Virus record (IMG/VR): IMGVR_UViG_3300025073_000048
Location: 5,403 to 69,402 of that record
Source of the DNA: a virus
Length of the DNA: 64,000 nucleotides
Direction: 5' to 3' (one strand)
In this document: positions 1 to 64,000 of the stretch, one piece after another
Numbering within the stretch: position 1 is the stretch's first letter
Layout: each line of letters opens with the position of its first letter
The notes under the pieces: generated by a model
What the model was told of the DNA's origin: nothing
Database searches by the model: none
The model's input: the letters and a program-made list of their open reading frames with translations, nothing else
Program-made: the position numbers and the translations under genes

Positions 1-965
1 TCGACAAACGGGGTCTCAGCCGTATCGTCTGACACGTCAGCAAGTTGCGGCAACAGGGGCAGGATATCCTCGATATCGGAGATGGTGTACTCGGGCACCG
101 GGAGATCGAGCGTGCCGTCCGAAAACTGCTTGATCCGATACCAGCGATATACCGTGTCTCGCGCGAGTTGGCGCTCTTCTCCATCAGGGACGTTCGAGAA
201 CACACCGGGGATCTCGTACTGCCATCCGGCAGTTGGTTTGTACGTCAGTTCGTCGATGGGCCGAATTGATCCGTCGTAGTCAACGCCGACCGCTTCCAGC
301 TTGATCTTCATCTGGAACTTGGTTGGACCCAGTGTCGCGACCACGTTCTTTGGTAACGCGGATGGGTTGGTGTCGATGACGGGATTCAGTTCCATGCCAG
401 TGGTTGGATAGGTCGGCCCCTCTCCATACGGAACGATCTTGATCGTGTTGTCAAGTCGCAGAACGATCAGGCAGCCGATACGGTCGCACAGGTACGCAAG
501 CTGCAGATCTGCGCGCTGCCGACTCCAGTTCACCTCAGGAGGCTCCAGCCCGTCCGCAGTGAGGCGAATGTCGTAGCTCGTCTCACCCAACGCTTTCAGG
601 AGGATCTCCAACACCTCCTTGTAGGTCTTCTTGGTATCCGCCTTGATCGTTCCATCCGCGAGACGCACGTTGTATCGGCCCGAGATCAGACAGTGCTTCC
701 ACTTCCAGCGACGGTCGAGAATCAGCACCCTGTAACGGAATCCCCTACGCACTGCCGGGGGAGTCATGGTGTACTGATCGATAGCGCAATCCTTGAAGCT
801 CAGGATCGGCGTGGCCCCATCCGTGAATGCAAGATCGCCATAGGCCGCGACGGTCGGCTCAGCAACCGCGTAGGCGACACACACGGATGGAGCGATTCCG
901 TGTGTCAGCAGCATGTCGCCACGCGTGAGCTTAAGTTCAGGGAATGTGACACCGAAGTTCGGCAT
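1..965 (-). CDS. Putative tail hub/baseplate-like protein (partial, runs off left edge)
   Basis: Not in ORF track (no stop in window). Hand translation from ATG at 965: MPNFGVTFPELKLTRGDMLLTHGIAPS...ILDRRWKWKHCLISGRYNVR; follows tail genes. Function inferred from synteny. Confidence 0.55.
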   Translation of the reverse strand, partial: MPNFGVTFPELKLTRGDMLLTHGIAPSVCVAYAVAEPTVAAYGDLAFTDGATPILSFKDCAIDQYTMTPPAVRRGFRYRVLILDRRWKWKHCLISGRYNVRLADGTIKADTKKTYKEVLEILLKALGETSYDIRLTADGLEPPEVNWSRQRADLQLAYLCDRIGCLIVLRLDNTIKIVPYGEGPTYPTTGMELNPVIDTNPSALPKNVVATLGPTKFQMKIKLEAVGVDYDGSIRPIDELTYKPTAGWQYEIPGVFSNVPDGEERQLARDTVYRWYRIKQFSDGTLDLPVPEYTISDIEDILPLLPQLADVSDDTAETPFV

Positions 966-967
966 AC

Positions 968-2254
968 TTACACCGCGCCGATCGTGTACTTCTTAATGGC
1001 AGGGAGATCGAGAATCACGTCGGACAGCTTCGCGTAGAGGCGGAATCCGTTCGTCAGCGTGATCGTCCCTGAGGGGTCCTTCAAGCCGCCCCCGTACATG
1101 TAAAAATTGGTAAACGTCTTGCTCGCACGTGCGTCACGTGTGCAGTCGATCGTACCTTTGCTCTGGTTGACGGTGGCATACGTCCCGACTGTCTTGGGAA
1201 AGAACGTGCCGCCGTTGACATTGAGCGTCGTGCCGCCGATGTTTCCACCGACTTGTTCCACGGTGCCTCCGTTTTGCGTCAGCGTCGTGAACGCTGTGCG
1301 GAGCTTCGCCGAACCGCTATCGACGGTTACGGTACCCAAAGTCACCGTGTCGCCTGTTTCGACGACAGGACTCCCCTGACCGCCGATCACGAGCGTTCCC
1401 AGGTTGCCTGCGGTCTTCGGCTCGACACACACGCCGACCCGCCCGTCATTCACGGTCAGGCTGTTGGATGCGTGATTGCCTTTGATCAGCAGCGGCGCGA
1501 CGTTCGTTTCGTAGCTCTGCCCAGTGGCATCGACCACGATGGTGGAAGCCGCCGACCCGAAGTCGAGCTTGATATTTTTCGCTGACGGAGAGTCCACACG
1601 CACGTCAGCACACGACGTGAACGCGAGGTACTGTCCGTTCGGTTCGTCGAAGGGAGTCGAGGCGTTCAATGTGTTGACTGCCGGAAGGCCGATCTCGTGC
1701 TTGTACCCTGGCGCCACCGTGATGCTCGCAGGAGCGTACGCGAGGCTGATACTGAACTGGGGACCCGCCGACGCCCGGTGATCGAACACGATGTCATCGG
1801 CAGCCACGGGCACGGTATCCGCGTCCCAGTTGTCCACGTTGTCCCAGTGGTTCGGCCCGGTTCCGGTACGATCCGTTCCACCGCCCGACACGAACGTCCC
1901 AGAGGCAGCCGTCTCGCCGACCGTCACTGTTCCGATCGGGCGACCGTTCGCCTTCCCTTCCAGGCGTATCCAGTATGCCGAGGCGCTGTAGGACACGGAC
2001 AGGATGGCAAACTCACCCACGCTCGTTCCCAGGCAGTTGCGGACTTCACCGTTTACCGCCGCTCCACCAGTCAGCATGGCATACATCGCCTGCGCCATCT
2101 GCGCCAGAGTCATCGTGGCAGTCAGCGTCATCGTCAGACGCTTGCCGTTGATCTCGATGTATGCCGTCTCGGTGTCGGCCCACGTGCCCGCGAACACGAA
2201 GTATTGAACATCCGTCACAGGCGCCGCTGCGCCGAGCCAGTAGCGAGTAGTCAT
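968..2254 (-). CDS. Virion structural protein, beta-rich
   Basis: 428 aa, G/T/V-rich, NHWDNVDNW motif, in tail module. Confidence 0.55.
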   Translation of the reverse strand: MTTRYWLGAAAPVTDVQYFVFAGTWADTETAYIEINGKRLTMTLTATMTLAQMAQAMYAMLTGGAAVNGEVRNCLGTSVGEFAILSVSYSASAYWIRLEGKANGRPIGTVTVGETAASGTFVSGGGTDRTGTGPNHWDNVDNWDADTVPVAADDIVFDHRASAGPQFSISLAYAPASITVAPGYKHEIGLPAVNTLNASTPFDEPNGQYLAFTSCADVRVDSPSAKNIKLDFGSAASTIVVDATGQSYETNVAPLLIKGNHASNSLTVNDGRVGVCVEPKTAGNLGTLVIGGQGSPVVETGDTVTLGTVTVDSGSAKLRTAFTTLTQNGGTVEQVGGNIGGTTLNVNGGTFFPKTVGTYATVNQSKGTIDCTRDARASKTFTNFYMYGGGLKDPSGTITLTNGFRLYAKLSDVILDLPAIKKYTIGAV

Positions 2255-2266
2255 CGCATCACCTTC

Positions 2267-2992
2267 TTAGGTATTGGGAGGGGCAATCCCCTCGTTCGAG
2301 ATCGAGTACGGGAGCGAGAACCGATACGCCCACTGCGTCGGCCAGAGAAGGCTCTGTAATCGCCCCTTCTTCTGACACGTGCCGCGCACAATGGATCGCC
2401 GGTTGCTGTGTTCGAACTGCGGCCAGTAGGGTGCTGGAGGCTGGATGTACCCGGTGATCCCGACAGACTCTCCAGACTGAATGATGAGCTGTGGAGTCTG
2501 CAGGCAATTCACCTGCAACAGCGGCGGTCCATTGAACTGCGGAATGTACTCCCAGTCGGGCCCACCCGTACCGATGACCTGGATGGTTTCCTCCCAGGAG
2601 AACATCTCCATCTCACTGGAGAGGTAATCCGCCTGAAACACGGCGCGATAGCTGCGTCCTGTTGCGTACTCGCCACCATCCTCCTTGGGATAATCCAGCG
2701 TCAGCAACCGAATGCCGTTGAGGGAGGAATTGAAATCCAACACGTGCGCCGAGGGCGTTCCATCGTCGTGATACAGACCTACGGTATGCCACTCGTATCG
2801 GTAAGCGTCCTCAAGCTCGTCGATCGCAGCCTTGATGTCCGCTTGCCCGGTTACGCAGAGGTGGCCCTGGACCGTGAGCGTCTTGCGCGTGAACACGTAC
2901 CGATTGCGCGGTGAGAACATGCGCTGCTGCTGGATGTAGGTCACATCCACTTCGCCCGCATCGTGCTGGTAGCTGTCCCACTTGAAATACAC
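2267..2992 (-). CDS. Putative tail (distal tail-like) protein
   Basis: 241 aa, two genes downstream of tail tube; beta-strand pattern. Confidence 0.45.
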   Translation of the reverse strand: MYFKWDSYQHDAGEVDVTYIQQQRMFSPRNRYVFTRKTLTVQGHLCVTGQADIKAAIDELEDAYRYEWHTVGLYHDDGTPSAHVLDFNSSLNGIRLLTLDYPKEDGGEYATGRSYRAVFQADYLSSEMEMFSWEETIQVIGTGGPDWEYIPQFNGPPLLQVNCLQTPQLIIQSGESVGITGYIQPPAPYWPQFEHSNRRSIVRGTCQKKGRLQSLLWPTQWAYRFSLPYSISNEGIAPPNT

Positions 2993-3007
2993 GTGTCACC
3001 CCGCTGG

Positions 3008-3361
3008 CTACCTCAGCCTGTCCAGGTAATTTTCGAGCGCTTCGAGACGGTTGGTGGTTTCCATGAGAATCTTCTGGATGGTCGTCAGAAACCGAACGAG
3101 CTGATCCTGATACGTCGCCATCGCACCAGATACGTCATCACCGGCACGGATCGCGTCGAACCCAGGGGACCGCTCACCGACCTCCGTTCCGAACGGCATT
3201 CGCGGACCTTCAGGTGACTCCTGACCGAACGACCCTTTCTCGTTCTGAAACGCGCGCGTGTCGACTTCCTTGGTAACGCCTCCCTGCTTGGCTGGACTTT
3301 CAAATGGGTCCGCCTGAGGCAAAAGGTTGTCGATCGCGCTGCGAACTTTGTCATCTGTCAT
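3008..3361 (-). CDS. Hypothetical tail-associated protein (117 aa)
   Basis: ATG 2 nt after tail tube stop; C-terminal coiled coil. Confidence 0.5.
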   Translation of the reverse strand: MTDDKVRSAIDNLLPQADPFESPAKQGGVTKEVDTRAFQNEKGSFGQESPEGPRMPFGTEVGERSPGFDAIRAGDDVSGAMATYQDQLVRFLTTIQKILMETTNRLEALENYLDRLR

Positions 3362-3363
3362 GG

Positions 3364-4284
3364 TTATGCCGTTGAATCGTTCGTCCAAGTCAGTTCCGGT
3401 GTCGTACCCTTTTTCCGCACGGAGAACTCCAGGGCCAGTGGGATTTCTGTCTTGCCCTTCACAAACGGCGTCTGATCGGCCCACTGCAGTCCGGGCATCG
3501 TGATTGTGGCGGACATGTTCCCGTTCGTGAACTTCAACTCACCGGACATCCCTGCGATCGCATTCGCATTGGCGTAGAGGGCCGCGAACTCAGTGGATGT
3601 GAACGGGTTGTCCGTGATGAGCGTGACCTTGCGACCACGTGGGCAGATCTGCGTTGGAGTCACGCTGTTCACCCACCGTGGCTGGAGCATGTTGTCGATC
3701 ACCAAGGCAAACTGCTTGATCTCGTACGACACGGAGTCGACCTTGAATGTTCCCTCGTAGAACGTGTAGGGGGCCCGATTCGTCGCGGTGCTCAGCGCAG
3801 GAATCGTCCCGGCCCACGACGCGCCACCTGTCTCCGTCTGGCCCATCACCTCCAAGATCAGGTCAACCAGTTCCTGATCCTCATCGCCAGTGCCAGCAGT
3901 TCCACGCAAAATCGCCCGGTTGGTCTTGCATCCGTCGAATCGAAAGATGCTACCTACCTTGTCGATCAGGATACTGTAGGACGGCAGTGCCTCGGCCAGA
4001 CTGAACACGTCCGCCACCTCGGCGGCACCCAAGATGCGTGGCAAGAGATGGTCATAGTCAACGCCTCCCGGCTGGAGTCCAATGCGGCCGGATATCAGAT
4101 AGCACCCATTACGGGCTCGCTCAACGCTCTCTGATCGCGTGCCCATCATTCCGTTCCCGCCCACCACGCGCTGCTGTTTTCCGACCGTTTCATAAATGAA
4201 ATCGATCGGATTGGACGACGCATCAAACGTGGAGTCCGCGTCGAACGCGAGTCGTGACAACGCTCCCTGCGAGCAGCCTCCCAT
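3364..4284 (-). CDS. Tail tube protein
   Basis: 306 aa; GxxGTRS motif near N terminus, FxGCK and IDNML motifs resemble phage tube families; follows tail terminator-like gene. Confidence 0.7.
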   Translation of the reverse strand: MGGCSQGALSRLAFDADSTFDASSNPIDFIYETVGKQQRVVGGNGMMGTRSESVERARNGCYLISGRIGLQPGGVDYDHLLPRILGAAEVADVFSLAEALPSYSILIDKVGSIFRFDGCKTNRAILRGTAGTGDEDQELVDLILEVMGQTETGGASWAGTIPALSTATNRAPYTFYEGTFKVDSVSYEIKQFALVIDNMLQPRWVNSVTPTQICPRGRKVTLITDNPFTSTEFAALYANANAIAGMSGELKFTNGNMSATITMPGLQWADQTPFVKGKTEIPLALEFSVRKKGTTPELTWTNDSTA

Positions 4285-4292
4285 GTCTCACC

Positions 4293-4748
4293 TCACGTTC
4301 TCGTTTCCAAAACAAACGGGCGGATACACAACGAACACACGTCCAGGTTGGAGTTTTTCAGCAAGCCCCAATCCATCACGTCCTCATGCTCGACCTTGAC
4401 GGTGTAAACCGTGCCTGACGTAACGCCTGAGAGTGCGCCTTTCTCCACGAACTTGCGCCGAATCGACTCTCTCCACACGAGCAGTCTGTCGAGGAGGTAC
4501 ACCGAGTCATTGTCGTTATTGACAACCATCGTGACCGCACACCCGTACCCAATCGATTCACGCTGATTCGTGCCTGGAGAATACCTCTCCCGAGATGGGT
4601 GCACCGTGATTCCGGGGAAGTACATCGACCCGTCGTGTGGACGCCGCCGTATGACGATGCGATTGGTTGGCAGATCCGTCAGGCCCAACGCGACAATAAC
4701 ATCGCGCACACCTTCGAGACACTGCATGTAAATGGACGTTCCGGCCAT
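4293..4748 (-). CDS. Putative tail terminator/completion protein
   Basis: 151 aa between adaptor and tube; synteny. Confidence 0.5.
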   Translation of the reverse strand: MAGTSIYMQCLEGVRDVIVALGLTDLPTNRIVIRRRPHDGSMYFPGITVHPSRERYSPGTNQRESIGYGCAVTMVVNNDNDSVYLLDRLLVWRESIRRKFVEKGALSGVTSGTVYTVKVEHEDVMDWGLLKNSNLDVCSLCIRPFVLETRT

Positions 4749-4752
4749 CCGA

Positions 4753-5931
4753 TCAATCCCCCATCACATTCACATCGCCGATACGGTCTCTGCATTCGTA
4801 GTATGGTGAAACCTGATCGATTCTGCGATCTGAGTCCTTCGCCTCCAGTACGGCACGCTCAGCCAACTGGAGCCGCTCGATGCGATCCTTCGAGTCACGC
4901 TTGGTTAGGATGGCAAACGCCGACTCGCAGAGACGCTGGTAAGCGGTCAGCATCGCGCCTGTCTCCACGTCGATCGGATCGCTCACAGTGAACTTGACAG
5001 ACGAGATTGCCGCAGACGGCGCGGCGTCAAGGACACACGTTGCGCCATTCGACGCCACGGACACAATCGTCCTTTCGTCCGTGTACGTGTTCGTGGTATC
5101 ACCAAGACCACCGAATAGGTTGTCTGGCTCATTCGCGGACGAGCCGAATCGAATGATGCACCCAACGTGCGACTGCGTGAACGAACCCGTCGCAATCGTG
5201 CACGTGGTCGATCCAGCAGTGACAGACACGGTCCCAGTCGAATACTTCTCCGTCACGAGTTGCCTTGGAGATTTTTGGAAGTCGTACCGGAACGTCAATA
5301 CTGAGTCCGGTGGAGGCAGGAACACCAGCGACATGTTGTTGATGTAGTCACTGTCGCCCGTGACGTAGGCGTACTCGGGATCGCCCGGTTCAGCCGGATC
5401 GGACACGGCATCGCGTGACGCCTGATCTGGGAACACAACATCAAGTTCCTCATCCTCGGTGACGTTCCAAAGCTGCCCCATCGTCTTGAATCCGACAGGC
5501 AAAGGATATTCGTCGCGGTACAGCGAGTACACAGTCAATGCGGCTACGTCAGCACCAGGATTCACATTCGCGTCCAGAACAACATGTGTTGAATCGACGT
5601 AGCTTTCAACCGGATAGGCGGCTCCCGCGATCAGGAGCTTTCCGTACGCTGCCCATGACGGAAACGTACCGCCCGACAGCGTGACTAATCGTTCCGACGC
5701 GCCGCCCGTGTGATCATAGGCAATTGTTCCTGTCGCGTACGGCGCAACCGTGGCGAGGTAGCGTGTTCCGTTATACATCACCCACGCATGCGCCGTCTGA
5801 AGTGAACGCAACGCCTCCTTTGCGGCGCGCTTAGCCATCCTCAAAGGGCGACCCGCGCGCTCGTCATTGTAAACGTCGAGAATGTGCTCAACGATGTCTT
5901 GGTATGTCCAGATTTCGGTTGTTGCCATCAC
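4753..5931 (-). CDS. Putative head-tail adaptor with beta-domain insertions
   Basis: N-terminal helices ending AHAW, then YPLPxGF motif typical of adaptor proteins. Confidence 0.55.
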   Translation of the reverse strand: MMATTEIWTYQDIVEHILDVYNDERAGRPLRMAKRAAKEALRSLQTAHAWVMYNGTRYLATVAPYATGTIAYDHTGGASERLVTLSGGTFPSWAAYGKLLIAGAAYPVESYVDSTHVVLDANVNPGADVAALTVYSLYRDEYPLPVGFKTMGQLWNVTEDEELDVVFPDQASRDAVSDPAEPGDPEYAYVTGDSDYINNMSLVFLPPPDSVLTFRYDFQKSPRQLVTEKYSTGTVSVTAGSTTCTIATGSFTQSHVGCIIRFGSSANEPDNLFGGLGDTTNTYTDERTIVSVASNGATCVLDAAPSAAISSVKFTVSDPIDVETGAMLTAYQRLCESAFAILTKRDSKDRIERLQLAERAVLEAKDSDRRIDQVSPYYECRDRIGDVNVMGD

Positions 5932-6143
5932 TGAGCCCTATATTGATCAGGTGCCGACCATGACGCGCGTGTCGCATCGCGTGAGTCACGACTGGTGGAT
6001 CTTGTGTCAACGCCAAATGCTGAAGATCTGCGAACGTCCGATGAAGCGTTCAATGGAGATTCAATATCCACGCCTAGCCCGGCAAACCTCCCGCTGGCGA
6101 ATTTCTTTGCGGACCATTTGTGTGTGGCAAATTTCCACTTCAT
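5928..6143 (-). CDS. Small hypothetical protein
   Basis: 71 aa, 4-nt overlaps with both neighbours. Confidence 0.45.
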   Translation of the reverse strand: MKWKFATHKWSAKKFASGRFAGLGVDIESPLNASSDVRRSSAFGVDTRSTSRDSRDATRASWSAPDQYRAQ

Positions 6144-7141
6144 GAGAACACCACCGCACTCACATTGCCGCTGCTATCGACCGTCACCGTCACGGTAATC
6201 CCACCGTAGCTGTAGACTTCTGTCCCTGTCCCCGCACCGGTCACGTTGCCCACAAGCAGCGGAGCGAGCCTGTCAATGAGCGTGTCGAGGGTGGCTAGGT
6301 TCGTGGCCGTAGCCAGCCCAGAGAGTGCCGTGGCCAGCTCGGCGTTGGTGGGAATGTCGGCCACGGCTGTCGTCAGAGCACCGATCTCCGTGTCAATGTA
6401 ACTGGCAATTGTCACTTGGTTGGCGGCTGTTGCGTACGATGCCGCCGCCAGTGTCCGGGCTTCAAACTCAGCCACTGTTGGAACGTCGGCGATCTCCGCT
6501 GTCGTGGCGTTCCCACTGACGGTGCCAGTGATATTCGCCGTCTGATTGCCTAGGCCCGTTGTGGCGGTCAGCGTGTAGCCGGTCTTGGAAGCCGCTGCGA
6601 CTACCACACCAGCCGTGCCCGTGTCGTCGATGATGTTCTGCATCATCTGCCCGTACGTTCCAACGCCACCGTACGACACCGTTGCCGCCGTCCAGACCCA
6701 TTCTGCGATCGCGGCTGCCACATCCGCTGCGAACGTGGCCGCGTCAATGGCACCAGCCTTCACAGCCTCTGCGGTGATGGCGTCGTTGGCGACTTCGTTT
6801 GTCTTGGAGGCCCACGGAAGCAAGTTCGTTCCATCCCAATAGCCTACGATGGTTCCTTGCAGCACGTCCGTGATCGCCGGTGCACCACCGGCCCGCTTGA
6901 AGATGTCCACCCAGTACCAACCAGCAACCATGTTGCCCGTGATGGCCGGGAACGTGCCGACGTAGAAGTAATTGCCACTCGACTCTGTGAGGGCTATGTC
7001 ATAGTCGGCCCAGTTGGCGGCAGTGACCGCCTCGAAATTCGGCGTGCCAGCGGTATTCCACTGCGTGCTCGTCTTGGAGCGGATCGTTGCGTAGAGTGTC
7101 ACGCCCGTTTCGGTGCCGCGATATTGAATTTCGCCTGCCAT
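6140..7141 (-). CDS. Virion structural/fibre-like protein
   Basis: 333 aa, A/T/G-rich. Confidence 0.55.
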   Translation of the reverse strand: MAGEIQYRGTETGVTLYATIRSKTSTQWNTAGTPNFEAVTAANWADYDIALTESSGNYFYVGTFPAITGNMVAGWYWVDIFKRAGGAPAITDVLQGTIVGYWDGTNLLPWASKTNEVANDAITAEAVKAGAIDAATFAADVAAAIAEWVWTAATVSYGGVGTYGQMMQNIIDDTGTAGVVVAAASKTGYTLTATTGLGNQTANITGTVSGNATTAEIADVPTVAEFEARTLAAASYATAANQVTIASYIDTEIGALTTAVADIPTNAELATALSGLATATNLATLDTLIDRLAPLLVGNVTGAGTGTEVYSYGGITVTVTVDSSGNVSAVVFS

Positions 7142-7142
7142 A

Positions 7143-8426
7143 TTACACCCGCCTTACCATATTTCCGCCGAACACCGGAGCGCCTCCACCGCCGCCAGTC
7201 GCCGCCGAACCTGTCCGTGGCGTACTACCGTATGTCTTGCCGCTCACCACGCACGCATCGCTGGTCGCGTCTTCCGTGCCTGTCGGTGTTCCTGAGTTGG
7301 GGATCTGGAGCGTGCCTTGTCCGGCCACGTCTCCGGTGCCAGTGACCGCCGCCCCGCTATCGGACGGATAGCCGCGTGTGATTCCGTATCGCGTATCGGC
7401 TGCTGACGGCACGGACGGGCCGACAATCGCCCCGCTGTGAGCGGAACCGAGTATGGCGGCACATGCGGCAGACGATTGAAGATTGATTTGTGCGAGGGTT
7501 CCGCCTGATCCCAGCGTTAGCGTTCCGCTGGAGTACCCAATAAATATTCGCCCAGAGCACGCCAGCGCAAGGGATGTGAGATTGAGCGTAGCACCCACCA
7601 GAATGCCCCAGTTGCAATCCGTTGCAGCCGCGAGTGTGCGCGAACCAGTCCACGTCACCGTGCCGCCCGTGGAGTTAGTTGACAGGACAGTTGCTAATCC
7701 TGTCGTAACAGGAACCCCGTCCATCACGAACGTGCCAGTGGTGACTCGCAGTAGGTATCCCGCGTTGATTGTAGGAGTTCCAGTCAGTGTCAGCGTTCCA
7801 CCAGCTGCATACAAGCATCCCGTTCCATTGCCCGTCACTGCGCCCGTCAACTGGCTGGTGGAGCCTGTTCCACTAAATACAATGGCAGGACCGCTGTTAC
7901 CCGCCCCAACCGTCAGCACTGTATCTGCTGTTATGGTTAATGACCCAGTTCCTGTCCCACCGTGCGAAACACATCTGCCCGTACCCGATGATGCGCCCGC
8001 TTCGCAGGCAGTGGCACCTGTGTTCGTGATGGATACTACGCCGGTGCTTGTAATGACAATGGCATATCCCGTAGACGTGTTGGTGACGGCCACGCCAGAT
8101 CCAGGCCCGGTGATTGTCAGATTATCACCGGCACCAACAATCAACATGCCGCTCGTTGACGTGTGGGAGTTGCTGACCGTGCCCACAATGGTCAGGGTGC
8201 CGGTTGGCGTAAGCGTTCCGCCTGCGTTCGTCGCTCCTGATCGCAACAGCGTGCATGTCAGCGTCGTTCCGGTAGGGCTGGTCATCGCCAAGGCGTTCAG
8301 GTCCAGGGTATGTCCCGCTGCGTTTCCGTCCGCGAACGTCGCATCTGTGCCGGTGCCATCGGCTGCGGTGTTCCACGCATTGGCCGCGAGCACTGACCCT
8401 GCTGCTTTGGCGTAATAGATGGTCAT
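7143..8426 (-). CDS. Beta-helix-like fibre/spike protein
   Basis: 427 aa, repetitive GTLT/GT strands. Confidence 0.55.
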   Translation of the reverse strand: MTIYYAKAAGSVLAANAWNTAADGTGTDATFADGNAAGHTLDLNALAMTSPTGTTLTCTLLRSGATNAGGTLTPTGTLTIVGTVSNSHTSTSGMLIVGAGDNLTITGPGSGVAVTNTSTGYAIVITSTGVVSITNTGATACEAGASSGTGRCVSHGGTGTGSLTITADTVLTVGAGNSGPAIVFSGTGSTSQLTGAVTGNGTGCLYAAGGTLTLTGTPTINAGYLLRVTTGTFVMDGVPVTTGLATVLSTNSTGGTVTWTGSRTLAAATDCNWGILVGATLNLTSLALACSGRIFIGYSSGTLTLGSGGTLAQINLQSSAACAAILGSAHSGAIVGPSVPSAADTRYGITRGYPSDSGAAVTGTGDVAGQGTLQIPNSGTPTGTEDATSDACVVSGKTYGSTPRTGSAATGGGGGAPVFGGNMVRRV

Positions 8427-8493
8427 TAGTTGCTACCTTTGCCTGCCATTTACGTCTTCTCGTCATCTCCTCCCGCTGGGCGGGGCTAGGGGG

Positions 8494-10389
8494 CTAATCC
8501 CATGCGTCTCGTAAGTCGATTGTCGCGTTCTCTCCTGCCGAAACTGCCTTGACGCACACGACAGGAGATGCCGCTGGGTTCATGTGTAAACTGTCGTCGC
8601 TGTACGTCGCCGAGATCGTGGGAATGGAATCGTTCTGCGTGCCCGGCGTCACCATGTCGGGCCAAGCGTTGTAATACGGAATCCTCCATGCCAGACACAA
8701 TCCCAGCATGGCGCGGTTAAACCACCGAACTCCCTTTGAATCGTACTCGGATGCGTCTCCGTCGCTCCACGGAGGCAGTCCACAAAACAGCATGTCTTCG
8801 TGTCCGAAAGTGGTCAGGATCTGGTATAGATCGGTGATGTAATCAACGAGAGTGGCGACAACCTGCTTGGCGTCTACGTCGTTCGCTGGTGCGGCAGCGC
8901 TAACATCATTCACGCCATAACCACTCCACAGCCATAAGCAGCCGTTCTCGACAATGGATTCGAGATCCGCATCACCTGGCGTCGTCGATGCGATATAATC
9001 TTCCATCAATGCAGAGGCGACACCACCAGCCTTGCCTCCATTGATCCAGATGCGCGGCTTCGTGAAGTATGAGTGCATCGGACCCCAGCCAGCCGTAGTT
9101 GGCCGGACCCCACCCACAAGCGACGTATGCGTTTGCGAGTCGCCAATCGTCACAACTGGCCGAATGCCGATTTGGATTTTTCCTACCGAACACCCAGCCG
9201 CTGCCGCAGAGTCCATTGCCTTAAGGACGCGCCCTCGGCCTGTCGTAAAGCCATAGGCAGTTGACGTTCTCGCTCCAGCGAACTTAATGAAGTGATTGTG
9301 ATACGCCGCCTCCAACTCCGTGCAGCTCCAAAGCACCGCCTGCACGCTTGATGCAATGCCATTCACGATCGGGCGACGGAATAGATAGACGTTGAACTTC
9401 TTGCCCTCAACGCCCGTGGCACTGATATCAGTCAGCGTGACCGACTTGGAATTGCTCTCGATGGTATTCGTTCCGGCCACGGCCTTGCCGCAATCCAGTT
9501 TCGTCACCTCCGTGGTCGCGGCAACTCCCTGCCGATTCGTGTCCTGCTGCCAGATCTCAAAGCGTTTCGTGTCGGTGGCAATCACGTCCTCGAACTTGAT
9601 GACGTAGCGGTCATCCGACGCGACCGGGATCAGCCATTTGTAGATGTCACTCCAGTCCGTTTTGTTGAACTCAATAAACGTGCTGGACGTGTAGGTGATC
9701 GAGAGGCCAAACAATGCCGTTTGGGCCGTGTATTCACACTGGCTCGCCACGTCTGCGGCTGGTATCGACACCGCTGAGTAGTTCGCCGCCTTGACGTACA
9801 TGCGGCGATTGCCAGCGGTGAAGTCGGTCGCATCGGATCGCATCACACCGATGTCAGTGTTGGTATCGGCAAGGACGAAACGAATGCCGTAGTAGTATTC
9901 CCCGCCCGCTGCCAGCGTCACCGCCAATGGAGTCGTCAGCGTGTCGGTGTAATACTTCCACGCATCAGCACCGTCACCAGCGGCGATGGCCTCGGATTCG
10001 CCGACAAGCGTGTAGACCGTCGTGTCGAACTTGTAGACCACGATGTAGGCTGCTGTGATATTCGCTGGCACGTAGTCCAGTGCGAACATCTCCCAGTCGG
10101 TGATCGACTTCACGCCCGCCGTCACATCCCATCGCTGGAGAAGAATCCACGAATCACCTGCCGCCGCCGCCAAAGCACCTCGATCTGTTTCCGCTGTCAG
10201 ATAGTTGGTCGGTGCGTTGCTGGCGTGGCCGTTGGTCATGTCGAGGCCGTACTTCCACGTTGCCAGTGCAGTTGGATCGTAGGCCGGAGAGACGATACCT
10301 GTCTTCATAGGGTTTCTCCACGGATTGACCGTGCGGGGAGCCAGCGTAACTGGGTCCATGTGTCTGTAGTAGTCGGATTTGTTCGGCAT
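8494..10389 (-). CDS. Virion appendage protein with C-terminal SGNH/GDSL hydrolase domain
   Basis: IGDSQT, GYGVNDV and DDSLHMN match SGNH blocks I, III and V. Confidence 0.75.
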   Translation of the reverse strand: MPNKSDYYRHMDPVTLAPRTVNPWRNPMKTGIVSPAYDPTALATWKYGLDMTNGHASNAPTNYLTAETDRGALAAAAGDSWILLQRWDVTAGVKSITDWEMFALDYVPANITAAYIVVYKFDTTVYTLVGESEAIAAGDGADAWKYYTDTLTTPLAVTLAAGGEYYYGIRFVLADTNTDIGVMRSDATDFTAGNRRMYVKAANYSAVSIPAADVASQCEYTAQTALFGLSITYTSSTFIEFNKTDWSDIYKWLIPVASDDRYVIKFEDVIATDTKRFEIWQQDTNRQGVAATTEVTKLDCGKAVAGTNTIESNSKSVTLTDISATGVEGKKFNVYLFRRPIVNGIASSVQAVLWSCTELEAAYHNHFIKFAGARTSTAYGFTTGRGRVLKAMDSAAAAGCSVGKIQIGIRPVVTIGDSQTHTSLVGGVRPTTAGWGPMHSYFTKPRIWINGGKAGGVASALMEDYIASTTPGDADLESIVENGCLWLWSGYGVNDVSAAAPANDVDAKQVVATLVDYITDLYQILTTFGHEDMLFCGLPPWSDGDASEYDSKGVRWFNRAMLGLCLAWRIPYYNAWPDMVTPGTQNDSIPTISATYSDDSLHMNPAASPVVCVKAVSAGENATIDLRDAWD

Positions 10390-11696
10390 TAACCAAGCTC
10401 CACGGCTACGTGGCTAATCAACTGCCGATTCGCCAGCGTCGGACCTACGAGATTGAGCGTATTGGATTCTGGAGACCCTGCTCGTGTGTTGGCGGAGTAG
10501 AAGTCGTAGAGCACCTGGGCCAGCGGAACACGCTGCGGAGTCGCCAGAACACCACTTGTGCGAATCTCAGCGATTTGATGCACGTACTGTCTGCGTCCTG
10601 CGACCCATTCCCTTGCGTACCAGAACGCGAACAGCCTACAGCCTGGAACTGCTTGGAACCGAGCGAACTGAAGATCGCAACCGGGCTGGGCCTCGTCGTA
10701 TCGCTTAAGAGTCTGCCGATGCACGACCGCTCCGTCACGCACGATTGCGTACTTCAGTTCGTACGATTGCAGTTCTCCCGGAAAGAACTTGTCTCGTAAC
10801 CGTTCATCAATGGCCCGCTCGACCCATAGTAGATGTACGCGACCATCCGACGCGACGTGCATGTCGCAGGGTGTGATCCAACCGCAGGTGGTTTCACGGC
10901 TCGCAATCTCGATCCACTCAGTAAACGGTTGCTGGCTGACATTTGGAGTCCAGACGTAGAACAAACGGCGGAAATCGTAGTCCCACTCCTGCCCGGTCAA
11001 TTGCCGCTTGTACTCACGCCATTTCGTGTTCGGCTCGACGATGGAACTGACACCACAGAAATGCACGGCACGCCCACGTAGGGCCACATTCGGGTAGCAG
11101 ATACGAATCGGCTGCGGCTTTTCGTACTCGCGACCGAATGGGAACTTGAGAATGCCAGACGACCACTGGCCATGCGTGTCTCGGAATGCCCAATACGTTG
11201 CGTCCATGCCGAACTGATTGAACATCACCAGTTCGCGTGTGGCAGCATCCACGGCGAGCGACCGATACGAATGATCGAACCACTTCGGCGAGCCACTCCA
11301 CACCGGCAGGTGCTTGCGTGGCGTGGAGGATGGATTGCGTGCATCGAATTCCAGCAGACAGGGTTCTGTTGGAACGTCACCGACTCGCGGATCTCCGATG
11401 ATCGGATTGCAGGACATCCACAACGTGCCATCCGACATCGCTGCCAGCGGCGACGGCTCGCGGGTGTATCCTGATGGGTCCGCGTTGACACGTACCCACT
11501 CGCCGTTGAGGTATTGGTGCAGAGTCCATCGGCAGTTTGACTTACCCGGAACCTGGAGCGTTTCCATACCGCTCATAAACAGGCTCTCGCCGCACTGCAC
11601 CAGACATGTACCGCCACGCGCCCACATCGGACCTGCACCGTTGGCAGGGTCGGTGTAACTGAACACAGGGCACTCGGCGGCCACTCGCACTGTCAT
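10389..11696 (-). CDS. Putative beta-propeller (BNR/sialidase-like) protein
   Basis: 435 aa W/P-rich with repeated beta-blade patterns (YPNVALRGRAVHF, DMHVASDGRVHLLW). Confidence 0.45.
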   Translation of the reverse strand: MTVRVAAECPVFSYTDPANGAGPMWARGGTCLVQCGESLFMSGMETLQVPGKSNCRWTLHQYLNGEWVRVNADPSGYTREPSPLAAMSDGTLWMSCNPIIGDPRVGDVPTEPCLLEFDARNPSSTPRKHLPVWSGSPKWFDHSYRSLAVDAATRELVMFNQFGMDATYWAFRDTHGQWSSGILKFPFGREYEKPQPIRICYPNVALRGRAVHFCGVSSIVEPNTKWREYKRQLTGQEWDYDFRRLFYVWTPNVSQQPFTEWIEIASRETTCGWITPCDMHVASDGRVHLLWVERAIDERLRDKFFPGELQSYELKYAIVRDGAVVHRQTLKRYDEAQPGCDLQFARFQAVPGCRLFAFWYAREWVAGRRQYVHQIAEIRTSGVLATPQRVPLAQVLYDFYSANTRAGSPESNTLNLVGPTLANRQLISHVAVELG

Positions 11697-11739
11697 CTGA
11701 AACTACGCCTCCCCGATGATGCGTTCGATCTCGGACACG

Positions 11740-12258
11740 TTACGCCGTCTCTTCCAGTTTCTTCTTAATCGCATCACAGTGCGGACCAATCTCGGCCGCC
11801 ACGGACGGAAACTGCGTTGACAATTGCTGTGCCACCTTCCGACACATCTCACAATTGGAAAGGGCAACTGCCTTTAGTTGCGACACCCCATGTGCCGTGG
11901 CGATCAGCAATTGCGTGCGCCCCGTCAACGTGTGGTCGATGCTGGAAAGGCTCTTGTTTCCTTCGGCTGCTAATGACGCTGCGACGGAGGCTTGGTCCCG
12001 TGCCGTGATGCCAATCTTGACCGTTTCGTCGATCATCGTTGCCATTTGTCCGAGACTGGCAATGTGCGATTCACAGGTCTCTATTTGCTTCGCTTGGGTA
12101 ACTTGCAGTACATCATGCAGTTTCTCGGTACTGGAGATATACCGTTCTCCCCAAGGCAGAATCTTGTACCAGACGACCAACGCAACAGCGACCGCAAACG
12201 CGCCCAGTACACCTTTGTCAAAGAAAAAACCGACCCAGTCCGTAGTAGTGTCCGGCAT
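11740..12258 (-). CDS. Membrane-anchored coiled-coil protein (holin/antiholin-like)
   Basis: N-terminal TM GVLGAFAVAVALVVW. Confidence 0.5.
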   Translation of the reverse strand: MPDTTTDWVGFFFDKGVLGAFAVAVALVVWYKILPWGERYISSTEKLHDVLQVTQAKQIETCESHIASLGQMATMIDETVKIGITARDQASVAASLAAEGNKSLSSIDHTLTGRTQLLIATAHGVSQLKAVALSNCEMCRKVAQQLSTQFPSVAAEIGPHCDAIKKKLEETA

Positions 12259-12288
12259 AGTTATGCCCGTTCTAGCGGCGAAGCCACA

Positions 12289-12507
12289 TCACATGAGTTG
12301 AGCGAGGAACTTGATTGCGATCACCCAGATGAACACACAGAGCACAATCCACCCGATTGTCACTATGAAGCCGGGGATCACAATGCCCGCTTGTTTCGCC
12401 ACCACCATCGCTACGCCGATAATACCGGCAATCACGATGGCGATGATGATCCACTGCACAAGGCCGAGTGCACCGAAGTTCACTACGGCTAAAAGTAGTT
12501 CGTTCAT
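12289..12507 (-). CDS. Small two-TM membrane protein (holin candidate)
   Basis: 72 aa, two long hydrophobic segments. Confidence 0.55.
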   Translation of the reverse strand: MNELLLAVVNFGALGLVQWIIIAIVIAGIIGVAMVVAKQAGIVIPGFIVTIGWIVLCVFIWVIAIKFLAQLM

Positions 12508-12827
12508 CCTGTCACCTGCGCGCCGAGCAGTGCGTCGAGTATCGCCGTGATGGCTGTGTAGCCAGCTTCCCGAGTGGCACTGTCAATCGCACCCTCGATG
12601 ATGGCTGGCACGCCGGGGATGTCCATCTGCACCAGAGCGTCAATCGCTTCGCGCGCCGCTTCCTCAATCTGCGGCCGGTACTCACGCCCAAGCTCGATGG
12701 CCTTGTCCATTACCACGTCGATGATTTCGCGCAGGCTTAACCCCCACACGACAAGCGGAGTGTCGTCCGCTGCGAAGGTTGGCGCCGAAGCTGCCAACAC
12801 CATTGCTGATTTCAGTTCCGCTAACAT
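12504..12827 (-). CDS. Hypothetical protein
   Basis: 107 aa, coupled to neighbour, SD upstream. Confidence 0.55.
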   Translation of the reverse strand: MLAELKSAMVLAASAPTFAADDTPLVVWGLSLREIIDVVMDKAIELGREYRPQIEEAAREAIDALVQMDIPGVPAIIEGAIDSATREAGYTAITAILDALLGAQVTG

Positions 12828-12883
12828 CAGTTCACCTCATCATTTCGATGCGATACGACGTTGCCTCCATGCAGTAGTGAGCG

Positions 12884-13201
12884 TCATCCCTTGCGATGCA
12901 ACGCGACTTCCGTTTCCGTTCCAACGAGCTTCATCCATTTCGCTCCGTACATGGAAGAGGGGAGCATCCACACACCAGCAGCGGACGCCACGATCTGAAT
13001 CGCAACTCCATCCTCGTCGTACATCTGCTTGAAGGTGCGACCGACTGGGTTTTCGTAGTTGCACCCATATAGCGCCATCGTGAGCGCTGCTCCGACTTCA
13101 ACAGATCCACCTGCCCACACGCTGCAGTCGAGGATCTTCGCATCACCTTCCGCATCGACGGTGTAAAGATCAAATGTCGAATCACGGCTGATCGTGTTCA
13201 T
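12884..13201 (-). CDS. Hypothetical (possible virion) protein
   Basis: 105 aa in late operon. Confidence 0.5.
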   Translation of the reverse strand: MNTISRDSTFDLYTVDAEGDAKILDCSVWAGGSVEVGAALTMALYGCNYENPVGRTFKQMYDEDGVAIQIVASAAGVWMLPSSMYGAKWMKLVGTETEVALHRKG

Positions 13202-13211
13202 GTCACGCTTC

Positions 13212-13889
13212 TCACTTGGTTGGTCCGTACTTCGCGACAGCCATGTCTCGCAGTTCTTTCCGTGACTTCTGTTTCAGGGCTGGGTTGTGACGGACCATAT
13301 TGGCGATCGATCGATTCACAAGGTCTGGCGCGAGTGGCACGGCGGCTTCGAAGGGATCGCGTTCCGGTTCCCTCGCCTTCACCTCCACCGCACCCTCCAC
13401 GGCCCACCCTCTCTTTTCGCACAACCTCCGAATGTATGTCCTCCCCATCGACCGCGTGACGAACGCTTCCGGGTCCCCTTGAAAGCGTGCGAGTCCCGAG
13501 TGATAGACCGCGTCGGCGGGAGGCGTGAATCCTCTGCGCTTCGCAGCGCTCACCACCTGATGCAGGCAGGTCGGTGACATTTGATCGGCGAGTCGCGGCA
13601 TCCCTGCGAAAAACACATCATCCGTCATGCAGCGCGGAGGACGCTGCATTGCAACCATCTCCGCGAAGCGGTGATTCGCACCATTCCTGCGCGCAAGCGA
13701 GTAGATCGCCCCACGTGTCGCGCCAAACGATGTCAGCACTGACACGTGCCTTTCGATCTCGGTTCCCTCCGCGTCCGGGTAATCGCTGACGAGTTCCTCC
13801 GCGTCAGGCGGCGCGACGATCAGGTCTGCGTTGGATCGCCACTCCGGGTGTTCGTCGAACCATCTGTCAAGTACGTCTGTCATGGTCAC
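13212..13889 (-). CDS. Hypothetical protein
   Basis: 225 aa overlapping portal stop. Confidence 0.6.
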   Translation of the reverse strand: MTMTDVLDRWFDEHPEWRSNADLIVAPPDAEELVSDYPDAEGTEIERHVSVLTSFGATRGAIYSLARRNGANHRFAEMVAMQRPPRCMTDDVFFAGMPRLADQMSPTCLHQVVSAAKRRGFTPPADAVYHSGLARFQGDPEAFVTRSMGRTYIRRLCEKRGWAVEGAVEVKAREPERDPFEAAVPLAPDLVNRSIANMVRHNPALKQKSRKELRDMAVAKYGPTK

Positions 13890-16120
13890 GCCTTACGGGG
13901 TTTCGGTTTAGCTGCAGGCTTGGATGCTGGCTTGGCTTTTGCCTGTGCCTGTGCCAGTTTCATTTTGAGCTGACCCATTTGCGCCTGTTGAGTCATGTCG
14001 AGCTGGAACTTTTGGCGATCTTGAACCATGTCCATAACGTGGCGCGCCTGTTCTTGCGCCAGGTTGGCGGCAGCCGATTCGGCATCCATGTCCATCACCT
14101 GCTGCTGCGTCTGGATCTTTAGTCCAGCCTCGGCCTGCTTTGCCTGCATGTCCATTTGCTTGGACTGAAGGTCGATCTTCTTGACTTCCATGTCCGCCTG
14201 GAGTTTCTGCATCTCCATCTGCATTTTCTGCTGTTCGATCGCCTGAGCCGCTTGGTCTCCCTCAATGGGTTCCAGCATCGCTCCGTCCATATCATCATCA
14301 TGGAGCAAGGCCCACTTTTTCATCAGGTAATTGAAGCTCGCGTAGTTGCCAGTCTGTTGGCCGTAGGCTTGGGACACCGGAGCAAAATACTGGAGCGCCT
14401 GCGTGTAGTTGGCGATGTCACGGTCCCGATTCGGGCGCCGAATGCTGCTCGCCTCGATCGTGTACTGCATCTGGCGCACGACGCGCTCCACGTCGGTGGA
14501 CATGATGTGCCGTTCCCAAAGGTAACGACCCACCGGGCCCAACAGACCTTCCACGCTGTTCCCATCCACAAACCAACGTGTGACGAATCCTTCCGTAGCC
14601 GCGAGTCGGGACTGATGTTCGACGACCTTTTTCTGCATGTGCTCAGGCCGCACACCAACCGCGCGCTGCTTGGCCATCGTCTCTTCGGCGGTGCGATTCT
14701 GCGTGCCGTTCTCGTTGCGGCCATAGGCGAACTCGGTCAGGCCTACACGCTTGTCGAACATTTCCGAGACGAGTTCCACGATGCGCCACAGGTCCGCTCG
14801 TGTTTCCGGCTGCGTAATGAGTTGCACGACCTTGCGCACGTCATCCACCTGTACCGGCGTGGGGATGATCGTCTGATCCATCCCTTCCAATAGGTACTTG
14901 CGATAGTGCTCAAAGTGCGGCCCGGATACAGCCCAGAAATCGCGGCTGCTGGTCCAGATCCGGTTGGCGATCCAGGGCACGAGGAAGTTGAGGAACTTCA
15001 ATTCGCCAAGCCCTGGTGACAGCGGAGGGATCGGCCACGCATGATCCGGGTCGGGATAGAAATCAAGCACCTCGCAAGGCCAGCGATCATCAGCCCACAA
15101 CGGCACGGGCCACGAGAACGACTCTTTCACGTCCTGATCGTTGGCCTTCTTCAAAAACTCGCCTGAGCAATTTAGCGGGTACGGAACGGCCGGTGCGATC
15201 GCGAGGTAGGCATAATCGCCGACCACATCCTCCAAGTGTTCCTTGATGGCCGTGTCCATGCCGGTCAGTCGCGCGCCGGGCCCCGTCTTGGACCAGATCT
15301 CATACCAGACGAGCATGTCGTTTGTGGTGCCCGCCACGCGGTGCATCTGCGCGTCCTGATCGCCTCGTGACTCGCCATAAGACCAGGCGCTTTCCAGGCT
15401 CGCTTTTCCCTTGAGGGAATTGGCCTCCAGTTTGAACCTGCGTTCCACGACCCAGTGTGGATCTACGTGGCGCAGGGCAATCCATTTCGCTTCGTCGATC
15501 GACTTGTAGTCGGGGTCCGTCAGGAGGTTCTCGGGGATCTCGCGAAAACACCCGGTGAGCGTCTTGCCAGACGATGGGAACTGATACGGGCGCGTGAACA
15601 TGACGCCCCGCCCTTTGATCAGGGCATCGACAATCGCCAGTTCACTCTGCCCGGCAAGGCCACCTCCCGGCTGTTCGCGCGGCGTGTAGTTCAGCCACGT
15701 CCCCATGAGGTAGGACACCACGCGGTCCTCGGCCTCTTCGTACTGCTGCCGTTGGATCAGCGACTGGTAGACCATCTGCGCTTGCTGATCGCTCTGGAAC
15801 AGCTCCTGGGGGATATCCAGGGCTTTCTTTGCAGCTACGTTGCGGTGAGGGCATTCCCAAAACAGGTTCGGGCCGAACACCGCTACCAGTTCGAACGCCT
15901 TATTGATGGTGATCCTGAACTTGGGCGCTTTAACGTTCTGCCACATCTTCCGCGTGTAGGACTGATCCCACATGGCAGCGGCAGATTTCGAGTAGAACAA
16001 CATACACTCATCACTCAGCTCTTTCCAACGCTTGCGCGACTCGGCAGCCTTTTCGAGCTTGCCGGTCCAGCCGCTGACAAGCGGTCTCAAGAACTCCCAG
16101 TGTGCATTGCTCAGGTCCAT
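13886..16120 (-). CDS. Portal protein
   Basis: 744 aa near TerL; DALIKGRGV, RTAEE motifs and Q-rich C-terminal coiled coil (P22-like barrel). Confidence 0.8.
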   Translation of the reverse strand: MDLSNAHWEFLRPLVSGWTGKLEKAAESRKRWKELSDECMLFYSKSAAAMWDQSYTRKMWQNVKAPKFRITINKAFELVAVFGPNLFWECPHRNVAAKKALDIPQELFQSDQQAQMVYQSLIQRQQYEEAEDRVVSYLMGTWLNYTPREQPGGGLAGQSELAIVDALIKGRGVMFTRPYQFPSSGKTLTGCFREIPENLLTDPDYKSIDEAKWIALRHVDPHWVVERRFKLEANSLKGKASLESAWSYGESRGDQDAQMHRVAGTTNDMLVWYEIWSKTGPGARLTGMDTAIKEHLEDVVGDYAYLAIAPAVPYPLNCSGEFLKKANDQDVKESFSWPVPLWADDRWPCEVLDFYPDPDHAWPIPPLSPGLGELKFLNFLVPWIANRIWTSSRDFWAVSGPHFEHYRKYLLEGMDQTIIPTPVQVDDVRKVVQLITQPETRADLWRIVELVSEMFDKRVGLTEFAYGRNENGTQNRTAEETMAKQRAVGVRPEHMQKKVVEHQSRLAATEGFVTRWFVDGNSVEGLLGPVGRYLWERHIMSTDVERVVRQMQYTIEASSIRRPNRDRDIANYTQALQYFAPVSQAYGQQTGNYASFNYLMKKWALLHDDDMDGAMLEPIEGDQAAQAIEQQKMQMEMQKLQADMEVKKIDLQSKQMDMQAKQAEAGLKIQTQQQVMDMDAESAAANLAQEQARHVMDMVQDRQKFQLDMTQQAQMGQLKMKLAQAQAKAKPASKPAAKPKPRKA

Positions 16121-16151
16121 GAATCACCTCGTGCGCGACGATCGGCACATC

Positions 16152-16562
16152 TCACTTTTTGGCAGGCGCTGCCTGCGTCGTGTCCTGTTCCTTCAACGCT
16201 TGCAGCAAAGGCGCTTCGCGCCGTTCCAGTTCCTTCAGGTGCAGATCGCGATGCGACTTGAGGGCTGGCTGGCCTGGGATGTAATCCCACGCTCCGTTTT
16301 TCATCGTGACCGTGTTGTGCTTGTTGCGGTGCAGCTCGTGACTGCGGTGCAACACTCCGTCCTTGTGAACGATGTGCGCGTTCGGCTTAAGGATGGCGAG
16401 CTTGACCTTTCCGGGGCCCTCGTGCATCGTCACACACGCCGCGTACACGCGATCATCCTCGTTTCGATCAAACCACTGCACCCACGTTCCGACCGGGGGT
16501 GTCGGAAGGGGCGTTTCTTTCAACTGCTTGATCTGGTCGAGTTGTTCTCGAACAGTGCTCAT
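16152..16562 (-). CDS. Hypothetical protein
   Basis: 136 aa between TerL and portal. Confidence 0.55.
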   Translation of the reverse strand: MSTVREQLDQIKQLKETPLPTPPVGTWVQWFDRNEDDRVYAACVTMHEGPGKVKLAILKPNAHIVHKDGVLHRSHELHRNKHNTVTMKNGAWDYIPGQPALKSHRDLHLKELERREAPLLQALKEQDTTQAAPAKK

Positions 16563-16592
16563 GGGTAACTCCTGGTGATGAAAACTACGCGG

Positions 16593-18374
16593 TTATGCTG
16601 CCGCGCCGGGGCCTAAATGGACGTACTCTCCGTGGGACTTCTCGTTGTACTTCTTGAGAATCTGCATCGCACGCTTGTACGCGGGACTGCCGTGTCCGCG
16701 ATACACGCTTGGATCGACGAAGGCGGTGCCTGTCGCAAAGGCTGTCTCAACGAACGCCACGAGATACTCGAGCGCAGCCATCGCGTCATGCTTTCGCGGG
16801 TTGGCGGGTTCATCCATGATGGTTTCCTCGCCTCCTACGAACAGTTGCTTCTTGCGGTACGTGTTGAACTCACGCTGCGTGATGACCGTCTTGTTCTCCA
16901 CGAACAGCAGCGACGGGAACCCACTCTTACCCGGTTCCAGCATGGTCCGCACGGCGCGATACCGATTGGCGGGCACGTTGCAGCCGGGAATGAATCCGTT
17001 CGGGCACAGTCGCGCTCGAAGCCCCCTTGTCGCGAACGACTCGGCGTACTTCGAAAAGATGGTCTTATCCTCTCCGACACGTGTTTGCCGCCCGATCTGC
17101 TGGTCCATGATGAAGGCTTCGTAGTTGTAGCCCTCCAAGATCTTGACGAGATCCGTCGCGAGCATGTCCGAGCTGTATTTCTTCACGATCAGTTCGCGTT
17201 CGACGATCAGCAAATCACCGAACTTGATGTCTTCCAGCTCTGGTGGCGGCACGACTCCAAAGCAACAAGCGGTTCGTGTGTGCGAGGGGTCGATCGCCAA
17301 GTACCGCGTCCAGTGTCGCGGAAACGCACCGTCCTTGGTCAGGATCGCCTGCAGGTAGTCGATCACGTTGTCGATCGAGTCGGGCGTCTCTCCAGGCTCA
17401 AACACGCGCAGAGCGTGCTGGGCCGGGATGAAGTCGTACATGTTCAGCGTGTCCAGCAGCAACTCGCCCCGATCGCGGCGCGCAATTTCCTCATCCGATC
17501 CCATGCGCCCGAGGGCTCGCTTCTTGGCGCTTTTGTGCAGGTAGGGGTTCTCGGACATGATGAGTTGGAACGACGCGATATCGGGCTTGGGCTCGTCAAT
17601 CTGTTCCTCGGCCCGATCCAGCATGTCGCACAGCGCGTAGTTCTTGCTATGCGGCCACACGGACCACATCAGCCAACCATCCTTATCCGTGAGGCGGTCC
17701 TGCCATTCCTTGAGGTGCCCTGGGAGCTGAATGTCTTCGTCGATCCAGATCCCCGCGACGGCATCGCCCTGCTTCGGATGCTTCGCTGAGCTGGGGTACG
17801 CGCAGATCTTGGCGCCGTTCTTCAGGTACACCGCCGAAAAGTTGTAGGCGCCCTTGTTCTCCCACGTCCAGCCATTGACGCCTTGTGTCGTGTCAATGAA
17901 CCGCTCAGGGATCATCGGGCCCGCCGGCTCGGATTCAGCAAACCGGGAGGCGTCAAAGTCGTCGGCGGGATTGTAGGTGCGCCAGATCCCGGTCATCTTG
18001 TCCTTGATGACTCGGAACAATCCAGGCTGGAAAAGTAGCCGGTACACGGTTTGACCGAGGTGATCTACGTCCCACCCTACCACCCAGAAGAGTAGGGGGT
18101 CTTTGGGGGTACTGACAGGATACTTGAGGGGGATAAAGTTGTTCGCTGGGTCCGTGACCGGGATGCCAAGGACGCGGGAAGCAAACTCAGCTACGACACC
18201 CACGCTTTTTCCGCTGCGTTTGCCCCCGCGTAGCACAAGCTCCCTCGCGTTCGACTGGTGGAACGGAAGCTGTTTGGCTGGTCGATAGACGCGCAACGCC
18301 TCCTTGGCGCGACGTTCTTCCTCGTCCGCCAGGGTAGCAAAGTCCGACAGTGGATCGCGACGGTCGAATGCCAT
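16593..18374 (-). CDS. terL: Terminase large subunit
   Basis: QLPFH adenine motif, Walker A GGKRSGKS, Walker B IWIDED, nuclease YLAIDP and HDAMAALEY. Confidence 0.9.
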   Translation of the reverse strand: MAFDRRDPLSDFATLADEEERRAKEALRVYRPAKQLPFHQSNARELVLRGGKRSGKSVGVVAEFASRVLGIPVTDPANNFIPLKYPVSTPKDPLLFWVVGWDVDHLGQTVYRLLFQPGLFRVIKDKMTGIWRTYNPADDFDASRFAESEPAGPMIPERFIDTTQGVNGWTWENKGAYNFSAVYLKNGAKICAYPSSAKHPKQGDAVAGIWIDEDIQLPGHLKEWQDRLTDKDGWLMWSVWPHSKNYALCDMLDRAEEQIDEPKPDIASFQLIMSENPYLHKSAKKRALGRMGSDEEIARRDRGELLLDTLNMYDFIPAQHALRVFEPGETPDSIDNVIDYLQAILTKDGAFPRHWTRYLAIDPSHTRTACCFGVVPPPELEDIKFGDLLIVERELIVKKYSSDMLATDLVKILEGYNYEAFIMDQQIGRQTRVGEDKTIFSKYAESFATRGLRARLCPNGFIPGCNVPANRYRAVRTMLEPGKSGFPSLLFVENKTVITQREFNTYRKKQLFVGGEETIMDEPANPRKHDAMAALEYLVAFVETAFATGTAFVDPSVYRGHGSPAYKRAMQILKKYNEKSHGEYVHLGPGAAA

Positions 18375-18391
18375 CAGTTCCTCTGTGAGCG

Positions 18392-19081
18392 CTATTGTTG
18401 TTGGTACGTCGGGATGCCAGGGATTTCACTCATGGAGATTCCGTTCGACCGAATCAGTTCCACCAGCAGTTGCCTGCGATGCGGATCTCCTGCCGCATCA
18501 CTCAGCATCTGCATGAGGGCCAACTCCTTCTTGACCCTCAGTTGCTCATCGGACAGGTCCAGTACGTTCTCCTGATGCTGGAGCTTGTTCGTATCCATGA
18601 CCAATTTCGCGATGCTGCGGAAATGGTCCATGTTGGTCTTGCTGCCAGGGTTCTTGTCGCAGGCAACACGAAGTTGGTCCGCCCATTCCTTGACAAAGAT
18701 CCGCATTCCGCCGAAGTCGTACATTAGTTCTGCGAGGAAGCTTTCGATGTGCTCCAGCGGCTGCCGTCCTGCTGCAGTCGCCACCAGTGATTTCGAAAAG
18801 TCCACGCATAGGTTTGCCTTCAAGTCATTCAGTTCGCGTTGGGCTTCACCCGATCGACACTTGGCACACAGCGGGTCTGTGAGCGTGTCAAACTGATCGA
18901 ACGGGAGCCAGAGGTGGCAGCGCGAGCATTCCACTCGCCCTTTGTCTCGCACGTCGGGAATGGGAAACGCGACCTTTTCATGCGCTCTCGCCTCCGGGTC
19001 GTACTTGATCTTGGCGGGAGGGATGTCTGGCGCTTCAGGCGTCTGCGGTGGCAGCGACTGGTCCATTGTCCTGTCCCTCAC
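18392..19081 (-). CDS. Zn-finger protein, terminase small subunit candidate
   Basis: CxxC...CxxC then helical body; directly upstream of terL. Confidence 0.45.
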   Translation of the reverse strand: MRDRTMDQSLPPQTPEAPDIPPAKIKYDPEARAHEKVAFPIPDVRDKGRVECSRCHLWLPFDQFDTLTDPLCAKCRSGEAQRELNDLKANLCVDFSKSLVATAAGRQPLEHIESFLAELMYDFGGMRIFVKEWADQLRVACDKNPGSKTNMDHFRSIAKLVMDTNKLQHQENVLDLSDEQLRVKKELALMQMLSDAAGDPHRRQLLVELIRSNGISMSEIPGIPTYQQQ

Positions 19082-20843
19082 TTGTCTTGGATCGCTTCCT
19101 GTTCTTTTTCTCGACCTTTTTCTTCCCTGCCAAGTAATCGGACTTCAGCATCATCCACACACAGGACCCATTGACGACCACGGGGGACATTCCGGCTTCG
19201 GCGCAGAACTCCGTGACGGCCTGCACGACTCCAGGAAATTCCACGCAATAGTCATGGCCGCAGAGAACACCGTTGTTCGCGACGTGTGGCATCCACGCGA
19301 TCAGGTCTGCGCTGATCGAGTCGTAGTCATGCCCGGCGTCCAGGAACACGATGTCCACTTCCTGCGGTTCCATCGAGTTGGCCACGTCAACGCTGTAGCC
19401 TTTGAGGACCTTAATGTCCTCGTTCAGCAGGTGGCCGATGTTTTCTTTGAACGTCTCAAACAGGTTGTCGTAACCGTACTGTTCGGCCCACGCTCCGGTC
19501 ATGTCGGTCGGCGTGCCTTCCCACGTGTCGATGCACCAGATCGTTCCACCCGCTTTGCCGAGTCCGTTGTGCAACGCGATCGTCGATTCACCGACCCACG
19601 AACCGACCTCCACAATGCGCAGTGGCTGGTTGGGGCGGGTCTCCGCGACCAGGGCGACGATTTCCGTCAGAGCGTTGAGATCCAGCGGGGGAGTCATGTT
19701 CGCCACAGATTTCACGGTCCGCGCCCCGATCATCCGTTTAATGATTGGGAAGGCGAACTTCTTGTCGGTCGCCACCTCGGAGGCCGTCTCCGCAGGGATC
19801 GCTTCCTCCTTGTTGATGTCTTCCAAAATCTGCTGGATCTCGGGCGGCAGCTCCTCGTCTTCCTGGAGTGCCGGAAACGGATGCGTGTCTTGGAGCACGT
19901 CGGTGTAGTCGATCTCGTGCATTTCATCGCCGATCGACTTGGCCTGTTCAACTGCCTCCATGTAATGCTCGTTGATTTGCTCCACGTAAATCTGCTCGGG
20001 CATCCCCACGCACTTCGGCTTGTAGTGCCCGGCCCACGCATCCCAGTTGCAGAACACGACCGGCTGCCGGTGCTTTACGAGCCCAGCCAGTTGGATTTCG
20101 CGCGTGTTCGTCACATCCTCAGTGGACGCCTTCTGAGTCTGCTCTCCGTTGGTGTACTCGTAGAAGAACCACGACTGCAGATTCAGCAATCGTTTGGCGC
20201 GATCGAGCGTGAGCTTTCCCTCCTTGAACTCACGAAGGATCTCTTCCTGCGTTTTCTGGTGCACTGGCATCAGGTCGAATGCGTCGGTCGAGTACATGAT
20301 GCAACCGGTGGGTCCCGCCGCGATCGACTGAATACCGCGCATCTGCGCCGCGTGCTCGCGCGAATACGCCTGATACGTGATCTGCGGTCGATCGTTGTCG
20401 GATTCGTTCGCCTCGCCGTGGAACACGTAGACGTTCTCGAATCCACCCTTGGTCGGATGGGGAGGCGGTCCACAATAAGGCGCGGCAACCACGGTAGGCA
20501 GACCTTTGAGCTTGCGCTCGTACAGGAAGTCAAACGACGTATTCCAGAACGGCTTGGCCCACGGTTTGACGCCAAGGTACAGGTCGGGCACATTGTCCGA
20601 GTCAACCATCACGATCACGTCGCAGCCGAGATCCTTGGCGATGCGCACCGAGCGATTCCGTTCCATCGTCAGCGGAATGTCACCGAACTTCTTGACTTCG
20701 ATCCTGCCGATCCGCGAGTCTTTGGACATTTCCGCGATCGTCTTGGCGTACCAGAGGGTGATCTCGGGTAACTGCATGCCCACGGAGCCATTACCTCCAA
20801 AGGCGTACATGGCAAAAAAGACATCGAGTTTAAGTGGTGTCAT
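19035..20843 (-). CDS. Glycosyltransferase (GT-A) - class I SAM methyltransferase fusion
   Basis: N half ERN...VMVDSD (DxD); C half VEVGSWVGES, CIDTW, FLDAGHDY, LCGHDY (Methyltransf_24-like). Start moved to MTPLK. Confidence 0.8.
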   Translation of the reverse strand: MTPLKLDVFFAMYAFGGNGSVGMQLPEITLWYAKTIAEMSKDSRIGRIEVKKFGDIPLTMERNRSVRIAKDLGCDVIVMVDSDNVPDLYLGVKPWAKPFWNTSFDFLYERKLKGLPTVVAAPYCGPPPHPTKGGFENVYVFHGEANESDNDRPQITYQAYSREHAAQMRGIQSIAAGPTGCIMYSTDAFDLMPVHQKTQEEILREFKEGKLTLDRAKRLLNLQSWFFYEYTNGEQTQKASTEDVTNTREIQLAGLVKHRQPVVFCNWDAWAGHYKPKCVGMPEQIYVEQINEHYMEAVEQAKSIGDEMHEIDYTDVLQDTHPFPALQEDEELPPEIQQILEDINKEEAIPAETASEVATDKKFAFPIIKRMIGARTVKSVANMTPPLDLNALTEIVALVAETRPNQPLRIVEVGSWVGESTIALHNGLGKAGGTIWCIDTWEGTPTDMTGAWAEQYGYDNLFETFKENIGHLLNEDIKVLKGYSVDVANSMEPQEVDIVFLDAGHDYDSISADLIAWMPHVANNGVLCGHDYCVEFPGVVQAVTEFCAEAGMSPVVVNGSCVWMMLKSDYLAGKKKVEKKNRKRSKTSEGQDNGPVAATADA

Positions 20844-20896
20844 GTAGTTGTTCTCCACAACATCAAACGAACGGGGTTGAAAACAATCGGTCAGGC

Positions 20897-21178
20897 TTAG
20901 GAAGCCTGTTCGTCCTTGATCGCGAGCGCGGCGGTTGCACTGCCACATAGGACAGCCAGTCGCCACGCTTCACTGTTTGCCAGCGCTGTGTTGGCCGAGA
21001 ACTTGGTCGCCAACCCATTCCCTACCGCGTGGTTCGCCACGCCCGCACACAACGCCTCTTTGCTCGGTTGATCGATCGTTCCTGACCCAGCATCGATCAC
21101 GGTCGCCAGTTGCGACCCAGCAGCCGCGTTCGCGCAGCCGCTTTTCAGTCGATCCTTCGCGAATTGCGTGAGCGCCAT
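20897..21178 (-). CDS. Small Ala-rich hypothetical protein
   Basis: 93 aa. Confidence 0.5.
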   Translation of the reverse strand: MALTQFAKDRLKSGCANAAAGSQLATVIDAGSGTIDQPSKEALCAGVANHAVGNGLATKFSANTALANSEAWRLAVLCGSATAALAIKDEQAS

Positions 21179-21188
21179 GGAAGTACCC

Positions 21189-21407
21189 TCACCTGCCTGC
21201 GCAGGAAATTGACGAATGCGAAATCAGCATTGCCTCCCTGACTTTGCGGATCGCATCGGACTGGTCGGCACACTGCGGAGTGTTCTCCAGAATGACCTGG
21301 GCGAACTGTTTGGCCGCGCTGCGTATCGCTTCGTACGGCTTTCGCTGTTCTTCCGTGACCCGGTGATACCGAAACCAGTTGTCCAGTTTTTGTTGGTCGA
21401 TTGCCAA
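21189..21407 (-). CDS. Acb2/Tad1-hairpin-like anti-defence nucleotide sponge
   Basis: NWFRYH...YEAIRSAAK.FA.VI...P...DQSDAIRKVREAM...I pattern of the Acb2/Tad1 helical-hairpin family; TTG start. Confidence 0.6.
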   Translation of the reverse strand: MAIDQQKLDNWFRYHRVTEEQRKPYEAIRSAAKQFAQVILENTPQCADQSDAIRKVREAMLISHSSISCAGR

Positions 21408-21422
21408 TGTTTGGCCCTTCTG

Positions 21423-21458
21423 AAAAAACGGCTACCGAGGGGCGTCCCCGGTAGCCGT
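21423..21458 (-). terminator. Rho-independent terminator after capsid genes
   Basis: ACGGCTACCGGGGACGCCCCTCGGTAGCCGTTTTTT on minus strand. Confidence 0.75.
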
Positions 21459-21500
21459 CCCGTGCGCACGGTCAACCCCGTCTCTCATACGAGCACAGAG

Positions 21501-22139
21501 TTAGTCCTGTGCTACCAGTTCCAGATCCACGAGCAGGTTCGGGGTAGCGCTGCCACCAGTTTGGGCGGTCGTGCTGGCGCTCAATGCACGCCCGATGCGG
21601 TTCAAGATGATCGACACCGCATTGGTCACGTTGGTCGTGGTCGTGAACGGCTGGATGCGACCCGCCGTCGCGGCTTGGCTCGTGGCGGCCGTCAGCGAGG
21701 TCAGGATGTCACCGGCAGTGAACACGCACGTCGCGTCTGCCGCGTTCGACTTCCGCACGAGTGAGGGTCCCTTGACGGCCAGCCAGAACAGATCGTTCGA
21801 CGGAACGCCACTGGAACCAATGAACTCATCCACGACCCCCGCGATTTCCTGGTGATCGAGCGTGCAGTACCCGGCCACTCGCTTGTTGCGATAGCCGGAT
21901 GCCCACGTGACGACCGCCTTCGAAGCCAGCGCGATGCCCGAGGCATTGCGCACGAGCATCATCAGGACGCGCTTCTGCGAACGCAGTACGTTGAGTCCCG
22001 TCACCGTGGAGTCGCGATCGCTGAACCACTTCGCGATGCCTTCCAGCTTGGAAGCCTGACCTGTCGAAGAAAGAGTGCGGCCCGCGCCGCTCAAAAGAGT
22101 CTGCCCACGTCCGGGCAGTCCCGCAACATTGTCTGCCAT
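21501..22139 (-). CDS. Capsid decoration/cement protein
   Basis: 212 aa right after MCP; GVVD...FWLAVKGP pattern. Confidence 0.6.
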   Translation of the reverse strand: MADNVAGLPGRGQTLLSGAGRTLSSTGQASKLEGIAKWFSDRDSTVTGLNVLRSQKRVLMMLVRNASGIALASKAVVTWASGYRNKRVAGYCTLDHQEIAGVVDEFIGSSGVPSNDLFWLAVKGPSLVRKSNAADATCVFTAGDILTSLTAATSQAATAGRIQPFTTTTNVTNAVSIILNRIGRALSASTTAQTGGSATPNLLVDLELVAQD

Positions 22140-22254
22140 GATTCGTTATCCCCTGAACAATTCACTAAGGAAAGTTGGGTGTATTCACTACTGCGTTGCG
22201 GCGCCGGACTGGAACTTGCGCGCCAGCCCGGCGCCTTCCACAGGTTGTTTGCGC

Positions 22255-23367
22255 TTACGCGAAGTTGTAGAGCTTGGCGATGTGCTTTGGGCTGTAGCTC
22301 ACGTTCCCGAAAAAGCCCACACCCCAGAGCCACGACCACAGTGTGCGCGGGTCCTTGTCGGGACCTTCCATCCAGAACAGTTCCGGCATGAGGCTGGAGA
22401 TCGTCACGTGCGCCGTGTTCTGCACGTAGCCAGTGTTGGCCGGGCAGTCAAAGTCGCTGGTGATGGCTGTTCCGTCCTGGTTGAGCACGTTGGCGAAGCC
22501 GAGATCGTTGGCGCCCTTATGCGGCACGGTGATGCGGCGAATCGCTTCCTCGTGGTTCTTGTAGCCGGTGAACAGGTTGGGCGCGAGCAAGCACACATCG
22601 GGCATGCCGTCTTCACCACCCGTGGTCGTGAGCCACGCAATCGCCTGCGAGATCGCTCGCCAGCAGTTCGCTTCCCACGTCGTGGCGCCTGTGCCCCAGT
22701 TGGACGAGGACCAGTTGACGAGCTTCGGCGAGTTGAAGTCGTACTCGGCCGAACCTTGGCCGTGCGGCCAGTCGGTCGCGACGGTCGCATTCGGGGGAGT
22801 CGTCAAGGCGGCGGACCATGAACCCCCGTACGTGCCAAGGGCGGTGGACAGCGAATCCAGACCGTACGTGTCGGACGGTTGGGCGAGGATATCCGTCGCC
22901 GCGACGGTCCCGGCACCCAGAAACGTCTCCAATCCGTGGATGCAGTTCTCGCGTCCCGTTGCATCGCCGTCCTTGAACAGCTCACCGCTGAAGTTGTCGC
23001 GGATCGACTTCGTCAGGCGGTTGCTCTTGGTCTGGAACAGGTTGATCAGGGCTTCCTGACCGCTGTTCATCGCTTTCTGCTTCTTGGTCAGCGTGTCGGT
23101 GGCGACATACCCGCGCCAATCGATGCGCACCTTGCGGAACGCGTCATGGTTCGAGAAGTCGATCACACCACCGTCACTATACGACTCGACCGGAGGCTGC
23201 GAATATTCGAGCTGCCACTGGCACTCGTCGCCGCTCTGGTTGTAGAGAATGCGACCTTTCTGACGGTAGCGAGCCAGCAGATACCGGCTGCGCATGGTGA
23301 GGTCGGATGCGCCCTTCATGTACTTGGGGCGCGTTGTGTTGGCTATGCCAACCCATTCGTCGGACAT
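22255..23367 (-). CDS. Major capsid protein
   Basis: 370 aa after scaffold; ELFKDGD...IHGLETF and LGFANV motifs typical of HK97-fold MCPs. Confidence 0.8.
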   Translation of the reverse strand: MSDEWVGIANTTRPKYMKGASDLTMRSRYLLARYRQKGRILYNQSGDECQWQLEYSQPPVESYSDGGVIDFSNHDAFRKVRIDWRGYVATDTLTKKQKAMNSGQEALINLFQTKSNRLTKSIRDNFSGELFKDGDATGRENCIHGLETFLGAGTVAATDILAQPSDTYGLDSLSTALGTYGGSWSAALTTPPNATVATDWPHGQGSAEYDFNSPKLVNWSSSNWGTGATTWEANCWRAISQAIAWLTTTGGEDGMPDVCLLAPNLFTGYKNHEEAIRRITVPHKGANDLGFANVLNQDGTAITSDFDCPANTGYVQNTAHVTISSLMPELFWMEGPDKDPRTLWSWLWGVGFFGNVSYSPKHIAKLYNFA

Positions 23368-23380
23368 GTTTCACCTCTGT

Positions 23381-24625
23381 TTAACGTGGGCCCAAGCCTT
23401 GGGCGGTACGAAATTCGGAGACGAACATGTTGTTCAGGTCGTTCTCGCTGACACTCACGGGATGCTCAGGCGCGTGGGCGCTTGCCCCGCCTGCCTGGGG
23501 CGAATGCGATGCTCGTTGCAGGGCGTTCTGCAAAAAGGTCGCCTGCTGATTCGCACTCGCCACTTGGGGAGGAATGGCAGGCTGTGGCACAGATGGGGCT
23601 GCTGAAACCATCTGTGCCGGAACAGCCTGCATGGTCGGTACTTGCTGCGTCATGCCTTGCGCCTGTGGCTGGCCGAGTCTTCGCATGGCCAGCGAAATGA
23701 GTCGGGTCGGATCGGTGACGCCCGCTTCCCGCAGGGTATCGATCTCGTCGTAGAAATCCTGACCCTTAGCAGTCAGTATGCGCTGTCCTGTGGCGGGATC
23801 GACCGCGTAAAGCCACGCCGCATTCTCGGCCTCGAACGTGTTGACACGCTGCTCCGTTGCCTGCTGAGCGAGCTGCTCGGCAACGATCTGCTGCATGTCG
23901 GTTTTCCACGCTCGCTGGAGCGGCTCCCGCAGAACGTCGTAGAACTGTCGGTACGGGTTGCCGCGCGTGATCCCTTGCCACTGCTGAGCGGTCCAGCTCG
24001 CGGCCTTGTTCAGACCCGGCAGCAACTCCATCACCATGCCTTCGAAGCCGGGAGTCGCTTCGTACAGGCCGGTCTCGGCGTTGCGCTGGACGATTCCCTG
24101 CTGGATCGCGAAGTTGAACGATTCGTCCCACTTCGGCGCCGCCCATTTCTGGGTGAAGTAGTCTTCCTCGGTCCACTTGTCCTGGGCGGCGGGTTCCTGG
24201 GCGGCTTGCTGGGCCCGACCCTGATCGGCCTGCTGTTCGAAGTAGGAGCGGATCTGGTCCGCGTAGGGCGCCATCTGTTGCCCGTACTGGACATAGGGAC
24301 GCGTGCGCTGGATGTGCTGAGCCATCGCACCGGCGATCTGCTCGTCATTCAATCCATCGACCTGAATCCCCGCTTCCTGAGCGGCACGTGCGAATGCGCT
24401 GGGCTGCGCAGGCTGCTGTGGTGTCGCTTGTGTCGGCGGAACTGCGACAGGCTGAGCCTGCGTCTGGGTGGGCGGCTCCGCTTGTATCGGCGCCGCTGGC
24501 GCGACGGGCTCCGGCTGTGGTACTACGGGTTGCGCAGCTTGATTGGCTGCCGCCATCGCGTCGGTAAACGCGGATCGGAAGTCTTCCGCTACTTCGTTGT
24601 TTTCGATTGGCATCGCAGAATCCAT
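23381..24625 (-). CDS. Capsid scaffolding protein
   Basis: 414 aa Q/A/P-rich, immediately upstream of MCP. Confidence 0.65.
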   Translation of the reverse strand: MDSAMPIENNEVAEDFRSAFTDAMAAANQAAQPVVPQPEPVAPAAPIQAEPPTQTQAQPVAVPPTQATPQQPAQPSAFARAAQEAGIQVDGLNDEQIAGAMAQHIQRTRPYVQYGQQMAPYADQIRSYFEQQADQGRAQQAAQEPAAQDKWTEEDYFTQKWAAPKWDESFNFAIQQGIVQRNAETGLYEATPGFEGMVMELLPGLNKAASWTAQQWQGITRGNPYRQFYDVLREPLQRAWKTDMQQIVAEQLAQQATEQRVNTFEAENAAWLYAVDPATGQRILTAKGQDFYDEIDTLREAGVTDPTRLISLAMRRLGQPQAQGMTQQVPTMQAVPAQMVSAAPSVPQPAIPPQVASANQQATFLQNALQRASHSPQAGGASAHAPEHPVSVSENDLNNMFVSEFRTAQGLGPR

Positions 24626-24689
24626 GTTCGGTTCGGGGTTGTTCGTGGCCTGCTGTTACAAGTCATACTCACCGAGAACCGAACAGGCT

Positions 24690-24718
24690 TTGACGTTTCT
24701 CCTGATACCGTATAGAGT
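24690..24718 (+). promoter_or_regulatory. Sigma70-like promoter
   Basis: TTGACG-N17-TAGAGT upstream of 24755. Confidence 0.55.
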
Positions 24719-24754
24719 TGCGCAAAGTGGGACCACGTCATTTGAGGCTGCAGA

Positions 24755-24979
24755 ATGATCAATCCTCTGAAAGAAAAAGTGATGCCCTTGAGTAGGCTCG
24801 GGCGTCATTTGCCCGAATCGCCCAAGTACACCACGCTCATGGATTGGTGCAAACGCGGTCGCGTCAATTGGTCCACGCGCCGACGTGTCAAGCTGGAGTG
24901 CATCACCTTGCCGAGTGGCATCTCCTCATCACTCGAAGCCTATCTTCGCTTCATCACGAAGCTCAACGAGCGCGGATAA
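24755..24979 (+). CDS. DUF1580-like winged-HTH (excisionase/RDF-like)
   Basis: LGRHLP..P.YTTL.DWC.RG...VKLE...SSLEAYLRF resembles the planctomycete DUF1580 family. Confidence 0.6.
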   Translation: MINPLKEKVMPLSRLGRHLPESPKYTTLMDWCKRGRVNWSTRRRVKLECITLPSGISSSLEAYLRFITKLNERG

Positions 24980-25069
24980 CTCTTTACAGCATGGCGGAAG
25001 TTTCCTACATTGGACGACTGGTTCACCACCATTTCTGTCCAATCCAAGACCGTTCCAGGAGGAACCGCC

Positions 25070-25939
25070 ATGCAAACATTGTCACGGCGTCCAATGGCGT
25101 TCGGGTACGCCCGCGTCAGCGACATGAAGCAAATCCAGCAGAACGACAGCGTCCCGATTCAGCAGGACCGCATCGAGTCGTACTACAAATTCAAGCTCGC
25201 GCCGAAGGGGGTCGACTTCGGGGGAATCGAGTGGGACCCCTGGGGCGTATCGGCTTTCAAGCAACCCTTTCATCGGCGTGAAGCGGCCAAGCGCCTGATG
25301 AGCATCATGCAGCCGGGCGATCATATGATCGTCGACAAGATCGATCGCTTAACACGCCGCATTCGCGATCTGTATTCCGTCACCGACTGGATGGAAAAGC
25401 ACCAAATCTCCCTGCACGTCTGCACGTTCCTGGGAACGGACATGGATTTCTCGACTCCCGTTGGTGCGCTCATCTTCGGTGTGTTCGGGCTGTTGGCTGA
25501 CTTCGAGTCGAAACAGATCTCCGAGCGGCAGAACACGCACAATTCTGCCTGCCGCGCCAAGGGACTGTGCATCAGCAAGTACCCGGCGCCCGGCACGGAG
25601 TATTACTGGAAGAAAGGCCAGGACGGCAAGAAACGCCGCTATGCCAAGTGGTCCGCCACTGATCGCGCCATCATGGCTGAGCTGGTCATCTTGCGTGAGC
25701 AGGCGCATCTGAGTTGGGATGAGATCTCCGACACGATCGAGATTCACCTCGCGCAGCAGAATGGGAGGCAGTTCAAGAAGTCGGCGTTTTACCAACGTCG
25801 CTGGCCAAGGGAAAAATGTAGACGCGCCTATGTCGTCGAGAAATACTACCAGGATCACAACATCCGCGACGTGACGGAGATCCCTGCTTCTCTCGGAATC
25901 TTGGCTGACAAGCACGCGAAGGCCAATCACTACAAGTGA
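25070..25939 (+). CDS. Small serine recombinase (resolvase/invertase family)
   Basis: GYARVS catalytic motif, IVDKIDRLTR, ADFESKQISER; SD AGGAGG before ATG 25070. Confidence 0.85.
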   Translation: MQTLSRRPMAFGYARVSDMKQIQQNDSVPIQQDRIESYYKFKLAPKGVDFGGIEWDPWGVSAFKQPFHRREAAKRLMSIMQPGDHMIVDKIDRLTRRIRDLYSVTDWMEKHQISLHVCTFLGTDMDFSTPVGALIFGVFGLLADFESKQISERQNTHNSACRAKGLCISKYPAPGTEYYWKKGQDGKKRRYAKWSATDRAIMAELVILREQAHLSWDEISDTIEIHLAQQNGRQFKKSAFYQRRWPREKCRRAYVVEKYYQDHNIRDVTEIPASLGILADKHAKANHYK

Positions 25940-25966
25940 GCTTCTCTCAAGTCGCCGACGCAACAC

Positions 25967-25993
25967 AAAAGGCCCGCCATTGAGCGGGCCTTT
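25967..25993. terminator. Bidirectional terminator
   Basis: AAAA-GGCCCGC-cattga-GCGGGCC-TTT between convergent genes. Confidence 0.75.
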
Positions 25994-26032
25994 CTCTTTG
26001 GTCCAACGATGCACACGACACAACGAGCGTCC

Positions 26033-26743
26033 CTACGTCTTAGGAACGAACCTGATCGACTCGGGAATGACGAGTGTCTGATTGATGAAGTCGGCTTGAA
26101 GATGGCCGACCACTATGTCATCCGCCATCTCGTGACAACCATTAAACCACTCGCCAATGTTGCCACTTGTGCCAACTGCGGCGTGCATGGATCGAACGTC
26201 GAATCCTTTCTCGCGAAACACCTCCACGCTGTTGTGCTCTTTGCGCGGGCACGCGTCCTGCTTGACATCCACGTCGCAACTCTCCCATGAACGCTTGAAT
26301 CGTTCCCAATGTTTGTGCTGAGTGACATCCACTCCGAACACGGTAAACATAATCCGCGCCGCCGCACGGTTGGCCTGCTCATGCGACACGCCCTCATCCT
26401 GCATCGGCATGGCGAGATTGCAGTGCCACGACCACGCGCAATCCATGTCGGCTTTCAGGTGTGCCACCAACTCACGCAGCGGGAACGACACGTGAGGTGC
26501 GGGACATTCCGGCGATTCGTAGACCTCCTCTGGCTGCTTCAAGTCCTCGCCGTTCAGTTTCTCCAGCAGTGCCTTGTAGGGCATCTGCACTTCGAACATC
26601 GGGTACGCATCATTCGACCAGATCCAACAAGTCTCGTCAGGCGTATTCCCAGGCTTCACAATGTCGATCATCGTCGTGTCGATCGCCTGCGTTTCGAAGT
26701 CGGAGTTTCCCACCATCTTCGCTTTCAATTCAATCCACATCAT
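26033..26743 (-). CDS. Hypothetical phage protein
   Basis: 236 aa, AWSWHCNLAM motif. Confidence 0.55.
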   Translation of the reverse strand: MMWIELKAKMVGNSDFETQAIDTTMIDIVKPGNTPDETCWIWSNDAYPMFEVQMPYKALLEKLNGEDLKQPEEVYESPECPAPHVSFPLRELVAHLKADMDCAWSWHCNLAMPMQDEGVSHEQANRAAARIMFTVFGVDVTQHKHWERFKRSWESCDVDVKQDACPRKEHNSVEVFREKGFDVRSMHAAVGTSGNIGEWFNGCHEMADDIVVGHLQADFINQTLVIPESIRFVPKT

Positions 26744-29393
26744 TCATCTCCCCAGAAAAGTCGCTTCTCGCACGCGCGCACGCATTGCACGTCGCATTGT
26801 ACCGGCGAATGTCGTGAGACGATTGCTCAACGTGTCTCATGTGTCCGCATCGCTTGCACACTGTCAACGCTGCGAAGTTGCGAAGGTGCTCGACGATCAC
26901 TCGCCTATCGAATAGGCTGACAGCCGCGTCCTCCGCACGAAACACATACCCGCAACGCTCGCAGATCACGTGAGCACCTCGGCTTCCATTAGGGTCGCCA
27001 TGACGCGTCTGGAACCATTGCACTCATCGACGCGATACAACGCTCCCTCGTAGATCACGCCGACTGTGTCGCGTGACCCAAGCACAGCGTGCATGATTCG
27101 CATCACTTCCTGCCACGATTCACGCGCAGCCGAATCGGCACGTGTCGCCTCCGCACGTTTTTCTGCATGCGCCACATCGGCAGCCTTCGCGGCAATGATC
27201 GCTTCCTTGATTTTCTCGTGACCGTTCATCCGATTCGCTCCCATGTCAAACACAAACGCCCTATGACCGCAGTCGAGATACAGCACTTGTTCCTCACAGA
27301 TCAATCACGCTAGTCGTCATCTCAATGCGTGCGGCAATCGCCCGCATGCGTTCAACATATGTCGTCAACTCGGAACCAAGTGGGCTTTGATTACCACGAC
27401 GCGGAACGTCTGGCGATGCCTCACACGGACTGCACAAAGTGATTGACGACAACCGCTCCTGCAATGCTGTGAGCGCTGCATCCAGCCTGCATAATTCCTT
27501 ATCCATTGCTTCCGCCACCAATGCGATGCTGGCGTGTTCAATGTCGACGTTTCCTTTGACTGGGTGGTTGCGATTACTTTCGTTCTTCTTCATGTCAGTT
27601 TCCCTCCATAATGCGAATGTTGTTTTCTTCCCACGGACTAGGATCGTCCCGGCGTCCATCTTCCATCGGGCACCCGCTTCCTGACGGGAATGTCTTCGCA
27701 GGTGCTGTATTGATCACTCCGCGAAAGAGTTCATTGGCACACTCGCGGCAGTATACCCACTCTGCGCGGCTGGCTACGATTCCGTACCTTTCCTCTTCCA
27801 AGTGACGCGCGGTATTGTCGTAGATGTCACCACATGCTTTACACTTCACATTCAGTTTCCCATCGCTCCATAGGTGACAAAATTCAGCCACTGGTTGTGC
27901 ACACGCTTCACCAAGCGCTCCACCACATCGCGATACGCGTTCTCTCCTTCCTTTGCAAACACGTAACCAGGAATGATCTCCGTGCCAACAAACGGCCACT
28001 CAAGCGCAAACAACCCCGTTTTCGTCACGTTGATGATCAGCTCGCGCTGCAGTTCGCTGTTCGCAATATCGACGTGATACCGCTGCCCTTCGTAAGGCAC
28101 GATCGCTGTGCTGTGGTGGGTGTTCTCCATGCTACGCCGGTACATGTGGGACAGTTTCGAATCATCCATCGCGGTCATACCTTTCGCTCGCACCTCACTC
28201 ACGCACATTCGTTCACGTCGAACGCCGTAACGCTGTCACCGCACACGTACACTCCTTGATTTGTCTTGAGCCATGTTTGTGGATCACTGACGATCTCGTG
28301 TGTTGAGGAAAGGAAATCACACGACAGCACATATGCACATCTGCCGTCAGCCCGCGCCAACGCTGAGTGCAACTCCAGATTGGATTTCACATCCATAAGC
28401 GATGCTACGGCCGCCCTCAGTGTCTGACTCCACCCACGGCTACTTCCGTGCATGTCGAACGCTGCGTACTTCGTGATGATCGGACACTTGATCTGGAGGC
28501 CCCCATCAGCACATGTCATACCTTCGTCACTCCATGACATTTTGATGTGATTCGGAGCCCCAGGCATCTCCACGTATCCGCTCCAAGGATACTTCGGCGT
28601 GTCGTTCGGTTCCGGCACACGACCCCACACCACCGCCTTGCATCCATTCACGCACTCGAACTCACCCGGTTTCATCCAGCTCATTGTTTGGCCCTTTATC
28701 TCGACAGTCCACACTCCATCCAGCCAGCACGTGCATCCTGCCATGTGACGCTCCCTCACTTCGGCAGCGACGTAAAGCTCAGCCGAAACGATCCATCCTC
28801 GAACGTCTCCAGCGTCCCATGACAGTCGCGCGTCTGATCCTCCAGCATCGCGAACACTTCATCCTTGGCCCACGTCTCAAACGACTTCGCGAACTCACCT
28901 CCACACTGATTCGCTTTCACCTTGCCATACTCGATCACCGTCCAACTGACATTACGTGCTTCGCTCATTACTCGTTCGTCCCTTCAGTGCGAACTGTCCT
29001 CGATACGCTCGAACAAACCGCTAATCATCTTCGACACACGCTGGTTGTACTCACGGAGAAAGTCGGCGGACTTCATTCCGGCCTCCACCGTCATCACGTC
29101 GGACGACATGACCTGCAGGTGCGTGTCGTTCAGCACGATGACCAACTTGCTGGTCCCTGCCTCCAACTCCGCTCGCAATACAAACCGGCTGCCTACTGCG
29201 CTCATTGCTTGTCGTTTCCTTCCCACTCCGTGCACCCAAACGACTGGTGCGTCAACAGTGGGTACTTCGTTTCGAACGCCACCTTGGGCTCGCGCGTGTG
29301 CCGCCTTCCATTGAGCAACACGCACACGCGAAAGTCGCGATCGATACACCCCATGTGATCCATCCAATGACGACACGTCTCACAAGTATTCAT
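26730..29393 (-). other. Run of about 9 small, tightly coupled accessory CDSs, several with CxxC motifs
   Basis: ORFs ending at 26730, 26966, 27294, 27595, 27852, 28199, 28756, 28984 and 29202 with stop/start overlaps; no recognisable domains. Confidence 0.55.
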
Positions 29394-30416
29394 CGTCTCA
29401 CCACTCCCCTACCAAAAAACCGCGCCGCCCATGTCATCCCAGAGCGGCGCGGCACATAAGGTTCTGGGCATCTAGTCACACGCACACCGGAGGCGCCCTC
29501 GCACGCGGATGATCGTGCCTCCACTTCGGCTTTACAGTGGCAGTGGTGCCGAACGTCGCTACACCACCCGCCTTCACGCGCGTCACTAAGGGTATCAGCA
29601 CACTCAGAGCCGCGCGCCGTCCATACCGCACACGCAGCTCCGACTCAATCTGCCTCAACAACTCCACCGCGAACACGCACGCATGCGACCAATCAAAACC
29701 AACGCCTTCCATATCACAACGCGAGAGGACATCGAACGTCATCGCGAGATCCTCACAGAACTGCGAGTGCGACAGAATGCGTGTCTCATTCGATGATTGC
29801 GACTTGTGCAGGCTCACTCGCTGAGTCTCCCTCCTCATGACACTGACACTCACTTGTCACAAGAGGGCCGACCTGATCGCACACTGGTGAAAGGAATCCA
29901 ATAGACAGCATGCGACCCGGTCGCGTTGGATCACCACGCTGGCCAGCACGATGATCACCCTCCGTCACAAGGCGGCTCAAAAGAAAAACGCGTGACGGCG
30001 GCACATGATTCACCACCCCCGTCACGCGCCCAAGACCTCAGGGACCCACCAGTCCCGTCCCTCATTAAGGCAGCAACCTACCACATCACCAAGAATGTCG
30101 TCAAGTTCCGACATTCCCCAACCCACCCCCCCGATGCCTTAATAAAGCGGCATAAATTATTCCAAAAATTATTCTTCCCCTACGGCCGCAACGACTTACG
30201 ACACGTGCGAATACTTTTCCGCCCGCCAGGATGTTGCACGAGCGACAACACGTGCTAAATTCAACCTCAGCACACTGGCCAGCCAGTTAGTGCCGCCGCC
30301 CTCAGGGCTGAGTTCTCCTGCGGTCTTCTCAACCGCCCCACGCTGGACGCTTTCCAAACAGACTCTGTCTGCCGAACCAAGGCCAGTCGCAAGCCTTTCT
30401 CCTAAAGCGTGGTGTC

Positions 30417-30701
30417 ATGCCGAAAGACACGTGGGCCAACGCACGATTGAACGAAGCCGCCTGGAAGGTGACGGTCCTCGATCGCAAAACATCACGCGAA
30501 CTCCGCGCCCGCAACCACTTCGCCATCAAACGTCTGCAGTCACCATCCACCAAGCTCTGGTTCGGCAAGTATCGCGGTCAAACCGTCGAAGCCATCCAGC
30601 ACAAGGACCCCTCCTACCTGCAGTGGCTGTCCAAGCAAAACGTCTCCGACAGCGACTGGAAACTCCAAACACTCGTTGCGTATCTCAAACGTCTGACATA
30701 G
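30417..30701 (+). CDS. Small protein with FGKY-G...YLxWL motif (ExoX C-terminal/DUF3820-like)
   Basis: LWFGKYRGQTV...DPSYLQWL. Confidence 0.6.
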   Translation: MPKDTWANARLNEAAWKVTVLDRKTSRELRARNHFAIKRLQSPSTKLWFGKYRGQTVEAIQHKDPSYLQWLSKQNVSDSDWKLQTLVAYLKRLT

Positions 30702-31890
30702 CCCCCTGATGGGCAAGCCGGTGCAGCCCGGTGCATGGGAGGGGATGAAGCCCCCGCTACAACCAACAAAACTGCATGAAATTCGGTAGCCACCCAAAAC
30801 GGCACGAACCGCTCCTGTGAATCACAATCGCGAACTCCGGGGCGGATAGGGGAATTTCAGTCTTCCCACAGGACTCCTGACGAGTGGGTCCTGTGGGAGG
30901 GGTTTGGGGAGGGTGCCTCCTAGCGAAGCGATCCCACCGTCCCCCCTTCTTAGCGCGCAGCTCAATACGCCCTCCAACAAAGACCGAGCAGCGACCGAGC
31001 AACTCCCACCGGCCGCCCAGTGCCGACCAAGCCCGACCCCTCCCAAAGACTCGGACCCCATCGCGACAAACACGTGCACCAACGGAGCGCCGCCCAACAC
31101 CTCGAGCGCCAGCAACCGTCCGAGCAACTCCCGCCGAGGGCACATCGGGAAACCGCGAGAAACCCTGGAAATACCCCGAGAAACCGCGATCACACCTCAC
31201 CGCGACACCCCGCCCAAGACAACAGCACTTGGATAGTGCAGTCGCGAACTGGCTTAGGTGGTAAAATAGGAAAATTCCCGGTGAGGAAGGTAACTCAAGA
31301 TCGCGTTGGCGGAGGGGACTACCCCCGCCATGCTGTTAGGCATCGGACGCAACCCCATACACCACAACAGTTTACGTCAACGCGTACGGATCGGTTGATT
31401 CGTGAGGCCCTAAAACCCCACTAAAAGCGGCAAGAATGACCCCTTTTACCCTGCCATAGGGGGAGATTTGTAGCTAGGTAGGGTGGCTAGTGTACCACAC
31501 TGGGGTAGGTAGTACGCTGCGGTGTCGGGTGTCGTACTACCACCTGCACTGGTGCCACAGATTGCGCGGTCAGTCCGCGCGACCCCTTGACTTTTGTCGA
31601 GACATTCCGATATCGATGCTAAGCCGTTATCCTTCAAGGGGTTCGGTCGATTCTCGGAAGTGGCCGTTCCAAGGTGTCCAGTAGGTCGACCCGATTCGAC
31701 CGTTTTTCCTGGAAATCGTGTAACTCGTTGCGGCCGTTGCGGTTCAGATCGATTCCGATGGTTCGGTGCGGAAACCCGCATTGTTTCGGAAAGACCCGAC
31801 GGCCGATGATGGTTCACGTCGGCGAGGAACGCCTCGAATGTTTCGAGCGGCTCGACCGACACGCCTTTCTCACACTGGGAGTCTCTCATT

Positions 31891-32490
31891 ATGGCTAACG
31901 CCACCACAACTGCCCCCGCCACCCGTCAGGTTCTATCCGCTCAGCACACTGCGGCCGACGTACGCAAGTTCTTGGACAACGGCCAGACCGATCTGGACTC
32001 GGTAGTCACATGGGCGACTGATACGCGACTGGAGGCGCCCGAGGTGTACATGACCTTCGGCAAGGTGTTTGACGAAGCCACTATGTCGGCGGTCATTTCC
32101 GCCCAGACGGCTATGGCAGTTGCTATGGCAGTTGCTACGGCAGTTGCCGCCGTCAAGCAATCGTCGGGTGGGGGAACTATCACCTGGAAAGTATCCAAAC
32201 GTGGCCTGATATCGGTGTACGGGCTGAATGCACGATACCCGGTTAGTTTGTACCTCCCCCAGTTGCGGAGGTACGCTGCGGCCGTTCTCGGAGTGGAGGG
32301 GCCCGCCTTCGACAAGAGCCCCGTCGGCAAGTGGGTGGCTAGCCACCCTGTCGGTACGTTCGCAACGGACGACTATGAATCCGAGTCTGACAAGGTGTGG
32401 CTACAGGATGCCCGCAATGGGAAGCATGTTCACGTAGTCGTACGGGGCGACGCTGTGGCGGTATCCCTGTCGCTAGCTGCGGCCGAGTAG
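31891..32490 (+). CDS. Hypothetical phage protein
   Basis: 199 aa; KVSKRGLISVYGL..YPVSLY motif; SD GGGAG upstream. Confidence 0.55.
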   Translation: MANATTTAPATRQVLSAQHTAADVRKFLDNGQTDLDSVVTWATDTRLEAPEVYMTFGKVFDEATMSAVISAQTAMAVAMAVATAVAAVKQSSGGGTITWKVSKRGLISVYGLNARYPVSLYLPQLRRYAAAVLGVEGPAFDKSPVGKWVASHPVGTFATDDYESESDKVWLQDARNGKHVHVVVRGDAVAVSLSLAAAE

Positions 32491-32975
32491 TCCACCCCCA
32501 CACGACGTCATCGCGAGGGGTCCCACTCAAATCGGGGCCCCTCTTCCCGTTCTTGGCCGCTCAAAGCCCCTGCCAATTGCCATACGTGGCGCTTGGTTGG
32601 ATCTTTGAAAACCCGGTAGCAATCACCCCTCCGCGCCGTTCGCGTCGTCCTGGGTTTGTCCCAGGTGCGCGCCGATGGTCCGGCCGGTCGACCGATTCGT
32701 CGTGACTCGACCATCGGGCAGAATCGACCGGAAGGGCCTCCAGTCGTCTCCAGACGCGTCCTGATCGTTTTCACGTGTTCCGACTCGTCGTGAGTCGCAA
32801 ACGCGATGCACTGACCGCCTGGACGACTCACGCCGGATGATTCCGACAACGTCCGGACACGTGTTTGGCCGATGGTCGACCGGCAACCCTAGTTGCCTAG
32901 TGGGGTTTGGTGATTACCTAGCATGGGTAGAGAGATTTCCTATTACGTGAGTGCCGCCAGACAGGAGTTTTAGTC

Positions 32976-33137
32976 ATGGCAGAGATCAGACAGTTGCTTG
33001 CCTATCACGTGGAGTGGTTGGGCAGGCTGATTGAGTTTGGCTGTCCTCGTTGGAAGCTGCAGCAGGTCAGCCTGCAGTGTGATGAGCTTGAGCAGGCATA
33101 TGAGTGGTGCCTGTTTGAGAGGGAGAACGAAGTGTGA
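32976..33137 (+). CDS. Small hypothetical protein (53 aa)
   Basis: Below ORF-track cutoff; AGGAG SD, MAEIRQLLAYHVEWLGRLIEFG... Confidence 0.5.
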   Translation: MAEIRQLLAYHVEWLGRLIEFGCPRWKLQQVSLQCDELEQAYEWCLFERENEV

Positions 33138-33242
33138 GTCTGTCTTGGCTGACAGTCAGGGCTACGTGGTCCTGGCTGTCAGCGTGGGCAGGCAGGTAGG
33201 TCGGTCAATCACTGAGTGCCGCCAGACGGCAAGGAGACAAGC

Positions 33243-33431
33243 ATGGACCCAGTAGCGTGTTGGAACGAACTACGAGATGCAATTGCGAATGGTCAGTACG
33301 GTGATGCTAGTCACCACGCTGAGAACCTCAGGGAATGGATTGCGCGTGGTGGTTTCGTGCCTGAGGCTATCACGCACATTAAGTGGGCCAACATGGTGGA
33401 GGCTTTGCTTTACCCTCACCGTAATGCGTGA
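33243..33431 (+). CDS. Small hypothetical protein
   Basis: MDPVACW...LREWIARGGFVP; AAGGAG SD. Confidence 0.6.
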   Translation: MDPVACWNELRDAIANGQYGDASHHAENLREWIARGGFVPEAITHIKWANMVEALLYPHRNA

Positions 33432-33514
33432 TTGACAGCCAACCTTACCAGTCATTGCACGTGTGATGGCTGGGCCTGTTTGCTGTTTCATCAACTTCAC
33501 TCGGAGGCTTAGTT

Positions 33515-34432
33515 ATGGACGTTACGACAACCAATGCGATGGTGTCAGGCTGCATTGTGTGGTGGGAGCCGAAGTCTGCGGACGCTGCCACGCTGCGAGC
33601 TGCGTTGGAGGCAATTGGGTTGGGTGATTACGCACCCAATGCGGAGACGTTGGAGGCTGCTTTGAAGCATGCACTGAGTGACTACGGTGCTGTGCTTGCC
33701 AAGCTAAACGCTGGTCAGGTGAGTAGCTCCAACACTGGGGAGGATGAGAAGCGTAAGTACGAGGTGAAGGCCCGTCTGTCTGCCTCTGATGATGGATTCG
33801 AACTGGTCGAGGTTACGCGGCGCAAGGCAGGTAATGGGTATCGGTGCGAAGTGGCTGTCAAGGTGGATAAGGTGACGGGTGGCCTGAGTGTGATTGATGG
33901 GTGGCTGTCGGGATGGACTGTGTGGGACCTGCAAGAGCGGTTTGATTCGTACCGCTCGCAGTCGACAGGCGCCAGTGTGGGCCGCTCATTGGTGGAGCTA
34001 ACGAAGCATCTGCATGGCACGTGTGTGCGGCTGGGTGGGGGTGGGAACTATTACCTGCCTGAGGATGTGGTTGACACGTGGTCCGACGTGATTGATGCCT
34101 ATGAGTCATGCAGCCAGACACGTGTGAGCCGGATGCGTGTCGTGATGGACGATCTGGCTGCACGTGCGATTCGTGATGGTATCACGGCCGAGTTGCTCAA
34201 GGAGGGCGCTGAGGTAGCTGACGAGCTGGCCAAGGGTGATCTCAAGGAGGAGGTGATTGAGCGACGTAAGACGCGCAGTCAGGAGCTGCGCACCAAGTGT
34301 CGGCAGTATGAGGGCATTCTGAACGACACGTTGGTGAGTGTGCACGCTGTGTTGGACATGGCAGACAAGTGTGCGGCTGCTGTCATTGGCATTCAGGAGT
34401 CTGAGACGGTGTTTGACGAGACGTTTGCCTAA
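33515..34432 (+). CDS. Hypothetical protein (DUF3150/DUF6744-like partner of AAA/vWA modules)
   Basis: 305 aa; G.IVWW, GG.YYLP, C-terminal coiled coil. Confidence 0.5.
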   Translation: MDVTTTNAMVSGCIVWWEPKSADAATLRAALEAIGLGDYAPNAETLEAALKHALSDYGAVLAKLNAGQVSSSNTGEDEKRKYEVKARLSASDDGFELVEVTRRKAGNGYRCEVAVKVDKVTGGLSVIDGWLSGWTVWDLQERFDSYRSQSTGASVGRSLVELTKHLHGTCVRLGGGGNYYLPEDVVDTWSDVIDAYESCSQTRVSRMRVVMDDLAARAIRDGITAELLKEGAEVADELAKGDLKEEVIERRKTRSQELRTKCRQYEGILNDTLVSVHAVLDMADKCAAAVIGIQESETVFDETFA

Positions 34433-34535
34433 ACTGGCCCGAGTGAACGCTGCCTGCTGTGTGCCTTGTGGGTGCATGGCAGGCAGTGCTACTCGTGTCT
34501 GTTTGGTTTGTTTTCCTTCACTGAGGAGACTGAAG

Positions 34536-35660
34536 ATGCGTTACACAAATTGGGGTGCAGCGATTGCGCTGCAGACAACGCCGTTTGGTGGGCCTGTGCC
34601 TTGCGTGGTGGGCGCGCCGGGACAGGCTAAGACGGCGTGGGGGCGAGCCTTGGCTGCCGCCAGTGGTCGCCGGTTCATCCAGATGATTCTCAGGCAGATG
34701 ATGCCTGAGGATATCAAGGGTGTTCCGTCACCCGATGACATTGAGATTGATGGCAAGGTGTACCGTGGGTGCCGTTACCTGCTAAACGAGGACCTATTGA
34801 GTGCGATGCACACTCAGAGCGTTGCCATGCTTGATGAGTTCAATCAGGCTGGAGACGACACGCTTGGTTCTGCGCAGGAGTGGATTAACAGCCCGCCTCC
34901 CAGTGCTTGGGTGTTGGCAGCCATGAACCCTGTTGAGATGAGCACTGCAGGGCGTGAGTTGGCGCCGCCAGTCGTCAACCGTATGTGCATCCTGCCTTGG
35001 GAGCGTCTGATTAGCGAGCGTCGTCACGGCTGGTTGAACGGGTTCCGCAATTACCCTGCTCCCAGTGTGCCGATCGTGCCGCTGGACTTCCTCGACACGC
35101 TGGGCCCTGCTTGGGGCCAAGTTATGTGTGACTTCGAGGATGACAACACGGAGCTGTTTGGCGATGAGGCATTCCCCAAGGATATCAACCTTGCGTGCAA
35201 TCCTTGGCCGTCTGATCGAAGCTGGACGCATGTTGGCATCCTGATGGCTGCCTGTGACGCGGTGGGGGCTGGCAACGATGTGAAGGCGCAGCTTGTGTCA
35301 GGCTGTGTGGGGGAAGCTGCGATGCGTAAGTTCATGGTGCATTTGACGCACCGTGGGCTGCCAGACTTCGAGCAGTTGCTGGCGATGCCTCACACGCTGA
35401 AGCTGGATATCACGCGGTTTGACCTGAGCCGTGCGATTCTGGTGGGTGTGTGTGGCCGAGTTCAGGCAGAGCAGACGCCACAGCGTTGGGAGGCTGCGTG
35501 CGATGTGTTGGAGCGTGCGGCCAGTCAGAGCATGGAGACGGCGGCGGCGGTTTACGGTGGCTACATGAAAGCCAAGCCGCGTGACTACATGCCTCGCTCA
35601 CGCAATGGGTCGTGGCAGGAACTGCAGAACCTGATTCTGAATGAGGCACACAAGCAATGA
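34536..35660 (+). CDS. MoxR-like AAA+ ATPase
   Basis: Walker A GAPGQAKT, Walker B AMLDEF, AAMNP sensor, PPVVNRM, PSDRSW. Confidence 0.8.
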   Translation: MRYTNWGAAIALQTTPFGGPVPCVVGAPGQAKTAWGRALAAASGRRFIQMILRQMMPEDIKGVPSPDDIEIDGKVYRGCRYLLNEDLLSAMHTQSVAMLDEFNQAGDDTLGSAQEWINSPPPSAWVLAAMNPVEMSTAGRELAPPVVNRMCILPWERLISERRHGWLNGFRNYPAPSVPIVPLDFLDTLGPAWGQVMCDFEDDNTELFGDEAFPKDINLACNPWPSDRSWTHVGILMAACDAVGAGNDVKAQLVSGCVGEAAMRKFMVHLTHRGLPDFEQLLAMPHTLKLDITRFDLSRAILVGVCGRVQAEQTPQRWEAACDVLERAASQSMETAAAVYGGYMKAKPRDYMPRSRNGSWQELQNLILNEAHKQ

Positions 35661-35926
35661 AACGCATTAAGCAATCAAGCAATGAACATCACTGGCCGCG
35701 TCACGAGGTTAAGAGCGTTGACTGCCGCAAGCGTGATCTCGTTATTCGTATTGCGGACTGGATGGATGACAAGGATGAGCCAGCATACGACGTGGAGGTA
35801 TACATAGGTGGAGTGTACGACTGGGATGAATCAGCGTCGTTTACGTTGTCAAGCGGGTTGACTAAGGAGGAAGCCAAGTCCGCTGCTGTGGAGTTCGCAG
35901 TAAAGCAGGTTACAAAACTGCTCTGA
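35657..35926 (+). CDS. Hypothetical protein
   Basis: 89 aa, ATGA overlap. Confidence 0.55.
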   Translation: MKRIKQSSNEHHWPRHEVKSVDCRKRDLVIRIADWMDDKDEPAYDVEVYIGGVYDWDESASFTLSSGLTKEEAKSAAVEFAVKQVTKLL

Positions 35927-36005
35927 GCGACAGTCCGACACTCAGCCTGTACCCCTGACAGGCTGAGACTCGGTTTGTTTCTTCACTCACTCGGAGGCTC
36001 TGACA

Positions 36006-37568
36006 ATGGTAAAGCTCAAAGTACCGATCGAGCTATCGGAGGCACGTTTAGCAGCGTGTCGAGTGTGGCCGGAAGCGTCACACGTGATTCTCAGTATGGT
36101 GCCAGTCGAGACACCGGGCTTGCTGGCACAAGCTGGAATGTCCATTGCGGTCGACCAGTATTGGCGGCTGTACTTCGACCCTGTGGCGCTGCATGAACGC
36201 ACTGTGGCGGCACGGATCTCGTCCGTTCTGCATGAGACGGCGCACCTGCTGGGAAGGCACCATGTGCGTGCCAAGAGGTACGTGGCGCCAGACGACAGGC
36301 AGGCGTGGTTTGATTGGAACTGTGCCTGCGACATGGCGGTGTGGGCCCTGATTAAGGCCGCTGGCATGCCTGTGCCTGAGACGGCTGTCACGGCTGAGCG
36401 GGCAGGCTTCGCTGAGAACCTGTCTACAGAGCAGTATTTCAGGCTGATCCGAGACAAGCGTGAGCAGGAGCGTCAGCAGGCTCAGGGCCAGGCTGAGGAT
36501 GACGAACAGCAGAACCAAGACTCGAACGGAGACAGCGATGGTGACGACAGCCAAGAGCCTGACGATGGAGATGGAGCTGGAGATTCTCAAGCGTCAGATG
36601 AAGACGGTGATCAGTCAGATGATCAGTCTGAATCAGGTGGTGAGGGAGATCAGGACGGAGGCGAAGGAGAAACAGACGCTGACGGAGGATCTGATTCACA
36701 GCCTGGACAGGAGGATGACGTTGACAGCGCAGGCTGTGACGGCGATGGCGGACGATCTGGCGGACAGCCTGGAGACGATGGCGAACCGTCCGAACTGCAA
36801 TCGCAGGTAGCGGGTGGCTCGTGCGCTGACGGTCAGGCTCGTGAGTGGGAGTTACCGCCACCTGAGTCAGATGCGTCCGGTCAGACTGACACGCCGCCAG
36901 CCGTGGAGCAGTGGAAGCAAGAGATTCTCTTGCGTAACGCTGCCGATCGCGTGGCTGCCAGTGGCAAGGGCAGTGGGGCTGGCATGTGGCGTGAGATGGT
37001 CGAGCACTACGAGGAGCCCAAGCTGGACCCGCGCAGGCTGTTGCAGAAGACGCTTGCGAAGCGACTGGGCCAGCTTACCAGTGGGTGCGGCAAGTTCACG
37101 TATCGTCGCCCAGCGCGCCGTCCCTCGTTGGGTGGCACGCTGCGTCCGCGCAGCTTTCAGCCTGTGCCGCGTATTCTGGTCATCATCGACACGTCAGGCA
37201 GCATGTCGTCACGTGAGATGCGACTCGGTGTTGGTCTGGTCAGTAAGTGCATCAACGCTCTGCGCCTGCAGGATGGTGTGCGTGTTATGGCGGGTGACGA
37301 TTACGCACAGTGGGATGACCAAGTGTTCAACCCTCGCAACATTCAGCTTATCGGGGGCGGCGGTACGGACATGGCGTGTCTGATCGAAGCTGCCGCCAGT
37401 AAGAAGCCTGCCGAGCGTCCAGAGCTGATTGTAGTGGTAACGGATGGCGAGACAGGGTGGCCTAAAGAGCGTGTGCCGATGCCTGTAGTGGCGGCGATTA
37501 CACGTGTTTCGGAGTACGCCAAGTTCTTCGTGCCTCCCGCGTGGATTGAGAGTGTCAAACTTTACTAA
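36006..37568 (+). CDS. Metallopeptidase-like + vWA domain protein (DUF2201-like)
   Basis: HExxH (LHETAH), WNxACD, acidic linker, MIDAS DTSGS, GGGGTD, VVTDG. Confidence 0.8.
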   Translation: MVKLKVPIELSEARLAACRVWPEASHVILSMVPVETPGLLAQAGMSIAVDQYWRLYFDPVALHERTVAARISSVLHETAHLLGRHHVRAKRYVAPDDRQAWFDWNCACDMAVWALIKAAGMPVPETAVTAERAGFAENLSTEQYFRLIRDKREQERQQAQGQAEDDEQQNQDSNGDSDGDDSQEPDDGDGAGDSQASDEDGDQSDDQSESGGEGDQDGGEGETDADGGSDSQPGQEDDVDSAGCDGDGGRSGGQPGDDGEPSELQSQVAGGSCADGQAREWELPPPESDASGQTDTPPAVEQWKQEILLRNAADRVAASGKGSGAGMWREMVEHYEEPKLDPRRLLQKTLAKRLGQLTSGCGKFTYRRPARRPSLGGTLRPRSFQPVPRILVIIDTSGSMSSREMRLGVGLVSKCINALRLQDGVRVMAGDDYAQWDDQVFNPRNIQLIGGGGTDMACLIEAAASKKPAERPELIVVVTDGETGWPKERVPMPVVAAITRVSEYAKFFVPPAWIESVKLY

Positions 37569-37580
37569 GGAGGTATTCCT

Positions 37581-37811
37581 ATGAGCGAAAAGGAACGCAC
37601 ATGCTTTACGTGCCGTCACTGGAATATAGAAGACATGGAAGGAGACCTTGGCATGTGCCAGCGGTATCCACCTACGATAGTCGTCACATTGGCTGATAAG
37701 TATTTCAAACAGATGGGGTACCTAACAGACTCTGCTATACAACACTCCACTTTGTTCCCCGTTACGATTGAGTTTCACACATGCGGCGAATGGACTCCAG
37801 AAACACCCTGA
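37581..37811 (+). CDS. Small Cys-rich protein
   Basis: CFTCRHW...CQRYPP...CGEW. Confidence 0.55.
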   Translation: MSEKERTCFTCRHWNIEDMEGDLGMCQRYPPTIVVTLADKYFKQMGYLTDSAIQHSTLFPVTIEFHTCGEWTPETP

Positions 37812-37890
37812 GCCGGGCCCCTGCTACCCGCCAGTGCTTGTGGCTGGCGGGGTGTTGGTGTTCGTTTCTACTCACTGCAAGGAGATTCAC

Positions 37891-38226
37891 ATGGGCTGCG
37901 AGATGAACAAGTGTCGGATCGAGATGGACGCTACGAAGATTGCCAGGGGGCTGGTAGTGATGATGGAGAAGGATGACCCAGACAATATCGTCCTGATCCG
38001 CTTTGGCCTATTACCAGCTCAGTGGATGGACTACGTGAAGCGTGTGTGTGAGATGATCGTGCGTGAGCGCTTCATGTTGCTACCAGACGCCAAGGAATGC
38101 ACGACGATCATCAACGCTGGCACCGATGATTGCGAAGTGATTCACTTCAAGGTGGCTGACGTAGTGTCCGAGATGGTGCATGAGATCAGTCTGGCGTTGT
38201 ATGGCTGCGTGGAGATGGTTGTGTAG
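37891..38226 (+). CDS. Hypothetical protein
   Basis: AAGGAG SD before ATG 37891. Confidence 0.5.
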   Translation: MGCEMNKCRIEMDATKIARGLVVMMEKDDPDNIVLIRFGLLPAQWMDYVKRVCEMIVRERFMLLPDAKECTTIINAGTDDCEVIHFKVADVVSEMVHEISLALYGCVEMVV

Positions 38227-38351
38227 TTCGCACGTGTTCCGATGAACCTGCCTCAGTGCGCCGATGACAACCAGCCAATACGGCATGGGACGACAGGCGA
38301 CTGAGGCAGGCTATCGGGTTACGTGTTTCTACTCTCACTAAGGAGACTGTT

Positions 38352-38714
38352 ATGTCACATTCACCCGGCCCCTGGTACGTCGATGGGCACGCTGTAAAGG
38401 TGCTCAAGCCTGAACGCGAGTTCCTCGGAGAGGGAGCGCCAGAGACAATCTGTGAAATGCTCAGCTCAGTCAGTCCTGAGGAAACGCAAGCGAATCAGAC
38501 ACTGATCTCCGCAGCGCCAGACCTGCTGTCGATTGTGCTAGACATCCTACCCAACCATCACCCCGACTGTCACAGCGACTACTCAGACGGTGAGCGCTGC
38601 GACGAATGCGGAACGCGGCGAAAGGATTCCAACCAGACCGAATGTGACGTGCCGGGTTGTTGGTACGTCCGCATCCGCCAAGCCATCGCCAAGGCAACAG
38701 GGGTGGAACCATGA
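38352..38714 (+). CDS. Hypothetical phage protein (H-T/S-PGPW...IAAAPDLL family)
   Basis: MSHSPGPW, ANQTLISAAPDLL, AIAKATG. Confidence 0.65.
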   Translation: MSHSPGPWYVDGHAVKVLKPEREFLGEGAPETICEMLSSVSPEETQANQTLISAAPDLLSIVLDILPNHHPDCHSDYSDGERCDECGTRRKDSNQTECDVPGCWYVRIRQAIAKATGVEP

Positions 38715-39067
38715 GTATCACAAATGGAAAATGGTCTTGCGATCGGTACGGAGTTGTGACTGCCGTTGATTTCGCATCGGGACTTGCGGAGACGATCTGC
38801 ACGACTCCGCAGTGTTTTGCAGAAAGCCGTGCGTCTGCAGGAAATGTCAGCGATGACGTACGAGAGTACATGCGTGCATGGCGTGATCGGTGCATTGACA
38901 ATGGCAGACTGATTGCCGCTTCACGTTGTCTATTGGAGGCAGCACAAGAGGTGGTCAGGCGCGTTGAGTTGTTTGAGCGATGCGACAATGAGGCCGCTTC
39001 AATATGTCGCATCTTGCGTGCTGCTATTGAGAAGGCGACGGAGGACGCACCATGCGACGTTGCCTGA
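38711..39067 (+). CDS. Hypothetical phage protein, related to upstream gene
   Basis: NGRLIAASRCLLEAA...AAIEKAT. Confidence 0.55.
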   Translation: MSITNGKWSCDRYGVVTAVDFASGLAETICTTPQCFAESRASAGNVSDDVREYMRAWRDRCIDNGRLIAASRCLLEAAQEVVRRVELFERCDNEAASICRILRAAIEKATEDAPCDVA

Positions 39068-39175
39068 TCCTACTGGCCTGCCTGTTGTGTTGTGCTGGGT
39101 GCATTCATGGGCGAACGACGCTGTGCGCCAGTACGACGATAGACGAAGTGGACTACCGCTTTGAGTGGAGCACTG

Positions 39176-39466
39176 ATGATGTCATACGACACGATGTGCC
39201 GCCGCGCCGCTAGCATTGCGCGTAAGCACAACTGGCCCGAGGAGGCTGAGCAGTTGGCGGACGGACACGTGCCGCCAGGGTTTGGCCGAGAGGTGGGCCA
39301 GACGATTGCCTTGTTCAAGCGGGACTTCCCGTTTGGCCGGGCCGAGCGTAAGCGTGACGACGAGATCGCACGCGAGTTGTCGGAGCTGCGCATGTACTGT
39401 GCGCACCTGCGAATGCGTGAGCTGATGAGTACCCCTAAGCAATTAACACGAGGAGACTTGGCATGA
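39176..39466 (+). CDS. Hypothetical protein
   Basis: GGAG SD before ATG. Confidence 0.45.
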   Translation: MMSYDTMCRRAASIARKHNWPEEAEQLADGHVPPGFGREVGQTIALFKRDFPFGRAERKRDDEIARELSELRMYCAHLRMRELMSTPKQLTRGDLA

Positions 39467-39730
39467 GCAACAATCGTTGGTGTGTGGTGTTGGATGAAGA
39501 AGTGTATGGACCTTTTGATGACTGTGACTATGCAGACCAGTGGTGCGAGGATGACTGCGCCGAGAACAACGGGGACCCCACGTCCTACGTGGTCATGCCG
39601 TTCCACAATGTGGGCGAAGTGTGAGTAGTCCGAGCGAACCAGCACGTGCTCGGGGCGTGCTGGCTGCTCGCGTTACTTAGGGACCGCCAGACGGACCTGT
39701 TTTCTGTCACTGTTCAAGGAGAATGACTGG

Positions 39731-40021
39731 ATGGCACAAGCCAAGCGCAAGCGTAAGTACAAACCGAAACCTCGTCTCACGTGTGATTTCGTGGTGAAGA
39801 ACAACTTCCACAACACGAGCTACACGTTTCGGACGCGGTACTACAAGGCGTTGTCGCGGGACCAGATTCGCTTGTGCCGCAACGCGCTGTGTGGCGTCTC
39901 TAACTGCACGTGCGGCGGGGTAGTGGGTGAGAGGGGTCCTCAGGACTTCGTGATTCGCGATGGGTTCGATGTGACGGGGGCGCGGATCGTGACGTTGGAA
40001 CCTATTCGCAAGAAGCTCTGA
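39731..40021 (+). CDS. Small basic Cys-containing protein
   Basis: LCGVSNCTCGG motif. Confidence 0.55.
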   Translation: MAQAKRKRKYKPKPRLTCDFVVKNNFHNTSYTFRTRYYKALSRDQIRLCRNALCGVSNCTCGGVVGERGPQDFVIRDGFDVTGARIVTLEPIRKKL

Positions 40022-40039
40022 TGCCGCTAGAATGGTGAG

Positions 40040-40137
40040 CGTTGAGCCCGCTTGGGTAGCCGGAGTAGTGACCCGGTGACGTACTTGGAAGGACACGAGA
40101 GTCTCCACCTCCGAGTGCGGTCCAAGCGGGCTTTTTT
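40040..40137 (+). ncRNA. Candidate ~95-nt structured small RNA / complex terminator
   Basis: Closing stem GAGCCCGCTTGGG/TCCAAGCGGGCTT, two internal hairpins, T6 tail; TTCGCA-N17-TAGAAT upstream. Confidence 0.4.
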
Positions 40138-40148
40138 GTTGCGTCTCG

Positions 40149-43100
40149 TCAAGTGCCGCCAGACTCCTCGTCTTTGTCGCTGTCGCGTGGCTTCCTTGCG
40201 TTCTCGATATTGCGTATCCTCTGCACCGCCTTCTCACGGCATTCGTCGCAGAGGATACCGAAGTAGGAGTCGCGCGGCTTACCGCAGAAGCAGCAGGGTT
40301 CAGGCGTCATTTGGCGTCCACCTCGGGGTCCAGCGTGACGGTGAGGGGGATGTCTGTTTCCTCCATCCACGTCAGGTCGATGGTGGGAGGAATGTTCGTG
40401 CCGCCACCAATTGGGTTCAAACATTTCACCGCGTAGAGCACGTATTCGCCAAGGTAGGCCGCTACCGAAACGGCCAGCCTGTTGGCGAACTTACTGAATC
40501 CCTTCCGTGGCCTGATCGTGACACCGACGCCATCCTTGCAGTCGGCGATCAGATCCTTCGCCATCTCCACGCCCGAGTCCACATTGCCGAGTGTGGCGTT
40601 GGTCCGCGCTTCGATCCTTTTAATGAACCTCATGTTTTTGACAGCCTTTTTCTGGTGATCTCGTAAATGATCGTGGCACAACGCATGCACACGTGAAAGT
40701 CGGATTCGTCGACTGCGAACTCACGAACCTCTCCGCACGTTCCCTTGCGAACAGACAGTCCGATGAACTGTTCTTGTTTCTCGCCTGGGGTGTCGCAGAT
40801 GTCGCAGTCGTAGCCTCGTCGGTAGCCCATACTACTTTCCTTCCTTAACCTCTAAGATCTCCTCCAATTCTCTGATGTCACAAAAGGTACTTCAGTATCA
40901 CTTTGGCTTCGTCCGTGAGTCGAATACGATGCTCGTCATCAACCATCTCGTGGTCGATTAGTCCAGCAGGCATACGTGACACTAATTGCTCGTAGATTAA
41001 CGGTGCGCATTTAGAGAACCCCTGCGCATCGACTGGTGATCTAGCGCATAACTTAAGAACGTTCTGCTGATGCACAGTCAACTTGTTACCGTCCATCTCG
41101 ACGAACCTACCCTTCAAGATTCTCAACCAACGTACGCAGGTCTTTCCCGATTTGTGCCAGGTGCGGTGCGCTACCACTCTGCACATAGTCCGCGTAGGCG
41201 ATTGCTGCCGCACGGCAGGCTGCCACATGCAACCCGTCGTTGGAGAAACTGTCCAGCCGTAAAACGAAATACGCTGCCAGGTGGTCTACCGGCGAACCAT
41301 CGGCGTGCTGGATGCGATATCGCTGATGCAGACCGTTTGGGTTGACATGTTGTCTAGGGATCATGACTCGAGCCCTTCATTCGCTGATTCGTATCCAGTG
41401 GTTTGGTCGATTGTCACATTGAACACCAATGCCCAGTATCCGTCACCTCGGTTTATCCACTTACCTAATCGCACGCTCTTGCCTTCAGGTGTTTCGACTT
41501 CGACGAACCGTCCACTTTCATGGCTTGGTGGGCCGTCAAAGATGACATGCACAGGGACAGTCAGCACATCAGCGAGCTGCTGCTCCAATTCGACAATCCG
41601 CGTGTCCTTGTATTGCATCACACGTTGCACACCGTCCAGCGGGCTGCCATCGAACTCCGTTGCTCCGGGCTGTGCTTCCAGCCACTTGCGAATATCTCGC
41701 ACCCACGCCTCAGAAACATGACTCTTTAGATCCATTTCATTCCCCTCCCGCCTCTGCGGCCTTGTCGTACCAACCTTCTGTAACCGACAGCAGGAAATAC
41801 TGTCTGCCGTCACGGGTGTTGTTGATGCGGGTGTTAGACACCGCGTACCGCAGTAACGCCCGCGCCTCCGCGAGCTGTGACTCCAGTTCCTCAATTGTCG
41901 TGAGCCAATCATCGGAGCGAGCCAGAGCCGCCCGCGCCTCAGCGAGCTGTGTTTTCAAGTCTGTACGCTTCGCTCCGCTATCAGCCAATGTCCGGCAGAT
42001 GCCCGCGTTGCATTCTGCCGCTTGCTCAAGTTTTTGGCGGAGATTCCTAATAACGTCTTCGTTTTCGTCTGCCATCGGCCCGTGGCAGAACGGTGTTTCA
42101 CTCCTCGTTACACCGCATACCTTGCATCTGTAGTGGCTCATAATGTGATCCTTTTCCAATCGTCACCTCCGTTTCGACATTCGATACAGACTCCGTGCTT
42201 GCAGGGCTCACCAAGCTCGCAGTCGCACATATTTGTTCGGAACGCACACTCTTGCAGCGAGGTTGGACAGCCGCATGAACAGCAGTCGATAGGCCAACGC
42301 ATCACGGCTTCCTTATGCGACAGACTACACGGTAGGCACCACTCGCTTTCATGGACACTGTGCTCGCAGTACCCCCGCTCCGGTTCGTGTTTCTGTTTCA
42401 TCTCACGCAGCAACGCCCGGGCCTCCGCGAGCTGCTGGCGTGTGGTTATGAGTTCCTCTTCGATAGCATTCGCAAGGTCCGTAATTTGCATGGCGCTATT
42501 CACCATAACCTCATGGTCGCGCTCGTGGTCGTCCCAGGCGTCTTTTAACCCCTCCTTAAACAAATTGGCGTCTTTCGTCGCCTCCGCGAGCTGCTGGCGA
42601 AGCTCAGTAATGATGTCGATAGCCTTCGCGCAATCTGGTCCAGACTGATACTGACATGGACACTCACTCATTCCCCACCTCCCGCCTTCACAGCCTTGAG
42701 CCTCAGCGACCACGCCATCCACACGCGGTCGGCTTCGTCATTTCTCGGAGCGTCCAAAATTCGTGGCAGTTGTTTCCGTAACTCCGCCAGAGCCGCCCGC
42801 GCCTCCTCCAACTGTCCAGCAACAGTTGACAGTTCCGCCTCCACCCGCTTGCACGCCTCCCTCCATGTGTCGCCGTCGCCTGCGGCGTGAAGCTGTTGCT
42901 CCAAGTCAGCAACGCGAACGATCGTGCCATTTTCAAGGTCTTCATGAGCCGCCCGTGCATTCGCAATCTGGTTCACGATATCGAGTACCCAGGTCCTGGC
43001 CTCGCGGTTCATCTTCAGCAGTTCCTGCTGGAGTCCTTCAGGTTGTTCCATCGGTTGGTTCCTTCTCTTTCTGATTGTCGCAGCACTGCGTATCAGGACA

Positions 43101-44820
43101 CTCGAAGCACAGCTGGTCGCCGTGTCGACAAGCAAGTAATGCGTCTCGTTCCTTTGTCACCGAGTCGAGCTTTTCCTCCAGCTCCTCGATGTCAACCTCG
43201 GCCTGGATGCAGGCCTTGCACCGGTCGTCTTGCTTGGGCTTAGCCATTGGTCACTCCATCCAACTCAAACAGTCTTCTGTCTCGCACTGGCCGTGGACGT
43301 GTCCGTTGTACCCGGCATGCGACACATGCAACCTTCCACCGCAGCACGGACACTCGACAACGCCTTTCCAGGACTTACCTTTGTGCTCACGCTTGATCGC
43401 GACGATTACAGGGCCAACCTTCCGGTGCATCTCCATCCGCTCGTCCAGAAAAGCCGGCCACTCGTCGATCTCGGCCTGTGACGGTTCCTCGTACTTATCG
43501 CAGGTGCAGTCACCCTTGCGGAATGTGGTGATACACGGCAGCGGCTTGACCGTCTCGTAGTCCACTCCCGCTTTGCACACCTTGTTCTGAATCCCAGTGA
43601 AGTGTTTGCAGGTTCCTGCTTTGCTCATTTCACCCTCCCGGTGAAGCGCCGACACGTGTTCGTCGGCGCATGGTTTCGACACGTGCTTCACTCCGATTCC
43701 ACGACCGTCTCTTTGTCCGCGCGCTTCTTGATGACGATCTTCTCTTTGTTCTCACTCTTGAGCGTCACCGTGTACCCTTCGACCTCGCACTCAGAAATGC
43801 TGTGGTCGTGCATCACCGCGAGGAGGTTCGTGCGCGCGACGTTTTCCGCCTCTTGGGTCTTCATCCGTGTGGTGAGCAGCTCGACGTATCCCTGCGCGGC
43901 TTCCTGCACCACAGGGTTGGGCGGATCATAAGTGCCAGGGATGCGCTGTTGCACGAGCTTCGCGTCGTCCTGCGTCGGCTCACCCTGATTGGGTGGCTCC
44001 GTGCACTCGGCCGTCTCGCGGTCAATGTCAGCGGTTGGTAGCTCGACTGTTTCGTCGCATGTCATAATGGTTCACAGCCTGTCGTAATGGGTGCCTAGAT
44101 GGAAGACAAAGACCGGCCAGCGGGGGTCGTCCGTGGGCTGGCCGGGTATGGATACCACACCTCACACGTCCATGCTCCGTCCGCGTCAGCCTGTTACTTG
44201 CACTTCCCTTTCGTTGCCTTCGGGGGCGCCGCCTTCGCGGCTGTCTTCGTGGATTTGGCTGGCTTCGCGGTTTTCTTCTTCGCCATCGGATCAAACTCCA
44301 AACACTCCAGGACAGGTGAGATCGGGACAGGACATACAATCCTGTCCAGGACGACCGCACCTTGCTTTCACGAGCGACTGCCGTGTCGCCTCCAGTTCGA
44401 GCGCCAGGGCGGATTCAATCGCCGTCGCGTTCTCGACAAACATCCTGCCTTCATAGATTGCCACCCGGTCGACGGGTCCCTCCAAGCGAATGATGTCATA
44501 CTCGCGTCCCTGCAGCGTGACCGTCGTGATCAATCGCTGTGCTGTATTCATGCGGGTCCCACGTCGATACGAACGACCTTATGGTTGTGCCACCCTCGTA
44601 CCGTCGCCATCGCTGGCGCGGGTTCCTCCGTGATCGCCCACCGAGACCGCTTCTGGCGTTCCTCGTCGCTCCACTTCGCTTGGATCGCGAGTGTCGCCAC
44701 CCGAATCTCCTCCTGAGTCGGCATGTAAAGTGCGAAGTCCCGGCAGCCGCACTGAGGGCATTCCCCCTCCTTGGTCTCCCACGTGTGCGTGCATTGGTCG
44801 CAGTGCTTCCGTGCGTTCAT
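40149..44820 (-). other. Run of about 14 small accessory CDSs at the distal end of the replication operon
   Basis: e.g. 40307-40633, 40630-40830, 41107-41364, 41361-41735, 41737-42141, 42138-42671, 42668-43051, 43038-43247, 43251-43628, 43688-44065, 44291-44551, 44548-44820; overlapping stop/starts, many Zn-ribbon CxxC. Confidence 0.6.
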
Positions 44821-45334
44821 CCAGTCTGGCGGCTTGTGGTACGTCGCTTTCTTCTGCTGACGCTGGTTGGATTGTGACGATGCAGCATTCAGGGTGGCCA
44901 TAAGTCTTTTCCACTTCCAGGCGCACGGTAGCGCAGTCATCTCTATAAATGATTCCAGTAAGCGCATCCTCGACCGCGCGCGTGAGTTTCAGCACGTCTG
45001 GTTTGATCACGTGATGCGGTGGGGCGTTATCCCGCAGTAAGTGCGAATGTTTGCCCGTACGGTAGTGCCCTTTCGGACGTGCGATCACAAAGCAAATGCG
45101 GACTGACACAGCACACGTGAGCAATTCACCTTTGTACGCATCGCTGGCAGCCTTGCGTACCTCTTGCTTCCATGATGCCACCTTCCTATTCGAGTCGACC
45201 ACCGACACGACTGGCGCGCCGTTCTCTCGTGTGACGTAACTGCCATCCTTGCGCCGAACCGCAAACGCGGTCTTGCTTCCGGCCGTTTGCGAGTGTCCAT
45301 ACACGATGAATCGAATCGGAAACGTCACGATCAC
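44579..45334 (-). CDS. rusA: RusA-like Holliday junction resolvase
   Basis: G.S..AGSK, WKQEV, KPDVLKLTRAVEDALTGIIYRDD..V. Confidence 0.8.
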   Translation of the reverse strand: MIVTFPIRFIVYGHSQTAGSKTAFAVRRKDGSYVTRENGAPVVSVVDSNRKVASWKQEVRKAASDAYKGELLTCAVSVRICFVIARPKGHYRTGKHSHLLRDNAPPHHVIKPDVLKLTRAVEDALTGIIYRDDCATVRLEVEKTYGHPECCIVTIQPASAEESDVPQAARLDERTEALRPMHAHVGDQGGGMPSVRLPGLRTLHADSGGDSGGDTRDPSEVERRGTPEAVSVGDHGGTRASDGDGTRVAQP

Positions 45335-45858
45335 ACCTCCACCAGCGTTTCTTCGCAGCCGCTCATAATGCGCTCAATGATTACGGCGCCGGTGTGATTC
45401 GCATCGTTGCGCATCACGTAGCAGTGTGTCGCGCCGCCACAGTCCTCACAAAGGAATCCCAGCGCGAGCATCATGCCCTCACAGTCGCGATGCACTCCAG
45501 CCATCACAGCGGTCGTCGCGTACGTCGCCTTCTTCACGGAAAGAACGGCGTGCAACGCGAGTCGCATGCTGTCTGTCATGGGAGCATCCGTGTGGTCACT
45601 GACAACGATTGCTTGCACCAACAGAAAGTTTTCCCAGCCAAACAGTCCATCAGTTCGTTCGATATGCACAAACGCGCATAATCCAACAATCTCGCCATCA
45701 TCGTTTAATGTCAGCAACACTTTGCCTTCGTGTCGCACGAACGCGATGACGCTGCAGGTCGTTGACAACACGTTGCACTGCCGATCGCGCATGTACCGCG
45801 CGACCTTTCGCAGCTCGGTCAATCTCGCGTATCTCGTTTCCACTTCAGTCACCCCCAC
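45331..45858 (-). CDS. Hypothetical protein, possibly GNAT-like fold
   Basis: DGEIVGLC...LLVQAIVV pattern; weak. Confidence 0.4.
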   Translation of the reverse strand: MGVTEVETRYARLTELRKVARYMRDRQCNVLSTTCSVIAFVRHEGKVLLTLNDDGEIVGLCAFVHIERTDGLFGWENFLLVQAIVVSDHTDAPMTDSMRLALHAVLSVKKATYATTAVMAGVHRDCEGMMLALGFLCEDCGGATHCYVMRNDANHTGAVIIERIMSGCEETLVEV

Positions 45859-45860
45859 GG

Positions 45861-47282
45861 TTAATCGAACGCGATGGTCGTTTGAGCGCTATTGGCACCG
45901 TCATCTCGGAAGGTCGTATACTCCCCCTCCCAAATGACGGGGCATTCCTTGGTTGGGCCGTTCCTTTGCTTGGCCACGATGATCAAAGCCGACTTCGGAT
46001 CTGGCATTTCACCAGACGCACCAGGATTGCTCAGGTAGTACGCATCGCGGTGGACGAACAAAACCACGTCGGCATCCTGTTCGATCGATCCTGACTCGCG
46101 CAGGTGGCTTAAACGGGGCTTCCTGTCTGCCGTGCTGTCTGGTTGGCGGTTTAGTTGGGCCAAACAGACCACCGGAACCCCCAATTCGCGGGACAAGGCT
46201 TTCAGGCCCGCCGAGATCTTCGCAACCTGCTCCTGTCGGGGGGTTCTGCCGTTGTTTGTGTCAGGCGAAACGATCTGCAAATAATCCACGACAACGAGCC
46301 CCAAACCGCCGCGCCGTTTCAGCCTGCGAGCCAGCGCGCCGATCTCCGCAACGCCGCGCGTCGGCGCATCGTCGATCCACAAAGGCAACTGCGAGATCGC
46401 CGCCGAGACGCTGACCAGTTTGCGACGTTCATCTGCATTGAAAGTACCATTGCGAACTTTATAAGAACTCACTTCCGCCGTGGCACACATGATACGTTCG
46501 GTGATCTCCATGCGTGTCATTTCGAGAGACACGATCAGCACCGGAACATTGATGCGCGCCACGTTCGTCGCGATGTTCACGGCCAACGATGTCTTGCCCA
46601 TCGACGTGCGTCCTGCCACGATGATCAACTGGCCTGGGAGCAAACCACCAAGCGTCTCATCGAGCGCCGAGAATCCTGTCAGCACGCCCGCAACGCGACC
46701 GTCTTTCTGTCGCTTCTCGATCGATTCAAGTGACTCGCGCACCACGTCGCGAATCTGCACGCACTTCTCCGTCGTCACGTGCTCCGACCCCACATCCATG
46801 ATCAATCGCTCGGCCTTCGCGAGCATCTTGTCGCACTCGTCCGAATCGTCGTGAGCGATGCTCGCAATCTCCACACTGGCGTAGATGAGTTTCCTCCGCA
46901 CAGCCAAATCCCGCACAGTTTGAGCGTAATACACGGAATGCGCCGCGTTCGGAACGCTCTGGGTGATCTGCGTCAGTCGTGTGATGCCGCCGACAAACTC
47001 AAACTGCTGACTCCGTTTCAGCTTGGAGATCAACAGCGCGATGTCGATCCGTTTTCCTGACACGTGCATCGCGCGCATCGTCTCGAACAACACTCCATTC
47101 GCGTCATCGTAAAAGTCCGACTGCTTCACGAGTGGGATCACTTCGTCGATCATGTCGGGCTTGAGCAACAGGCTTCCCAGCAACGCCGTCTCGGAAGTCG
47201 GGTCGCTGGGAGGTGTCATTCCGTTGTCACCGCAATCACTGTGGGTGTGAGGCGGTGTCTCTTTGGTCTTCGTCTTCGCCAC
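45861..47282 (-). CDS. dnaB: Replicative DNA helicase DnaB
   Basis: AGRTSMGKT, SLEM, VVDYLQ, LAQLNR, LRESGSIEQDADVV, KQRNGPT. Confidence 0.95.
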   Translation of the reverse strand: MAKTKTKETPPHTHSDCGDNGMTPPSDPTSETALLGSLLLKPDMIDEVIPLVKQSDFYDDANGVLFETMRAMHVSGKRIDIALLISKLKRSQQFEFVGGITRLTQITQSVPNAAHSVYYAQTVRDLAVRRKLIYASVEIASIAHDDSDECDKMLAKAERLIMDVGSEHVTTEKCVQIRDVVRESLESIEKRQKDGRVAGVLTGFSALDETLGGLLPGQLIIVAGRTSMGKTSLAVNIATNVARINVPVLIVSLEMTRMEITERIMCATAEVSSYKVRNGTFNADERRKLVSVSAAISQLPLWIDDAPTRGVAEIGALARRLKRRGGLGLVVVDYLQIVSPDTNNGRTPRQEQVAKISAGLKALSRELGVPVVCLAQLNRQPDSTADRKPRLSHLRESGSIEQDADVVLFVHRDAYYLSNPGASGEMPDPKSALIIVAKQRNGPTKECPVIWEGEYTTFRDDGANSAQTTIAFD

Positions 47283-47296
47283 GGTAACGGTTCTTT

Positions 47297-48100
47297 CTAT
47301 GAGAGCTTCGGGACTTGCTTCATCAAGTCATCGAAGTTGGGGATTTCGTTTTTGAGAGTCTTCACGAAGTAAGCCAGCGGGCGCTGCGGCCTGGGGGAAA
47401 CCATCCTGGTTCCATTCGCCGCGCCCATCACGGTCGCCAACGAGAGTTTTCCGGTCGTCACGCACCAACCGAGTTTTCGCAGGATCGGGTCCTGAGAACG
47501 AACCCGGAGGATTTGCTGGAGCGCTGCAGCGGTGCTGTGGATTTCTGCTTCCGCCTTTTCCGGCTCCCTGATCTGATCAGATAAATCCTGTTCCTGTTCC
47601 TGATCCTGATCCTGATCCTGGCTTCGAAGGGGCTTCGAAGGGGCTTCATAGCCCCTTCCTGTTTTTGACGGGTCGGACAATGAAAATGACGTGGCATACC
47701 GTTGATAGAAGTCCATAAAGAATGGGGACTTACGCATTGAAAGCCATTCTTTTTCGATGCCCTTGATGCGGTTGTCACGAGGCGATAGAGGCTCCCCAAT
47801 CTGGTGGGAAGCCATCTCACGCACAAAAACATGCTCTGCAGCCCTGTTGTAGGACGCAAAAAGGGCCTCTGATACCCTTCGAAGCCCCTTCGAAGCCCCT
47901 TCATCAGACATCCCTGTTTCATGAAGGAGCAGTGGCCACGGAAGGTAGTACAGACCAATCATATTGGCACTTGGACATGTCATGAGGTACACCGCAATCA
48001 ACTGCGCTTCCATGCCTTTTTCCCTCAGTAATTTTCCCGTTTCACCAGTCCAAAACGCTGGTGAAACTTTGGCATAAGTGCGCATTGAAACATCCTTCAA
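47297..48100 (-). CDS. Phage replication initiator/replisome organiser
   Basis: YAKVSPAFW...LIAVYLMT...IGLYYLP N terminus; QDQDQDQEQE linker; internal 11-bp repeats; upstream of dnaB. Confidence 0.7.
   Translation of the reverse strand: MKDVSMRTYAKVSPAFWTGETGKLLREKGMEAQLIAVYLMTCPSANMIGLYYLPWPLLLHETGMSDEGASKGLRRVSEALFASYNRAAEHVFVREMASHQIGEPLSPRDNRIKGIEKEWLSMRKSPFFMDFYQRYATSFSLSDPSKTGRGYEAPSKPLRSQDQDQDQEQEQDLSDQIREPEKAEAEIHSTAAALQQILRVRSQDPILRKLGWCVTTGKLSLATVMGAANGTRMVSPRPQRPLAYFVKTLKNEIPNFDDLMKQVPKLS
47620..47902. repeat. Two oppositely oriented clusters of 11-bp repeats (GGGGCTTCGAA); candidate ori iterons
   Basis: 47620-47657 GGCTTCGAAGGGGCTTCGAAGGGGCTTC...; 47875-47902 CCCTTCGAAGCCCCTTCGAAGCCCCTTC. 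Confidence 0.6.
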
Positions 48101-49635
48101 GACGCGAACGTGTGCGCCTGCAGTTCCTTACCAAGCGTTTCGTCGCGTGTTGCTTCGGCGGTCAGGATATATACACCGCGTGCCTTCGCGTGATCGTCAA
48201 TGAACTTCCTGTTCCACACGTCCACGCCCTCCCACGCTTCCTGCGGGATGAACAACAGACCGCCATCCCCGACACGCTCCACACCGATCTCAATCGCGAT
48301 GTGCCACTTCTCTGTAGCACTCAGCTCGTGATACGGCGCCCACATGTCCTTCGCTTCCACGTAGCCGTACACACGCTTGTGCACACCCTCGGACACGATC
48401 TTGACCCACTTCGATTCAATCGCGTCAGACAGCACCGAATCCGTAATTCCAGCGGCTTTTCGGTACCTTTCCGCTTTCTCGCGCCGCGACTTCGCCGACT
48501 CCGCAAACGCGGTGACGGAGGCTTGCTTCATGCGCGCATCACGCACACGCACGCCATCCTCCATCGCCAGTTTCGCCGCGTCATACGCTGTCTTGTACTC
48601 AGCGACCTGCTCATCGGTCGGGCGCACGTAGTTGTCCGAGTCAGCGATGACCTTGAGGCACGCCGCACGTCGTTCCGCGTGCGTGCTGATCAGCTCCGCA
48701 CTCTCACGTGCCAGCTTGACGCCCGAGTTAGCCGTATCAATCTCACGATCGCACAATTCGATCGAATGCTGAATCTCGTCCATTTGCTTCAGCAAATCCT
48801 GCTTGTGCTGCACGAGGCCATCGACCTTTCCCTGAGCCTCCGTGACTGCTTTCTTCGCTTCCTCCACGCTGGTAGGGATGTTGCGGGCATCCCAGCGAAT
48901 CAGCTCCTCGCGGGCCTTCTGGGCCTTCTCAACTCGCTCGGCTGCCACCTGCTGGTGCTGGACGGAGTGGGAATACTTGTCCTGGGCTTCAAAGAACGCC
49001 GCCTGCAGCTTCTCGGGGTCGTGCTCCTTGGTCATATCCACCGCGTCGATCTGCTCCTTAATCGACTGCGCCTGCTGCTCATCCTTCTCAGCGGTCTTTT
49101 CCCACGTGCGAGCCTCGGCCTGATAGTCCCGTGCGATCTTCGCCGCCATGTCGATCAGGTCCCCCGACTTGAGGGCCTCGGAAGTCACGATCGTCTCGAA
49201 CTCTTCCGGGTCGAACTCGGGCCGCGTGTCGAACAGGTGCCGATCGGCCTCCACCCCGGTCAGGGCGATCAACGCCTTGATCCGGCGCTTGTCCGCCGCC
49301 ACCTCATCCTTGACGCCAGGGTCCACCAGCGAGGCGAGGTTCAGCTTCCCTTCAAGGTGTTCCACGGCGAACTCACCAGCACAGCGCGTCTGCTTGGGGT
49401 TAATCGCCACGTGTACTCCGAGCCCGTCGATCCGACCTTTCTCCGACCCATGACGCAGCGGCAAACCTCCCTCACCCGCCGCCACGTCCGCCAATGACCC
49501 CACCAGGATCGACTTACCGACTCCATTCGGACCCACAATCGTCGTCACTCCAGGCGACTCCAGCGTGAACTTGAACTTCGGGATCGGGCCCAGGTTTTCG
49601 ACTTCCACAGTTTTCTGATTTTCCTTCACGGTCAC
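48097..49635 (-). CDS. SMC/Rad50-like coiled-coil P-loop ATPase
   Basis: VENLGPI, Walker A GPNGVGKS, long coiled coil, degenerate signature LSATEK; GTG start after GGAG. Confidence 0.7.
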   Translation of the reverse strand: MTVKENQKTVEVENLGPIPKFKFTLESPGVTTIVGPNGVGKSILVGSLADVAAGEGGLPLRHGSEKGRIDGLGVHVAINPKQTRCAGEFAVEHLEGKLNLASLVDPGVKDEVAADKRRIKALIALTGVEADRHLFDTRPEFDPEEFETIVTSEALKSGDLIDMAAKIARDYQAEARTWEKTAEKDEQQAQSIKEQIDAVDMTKEHDPEKLQAAFFEAQDKYSHSVQHQQVAAERVEKAQKAREELIRWDARNIPTSVEEAKKAVTEAQGKVDGLVQHKQDLLKQMDEIQHSIELCDREIDTANSGVKLARESAELISTHAERRAACLKVIADSDNYVRPTDEQVAEYKTAYDAAKLAMEDGVRVRDARMKQASVTAFAESAKSRREKAERYRKAAGITDSVLSDAIESKWVKIVSEGVHKRVYGYVEAKDMWAPYHELSATEKWHIAIEIGVERVGDGGLLFIPQEAWEGVDVWNRKFIDDHAKARGVYILTAEATRDETLGKELQAHTFAS

Positions 49636-49661
49636 TACTCCTAAAACTTCACATGTGTTGA

Positions 49662-50655
49662 AAAACACACTCACAGCGGATGATTCGATCCGCGATTATG
49701 GTTGCTCTCTACCAAGATGGTTCAATCTCCTTGTTTGAATGCGTTCCGAGCACTTGTTTCAGTCGGGTGGCATGACTACGCTCATACTGTTTGGTTCACT
49801 CATCTTTCGAGGCTGCGCTCACGGGAGGTGATTCAATCTGCCGTTCGAAGAACATGTTTCAATCAGCTTGCATGCCTACGTTCACTACATTTGGTTCAAT
49901 CACGAGTCCTGACTACGTTCAAGATCGCTGATTCAATCGGCACGCATGACTGCTCTCGTGATATCTGTTGCAATCTTCAGGTTTGGATGCGCTCAACACT
50001 GCTGGGTATCTGCGGGCTTGACTTCACTCCGCCTTGATGATTCTGTCGCCGGACTTGATTGCGTTCACGACCAATGATTCTCTCCGAACGTGTGACTACG
50101 CTCCTCCCACCTGGTTCAATCTGGGCAGATGGCTGCGCTCACGCCCATTGGTTCTATCCATCGAAATGGCTTCGCTCACGTGGTTTGGTTCGTTCGACTT
50201 CTTAGGCTGCGATCACCTGACGTGTTTCATTCACAGCCCTCTGTCTGCGATCCAGCAACTTGTTTCAGTTCGAGAACTTGGCTGCGATCTCCAAAAATGA
50301 TTCTGTCCGGCGCCATGTCTGCGATCGGCGGTGTTGATTCAGTCACACATTTTGTCTGCGATCGGGCGTTTTGGTTCAGTCTTGCCAGATGGCTACGCTA
50401 CTTCGATCGGATTCAATCCCAAGCTTTGGCTACGTTCCTTGCATATGCTTCAATCAAGTCAACTGGCTGCGATCACACATCCTGTTTCTATCTCAAGGAC
50501 TGTCTTCTCTCAGCGAAATTGTTTCAATCTATCCTTTTGGATACGATCAACCCAATTGCTTCTTTCAGGAATGCTGGCTGCGCTTATACACTGTGGTTCA
50601 CTCACACTACATTTGCTGCGCTCTCACACTCCGATTCAATCGCGTGTGATGGCTA
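49662..50655 (-). repeat. TIGR-like dual-repeat array 1 (~27 units, 37-nt period)
   Basis: + strand alternation TG(G/A/T)TTCAATC-N8-TG(G/A/T)CT(G/A)CG(C/A/T)TC-N8; 10-mer starts at 49681, 49718, 49755, 49792, 49829 ... 50557, 50594, 50632; spacers vary. Confidence 0.9.
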
Positions 50656-52851
50656 ACCCGCGTCCTCATCCGACGCATCTTCCTCGACCTCTTCACGAGT
50701 CTTGCGTGTAATACGCTCTCCCTCGCGCAGATCCTTCAGAGACTTGCCTGTCATCGCAAACGGCCAGTTTGGAATCTCAATAAAGTGCCGGTGATCGCCC
50801 TCGCAGTGCTCGAACACGTAAGGCACGGGCGGCTCCGTCCCGAAGTAATCCACGTGCATGACGTGATGCAAGTGCGACAGGAAGATCTTCACCGCGAACC
50901 GGCGCGCTCGTGCATGCAGGTGCCCTGGAGGCAGCGTACCGTCCTTGTAGTGCTTGTACGCCTCCGTTGTCTTGCCGACCTCGTGCATACGCACTGCCGC
51001 CAACTCAGCGAACTTCTTCTCACCGTTCGCCGCGACCTCCGCGTCCTTCCGTTGACGATAGAGCTGGCCGTAAATAGCTCCCTCTTTGTTCTGCGTCTTC
51101 ACGAAGCACTCCCCAATCTTGAATGCGCAGTTATGGACTGCGATACCATCGGCGACATAGCTTTCGTCCTCTTCTACCTCCAGGTTGTAAACAGGACCAG
51201 TGTATGGAACTGATTCGGGTGGGTTCAACTGAAGCCATACACCGTCTGGTTGCCACTTAGAAACATTCGATGATTTCCATTCAACTGATTCATCACACAG
51301 AATTTGTTTCCCGAATAAATCTCGGTCGTGTACTTCAATGTGATATGCAGTGTTCCCAGCGGGTAGAATCCGCGAGCTAAGACCACTGACGATTCCGCAC
51401 CGCAAAAGCAATTCCTGAATCTGAATAGCAAGAGTCAGGGAAATGGTTCCATAAGAAACTGTCTCTGATGTGTAGTGCCCATTTCCTTCAAATAACCCTC
51501 GCAGCAATGAACGGCACAGAGAAATGTCCATCGACATCCAGTTATTAGGAATATGTTTGTTTGCTGAATAGACACCAAATAGCTTATTGAACGACTCGGA
51601 CAGAAGTGATGAACATGCTTTGACACAGCACCCATCATCACACTTGCTCATAGAAAGGCTGCTATCAAGGCCAAACACATACTTAAACACAGCCCTTACG
51701 TGGTCATGCAAAACAGTTTCTTTTTTGTGAAACGCGAACTGCACAACCCCGTCGCTGCCAGCACACCCCTCTGCGATAAACAATCCGACAAAGCGAGCTA
51801 TTTCTCCGTTAAGCTCTACACGTGTCGGCACACGAGAAGCGACCGGAGATCTATCAAGATAAGATTCACACTCGATCGCCGGGATAAATCCTTCACTTGG
51901 AATAACGGGGACCTTTACCATCCACCCAGGCTGCAATTCAGACGCGTTAATCCAATCCTGTCCGTAATTGAAGTTTTCCTTGGATCTATTCTTCCCTCGC
52001 ACTATCATGCTTACGCCTCCCTGTGAGTAACCAGTTGATTCACCAATTTCACGCAATGTCTTACCCTCTTGGCGCATGCGAATCATCTGCGAAGCGACCT
52101 CATTTCTACCGTTTGGAGTAGAAGCTCGCGTCACCTTAAATCGTTTCCGCCCTTCTCCTTCGTAAAAACACACTGGGACTTTGTCGGCGAGAACAGGGTG
52201 GTTGGGAGTAAGAAGTGGTCCGCGCGCGGCTAGTCCGCGACATGTCAGATGCACCAGCGATCCCGTGAAGTCATTCTCAATGACGTGCGTAACCTTTCTC
52301 CACCGTCCGAGATGAGTCAACACGAGATCACCAATACGCACAGAGTCAATTGGAATAGTCCCTCGCTTTGTGATTACGAGAGTTGTTGGATGACAGCACA
52401 GAATCTTCAGGCGCGCATTCCAGGGACGGCGTGTCTTCGGCTCCCACTTCATCGTTGGGTCGAGTCCAGCAAATCGCCAGAAATGCCCTGCCGTCTTGCA
52501 GCGGGACACGTCCAAGTGAGACAGCAGACCAGCCGAAATGACCGGCCCAATACCGACCTGACTCATCATCCACTGACCCACCGAGTACGTCTCCGAGAAC
52601 GCCTTGAGCGATCGCTTAATCGCGTTCTCCACACGTGTCATTTCATCATTCACCCATTGCAACACTCGCCCCGGTTCCTTCGTCCCAAGCGACCGCAGTT
52701 GACCAGCAGTCGCAATCCGGTACTTCTGCATCGTGTAGTAGTTATCCACCAGAAATCGCACCTGCGCGCGATCCATCAGACCTGCCGCTGTGACTAAGTC
52801 TTTGGTGAGCTTGCGTGCAATTTCGATCGGTTCGTCAAAGGTCTTGTCCAT
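50653..52851 (-). CDS. Tas (TasA-like) Nop-domain RNA-guided DNA-binding protein precursor containing an intein (732 aa; spliced 309 aa)
   Basis: Coiled coil (YYTMQKYRIA), GIGPVISAGLL, FWRFAGLDP, WNARLKIL/CAFKIGECFVK, YGQLYRQRK, HARARRFAVKIFLSHL resemble Nop/IS110-Tnp fold; no RuvC or HNH; flanked by arrays. Confidence 0.8.
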   Translation of the reverse strand: MDKTFDEPIEIARKLTKDLVTAAGLMDRAQVRFLVDNYYTMQKYRIATAGQLRSLGTKEPGRVLQWVNDEMTRVENAIKRSLKAFSETYSVGQWMMSQVGIGPVISAGLLSHLDVSRCKTAGHFWRFAGLDPTMKWEPKTRRPWNARLKILCCHPTTLVITKRGTIPIDSVRIGDLVLTHLGRWRKVTHVIENDFTGSLVHLTCRGLAARGPLLTPNHPVLADKVPVCFYEGEGRKRFKVTRASTPNGRNEVASQMIRMRQEGKTLREIGESTGYSQGGVSMIVRGKNRSKENFNYGQDWINASELQPGWMVKVPVIPSEGFIPAIECESYLDRSPVASRVPTRVELNGEIARFVGLFIAEGCAGSDGVVQFAFHKKETVLHDHVRAVFKYVFGLDSSLSMSKCDDGCCVKACSSLLSESFNKLFGVYSANKHIPNNWMSMDISLCRSLLRGLFEGNGHYTSETVSYGTISLTLAIQIQELLLRCGIVSGLSSRILPAGNTAYHIEVHDRDLFGKQILCDESVEWKSSNVSKWQPDGVWLQLNPPESVPYTGPVYNLEVEEDESYVADGIAVHNCAFKIGECFVKTQNKEGAIYGQLYRQRKDAEVAANGEKKFAELAAVRMHEVGKTTEAYKHYKDGTLPPGHLHARARRFAVKIFLSHLHHVMHVDYFGTEPPVPYVFEHCEGDHRHFIEIPNWPFAMTGKSLKDLREGERITRKTREEVEEDASDEDAG
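51130..52398 (-). mobile_element. Intein (423 aa) with HTH and LAGLIDADG homing endonuclease
   Basis: Block A CCHPTTLVIT, block B LTPNHPV, LAGLIDADG motifs GLFIAEG and GLFEGNG, block F/G VYNLEVEEDESYVADGIAVHN followed by Cys; visibly lower GC. Confidence 0.92.
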
Positions 52852-52885
52852 GTTATGTTTCCAATTCGTGATGACGAAATGCGGT

Positions 52886-53440
<555 letters not shown>

Positions 53441-53460
53441 CTTTGGTCTCCTAAGTAAAA

Positions 53461-53909
53461 GTAAAACGCTCTGGAAGGTTGTTAATTCCGAATACTTGGC
53501 TGCATTCCTTGCCATTGGTTCAATCTCAAATATTGATTGCGATCTGGTTCACTGGTTCACTCACCTTCCATGTCTGCGTTCCGAAACTTTGGTTCAGTCG
53601 CCGAAGGTGGCTACACTCGACCCATTTGATTCAATCAACGGTGGTGAGTTCGTTCGGGGGTTTGTGTCATTCATATCTACGACTTCGATCCAGGGATCTG
53701 TTTCAATCTGACTGATAGTCTGCGATCTTCAGATATGGTTCTGTCTGGTCTTCTGTCTCGTTCGAGCTGAATGATCATCTGGCGATGTGACTACGATCAA
53801 GCGGTTTGATTCATTCCTGCTTGATGCCTGCGATCGGCTGCATTGGTTCATTCAAACGATCTGTCTGCGATCTGGATATTTGGTTCCATCACTAACAATG
53901 GCTACGCTC
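53461..53909 (-). repeat. TIGR-like dual-repeat array 2 (~12 units)
   Basis: Same repeats: 10-mer at 53516, 53553, 53590, 53627 ... 53807, 53844, 53881; last 11-mer TGGCTACGCTC at 53899-53909. Confidence 0.88.
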
Positions 53910-53911
53910 CA

Positions 53912-55078
53912 TCACTCAGCAGGAAACGTTTTCAGCTTCTGATCTCGGTACTCACAAGCAAGCGAGTACAAGTCCTGATCCATCGTTTCCTTGTTGTCGA
54001 AGATGTACGAGCGCCAGACCTGACGGGCCTGCTCCAGCGTGGCCGTCTTAAACAGCTCGAAATGGTACTCGCGCAGGTCCTCGGGAATCTCCTCGATCAC
54101 TTCCGGCTCTGACTCCGACTTCTTTGTCTCCTTTTTCTCTTCCTCCTGCGGTTCAGAAGTCGTCGTCGATTCCTTTTCCTTTTTCTCTTCCTCCTGCGGT
54201 TCCGACTTCGCCGTCTCCTTTTCCTTCTTCGAGCCCTTTTCCCGTTTCAACTCCTTCGCCGCGCGCTCCGACTTCGACTCGCCCGGCGTTTTAGCGGTTC
54301 CCTCCGTTTCGACCTGCTGAAACGCAAACCAATCCTCGGGCTTGCTCATCCCATCCTTGAGGCTCGTGTAGATCTTGCGCAGCTCCAGCATGTGCTGCTC
54401 CGTCAGCGACTCCGTCTTTCTCTGCGCACGTGTTTCAATCATCTCCGTCGTGATGCCGAACTGCTTGAACACCTCCAGCATCTTGCGGACGCGGTCCACC
54501 AACGGTTCCTTGTGGCCTTCGGTCAGCGTCTTCTCGCACTGCTCGACCGCCAGATCCTGCACGTCCTTGGGAATCACGGACAAGATGCAACTCCGTTTGC
54601 GCCGGGCCCCGACGTTTAGGATCATCTCGGCGATGTCACGGGGATCTTTCAACAGGTAAGACCCTTGCTTCGTGTGGCGCACGTGAGGAACCGTGAACGT
54701 GGTCGCGGATCGCACGTTCGTCTCCATGTCCCACGCATACGCCTCACAAACGCTTTCCCCGTTCGCCTGACTGAGTTCGCGAATCCCGTAGTCCAGATTC
54801 CCCCAGCCCTGCGCCATCGCTTCGGCGAGCCGGATAGACGGCCCTGTGACCTGTTCCTTGCCACGTGGGTACGAGTACATACTGACCTCGGCCAGACCAC
54901 GCCGCTGACACGCGGTTGTGATACGTGAGATCGACTCGTTCACATCGCGGGGGAATCGCTTGGCGATAACGATCATCGCCTGCACTTCCTGCGCCTGCCG
55001 ACTCGCGGCCACCTCCATGAGGTTGTGCTGGCCACGCTTCTCTTGGTCTTCGATATGGGTACTGAGTTCGTTGCTCAT
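53912..55078 (-). CDS. Putative single-strand annealing/recombination protein
   Basis: AKRFPRD, YSYPRG, GPSIRLAE, WGN, AWDMETN, ARR.R.CI family typically paired with YqaJ exonucleases. Confidence 0.6.
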   Translation of the reverse strand: MSNELSTHIEDQEKRGQHNLMEVAASRQAQEVQAMIVIAKRFPRDVNESISRITTACQRRGLAEVSMYSYPRGKEQVTGPSIRLAEAMAQGWGNLDYGIRELSQANGESVCEAYAWDMETNVRSATTFTVPHVRHTKQGSYLLKDPRDIAEMILNVGARRKRSCILSVIPKDVQDLAVEQCEKTLTEGHKEPLVDRVRKMLEVFKQFGITTEMIETRAQRKTESLTEQHMLELRKIYTSLKDGMSKPEDWFAFQQVETEGTAKTPGESKSERAAKELKREKGSKKEKETAKSEPQEEEKKEKESTTTSEPQEEEKKETKKSESEPEVIEEIPEDLREYHFELFKTATLEQARQVWRSYIFDNKETMDQDLYSLACEYRDQKLKTFPAE

Positions 55079-56079
55079 TGCTTGGTCTTGCGCTCCAGAA
55101 GTCGTTCATACGCCCGACGCTTCACCTGTCCGACACGTGCGCGGACCTCTTCAACGTCAGACTCCAGGTAAAGTGATTCCTTCACGAGTAACCGGCGCAG
55201 TTCCTTCTCGCCACGCGGGAAACGGCCCAGCTCAGCAGAACCCATCGCAGACAGAATGCGATTGCGAGTTTCGTCGCGCTGCACTTCCAGCTCCGAGATC
55301 TCCTCGCCGAGCATCTTGTACCGCAACCACCACTGCAGTTCCTCGTCACCGAGTTGAACAACGGTGTTCGCCTGCAGACCATTCACAGAAGTGATCAACT
55401 CACGAGTCCGAGGATGCGTCCAGTTCGGCTCTGGAGGGCACCCATCAGCGATCCGCTCGCACAGTTCCTTCTCGGCCTCCGCGATCGCTTCAATCAGGTC
55501 GTCATTGCGCTGGATCGGATACACCCGCAGCGTGAAGATGCCGAACATCACCGCCACGTCCACCTGATCCACGCCCATCACAGCCATCTGCTGCTGCGCC
55601 TGAAACAGAGTGTCATCAGGCACCAGATCCGTGCCCTCCTGGCCGTACTTAGAGTCATCGTCCTCTGCGTACATGCGCTGCGTGGTAGCCTTCGTCTCCA
55701 GCAGACGGCGATGCTCCGACAACACGATCGCGTCCGGTGTCGCAGTCATATAGGGCAGCGTCGGGTGGATGAACATCCTGTCATTCTCCACGCACTGCAC
55801 GCCCAGCTCGTCCGAGTATTCCTTCACGATCACCGACTGCATCCGGCGCCCACGCCGCAGTCGCTTCGTCTGATCGTCATCGAACTGAATCTCACGTATC
55901 CTGCGCGCCGCGAGATACAGATCCAAACTCGTGCGATAATTGCTGCGATTGCACGCGGCAGCCGCATCACTCGCACCAATCCACAACTGCCGTCCTGGCT
56001 CGTAGTGCCGTCCCTCCAACCACATCGGGTCGCCTTCCTTCGGACCCTCGATCGGTACATGCTGCTGTGTCACCATCAA
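55075..56079 (-). CDS. YqaJ/lambda-exonuclease-like recombination nuclease
   Basis: IGASDAAA, ATPDA, LLETKAT, QAQQQM. Confidence 0.85.
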   Translation of the reverse strand: MMVTQQHVPIEGPKEGDPMWLEGRHYEPGRQLWIGASDAAAACNRSNYRTSLDLYLAARRIREIQFDDDQTKRLRRGRRMQSVIVKEYSDELGVQCVENDRMFIHPTLPYMTATPDAIVLSEHRRLLETKATTQRMYAEDDDSKYGQEGTDLVPDDTLFQAQQQMAVMGVDQVDVAVMFGIFTLRVYPIQRNDDLIEAIAEAEKELCERIADGCPPEPNWTHPRTRELITSVNGLQANTVVQLGDEELQWWLRYKMLGEEISELEVQRDETRNRILSAMGSAELGRFPRGEKELRRLLVKESLYLESDVEEVRARVGQVKRRAYERLLERKTKQ

Positions 56080-56167
56080 CCAATCCTTTCACTTGCGCCG
56101 TCCAATTCTGTCGCACGCGCTCATCAGCGCGATAAGCAGTAGAAAAGCGAGTCCGCCAAAGAAGGCA

Positions 56168-56383
56168 TCAAGCCACGTCACATTGACCATCGCCCACACC
56201 TCCGTGCTGTTGTTGTGCATCGCGCTCCTTCGCAATCTCAACCTCCAGGCGATTGACCTCGATGTCCTTCGGCGCTTCGATACCCAACCGGACTTTGTCT
56301 TCGCGAATGTCGATCACCATGATCGTGATCAAGCCTTTAGCGATGACGATCTTCTCGCCGACTTTTCGAGACAGGCAGAGCAT
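56168..56383 (-). CDS. csrA: CsrA/RsmA-like RNA-binding regulator
   Basis: MLCLSRKVGEKIVI...KVRLGIEAPKDIEVNRLEV; GGAGG SD. Confidence 0.9.
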   Translation of the reverse strand: MLCLSRKVGEKIVIAKGLITIMVIDIREDKVRLGIEAPKDIEVNRLEVEIAKERDAQQQHGGVGDGQCDVA

Positions 56384-56449
56384 AGAGCTACCTCCAAGCA
56401 AACAAAGATTCCTCGCGACCATCAAAGAAAGTCGGCGACGTCAACGCGC

Positions 56450-56680
56450 CTACTGGCGACGAGGAGTGATGAAGTCAGGGTCGTGCTGCATCTCCACGAT
56501 GTCAGCAAGGCCCAGCCAACCAAGAGGCACCACCGATTCGTAGTGGTGAAGTGCACAGGCGGTGAGGTGCGTTAGGCGCGCCACGCCGTCCGGTTCTTCC
56601 ACCACCGGATGCAAGCACTGTTCGGCCCCGTCGTAAGGGCCTCCGAGAAACCGCATAAATCGCGGGTGCTGCTCGATCAT
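56450..56680 (-). CDS. Small hypothetical protein
   Basis: FLGGPYDG motif; first gene after promoter. Confidence 0.45.
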   Translation of the reverse strand: MIEQHPRFMRFLGGPYDGAEQCLHPVVEEPDGVARLTHLTACALHHYESVVPLGWLGLADIVEMQHDPDFITPRRQ

Positions 56681-56760
56681 CTTCTCCACCTCATCTAAGC
56701 AGCGAGGTGGCGGTCGGGGTTCAGCGACCCCTGAAAACCGCCGAGTTGTCAACGGCGGCA

Positions 56761-56789
56761 AATGTAGGAAAGTTCCGCCATTGAGTCAA
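56761..56789 (-). promoter_or_regulatory. Strong sigma70-like promoter for the replication/TIGR operon
   Basis: TTGACT-N17-TACATT on minus strand. Confidence 0.7.
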
Positions 56790-56799
56790 GGAGAATTCC

Positions 56800-57081
56800 C
56801 TAGTCGGGCTTCTTTTTCGCCCGCCCTGGCTGACGCAAGAGTTTGGAGGGGCAGACGTTAAGCGATTTTGCAATATTTTCCAAAACAGGTAGCGTCGGAG
56901 AGTTCCTACCCCGTTCCAGGTCGGAAACGTAGCTGCGCGGTACTCTCATCTTCGCGCTCAAATCGTCCTGAGTCATGTTCGCCGACTCGCGCAACACTCG
57001 GAGATTCTCGCGGAAATACCGCTGCAACCGAGTGAACCGTTGACATGAGACACGCTTCAATATCGCATTTTTCTTTAACAT
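56800..57081 (-). CDS. XRE-family HTH repressor
   Basis: LRVLRESANMTQDDLSAKM...YVSDLERGRNSPTL. Confidence 0.85.
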   Translation of the reverse strand: MLKKNAILKRVSCQRFTRLQRYFRENLRVLRESANMTQDDLSAKMRVPRSYVSDLERGRNSPTLPVLENIAKSLNVCPSKLLRQPGRAKKKPD

Positions 57082-57172
57082 GGTCAGAAGTGTAACGCGA
57101 ACAGACCGACTAAGCAAACGACACGGAACCAAAAACACCACCGCTCACCTAGCATCTTCGACACAAGAAATG

Positions 57173-57208
57173 AAAAAACCCCGTGGCCCGGTCCTCCGAA
57201 CCACGAGG
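57173..57208 (-). terminator. Rho-independent terminator ending the late block
   Basis: CCTCGTGGTTCGG-AGGA-CCGGGCCACGGGG-TTTTTT. Confidence 0.7.
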
Positions 57209-57334
57209 TGATCTTCATCCAACGGGGAGTGCTATTTGTTACCGCTTCATCGTGGCTTGGCCCTCCTGGAAACAATCGATTACCAAGTTCAACACGTATG
57301 AAGAACCGCACATTGCGGATCTTGCTCAATCAAC

Positions 57335-57754
57335 TCAAGAGCGCGCTTCCGCGATCACCGCGTCAATATCGTCATTGCTCGCGGCAGCCGCTTGTGCAAA
57401 GACCTCATCGACAACACGCGAGGATTGCCGTCTCCACCGCCAGCCGAAGCAGTCATCACATTCCCGCCGAATGTCACGGATGGCGCGTACCTTCTGACTA
57501 CGCGACGGCTTCTTGACCGATTCGCGCAGCTCAACATTGTTCTGCGGGCAGTTCTCGAAGATCCCGCTGAGCGCTGCCATAATCGCCTCGATCAACGCGA
57601 TCCACCCGATCGCCGAATATCCGGCAATGATGCGCGGAGGATTCCCGGCGTCGTAATCGTCGATCCCGTCCGACACTTCCTTTTTCTGCGCGCCGATCGA
57701 GCTGGCCGCAACACTGATCGCAAACGCTTGCAATAGCTTCATCACAGTCTCCAA
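57335..57754 (-). CDS. Hypothetical protein with hydrophobic helix
   Basis: 139 aa. Confidence 0.5.
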   Translation of the reverse strand: METVMKLLQAFAISVAASSIGAQKKEVSDGIDDYDAGNPPRIIAGYSAIGWIALIEAIMAALSGIFENCPQNNVELRESVKKPSRSQKVRAIRDIRRECDDCFGWRWRRQSSRVVDEVFAQAAAASNDDIDAVIAEARS

Positions 57755-57834
57755 TTTGAAATAAAGGGGTCTTCTACTTGATGACTCAGGACTGGTGGGT
57801 TTGAGTCTCCGTCACCGCGCTGAAAAGTATTACG

Positions 57835-58647
57835 TTACGTCGGCTCCGACGACATGAATCCAATCGCTTCATCGGGGGTCGCATTCTCGCCGTACATTTC
57901 AATCGGCTCAGTCTCGTCGTGGCTGTTGCGAATCACCAGCGTGATGTTCATCCACTTCCCTGGAGTCCACAGCATGCCAATGATTTCCATCGCGTGCGAC
58001 AAACGATTCCATGCTGCGTACTGAGGCCGTCCGAGCTTGAGAATCGACAAGACCTGGCGCATCATCTCGCGCGTCCCTGCGCGCCGGTTCGTGTCGAGGA
58101 TATTCCTCAACCGGAACCCCTTCGCGGCTTCCTTCCAGCCTTCCTTGTACTGCCGATAATTGCGCTCAAACATGTTCGGAACGAACTCCGCAGGTGCGAT
58201 TCCGTCATTACGCACCCACTCTACGAAGCTGTCGAGGTAGTTCCCCTTATTGGCCCATCCCACAGCACCACCAGCCGTCACCGGCGCAAGTTGTGGAGTC
58301 GGGCGTCCCTCAGCGGCCAACATGTCAAGTAGAGCTGCAACTCCCGACCAGGACCAGCAATAGTTGAGTCCATTCTGATTCCAGCGATATCCATCCGGCG
58401 CCCACGTGCGCTGTTGCCAGTACATCGGGAAGATCTTCTTCTCGTGGCACTCCTTGATCACTGCTTCGAAGTCATCGAAGTCAACGAGAATATCCGGCAC
58501 ATCCTCCACCGGCTGCAGACCTAACTCCAACGCACGCTGCGAGCCGTACACGAACTCACGCTGAAACACTTCCTGATATTCGCTTGTGAGTCCTAAGTCG
58601 ATCAGGGTTGAAACCGGGAGATCAGCATTGAATGACAGCCGACTCAT
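57835..58647 (-). CDS. Papain-like cysteine peptidase
   Basis: NQNGLNYCW (oxyanion Q, catalytic C), SHAM (H), IRNSH (N). Confidence 0.7.
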   Translation of the reverse strand: MSRLSFNADLPVSTLIDLGLTSEYQEVFQREFVYGSQRALELGLQPVEDVPDILVDFDDFEAVIKECHEKKIFPMYWQQRTWAPDGYRWNQNGLNYCWSWSGVAALLDMLAAEGRPTPQLAPVTAGGAVGWANKGNYLDSFVEWVRNDGIAPAEFVPNMFERNYRQYKEGWKEAAKGFRLRNILDTNRRAGTREMMRQVLSILKLGRPQYAAWNRLSHAMEIIGMLWTPGKWMNITLVIRNSHDETEPIEMYGENATPDEAIGFMSSEPT

Positions 58648-59402
58648 CGCTTAACCTCCGTTGGATTCTCCAGCAACTTCATCACAGCTTCCATGCTGTC
58701 AGGGAGCTGGAACACTTGCACCACACCACCGTCCTTAGGTGCAATCGCGATCAGCGGACCAGACATTGGCTTCGCCGCTCGGAACCACGCCGCATGCTTC
58801 TCGGGCTTCCCGCTATCGACGAAAGAACGATCGTACGCTGCTTGGAACACATGTCCCGCTGCTGCAATCTGATCCCGTGCTGTTAGGGATGTCAGGATCT
58901 CTTGCTGGCGCGGCGGGAGGTTGTCGAGCTGGCCCCACTCGTAAAAGAACATCACCTGATACTTGCCTCCCGGTGGCGGAGGTGGCGGAGGGGGGGGCGG
59001 TGGCGGAACTGCCCCTCCCGTCACCTTAAAGGTGGTGCGCACGTCGTACTTTCCGTGCCCTAAATACGAGCGAATGGTTACGTCGTTTCCGGCTCCATCC
59101 TTAAATGTCACCGTTTCGATATGCAACCAGTCGAGCCGGTACTGCAGGACGTACTCTCCAGGTGGAGCACATACGACCAAGTGCGTGGAGTCGATCGTGT
59201 GGACGTTGACTCCCGGTGGAATGATCCACCCAGGTCCCTCAGACGTGGCACCCGCAGGGATATCGGTCTTGATGGAGACTGGGATCGGTGTGTCACGCGG
59301 AGTTTCCGCAGCCACATCGATCTGCGCGCACGCTGTGGATGCCACCAAGAGCATCAGCACAGCGAGAATGTAACTCACCGTCTTCAACACACACCTCCTC
59401 AC
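58644..59402 (-). CDS. Secreted protein with poly-Pro linker
   Basis: Signal peptide, beta domain, long poly-Pro linker, possible thioredoxin-like C domain. Confidence 0.6.
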   Translation of the reverse strand: MRRCVLKTVSYILAVLMLLVASTACAQIDVAAETPRDTPIPVSIKTDIPAGATSEGPGWIIPPGVNVHTIDSTHLVVCAPPGEYVLQYRLDWLHIETVTFKDGAGNDVTIRSYLGHGKYDVRTTFKVTGGAVPPPPPPPPPPPPGGKYQVMFFYEWGQLDNLPPRQQEILTSLTARDQIAAAGHVFQAAYDRSFVDSGKPEKHAAWFRAAKPMSGPLIAIAPKDGGVVQVFQLPDSMEAVMKLLENPTEVKR

Positions 59403-59608
59403 CGAGCGCGGCGGAACAGACGACGAAGCGGCTTCCGTGCAATGTGTACCGTGCGCTTCACCGTCGTGCGCGCCACGTTACGTACCAGTCCTTCCTCGGA
59501 CCTTACCAGCACAGAGAGTTTCGCTCTCTCGGCCGGTGCGACACATTGACCACCAGGGCATTGACCCTGCAGAGACATGGCGGTCAGGATCACAAGCGTC
59601 GACAGCAT
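59399..59608 (-). CDS. Small secreted basic peptide
   Basis: Signal peptide, CPGGQC, Arg-rich tail. Confidence 0.5.
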   Translation of the reverse strand: MLSTLVILTAMSLQGQCPGGQCVAPAERAKLSVLVRSEEGLVRNVARTTVKRTVHIARKPLRRLFRRAR

Positions 59609-59726
59609 GGAATCTACCTTTCCGGGCGTGAATGCCCGATAGCAGTGTGCTCGCAGTCGCAACCAAGCATCCTGCAGCAACGCGAGCGTGGGGGTTGTGA
59701 ATCGCTTCATCCCGTTTCGGAAGATT

Positions 59727-62700
59727 CTAACGACCTTCCGCAGCCTTGCGCGCTTCGGCGCGGACTTTTGCGCGTTTTGATAAGGTGTTGATCAGCGCCT
59801 CCAGCTTTTTGGAGTCTTCCAGTTCCTGAGGCGTCATCTCCGCTTCGACCTCCTCGGGGATGTACGAGCGGATGAATGTCTTCCCTCCAGCCTGACGCAT
59901 CATCTGCTGGACACGTTCGCGGAGCAGAGACTCCTGAGCAGCCGGTGACACGTTCGTTACACGTGCGCCGGTGAGTAGGTTCATGGCCGTCTTTCCAGCC
60001 TCGGGAATGAACTGACCCTTCATCTGCGGGTCGGTAAACGGGCGGGCGAGTCCTGACAACTGCCGCGCCGTAGAGGAGGCGCGCGACAGTGGCGAGTTTC
60101 CGACAACAAACTCCATCGCCTCTGAGCCCGGCCACTTTACCGCGTCACGTTGCCCGGTCACGTTCGCCAGCGTGCGGCCAATCGCCGGATCGAGATCCTC
60201 CAAAGACCGCCCGCCCATCGGACCCTTTTGAAAGAACGTCTGACCAGTCGCCCACTCCAGGGGCGCTTTGACGATCGGGTTCATGCGGCTGCCAGCCTCC
60301 AAGAGTGCTCCTCGCACACCGCCTCCCACGAAGCTCAACGGGTCCTCGAACATCAGCCCGGCGCCAGTCAGGTATCGCTGTGACCCGTCAGGCGACTCTC
60401 CGAGAGGGATCGACGTGGTTTCGGCCACGTAGTCGGGCGTCATCACGTCAGGATTGCGTAATCGATTCGCCGCGCGAATGGTTGTTCCCAGCCTTCCTGT
60501 CGGCTGTTCGGCGAGCTGTTTCAGCGTCCACGGCAGCATTTTGCTTGAAAATTTGTAGAACGGGAACAGCGTAGCCATGCCCTGCTGTTCCGCTTTCGTG
60601 AAGTACCGGCCCTGATACATCACCTGCGCGGCGCCCACCTTCTTGGCTGCAGCGGTCGGGTCCACACCCAGCTTGATCTGGTGCAGGAACGGAGCTACAC
60701 GGTTCATAAATTCCACGATGCCTGCGATCTCTTCCCCGGCAGCCATCGGGCCGAACTCAGACTGCGGAGCGTCGAACCAGCCACGTGTCTTGAGCGGGTT
60801 CATACTGGTCCCCGGCTCACGTGCAATCGCCTTGCGGCCGATGCGGGCCGGATCGATGTGGTTGACGCCCATGCCGGGGATCTCCCGCATCGCGTCTTGG
60901 ATGTTCGACGCCATGACGTTCTGACCGCCTGCGACCGCCATCGCCTCACCGGCAAAGCGGTGCGACAGTCCCTCGGCGTAGGCAAGCTGGCCGATCAGGT
61001 TGGTCGCCTGCTCGTCCGTCAGGTTCCTGATGCCGCGATCCTTGGCGAGCTGCTTGACGATCCGCCAGTTCTTCGCGCCGACAATCGACTTGCCGCGAAT
61101 CAGGTTCATCGTCTGCTTGCCGGATTCCAGCGAGAACATCCCAGCCACGTAGTTCTGATACTGACCACTCACGAGGTTGCGCACGTGGAACGCGGGCCAG
61201 AGAGCCGTCTGCGCGCCCTTCCACAGGTTTGTCACGCTCTGCACCATCCTGCCGATCTCGTTGACAGGCTCCGGTGACTTGAACACGCCACGGAACCGCG
61301 TCAGGTCCTGACCAAGGTCCTTCGACACACGCATCTTGAACAGCTTGCCAAGTTCATCCATGCCAGCCTTAGGATCAACAGCACCAATCTGCTGGATGTG
61401 GTTCTTCAGGCCGAGCGACTCGGCGAGCTGCATCCCGAATCCCTCATTGAGGTCGCCACGCTTGATCCGCAGCTTGTTCAGGATCTGGCCCACCGTCATC
61501 GTGCCTCGGGCATTCGCCGCCGTCGTGGGCGACTGCAGAACCCCTGGAGACACCAGCGTGTCACGGACGGCCTTGGCTGCCTCCAAAGCTTCACGGTGGG
61601 AAATGAGCTGCGCCTGCATGTCGATGAGCGGGTTGTTGGCGAACACGCCCGCATTGCGCAGATCGGGGTCCATCTTCCCGACCCAGCGCGCGAGCGCATC
61701 ATATCGATTCCGAACACGCTGCTTTCCATTGACCACTTTGCCTGCGGCTCGCTTGGGGATCACGTTCCCGTAGTTCGCTTCGATCCATTGAGAAATCGTC
61801 TTCACGTCAGCCGGTGACTGACCGGGCCCACCATCAATCAACGTGTGCAGTCGCGGGTCCTGTAAGAGCTGCTTGATGGTTGACGTTTCACCCTGGATGG
61901 CATGCACCATGCCGTCCTTATCCGTGTAGGGGCTCAAGAATCCCTTTCGACGCATACTGCCCTTCTGGAACGCATTGAACTGGGAAAAGGTCGTGCCGCT
62001 CGTTCCCGGCTTGCCAACGCGGTCGCTCATGTAACGCGGCCAGTAGCGGGCATAAGGACTTTTCCACTCGTTCGGAGAGGTGCCCCAGATACGCCCTTCG
62101 TCTAGGACTGATTTCTGACGCGCCTCTAGTTTCGACACGAGGTCTGCAGTTCGCTGGTCAAGCGGGCCGGTCTGGGTTCCTTCGAGCCAGCCACGCAGCC
62201 AATCGGCATCCGCGTCATTGGCGTGTCCGGCCTGCTTCAGTTCGTCGATGTAGCCTGCCACCTCACGCTTTGCCATCGCGATCGCCGTCGTCTTGGAACC
62301 AAAGAGGCTCCGGGCGAATACCTGCCCGGTCTTGGTCTTGGTGTCGGCCAGCGGTGCGGAGAAGAGTTGCGCCATCGCGTTGACAGGCTGAATGTCCGTC
62401 CCTGGTATGCGTGCGTACCGGACAGCCGACCCAATATCGTCCAGTGTCTTGGCAACCCGCTGCGACCGGGGCCCGAACCCGGTGACGTTCTTTACCTTCC
62501 CCATGAACCCCGTCGCGAACATGCCACGCAATGGATCATCCGCGATCTGTGACAGTTTCACGCCAGCCGCCTTGGCTGCATTGTGAGCGGCGCGCAGTTC
62601 CTCACGGGAGGCACCTGCCAACACGTCGCGTGCCGTCGTGTTCATCGCAGCGACACGTGGGCCCAACTCCTCGATCGGCTTGCGGAGCTTCGTGGCGGCA

Positions 62701-63131
62701 GTCTGCATCACCCGATCGCCAAGGTTTGCAGCCTTCAGGATCTCCCCCGCCTTAGTCGCCTTCCCAAACGGGAAGAGGTAGGTCAAGGGGTCCGTGAGGA
62801 TGTCCACTCCAAGCCCGCCCGCGAAGTTCCCCCACGTGTCTTTCTTCCCAGCCATGCCGTACTTGCGCAGAAGGTCGCGACCACTCGTGCGATTCTCGCC
62901 TGACAACGGGTGCAGCAATTGGTCCAGCGGGTTCTCCAGGGCGAGAACGTCGCGCACCATCGAACCGGGAACGTCTAGGAAATTGCCGACCGCCGCAATC
63001 CCGCCGAGCGCCTTCCGCCCAGCCTTGCGGACGATGCCCTCTTCATCCTCGGGCGAAATGGAAAGACCCGGCGCCCGGCGCACCGCAGTGGCACCGAGCG
63101 ACGGGAGACCGGGAAGTTCGAATAGTGCCAT
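59727..63131 (-). CDS. Large internal-virion/DNA-ejection-like protein
   Basis: About 1134 aa helical; DPLTYL, WKGAQTALWPAFHVRN, LFPFYKF motifs resemble phage ejection/large polyvalent proteins. Confidence 0.6.
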   Translation of the reverse strand: MALFELPGLPSLGATAVRRAPGLSISPEDEEGIVRKAGRKALGGIAAVGNFLDVPGSMVRDVLALENPLDQLLHPLSGENRTSGRDLLRKYGMAGKKDTWGNFAGGLGVDILTDPLTYLFPFGKATKAGEILKAANLGDRVMQTAATKLRKPIEELGPRVAAMNTTARDVLAGASREELRAAHNAAKAAGVKLSQIADDPLRGMFATGFMGKVKNVTGFGPRSQRVAKTLDDIGSAVRYARIPGTDIQPVNAMAQLFSAPLADTKTKTGQVFARSLFGSKTTAIAMAKREVAGYIDELKQAGHANDADADWLRGWLEGTQTGPLDQRTADLVSKLEARQKSVLDEGRIWGTSPNEWKSPYARYWPRYMSDRVGKPGTSGTTFSQFNAFQKGSMRRKGFLSPYTDKDGMVHAIQGETSTIKQLLQDPRLHTLIDGGPGQSPADVKTISQWIEANYGNVIPKRAAGKVVNGKQRVRNRYDALARWVGKMDPDLRNAGVFANNPLIDMQAQLISHREALEAAKAVRDTLVSPGVLQSPTTAANARGTMTVGQILNKLRIKRGDLNEGFGMQLAESLGLKNHIQQIGAVDPKAGMDELGKLFKMRVSKDLGQDLTRFRGVFKSPEPVNEIGRMVQSVTNLWKGAQTALWPAFHVRNLVSGQYQNYVAGMFSLESGKQTMNLIRGKSIVGAKNWRIVKQLAKDRGIRNLTDEQATNLIGQLAYAEGLSHRFAGEAMAVAGGQNVMASNIQDAMREIPGMGVNHIDPARIGRKAIAREPGTSMNPLKTRGWFDAPQSEFGPMAAGEEIAGIVEFMNRVAPFLHQIKLGVDPTAAAKKVGAAQVMYQGRYFTKAEQQGMATLFPFYKFSSKMLPWTLKQLAEQPTGRLGTTIRAANRLRNPDVMTPDYVAETTSIPLGESPDGSQRYLTGAGLMFEDPLSFVGGGVRGALLEAGSRMNPIVKAPLEWATGQTFFQKGPMGGRSLEDLDPAIGRTLANVTGQRDAVKWPGSEAMEFVVGNSPLSRASSTARQLSGLARPFTDPQMKGQFIPEAGKTAMNLLTGARVTNVSPAAQESLLRERVQQMMRQAGGKTFIRSYIPEEVEAEMTPQELEDSKKLEALINTLSKRAKVRAEARKAAEGR

Positions 63132-64000
63132 TATTGCCCCAATAGCCATTGGCTCATTCTGAACGGCATGTTCACCGGATCACTCAACGCTCCCATAAAT
63201 CCTTGACCTTCCGGCTGCCCTCGTCGTGCGCTCCCACGCCCCGAGAGCGTTTGATACATGGCATCAATGGAGTCTTTGTCGTATCCCGCTGCGCGAGCTT
63301 CTGCTTCAAACGTGGCGAAGTCTCCAGTTTTGTAAAGATCGGATAATCGCCCCTCAACCATATCACCGACCTTGAATTGCTTTGGAGTTTGGGTAGGGGA
63401 TGCGCTCGAGGTTCCTGCATCAGGGTTAGCTCCTGCAGCGGCTTCCGGTATAGTCCCATTTCTCCTATCGACTTCGGCTCGAATCTGCTGGGGAGACCAG
63501 CCTCGATTTTCCAATGCGACTTGGTTGTAAAGAGCCGTGTAGCGGTCTCGTTTTGCCTGTTCGACTTCTTGGTCAGCTCTTGTTCCTTGGCGCTTCACCT
63601 CAGCCAGTCTTTCCTCGCCCTGTTGCATCATCCTGTCATGCTGCTGCTGATCCTGCGCGATGCCAGCACGCCCCAGCTCACCCTCCTGTCCGAGCCGCTG
63701 CTGTTCCAACTGCAACTGCGCCTTCTGAGCGGTCATCGCGTCAAGACGTGCCTGCTTGCGGTCGTCCTGTTCTCCACGCAGCGCATCACGGCGGATCTCC
63801 AGCTCCTGCCGCTGGATCTGGCGGTCCAGGTCAGCCTGTTGCGCATCGTTCTGGATACGCTGCATTCCGAGCGCGAGGGCCGGGTTGCGCATCGCCATCG
63901 CCTGCATTGGATTCATCGGCAAGGAGGCCGCTTTCCGCGCCTCAATGCGAGCAGTGCGGTTCGCTGCCTGTTCCATGCCACGTGCTGCGACACGGTCCTT
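63131..64000 (-). CDS. Q/R-rich coiled-coil virion/ejection-like protein (partial)
   Basis: Frame open to right edge; TAATG coupling to downstream gene. Confidence 0.5.
   Translation of the reverse strand, partial: KDRVAARGMEQAANRTARIEARKAASLPMNPMQAMAMRNPALALGMQRIQNDAQQADLDRQIQRQELEIRRDALRGEQDDRKQARLDAMTAQKAQLQLEQQRLGQEGELGRAGIAQDQQQHDRMMQQGEERLAEVKRQGTRADQEVEQAKRDRYTALYNQVALENRGWSPQQIRAEVDRRNGTIPEAAAGANPDAGTSSASPTQTPKQFKVGDMVEGRLSDLYKTGDFATFEAEARAAGYDKDSIDAMYQTLSGRGSARRGQPEGQGFMGALSDPVNMPFRMSQWLLGQ

Follow-up and report, generated by a model that had tools for sequence, protein, structure and literature searches.

A TIGR guide-RNA array with an 11-nt edge repeat next to an intein-containing tas gene in a groundwater phage

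Directly downstream of a tas gene on the minus strand of a groundwater phage lies a series of short, degenerate repeats alternating with variable blocks, and the question posed by this locus is whether these form a genuine array of guide RNAs and, if so, how far the array departs from those already described. The window examined (64,000 nt) makes up most of a 69,402-bp virus record (IMG/VR, IMGVR_UViG_3300025073_000048) that is rated complete by CheckV. The series of repeats, referred to here as array 1, is an authentic guide-RNA array of the published TIGR-Tas family. It deviates only by a single base added to one of the two repeats, and it belongs to a kind of system already known.

Array 1 (nt 49668 – 50656, minus strand) consists of 27 units with a period of 37 nt, 26 of them with two spacers and one collapsed and lacking spacer A. 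Read on the minus strand, a unit comprises an 11-nt edge repeat (consensus GAGCGCAGCCA), an 8-nt variable block, a 10-nt loop repeat (consensus GATTGAACCA) and a second 8-nt variable block. Loop-repeat anchors are found for all 27 units, from nt 50641 to nt 49690, although three of these (50270, 50010 and about 49975) deviate from the motif and were placed by eye. The 26 intervals between anchors measure 37 nt in 22 cases, 38 nt in two, and 35 and 26 nt in one case each. Both 38-nt intervals (50641 to 50603 and 50270 to 50232) represent +1 units with a 9-nt first spacer; the 35-nt unit (around nt 50010 – 49938) has a loop repeat of 8 nt, i.e. 2 nt short; and the 26-nt unit (49864 to 49838) has no first spacer and an incomplete edge repeat. 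The stop codon of the tas ORF (TAG, nt 50655 – 50653) sits within a 5'-truncated first edge repeat (nt 50656 – 50650). The array thus opens with the last 6–7 bases of an edge repeat, and it closes with the first five.

The 37-nt period is evident from self-comparison. Identity at a lag of 37 nt is 0.487 in array 1, compared with 0.258 ± 0.014 in 1000 first-order Markov shuffles (z = 15.8), the shuffle maximum at any lag from 5 to 120 being 0.325. Lags of 74 and 111 rank next in array 1, while two stretches of flanking coding sequence have their maxima (0.344 and 0.295) at other lags. Tandem Repeats Finder, run with a minimum score of 30, does not report the array. When the 27 units are stacked on the loop anchor, with slips left uncorrected, the variable blocks carry 0.01–0.26 bits (columns 12–19) and 0.03–0.32 bits (columns 30–37), against 1.0–1.8 bits per column in the repeat cores, and the repeat interiors are degenerate. 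Conserved columns of the edge repeat are G1 (21/27), A2 (22/27), C10 (23/27) and A11 (23/27), and those of the loop repeat are G20 (25/27), A21 (26/27), G24 (25/27), A25 (26/27), A26 (25/27), C28 (25/27) and A29 (24/27). These data bear out most of what the initial annotation had proposed for the region, namely 27 minus-strand units of 37 nt that start on the Tas stop codon, a CA before and a GA after each spacer (the end and start columns are conserved in 21–26 of the 27 units), and irregular units (one of 26 nt, one 2 nt short and two of +1) just where the anchor intervals place them. The same annotation had singled out the relative conservation of spacer and repeat columns as critical, and it is the repeats, and not the spacers, that are conserved.

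Four other public runs have yielded contigs over parts of array 1, the irregular units included, which show no differing letters and no gaps; those of run X3, for example, span nt 49733 – 49965 and 49996 – 50786. As the irregular units recur unchanged in these contigs, the irregularities are not errors of a single assembly. None of the runs listed as containing the stretch is an RNA run. No spacer turnover is visible in these contigs, which are identical wherever the stretch is covered. Spacers have a G+C content of 49%, compared with 57.5% for the genome. Complementarity between spacers A and B of the same unit averages 3.37 pairs, against 3.18 ± 0.22 for shuffled partners, and unit 1, with 7 of 8 positions complementary, is the lone outlier.

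A second array (array 2, nt 53525 – 53909, minus strand) is located upstream of tas and has the edge and loop repeats of array 1, the 37-nt period and a lag-37 identity of 0.436. Between array 2 and tas is an ORF of 209 aa with an Imm5-like Pfam assignment (nt 52886 – 53515, minus strand), which is conserved solely in two of the related loci described below (L002 and L083). Inside this ORF, just upstream of tas, the trinucleotide GCA (plus strand) is repeated over 176 bp (nt 52977 – 53152; 29 copies of a 6-mer according to Tandem Repeats Finder), and the contigs of the other runs break at this trinucleotide repeat. On the other side of array 1, a gene for an SMC/ABC-like ATPase (nt 48097 – 49629, minus strand) has a GTG start after an AGGAG motif, about 38 nt past the array end, and is probably co-transcribed with the array. 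This ATPase was considered as a partner of Tas and rejected, being present in only L002 and L083, from the two closest phages, among 125 loci. Neither promoter-like nor terminator-like sites were found on the minus strand between nt 49300 and nt 54300.

The tas gene (nt 50653 – 52851, minus strand) probably starts at the ATG at nt 52851, although the open frame reaches a GTG at nt 52953, giving an ORF (nt 50653 – 52953) of 766 codons. It is divided into an N-extein (nt 52399 – 52851) and a C-extein (nt 50656 – 51129) by an intein of 423 aa with a LAGLIDADG domain (nt 51130 – 52398), placed immediately before an invariant Cys of the Nop domain. The splicing motifs are kept (Cys1, the terminal His-Asn and the +1 Cys). 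Judging from these motifs the intein would have to splice out, leaving a predicted Tas protein of about 309 aa, and the function of the whole system would depend on that reaction.

Compared with structures in the PDB, the window protein matches TasR (9mty) with an E value of 1.4e-7 across both exteins, and TasH with 2.4e-3 across the N-extein. A profile of its clade (25 relatives) gives 2.4e-22 for 9mty, 1.3e-11 for TasH and 1.3e-4 for IS621, with ISCro4 also behind. These profile matches start past the nuclease domains of TasR and TasH (residues 108–123), and the part of the profile that lies before the matched region is about 45 positions long. Pfam matches on the tas ORF are limited to intein domains and a weak match to the IS110 C-terminal domain, with no nuclease outside the intein; lacking a nuclease domain, the protein is of the TasA type. 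The intein-less orthologue at L002 (310 aa, 76–77% identical) gives an all-helical AlphaFold model (pLDDT 91.4), and the ten best PDB matches of this model found by Foldseek are all TasH or TasR chains. Dual-repeat TIGR-Tas proteins process pre-tigRNA by themselves through a Tyr/His dyad in the C-terminal loop. In SpTasH, Y289 and H296 are described as the processing dyad that cuts pre-tigRNA (PMC13421893), and by alignment they fall opposite Y712 and H721 of the window ORF (766-aa numbering).

The tas intein is an odder feature than array 1 and represents a separate finding. Eight of the 150 best family representatives are over-long, and every one of these proteins gives an intein-domain Pfam match (that in P0031 is weak); in the four that were aligned (P0046, P0076, P0095 and P0114) the intein is at the same site. 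The tas gene of L083 carries the intein (81% identical) while that of L002 is without it, and on this pattern of presence and absence the intein looks mobile, homing among phage tas genes. No report of a natural intein in a Tas gene was found in the literature searched, and neither PMC12045711 nor two preprints of 2026 mention the word intein. Among INPHARED phages, megablast of nt 45800 – 56100 gave no match, and tblastn of the whole Tas ORF retrieved seven records, all by the intein part only.

To place the 37-nt unit, 125 related loci were surveyed, 81 on viral contigs and 45 on metagenome or genome contigs. Among the viral loci the best period is 36 nt in 65 and 34 nt in three, nine show no clear array, and a 37-nt period is seen at L002/L003 (one contig) and L004; one further viral locus, with a best period of 48 nt, was discarded as a tandem repeat and not an array. 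The metagenome and genome loci have a 36-nt period in 19 cases and a 37-nt period in L083 and L084, the rest being other or weak. The array type of the window flanks tas in the relatives, with different spacers, and degenerate repeat interiors and occasional slipped units are found there too. The nearest Tas relatives on genome contigs (loci L085–L127, 44–54% identity) are mostly from Acidobacteriota MAGs (Bryobacterales, Solibacteraceae and Pyrinomonadaceae), and the metagenomes that contain DNA of the window come from groundwater and soil; relatives and sample types together give a hint as to the host of the phage.

The relatives of the window protein have 36-nt units arranged as 10+8+10+8. 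In a block analysis of 61 loci with 36-nt arrays, which was crude, the longest variable block is exactly 8 nt in 44, and in 16 of those 44 both blocks are a clean 8 nt. Spacers of 8 nt are the rule in the Tas branch to which the window belongs. The view that such spacers are non-canonical therefore finds little support, both on these counts and because they are known from SpTIGR, and the proposal in the initial annotation of a variant subfamily with 8-nt spacers and 16-bp bipartite targets is not supported in that form; the part of that proposal that stands is an array with two repeats and two spacers per unit that goes with the neighbouring Tas, with a 37-nt unit and 8-nt blocks. The genuine departure is in the edge repeat, which has 11 nt compared with 10 nt in the relatives, the extra and variable base being in the middle of the repeat at position 6. 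Published TIGR repeats are given as 8–12 nt, with spacers mostly of 9 nt and uniform in size at any one locus (PMC12045711), so that an 11-nt edge repeat falls within the described range.

The extra base is common to all five readable arrays of one small Tas clade. A quickly built tree of N-terminal Tas sequences (98 distinct ones) places the five 37-nt loci in a group with L075 (SH-aLRT 99), the contig of which stops about 170 nt past tas, where the array is unreadable. The 37-nt trait is, as far as the compared sequences indicate, bound to this clade. The spacing between the Tyr and His of the putative dyad, which was scorable in 20 of the 125 loci (two regex artefacts were counted by eye), is 8 residues in the window and 7–8 in four scored 37-nt loci, against 6 in SpTasH and in 12 of the 15 scored 36-nt loci. 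L006 and L053, which combine a 36-nt period with a spacing of 8, are counter-examples to a link between spacing and period.

Comparison of individual units within the clade gives some indication of how these arrays change. When the units of the window and of L002 are compared, just one of the 936 pairings comes down to 1 difference in 16 spacer positions, and all others differ at 6 or more. The near-identical pair consists of window unit 18 (short loop, about nt 50029 – 49995) and the L002 unit at nt 6504, and this shared guide is either conserved under selection or the product of gene conversion. The irregular units of array 1 had initially been read as scars of deletion or slippage, which is plausible. 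The 2-nt-short loop variant, however, is also present in the sister phage L002 (about nt 6541), in the unit adjoining the shared one (the two units lie within L002 nt 6485 – 6560), and so is not simply a recent, private scar of array 1. L002 and L083 have a few collinear units in common, which differ at 4–5 of 16 positions. The comparisons suggest that the arrays change by descent with point mutation as well as by replacement. L002 also has two small ORFs between tas and the main downstream array (nt 5938 – 6450), each directly followed by array units, and here the first edge repeat overlaps the ORF stop, as in the window.

Which of the two repeats is processed can be read from the covariation between copies. 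In 25 of 26 window units, the base at position 8 of an edge repeat is the Watson-Crick partner of that at position 4 in the following edge repeat, while the same two positions within one repeat pair in 18 of 26, and none of 20000 permutations reaches the cross-repeat value. In L002 the corresponding figures are 21/22 across repeats and 8/22 within them (again 0 of 20000 permutations), and in the five 37-nt loci taken together they are 92/94 and 62/94, with a permutation mean of 63.9 and none of 20000 reaching 92/94. The 94 cross-repeat combinations comprise 76 C-G, 14 T-A and 2 A-T pairs, and 2 non-pairs. Pairing of position 3 with position 9 is kept in the window (17/26) but not in L002 (8/22) or L084 (3/17), a point against the mechanism proposed below. 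Position 6 is variable (C in 66, T in 16 and A in 12 of 94). The published scheme of the processed guide draws pairing between its two ends (Fig. 6G of PMC12045711), and an array that is truncated at edge-repeat halves is the signature given there for the edge repeat. From the truncated ends of array 1 and the pairing between consecutive copies, the 11-nt repeat is the edge repeat, i.e. the one cut in processing, and the loop is the 10-nt one. The same two observations make the functional unit one that runs from mid-edge to mid-edge, and the cut site is likely to be in the three unpaired central positions of the edge repeat (5–7).

Both repeats start with GA (21–26 of 27) and end with CA (23–25 of 27). 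According to PMC12045711, shared start and end motifs (box D and box C) in both repeats are required by a symmetric dimer, and their letters covary between the repeats; in array 1 the letters are GA and CA, unlike the UG and CCA of TasR, and they covary between edge and loop repeats.

The two halves of each edge repeat belong to different guides, the first to the preceding and the second to the following one, a mosaic structure seen in the cross-repeat and within-repeat counts for the five loci, and from this the evolving unit is the mature guide, mid-edge to mid-edge. It is conceivable, though unlikely, that the arrays of the 37-nt clade grow or are repaired by insertion or exchange of guide-sized modules at the processing site, copied for example from processed tigRNA, instead of by duplication of repeat and spacer. 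If so, the extra junction base and the longer Tyr-His loop would record a shift of the site at which cutting and joining take place. The same mosaic pattern is expected from ordinary selection in favour of compensatory point mutations, which is the more likely cause.

Among the known systems nearest to it, SpTIGR-TasH of Salicola phage CGphi29 is likewise a phage-borne, dual-repeat array right after tas with two 8-nt spacers. The two share a near-identical edge motif, a first edge repeat that is truncated alike, and the Tyr/His dyad. The SpTIGR array is described as having 16 nt of variable sequence (PMC12045711), and its 8-nt spacer A as paired to DNA (preprint 10.64898/2026.08.11.744272); as read here from NC_020844, its units are 10+8+10+8 = 36 nt. 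The window differs in its 37-nt unit (11+8+10+8), with position 6 extra in mid-edge and a different loop sequence, and in its protein, since SpTasH has an N-terminal HNH nuclease and cuts DNA, whereas the window Tas has an intein and no nuclease domain. In lacking a nuclease domain it resembles FpTIGR-TasA of Flavonifractor plautii, a Nop-only Tas with a dual-repeat array, the guides of which are bound by TasA in pull-downs (PMC12045711); unlike in the window, the variable sequence of FpTIGR amounts, by the published description, to 18 nt (9+9), and its guides are 36 nt long (PMC12045711). No other solved structure matches the window protein as well in sequence as TaTIGR-TasR (9mty), which shares its Nop plus coiled-coil fold. 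TaTIGR-TasR also shows shared start and end motifs in its repeats and an extra edge pair supported by covariation (PMC12045711), but it has a RuvC nuclease, 9-nt spacers and repeat ends of UG ... CCA, where the window has GA ... CA. MbTasA is a further nuclease-less Tas, which binds DNA and represses in a guide-dependent manner, and CsTasR and PateTasR are stem-loop systems, unlike the window (both according to preprint 10.64898/2026.09.09.750476). CRISPR arrays are similar in being repeat-spacer arrays that are made into guides by transcription and cutting. They have, however, a single repeat of 25–36 nt, one long spacer per unit and cas genes nearby, whereas array 1 has two alternating repeats of 10–11 nt and two 8-nt spacers that, by analogy with its relatives, would read opposite strands. 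A CRISPR-Cas assignment was rejected on the basis of the 10–11-nt repeats, the 8-nt spacers and the absence of Cas families from the seven neighbouring proteins scanned.

The locus as a whole is very probably a dual-repeat TIGR array of a 69.4-kb phage that works as follows, the steps being modelled on published relatives. Array 1 would be transcribed on the minus strand within a long recombination/replication operon, and a dimer of spliced Tas would bind the units via the shared repeat ends (GA at the start, CA at the end). The transcript would be cut midway through each 11-nt edge repeat, probably by the Tyr/His dyad of Tas itself. The resulting guides of about 37 nt would comprise the 3' half of an edge repeat, spacer A, the loop repeat, spacer B and the 5' half of the edge repeat that follows, and each guide would pair with itself at its two ends. 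The two spacers would then read the two strands of a single 16-bp DNA site. A nuclease-less TasA is reported to repress, and inactive TasR is an RNA-guided repressor too (both in preprint 10.64898/2026.09.09.750476). As the window Tas has no nuclease, the likeliest outcome, after the example of MbTasA, is binding and blocking (repression) of a target in the host or a rival element, and not cleavage. Four of the 27 units, the irregular ones, may be non-working.

Candidate targets were sought as contiguous 16-bp sites in two geometries, one in which spacer A precedes the reverse complement of B, and one in which spacer B comes after the reverse complement of A. Both were tried because the description of cleavage in PMC12045711 states the cut side in two disagreeing ways. 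The 35 guides of the window have no site with 1 or fewer mismatches in their own 69.4-kb genome, where the best sites have 2–5 mismatches and site counts at up to 2 and up to 3 mismatches are no higher than for mispaired-spacer controls. Nor is there a site with 1 or fewer mismatches for these guides in the whole sister phage (G001), or for the 64 guides of L002, L083 and L084 in the genome of the window.

This lack of targets, in its own genome, in the sister phage and reciprocally, would suit a decaying or inert TIGR relic with no working guides, as would the 4 irregular intervals among 26, the degenerate repeat interiors and a tas gene interrupted by an insertion of 423 aa. Such a relic is very unlikely, as compensatory edge pairing can be kept in 25 of 26 window units only if the RNA is still under selection. 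The intein, moreover, has kept its splicing motifs, and other full-length homologues carry it at the same position; the Tyr/His dyad is intact, and degenerate interiors and slipped units occur in the relatives as well. Protein-binding iterons, for example those of a replication origin next to initiator and DnaB genes, would likewise present conserved 10–11-nt motifs at regular spacing, and array 1 does lie just upstream of genes for the ATPase, a DnaD-like loader and DnaB. A DNA site of this type, however, leaves the Watson-Crick covariation of neighbouring repeat halves unexplained, there is a second copy of the array across tas (array 2), and in most of the 125 loci an array of this type comes after tas, while their neighbouring genes differ and the replication genes are common to only 1–2. 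The iteron reading is accordingly given very little credence.

That the region encodes a repeat protein, on either strand, is hardly credible at all. The plus-strand frames have only 5–8 stops and open stretches of 117–186 codons, but the openness of this strand results from repeats that carry no stop codons in reverse complement, and its four ORFs overlap in different frames and have no Pfam match at an E value of 1. The minus strand has 16–23 stops per frame and a longest open stretch of 56 codons, and a period of 37 nt is no multiple of three. A curated box C/D RNA family was also considered and rejected: a search of nt 49300 – 54100 against Rfam, with E values up to 1, gave no match in either array, and all seven matches in this region are spurious, lying within the trinucleotide repeat (nt 52948 – 53207). 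The reading preferred here remains that of a TIGR guide array serving the adjacent Tas.

The picture of TIGR-Tas function is unchanged by array 1, but the family, known since 2025, gains in it a natural example that is well resolved. The example illustrates that sequence by itself can tell which repeat is processed, and that the length of the unit has shifted by 1 base exactly at the processing site, in step with a small Tas clade. This is of use for array-finding software and for the choice of orthologues, as a guide longer by 1 nt at its termini would appear to be tolerated in nature.

Follow-up and report, generated by a model that had tools for sequence, protein, structure and literature searches.

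The window analysed here is a stretch of 64,000 nucleotides from a complete, environmental phage of 69.4 kb, and its minus strand carries a long reading frame in which one protein appears to be interrupted by another. This raises the question of what the insert is, which protein it interrupts, and whether either of the two still works. The first-pass annotation had read the locus as a LAGLIDADG intein in the core of the Nop-like domain of a Tas protein. The open frame (50653-52953, minus strand) comprises 766 codons, with CCHPTT at residue 186 and the VHN/CAF junction at residues 606-608. Because homologues start at the Met encoded at 52851, the precursor was taken to be 732 aa, of which the intein (window 52398 to 51130) makes up residues 152-574. 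The gene and its parts are as follows.

50653-52851, minus strand: tasA precursor gene, 732 codons and stop, likely start at the ATG at 52851 (ORF list, Met positions, and homologues starting MD.. that align to this Met).
52399-52851, minus strand: N-extein, 151 aa, a coiled-coil region and the first half of the Nop/IS110-like domain, ending ...RPWNARLKIL (Pfam Transposase_20, E 6.3e-05; phrog_4285; profile A2).
51130-52398, minus strand: intein, 423 aa, from Cys1 to His422-Asn423 (termini, Pfam, homologue alignment, AlphaFold2, Foldseek).
50653-51129, minus strand: C-extein, 158 aa and stop, with Cys+1 first and a helix, CAFKIGECFVK, aligned to SpTasH V202-K211 (phrog_4285; A2; HMM alignment to TasH).

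Together the exteins amount to 309 aa. The computed masses are 82.2 kDa for the precursor, 35.4 kDa for the ligated exteins and 46.8 kDa for the intein, the latter two in keeping with the ~35 kDa spliced product and ~47 kDa intein predicted at first pass.

By profile and structural model, the interrupted protein is a nuclease-less Tas of the TasA type. We make this assignment because both the profile and the model match TasR and TasH and because dual-repeat arrays flank the gene. A profile built from 27 intein-less Tas relatives (A2) matched TasR (9MTY, 8e-20; a TasR RNP in the main text of PMC12045711), TasH (1e-10) and IS621 (9e-06) among PDB sequences. The model of P0001, an intein-less homologue, is all-helical except for two isolated residues that DSSP assigns to strand; its best structural matches are TasH (4.4e-07) and TasR, with TM normalised to the target of up to 0.68. 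No Pfam match to an HNH or RuvC domain was found in either extein or in P0001. Two TIGR arrays lie on either side of tasA.

49662-50655, minus strand: TIGR array 1, downstream of tasA, ~26 units, mostly of 37-nt period, with two alternating ~10-nt repeats and ~8-nt spacers.
53461-53909, minus strand: TIGR array 2, upstream of tasA, ~12 units with the same repeats as array 1.

The 37-nt spacing recurs in repeat families of 16 and 12 copies, and the minus-strand register shows 28 and 12 anchors. Spliced TasA is predicted to be a tigRNA-guided DNA binder served by both flanking arrays. It resembles the known TIGR-TasA proteins (FpTasA and others; Faure et al. 2025, PMC12045711; Xu et al. 2026, 10.64898/2026.09.09.750476) in being a phage-borne, nuclease-less Nop protein of ~310 aa, accompanied by arrays with two alternating repeats and two short spacers per unit, but its gene is split by an intein. 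The array unit here is 37 nt with ~8-nt spacers, compared with the 36-nt tigRNAs described for such systems. The N-extein retrieved 883 proteins at E <= 0.001, and RPWNA, L148 and L151 are invariant in 13/13 aligned sequences; together with the +1 Cys discussed below, these counts bear out the earlier supposition that Tas is widespread and its insertion site conserved. In the source records examined these genes are labelled IS110 transposases or LAGLIDADG proteins, labels that hide both the Tas identity and the intein.

The insertion is exact. In alignment, the extein joint ...WNARLKIL/CAFKIGECFVK agrees in every column with intein-less homologues, P0001, P0003 and P0004 among them. Profile A2 is split by the insert, the N-extein falling at model positions 8-160 and the C-extein at 159-300 (E values against the window exteins, 3.6e-77 and 7.7e-63), and phrog_4285, a profile without inteins, is split likewise (model positions 11-168 and 170-275). 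Such a clean split of two independent intein-free profiles at the insertion site is far beyond chance. The homologue alignment and both profiles agree that the exteins join into one domain here. A syntenic phage contig, L004, has an empty site and is exactly 1269 nt shorter at this point; this contig and P0001 supply the intein-less alleles that the first-pass annotation had suggested seeking.

The position of the break is itself informative. An HMM alignment places it between M201 and V202 of SpTasH, and in the P0001 model it falls inside helix 147-163. In SpTasH, W203 serves to stabilise the heteroduplex and K211 to unwind DNA (PMC13421893, in excerpt). By this alignment the insert falls where a Nop helix begins, the one bearing the heteroduplex-stabilising Trp and the DNA-unwinding Lys of SpTasH. 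The claim that the insert interrupts the Nop domain of Tas in its core is supported by the TasH alignment, by the roles of these SpTasH residues, and by the P0001 model and its structural matches. Since the intein sits at a functional Nop helix, unspliced TasA is probably inactive, and the phage would be reliant on splicing.

The residues expected of a class 1 intein are all present, namely Cys1, T64xxH67, His422-Asn423 and Cys+1. The two splicing regions within the insert are listed below.

52198-52209, minus strand: splicing block B, T64-P-N-H67; T64 and H67 are nearly invariant in 21 intein relatives and invariant in the 7 Tas inteins of alignment A4.
51130-51288, minus strand: C-terminal part of the Hint domain, blocks F and G (VYNLEVEEDESYVADGIAVHN), from homologue alignments and the AlphaFold2 model.

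In precursor numbering T64 and H67 are T215 and H218, and C1, T64, H67, H422, N423 and C+1 are kept in the 7 Tas inteins of A4. Cys1 at CCHPTT and the terminal HN followed by Cys are as first reported, with exact coordinates. Block F reads VYNLEV, with Asn where many inteins carry Asp; as this Asn is kept throughout the clade, we read it as a family trait, though it is no proof of activity. We infer a canonical class 1, bifunctional intein, in frame in tasA, and predict from its residues that it splices. An intein start at the second Cys was also considered and dropped, as both the C-x4-T-L-V spacing and the alignment of homologues point to the first Cys, and sequences without the insert read ...L/C. 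A non-splicing Hint domain of the BIL type was dropped as well, since the canonical termini and the LAGLIDADG domain argue against it.

Three cysteines, C1, C2 and C+1, crowd the junction, and CC opens 6/9 Tas inteins. This would suit a post-translational switch serving the phage, in which splicing is held back and then released by a host or infection cue, timing TasA; the block could come from a disulfide among Cys1, Cys2 and Cys+1 or from binding of DNA by the helix-turn-helix (HTH) module described below. The placement of the site in a helix needed for target engagement, where splicing would gate function, points the same way, and other inteins have been argued to splice in a regulated manner (PMC11409957, in outline). 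However, Cys occupies the +1 position in 120/132 uninterrupted Tas ORFs, and it is therefore a host residue rather than an adaptation to the intein. We return to this reading with the distribution of the family.

The AlphaFold2 model of the intein (pLDDT 87.4, pTM 0.81) consists of a Hint domain, a two-motif LAGLIDADG endonuclease and a three-helix module. Its best Foldseek matches are the TliVMA intein (1.8e-20), PI-SceI (2.4e-20), PI-PfuI (3e-14) and I-DmoI (8e-09). Pfam Hint_2 (24.2 bits, cut-off 28.4) and Intein_splicing (22.2 bits, cut-off 35.8) both scored under their curated cut-offs; the Hint fold is supported by the model, whose top Foldseek matches are solved inteins. A phmmer search of the intein against PDB sequences returned none at E <= 0.1, so that kinship with solved inteins is visible through the fold search only. 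Termini, Pfam, AlphaFold2 and Foldseek together place the LAGLIDADG intein at exactly 51130-52398, as originally called.

This architecture is shared with PI-SceI (1VDE), the TliVMA/PhoVMA inteins (7QSU, 7QSS, 7QST), PI-PfuI (1DQ3) and PI-TkoII (2CW7), in which a Hint domain with Cys1 and a terminal His-Asn is interrupted by a monomeric two-motif LAGLIDADG endonuclease. These are the best structural matches of the Tas intein (E 1.8e-20 to 3e-14, TM 0.53-0.74), at a sequence identity of only 10-15%. The host differs, being a phage TasA rather than the V-ATPase, ribonucleotide reductase or polymerase of known bifunctional inteins. Also unlike those inteins, the Tas intein has an HTH-like module after block B and an Asn in its second LAGLIDADG motif. 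PI-SceI carries a beta-rich DNA-recognition region that may lie at about the place of this module.

51979-52113, minus strand: three-helix HTH-like module within the Hint domain, intein aa ~96-140, with low-confidence linkers on both sides (weak Pfam HTH matches; AlphaFold2).

The Pfam matches in this stretch are weak (Sigma70_r4, E 0.016; HTH_58, 0.076; HTH_3, 0.14). In the model the block has pLDDT 80-92, with helices at 99-110, 115-122 and 126-133. The module is missing in P0126, P0127 and the 326-aa intein of L151. This comparison, with the modelled helices and the weak matches, supports the extra HTH noted at first pass.

The endonuclease domain lies between the two halves of the splicing domain and contains both motifs.

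51289-51813, minus strand: LAGLIDADG homing-endonuclease domain, intein aa ~196-370 (PF14528, E 1.4e-09; fold matches PI-SceI, TliVMA and I-DmoI).
51766-51786, minus strand: LAGLIDADG motif 1, GLFIAEG, intein residues 205-211, acidic Glu210 kept (sequence, intein alignment).
51478-51498, minus strand: LAGLIDADG motif 2, GLFEGNG, intein residues 301-307, with Asn306 encoded by AAT at 51481-51483.

The PF14528 score exceeds its cut-off, and the two motifs, with the fold matches to I-DmoI and PI-SceI, agree with the alpha-beta-beta-alpha-beta-beta-alpha repeat fold of monomeric LAGLIDADG enzymes. In such enzymes, the acid that ends each motif coordinates the catalytic metal at one of the two active sites. 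Motif 1 ends with such an acid (Glu210), whereas motif 2 has Asn306 in its place. As the first-pass annotation had noticed, this Asn is unusual: position 306 is Asp or Glu in 8/8 other Tas inteins, and Asn is unique to the window copy among the nine. The codon is identical (0 differences) in covering contigs of two other runs, X5 and X8. With Asn306 in place of the motif 2 acid, the domain is a member by fold and probably not a full double-strand nuclease; it probably lacks double-strand cutting and may at best be a nickase or DNA binder. A parallel comes from I-DmoI, on which the endonuclease domain of the model superposes (TM normalised to the target 0.67-0.75). Going by their entry descriptions, I-DmoI variants with a change in one site (5A0W, E117A; 5AKF, Q42A/K120M, with DNA nicked in one strand) make a strand-specific nick. 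Those variants are engineered and free-standing, whereas in the Tas intein the change (Asp/Glu to Asn) arose naturally, and what it does to the enzyme is a prediction.

The endonuclease might instead still cut both strands despite Asn306, and the intein might now be invading empty Tas alleles. This would agree with the 78% identity to the P0002 intein over residues 196-370, with the intact motif 1, with the high confidence at which the domain is modelled, and with the close occupied/empty pair in a sister lineage (P0002, P0001). The acid present at position 306 in every other Tas intein, and the part that each such acid plays in metal binding, make this unlikely in our view, if by no means negligible. 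The earlier suggestion of a nickase or a decaying enzyme holds as far as one catalytic residue is lost; no further sign of decay is seen. Of the columns that at least 7 of the 8 remaining inteins conserve, the window copy departs from 3; each of these lies in the endonuclease domain, Hint being unaffected, and its tree branch is 0.054 compared with 0.16 for its sister.

The lost catalytic residue, as some decay begun, and the block F Asn in place of the commoner Asp would also fit a dead gene, with an intein that no longer splices, a TasA that is a pseudogene product and arrays that are relics. That is very improbable: the frame is open over 732 codons, the splicing nucleophiles and block B are intact, the three departures spare the Hint domain and the branch is short, no residue invariant in the family is lost from the exteins, and ~38 array units retain their repeats.

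At least nine distinct Tas genes are interrupted at this position by related inteins. The Tas inteins form one group (support 100/97). An 89-row extein tree was built as a quick tree with SH-aLRT only, its 80 intein-less rows being a non-random sample (the 79 best protein matches to the window N-extein, and the L004 ORF); on it, intein presence and absence needs 8 changes, and the starred branches force at least 5. A single intein clade scattered across the Tas tree is the pattern expected of homing, and an intein shared at one site by divergent Tas genes would be expected to have moved by endonuclease-driven homing. P0123 and L084 have inteins that are 65% identical and exteins that are 50% identical, and P0001 (empty) and P0002 (occupied) share 98.1% of their extein residues. 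This allelic family of at least nine had gone unmentioned at first pass.

For the window copy and P0002, intein and extein identities are equal (81% vs 80%), so this pair is explained by vertical co-descent just as readily as by recent homing. The base composition of the intein is lower in GC than its flanks, as previously noted (0.476 vs 0.558 and 0.581 in the exteins), and in steps of 50 nt across the 64 kb no other 1269-nt segment has a GC this low; GC3 is 0.452 in the intein and 0.675 and 0.730 in the exteins. If read as recent arrival, the low GC3 sits uneasily with this co-divergence.

The distribution also bears on the proposed switch. Among the loci retrieved the intein is present in 3/147 distinct Tas ORFs, and P0001 lacks it while the near-identical P0002 has it, which argues that the host does not need it; patchy occurrence and one intein clade are what a selfish element gives. 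With the +1 Cys assigned to the host, we regard a regulatory switch as improbable.

A single precursor protein as query of viral contigs yielded no related loci, and an alignment query was needed. Against 50,697 GenBank phage records, tblastn matched 7 records, none covering at least 80% of the query, and no close relative of this Tas was among them; all but H7, a Vibrio phage hint-domain gene, matched wholly or mostly the intein part, in other host genes that include tRNA synthetase, methylase and ribonucleotide reductase. A scan of genome contigs with P0002 turned up only a fragment of an unrelated intein, 28% identical, from a Persephonella MAG. The phage itself is present in groundwater and soil samples. 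Contigs of runs X3, X5, X7 and X8 (three studies) have 0 differences to the window and bridge both junctions, the C-side in contig records 2, 6, 11 and 18 and the N-side in 4, 9 and 13. No empty site was found among these contigs, and as they are contigs only a rare empty allele could still exist.

We consider it highly probable that the whole is explained by a selfish class 1 bifunctional intein in the TasA gene, a member of a homing clade with its endonuclease probably half-disabled. tasA would be translated as an 82-kDa precursor, in which Cys1 would attack the preceding peptide bond, Cys+1 would take over the N-extein and Asn423 would cyclise, leaving the 46.8-kDa intein and a 35.4-kDa, 309-aa TasA. 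The intein would spread as a selfish element among divergent Tas genes by homing at this site. Loss of the metal-binding acid from the second active site (Asp to Asn), with the splicing residues intact, would represent the stage of the homing cycle after fixation.

The element is of an ordinary kind, in a host protein class for which we found none described. PMC12045711, 10.64898/2026.09.09.750476 and 10.64898/2026.08.11.744272 do not once use the word "intein" in their main texts, though their supplementary Tas tables could still include such genes. In the literature since 2024, inteins and TIGR-Tas come together in gene-editing reviews, one of which means split-intein delivery by the term; a search for "intein" with "IS110" gave, among the matches listed, no title on an intein in such a host. 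By its abstract, a survey of actinobacteriophage inteins (10.1101/2025.01.02.630785) places them in replication, repair and packaging genes, at conserved sites, with local spread and patchy occurrence. The Tas intein is, on that comparison, likewise mobile, at a conserved site and patchy, and differs in that its host is an RNA-guided effector. In a more far-reaching reading, the intein, with one endonuclease site disabled and an HTH added, could be retained as a DNA-binding or nicking module with conditional excision, releasing TasA, as a guide-directed repressor, only at a set stage of infection. This is a long shot; if true, nature would have produced an RNA-guided effector that is gated after translation. 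In a milder version, inteins would regularly home into Tas genes, at two or more independent positions that mark natural split points of the Nop domain; the site in P0081 would be a second such position. We know of no natural inteins in other RNA-guided effectors such as Cas proteins.

For inteins, the locus adds a new class of host protein, an RNA-guided effector of phages. It also adds an allelic family of at least nine members that includes plus/minus pairs with 98%-identical exteins, a naturally occurring variant altered in one active site, and an additional HTH module missing in some members. For annotation, it shows that IS110 transposase and LAGLIDADG labels can conceal a Tas protein and its intein. 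The break point, tolerated just before a heteroduplex-contacting aromatic residue, is the type of site wanted for split-intein or conditional versions of very small DNA-targeting proteins. For TIGR-Tas, the finding means that a conserved Nop helix is selected strongly enough to sustain a homing element, and that the family includes an allele that, as predicted here, must splice to work.

The minus-strand ORF at 50653-52953 (766 codons) is open throughout and encodes a tasA precursor that is likely 732 residues long, because homologues start at the Met encoded at 52851. Mapping residues within this ORF placed the intein at precursor residues 152-574 (52398 to 51130, minus strand), the same boundaries proposed in the first-pass annotation. 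It begins with CCHPTT and ends with VHN, followed by the first C-extein residue, Cys+1. The host record is a 69,402-base IMG/VR virus with a completeness rating of 100%; it contains a single Tas gene and a single copy of this intein. Two repeat arrays flank the gene on its transcribed strand:

49662-50655, minus strand, repeat units of the TIGR array downstream of tasA (array 1)
53461-53909, minus strand, repeat units of the TIGR array upstream of tasA (array 2)

There are about 26 units after tasA and about 12 before it, mostly with a 37-nt period. Each unit contains two alternating repeats of ~10 nt with ~8-nt spacers between them, as compared to the 36-nt units described in the 2025 paper (PMC12045711), and several units are irregular (spacings of 26, 75, and 91 nt). 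The tasA stop codon and the first repeat of array 1 overlap. Downstream, array 1 adjoins a 525-aa ORF (48097-49674, minus) for which PHROG gave no match at E ≤ 0.001. Between array 2 and tasA is a 209-aa ORF (52886-53515, minus) with a weak match to the unannotated phrog_21347 (E 4.8e-05); its long Ala/Tyr/Asp low-complexity stretch is encoded by a GCAGCA repeat of ~29 copies (52977-53152), at which Logan contigs from other runs seemingly end. Other neighbors of tasA encode a RecE-like exonuclease, a likely annealing protein, a DnaD-like loader, and a large ATPase without a PHROG match. A profile of 27 intein-less Tas relatives (A2), searched against PDB chains, matched 9MTY (E 8e-20), TasH (E 1e-10), and IS621 (E 9e-06); 9MTY is the TasR ribonucleoprotein of Faure et al. 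2025 (PMC12045711). The AlphaFold2 model of the intein-less homolog P0001 (pLDDT 85.8) likewise best resembles TasH and TasR; the IS621 and ISCro4 recombinases match much less well. Pfam found no nuclease domain in the exteins or P0001. The locus is a dual-repeat TIGR-TasA system, ordinary of its type.

The insertion is precise. Using the 151-aa N-extein alone as query and retaining only longer proteins at E ≤ 0.001, we recovered 883 proteins among 1452 candidates; among the 120 matches listed, 118 are 266-362 aa and only two are long, P0002 (733 aa) and P0081 (609 aa). In a 13-sequence alignment, intein-less proteins pass from RPWNA.LK.L directly to C(AF/W)K.GE.FVK, and the window and P0002 hold 423 additional residues at that junction. 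Two profiles built without the intein split cleanly at the site: the two pieces of the A2 match to the record are model positions 8-160 and 159-300, and those of PHROG 4285 are 11-168 (N-extein) and 170-275 (C-extein). At the nucleotide level, the 71.6-kb IMG/VR contig L004 shares ~9 kb of synteny with the window (66-78% identity) and has 47 nt between the blocks flanking the site versus 1316 in the window, a difference of 1269 nt or 423 codons.

Pfam identified LAGLIDADG_3 in the insert above cut-off (E 1.4e-09), with Hint_2 and Intein_splicing as sub-cut-off matches. The AlphaFold2 model (mean pLDDT 87.4, pTM 0.81, 21-row alignment) has beta-rich N- and C-terminal parts and an alpha/beta domain in the center. 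No solved relative was found in the PDB by sequence alone. By Foldseek, the top PDB matches are the homing-endonuclease-associated TliVMA intein (1.8e-20) and PI-SceI (2.4e-20), followed by the PhoVMA intein, PI-TkoII, PI-PfuI, and I-DmoI, the last matching the central domain. By every structural test run, the element is an ordinary intein. Since the splicing residues are complete (Cys1, Thr64-x-x-His67, His422-Asn423, and Cys+1) and kept in relatives, it is very probably a splicing-competent, class-1 bifunctional intein. The extra helix-turn-helix suggested previously was recovered as weak Pfam matches at about intein residues 96-137 and as three short modeled helices (99-110, 115-122, and 126-133) bounded by low-confidence linkers. 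P0126, P0127, and the intein of L151 lack this module, which is therefore an add-on in part of the clade.

In an alignment of nine Tas inteins (463 columns, 58 identical in at least eight of nine), the window copy departs from columns common to at least seven of the other eight only at H212C, S222A, and D306N, all within the endonuclease domain. Residue 306 is the last acid of LAGLIDADG motif 2 (Asp in seven of the other inteins and Glu in one), while Glu210 of motif 1 is retained. The AAT codon for D306N (51481-51483) shows no differences in contigs of two other runs, from a study possibly shared with the source sample. In LAGLIDADG enzymes, each such acid belongs to one of two active sites, so this copy is probably reduced to a nickase or to an inactive binder. 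The first-pass reading of a nickase or decaying endonuclease is half borne out: the motif 2 acid is lost, but general decay shows no sign, as the frame is open and the branch on the intein tree is short (0.054 versus 0.16 for P0002). As also proposed from the sequence, the intein is lower in GC than its flanks; no other 1269-nt stretch of the window, sampled in 50-nt steps, has so low a GC content (0.476), and its GC3 is 0.452 compared to 0.675 and 0.730 in the exteins.

By HMM alignment to SpTasH, M201 corresponds to the last N-extein residue and V202 to Cys+1, and the site falls within a helix (147-163) of the P0001 model. In the SpTasH study (NAR 2026, PMC13421893), W203 of the Nop alpha4 helix stabilizes the spacer-target heteroduplex, and K211 of the same helix enters dsDNA for local unwinding. 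Most TasA relatives continue after the site as C-W-K-x-G-E-S-F-V-K, with the eight-residue Trp-to-Lys spacing of SpTasH; the window reads C-A-F-K-I-G-E-C-F-V-K. A 47-kDa insert here should block target engagement until it is removed.

With the intein as query, 31 of 5603 candidate proteins scored E ≤ 0.001. Of these, six are Tas proteins whose related inteins occupy the same site (P0002, P0122-P0125, and P0127); other hosts include deaminase, methylase, glycosyltransferase, and reductase genes, and P0121 (422 aa) matches the window's intein with 100% identity over 62% of the query. IMG/VR and metagenome scans added loci L084, L085, and L151, with L085 identical to L150 and P0124. In all, nine distinct Tas genes bear such an intein, of 326-441 aa. 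The retrieved loci, which are best matches to the queries rather than a census, contain 147 distinct Tas ORFs: three with the intein, 132 with a recognizable, uninterrupted site (+1 Cys in 120 of these), and 12 without a recognized site pattern.

The nine Tas inteins group together, with support of 100/97, in a carefully built tree of 23 intein sequences. On a quick Tas tree of 89 sequences (nine with the intein excised, 80 intein-less), intein presence requires eight changes, at least five forced by starred branches, and clusters no more than shuffled labels (130 of 500 shuffles as low). P0123 and L084, which that tree places in separate parts that are starred or nearly so, share 65% intein identity and only 50% extein identity, and the exteins of P0001 (empty) and P0002 (occupied) are 98.1% identical. 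A single intein clade scattered on the host tree and this near-identical pair are what homing and loss should leave behind. For the window's own lineage, equal distances to P0002 (81% intein, 80% extein identity) count against recent transfer. P0001 and P0002 differ at the site (ALRCL|C versus ALKTL|C) and at few further residues, which may mark a co-conversion tract.

In the Tas relative P0081, a second position is occupied by a different ~300-aa insert, which lies between GQWLQ and SICGIGPV, upstream of a helix-hairpin-helix-like GIGPVISAGL motif. This insert starts with Cys, ends in Cys-Asn followed by Ser, and matches Intein_splicing (E 6.9e-06) and not LAGLIDADG; judging from these features, Tas genes may have at least two independent intein sites. 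The 508-aa Tas ORF of metagenome contig L163 is uninterrupted at the intein site, so its extra length lies elsewhere, as an extension or other insertion.

The word "intein" is absent from the main texts of Faure et al. 2025 and two 2026 TasA preprints, and in the literature searched only editing reviews pair it with "TIGR-Tas" or "tigRNA". A conditional-switch role for the intein is speculation without support. What is new is the combination of an ordinary intein with an ordinary TIGR-TasA locus. It is a clean, well-supported case, useful as a source of natural split points for the Nop domain and of a small set of naturally occurring intein alleles to study.

Follow-up and report, generated by a model that had tools for sequence, protein, structure and literature searches.

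A second TIGR guide array lies between phage genes upstream of an intein-bearing tas gene

The IMG/VR virus record IMGVR_UViG_3300025073_000048 is 69,402 bp long, is rated 100% complete by CheckV, and is present in DNA runs from groundwater and soil metagenomes. We analyzed positions 5,403 to 69,402 of this record, a stretch of 64,000 nucleotides that we refer to as the window. Two arrays of short alternating repeats, called array 1 and array 2 here, lie on the minus strand of the window on either side of a tas gene, and all genes around array 2 are on the minus strand as well. Read along that strand, the features of the locus are as follows.

57178-57209, minus strand: strong terminator-like hairpin (14 pairs and a T run), a candidate end of the preceding unit
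56761-56789, minus strand: promoter-like site TTGACT-17-TACATT, the nearest consensus site upstream of array 2 on this strand
55075-56079, minus strand: gene for a YqaJ/RecE-like recombination exonuclease (PF09588, 8e-19; phrog_434), overlapping the next gene by 4 nt
53912-55078, minus strand: 388-aa gene (phrog_3657), with its TGA stop codon at 53914-53912, 2 nt before array 2
53467-53909, minus strand: array 2, 12 units and a terminal cut-short edge repeat, GAGCG (53471-53467)
53441-53466, minus strand: junction of array 2 and the Imm5-like gene, T-rich, with AGGAG at 53452-53448 and the ATG at 53440
52886-53440, minus strand: Imm5-like gene (184 aa; PF21805, 1.1e-9), between array 2 and tas
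50653-52851, minus strand: tas, TasA-like, with a Nop domain only; stop codon at 50655-50653
52399-52851, 51130-52398 and 50656-51129, minus strand: N-extein, intein (423 aa) and C-extein of tas, delimited by alignment and Pfam
49666-50660, minus strand: array 1, 27 units built on the two consensus repeats of array 2
48097-49629, minus strand: 510-aa gene after array 1, with weak matches to AAA/ABC-type ATPases

The start of tas (52851) is 616 nt from the end of array 2, on the same strand and with one gene between. Array 1 lies directly downstream of tas, and the tas stop codon falls within the cut-short edge repeat that opens this array. At its other end, array 1 stops about 37 nt before the 510-aa gene, whose GTG start follows an AGGAG sequence about 37 nt past the last array 1 spacer. 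The 388-aa gene had been called SSAP-like in the initial annotation, a label for a putative annealing protein that could not be confirmed: the gene matches no Pfam family, its PHROG is of unknown function, and only a weak Atlas lead points to Rad52-type proteins.

Parsed by coordinate, array 2 runs from 53909 to 53467 on the minus strand and consists of 12 dual-repeat units of 35-37 nt, with a length of 37 nt in 8 of the 12 units and of 35-36 nt in the remainder. The units start at 53909, 53872, 53835, 53798, 53763, 53727, 53690, 53655, 53618, 53581, 53544, and 53507, and measure 37, 37, 37, 35, 36, 37, 35, 37, 37, 37, 37, and 36 nt, respectively. A unit opens with an 11-nt edge repeat (GAnCGnAGnCA) and has a 10-nt loop repeat (GAnTGAAnCA) in its middle; spacer A lies between the two repeats and spacer B follows the loop, each with a consensus length of 8 nt. 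Both repeats open with GA in 11 of 11 cases each. Across the 11 full-length edges, positions G1, A2, G5, A7, and C10 do not vary, and the same is true of G1, A2, A6, and A10 across 11 loops. The terminal CA has its penultimate C in 11 of 11 edges and 10 of 11 loops, and its last A in 9 of 11 and 11 of 11, respectively. Spacers are 8 nt long in 21 of 24 cases, and all 24 are distinct. The first edge repeat of the array is full-length, the last is cut short to GAGCG, and no terminator follows it.

These results agree with the initial annotation, which had placed about 12 units between the upstream stop codon (53912) and the SD sequence of the Imm5-like gene and had recognized in them the repeats of array 1; the two consensus repeats are identical. 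The irregular units that it had picked out around 53656-53679, 53772, and 53480 are units 7, 4, and 12. Unit 7 has two 7-nt spacers (53679-53673 and 53662-53656), the loop of unit 4 is shortened to 8 nt (53779-53772), and the loop of unit 12 is degenerate (53488-53479); the edge of unit 5 is 10 nt long. These four of the 12 units may be without a usable guide. Array 1 also has irregular units, namely units 18 and 23. The latter (49846-49821, minus strand) is 26 nt long, with a short edge that passes straight into the loop and no spacer A.

Motif counts in the window single out the same two regions. The loop pattern, allowing at most one mismatch, has 21 matches compared to 3.95 expected, and the largest count among 100 shuffles was 8. 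Seven of the matches are in array 2, 11 are in array 1, and three are elsewhere, and the 18 matches in the arrays are all on the minus strand. The edge pattern has 20 matches compared to 8.1 expected, with four in array 2 and six in array 1. Tandem Repeats Finder reported neither array because the units are too divergent, and motif searches and the coordinate parse were used instead. The array 2 region is letter-identical in contigs of four further DNA runs (X3, X5, X7, and X9), and these independent contigs indicate that the array is not an assembly artefact. No variant and no gain or loss of a unit was seen among them; since all four represent the same phage, this is uninformative about array dynamics. 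The array 2 RNA has no significant fold (z -0.9). Array 2 is a second TIGR guide array, of the same repeat family as array 1 and on the same strand as tas.

CRISPR arrays provide a familiar parallel, as in Cas12a systems, in which the effector itself cuts the repeat-spacer transcript into unit guides. TIGR systems differ from CRISPR in protein fold and in the guide, which has two spacers pairing with opposite DNA strands, and to our knowledge no adaptation genes are present in them. According to the accessible text of Faure et al. (2025, Science, PMC12045711), TIGR arrays consist of two alternating 8-12-nt repeats with spacers of about 9 nt. The same source describes cut-short terminal edge repeats and a rho-independent terminator as typical rather than defining, and allows for divergence of the box D and box C motifs if edge and loop diverge together. 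The arrays of the window share with these dual-repeat arrays alternating repeats of 10-11 nt, two short spacers per unit, and a period near 36 nt. They also share a position on both sides of a Nop-domain gene in a phage (12 and 27 units), cut-short terminal edge repeats in part (the first of array 1 and the last of array 2), and edge and loop repeats with matching first and last letters (GA...CA), which a symmetric dimer would require. In contrast to the arrays of Faure et al., the period here is 37 nt rather than 36 nt, an Imm5-like gene lies between the upstream array and tas, and neither array ends in a predicted terminator, each continuing into the next gene. The GA...CA repeats of array 2 differ as well from the UG/CCA of TasR arrays. 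An upstream second array with the same repeats is a known layout, because arrays upstream of tas, downstream of it, or on both sides have been described (Xu et al. 2026, bioRxiv 10.64898/2026.09.09.750476, accessible text).

The SpTIGR-TasH system of Salicola phage CGphi29 (NC_020844; PDB 9w03, 21kl) resembles the locus in other respects. Its spacers are 8+8 nt, as here, or 16 nt in total (PMC12045711, accessible text), its edge repeats end in AGCCA and its loop repeats in AACCA, like the repeats here, and the Tyr/His pair with which its effector processes pre-tigRNA is conserved by alignment. Unlike the arrays of the window, SpTIGR is a single array with a strong terminator hairpin at its end. 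SpTasH has an N-terminal HNH nuclease that is missing from the window protein, which is TasA-like, and the profile similarity of the two proteins is distant (1.7e-8).

Two related phages have an array at the corresponding place. In L004 (IMGVR_UViG_3300009285_000883), 16 units counted by eye lie between the stop codon of a 91-aa ORF and the Imm5-like gene (5530-5967); in L086 (WBZR01000428.1), about 10 units, also counted by eye, lie between the stop codon of a 116-aa ORF and the Imm5-like gene (~3953-4460). The gene before the array differs in all three phages (388-aa gene, 91-aa ORF, and 116-aa ORF), and the gap from stop codon to array is 2-3 nt throughout. The other end of the array, where GAGCG is followed by a T-rich stretch and AGGAG, differs little between the window and L086, which have a 14-mer in common, and is similar in L004. 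No conserved block was found among the three phages in the 120 nt upstream of the arrays, and neither L004 nor L086 has a counterpart of any array 2 spacer. Proteins of the flanking genes are 55-78% identical to those of the relatives; a DnaD-like gene aligns only in part, with 41% identity. Among 81 loci, the Imm5-like gene was found in two, the window and L004; L086, which is outside this set, is a third phage with the gene. In nine other loci with an upstream array, the array abuts tas directly (gaps of 2-72 nt), and a gene intervenes only in the window and L004. L004 has, in addition, a third array of two units (7124-7200) between two small ORFs downstream of tas. This array starts in a stop codon and ends with GAGCG and a T run just before the next ATG.

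A tight fit of arrays to the ends of genes is found beyond these phages. Of 50 arrays detected in 42 related viral loci, 31 have their start between -21 and +12 nt from the stop codon of an ORF on the same strand, compared to 909 of 8400 trials (10.8%) with random positions. This count took arrays of at least five units. Loci whose first 300 nt of tas repeat those of an earlier locus were removed, which reduced the set from 81 to 74; loci without this loop motif were left out, as were L001-L003 (the phage's own genome), L005 (the same record as L004), and L020 (the same arrays as L016). The array detector was based on the loop motif and a PWM and misses degenerate first units and two-unit arrays. 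For example, it found 14 units in the upstream array of L004, missing the first two. A detector based on autocorrelation gave false positives in coding repeats and was dropped. Within the same Tas clade, some arrays end in clear terminator hairpins, e.g., in L031, L054, and L081, so read-through from an array into the next gene is not a general rule.

In the window, array 2 is closely embedded among its neighbors. Between its terminal GAGCG and the ATG of the Imm5-like gene lie 26 nt that include AGGAG, and the last 105 nt of the array contain no hairpin or terminator (z +0.8). On the minus strand, no sigma-70-like site was found from 56761 to 47000 by a scan that covers the sigma-70 consensus only, and a simple scan found no terminator-like site from 56528 to 47000. 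The terminator-like hairpin and the promoter-like site at 57209-56761 have counterparts in L004 in the same relative place (hairpin at 619-652 and promoter-like site at 988-1016; TTGAC(T/C)-17-TACATT). Judging from its sequence, this pair likely marks the start of an operon that includes both arrays. The pair sits downstream of a gene for a helix-turn-helix regulator (56800-57141). It is plausible that array 2 is inside a transcription unit, as the short gaps, the scans, and the conserved layout indirectly suggest. The initial annotation had proposed that the arrays are co-transcribed within the operon, such that guide processing would also cut the polycistronic message and couple guide biogenesis to operon regulation. 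The first part of this proposal has the indirect support just described and the second, cutting of the transcript by Tas, is supported by analogy with the system of the Salicola phage; that the cutting regulates neighboring genes is speculation.

The tas gene is contained in a 766-codon frame (52953-50653), and the starts of its orthologues point to the ATG at 52851 as its most likely start codon. Its family comprises 2697 homologues, mostly of 270-330 aa. A phmmer search of the PDB with the tas product gave TasR 9mty, the TasR complex of Faure et al. 2025, at 1.4e-7 across both exteins and TasH at 0.0024. A profile of 30 homologues improved these scores to 1.6e-20 for 9mty and 1.7e-8 for TasH, and gave the IS621 bridge recombinase at 3e-5. 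We built an AlphaFold model of the intein-free Tas of L004, which is 77-78% identical to the window protein in both exteins. The model is all-helical (pLDDT 86, pTM 0.82), and its ten best PDB matches in Foldseek are all TasH or TasR (E 4e-7 to 7e-6; TM up to 0.58 by query), in keeping with a Nop fold that has a coiled-coil dimer arm. The modeled chain has no N-terminal nuclease domain and opens directly with long helices. No HNH or RuvC family was found by Pfam in the tas product, and there is no room for a nuclease domain, since the TasR match begins at profile position 42 compared to chain residue 117. Because sequence and fold match TasR and TasH and the N-terminal nuclease domain is lacking, the tas product is classified, from its sequence and the model of its orthologue, as a TasA-type effector, a predicted Nop-domain protein without a nuclease. 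The TasA type binds DNA under RNA guidance and represses transcription (Xu et al. 2026, bioRxiv 10.64898/2026.09.09.750476, accessible text).

Processing of TIGR transcripts needs Tas, and the accessible text of Faure et al. (PMC12045711) attributes the cutting, as a supposition, to a host RNase. SpTasH itself was reported to cut within the edge repeat, without metal, by means of Y289 and H296 (PMC13421893; Xu et al. 2026, accessible text). In the C-extein of the window protein, the stretch PPVPYVFEHCEGDHRHF supplies the aligned counterparts of these two residues of SpTasH (NC_020844), namely its Y and its first H, and both columns are at least 90% conserved in 30 tas relatives. In the L004 model, the loop that contains the pair (residues 259-266) has low confidence, as expected for a flexible loop. 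By analogy with SpTasH, it is plausible that Tas would cut the array transcript via the aligned Tyr/His pair.

The intein (51130-52398, minus strand; 423 aa) has a LAGLIDADG homing endonuclease domain and interrupts the Nop domain of tas. Its first residue is Cys, its last two are His-Asn, and the residue after it is Cys. The tas of L004 has no intein, and the alignment gap is exactly 423 residues, between the L and the C of a conserved LCAFK stretch; the Tas of L086 carries the intein with 81% identity. Fourteen further protein clusters cover at least 76% of the intein-bearing Tas. Among named phages, a Megablast search with 49600-55100 gave no match, and a tblastn search with a Tas orthologue gave one distant match, in Microcystis phage Mvi-JY20 (24.5% identity).

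Array 1 and array 2 share no spacer. No spacer pair common to the two arrays had been seen by eye in the initial annotation, and in an all-against-all comparison the 77 spacers are all distinct. Thirty spacer pairs lie within two mismatches of each other, which is at chance level (24.7 expected), and the closest pair of guides differs at 6 of 16 positions. The 38 guides with both spacers were used to search for targets in both strand arrangements, with gaps of 0-2 and at most two mismatches, and with re-paired guides as controls. In the phage's own 69-kb genome, no guide has a target at 0 or 1 mismatch, and at two mismatches there are 6 and 5 matches, compared to 5.75 and 5.65 in the controls. 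In a related complete 71.6-kb phage, L086, and L087, there are no matches above controls; the one match with a single mismatch compares to a control mean of 0.6. By our own estimate, a 16-nt target is expected many times by chance in large collections. As no target was found in these genomes for any of the 38 guides, the guide function of the arrays is deduced from family membership only. Unit 18 of array 1 (50029-49995, minus strand) resembles a guide in the downstream array of L004 (~7490-7530), with an identical spacer A and one difference in spacer B, and the upstream arrays of L004 and L086 have their leading guide in common. Guides kept between phages may point to conserved targets; none were found in the phage genomes searched.

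We favor the interpretation, with a probability of roughly 0.6, that array 2 is a working array of a phage TIGR-TasA system that it shares with array 1, and that it is carried on a long early transcript and cut by Tas into guides. The arrangement of the locus makes one long early transcript the most likely source of array 2 RNA. Beginning near 56761, this transcript would take in the exonuclease and 388-aa genes, array 2, the Imm5-like gene, tas, and array 1, and continue past array 1 into the ATPase, helicase-loader, and DnaB genes. Once Tas is made and its intein is spliced out, Tas dimers would bind each array unit. Cuts made inside the edge repeats via the Tyr/His pair would then yield guides of about 37 nt with 8+8-nt spacers. 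Provided that the operon RNA includes the arrays, the known mechanism implies that this RNA is cut. As a side effect, cuts at both array 2 and array 1 would break the transcript and detach the Imm5-like/tas message from the genes before and after it.

Array 2 could instead be a real array with its own promoter, sited either in the last part of the upstream gene or within the first units. In that case, guide production would not depend on the operon message, and the message for the Imm5-like gene and tas would begin within array 2 or past it. Xu et al. (2026; bioRxiv 10.64898/2026.09.09.750476), in the accessible text, call sequence alone insufficient for separating co-transcription from separate promoters, our scan detects sigma-70-type consensus sites only, and in L086 a weak promoter-like site precedes the array by about 380 nt; each of these is compatible with a dedicated promoter. 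Such a promoter is nonetheless unlikely, given that the scan found no promoter-like site in about 2.8 kb of upstream sequence on the minus strand and that the three phages have no conserved block in the 120 nt before the array. Moreover, the genes that precede the array differ in the three phages, yet the gap between stop codon and array is always 2-3 nt.

Even a genuine array may have lost its use, and array 2 could be a decaying or functionless duplicate of array 1 that gives no useful guides. The irregularity of 4 of its 12 units would be expected from decay, as would the lack of targets in the phage genomes searched and of a guide common to the arrays of relatives. The repeats, however, are as well conserved as those of array 1, which itself has irregular units (18 and 23). 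All three phages of the lineage have an array in exactly this place, with 10-16 units, turned-over spacers, and a conserved junction with the Imm5-like gene, and L004 and L086 retain the same leading guide. Decay or redundancy is therefore improbable in our view. We give almost no weight to the notion that the periodicity reflects chance, a coding repeat, or another structured RNA and not a guide array. The silence of Tandem Repeats Finder and the spurious ORFs that cross array 2 could be cited for it. They are set against two alternating motifs at a fixed spacing of 37 nt, far above shuffles, an architecture that matches published SpTIGR (8-nt spacers and repeats ending in CCA), the presence of a Tas gene beside the array, and the lack of an Rfam match or a fold inside it.

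Returning to the shared early transcript that we favor, we tentatively raise the idea, which we consider doubtful, that in this lineage TIGR arrays double as Tas-dependent cutting sites between cistrons of an early recombination and replication operon. The two arrays in the window and the three in L004 each start at a stop codon and end a short distance upstream of the ribosome-binding site that follows. [quoted passage not shown] The last unit of array 2, the final edge of which is cut short, may stay on the Imm5-like/tas message just upstream of the ribosome-binding site, and a Tas dimer on this retained unit could tune translation of the Imm5-like gene and tas. If this idea were true, guide production would set the timing or dosage of neighboring phage genes.

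Array 2 fits the published description of TIGR arrays and adds no new principle to it. What is unusual is that, in three phages, the array sits between unrelated phage genes and an Imm5-like gene precedes tas; the lack of terminators and the intein in tas are unusual as well. In the accessible texts of the two main TIGR papers, we found no mention of a gene between array and tas, of arrays between unrelated phage genes, or of an intein that splits the RNA-binding domain. The accessible text of Xu et al. 2026 describes no arrays between unrelated phage genes with near-zero gaps and contains the words "intein" and "Imm" zero times. "Intein" is likewise found zero times in the accessible text of Faure et al.; its supplements (table S1 and fig. 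S4) or TIGRSafari may already list the contig or the layout. One general review, in its accessible part, contains both "intein" and "tigRNA". The first description of TIGR-Tas systems dates from as recently as 2025, and this locus offers a clear natural example of arrays that have no space for promoters or terminators of their own. It is therefore suited to RNA-end work on whether tas and the guides share a transcript, a question raised by the authors of the TIGRFinder survey (Xu et al. 2026, accessible text).

Further repeats lie within the coding sequences on either side of array 2. Tandem Repeats Finder reported a 48-nt tandem repeat at 54129-54230 (2.2 copies, 85% matches) inside the 388-aa gene. 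The Imm5-like gene has a long alanine-rich tract encoded by a GCAGCA repeat (52977-53152). No Rfam family matched inside either array, and all Rfam matches fall in this alanine-codon repeat, below the curated threshold.
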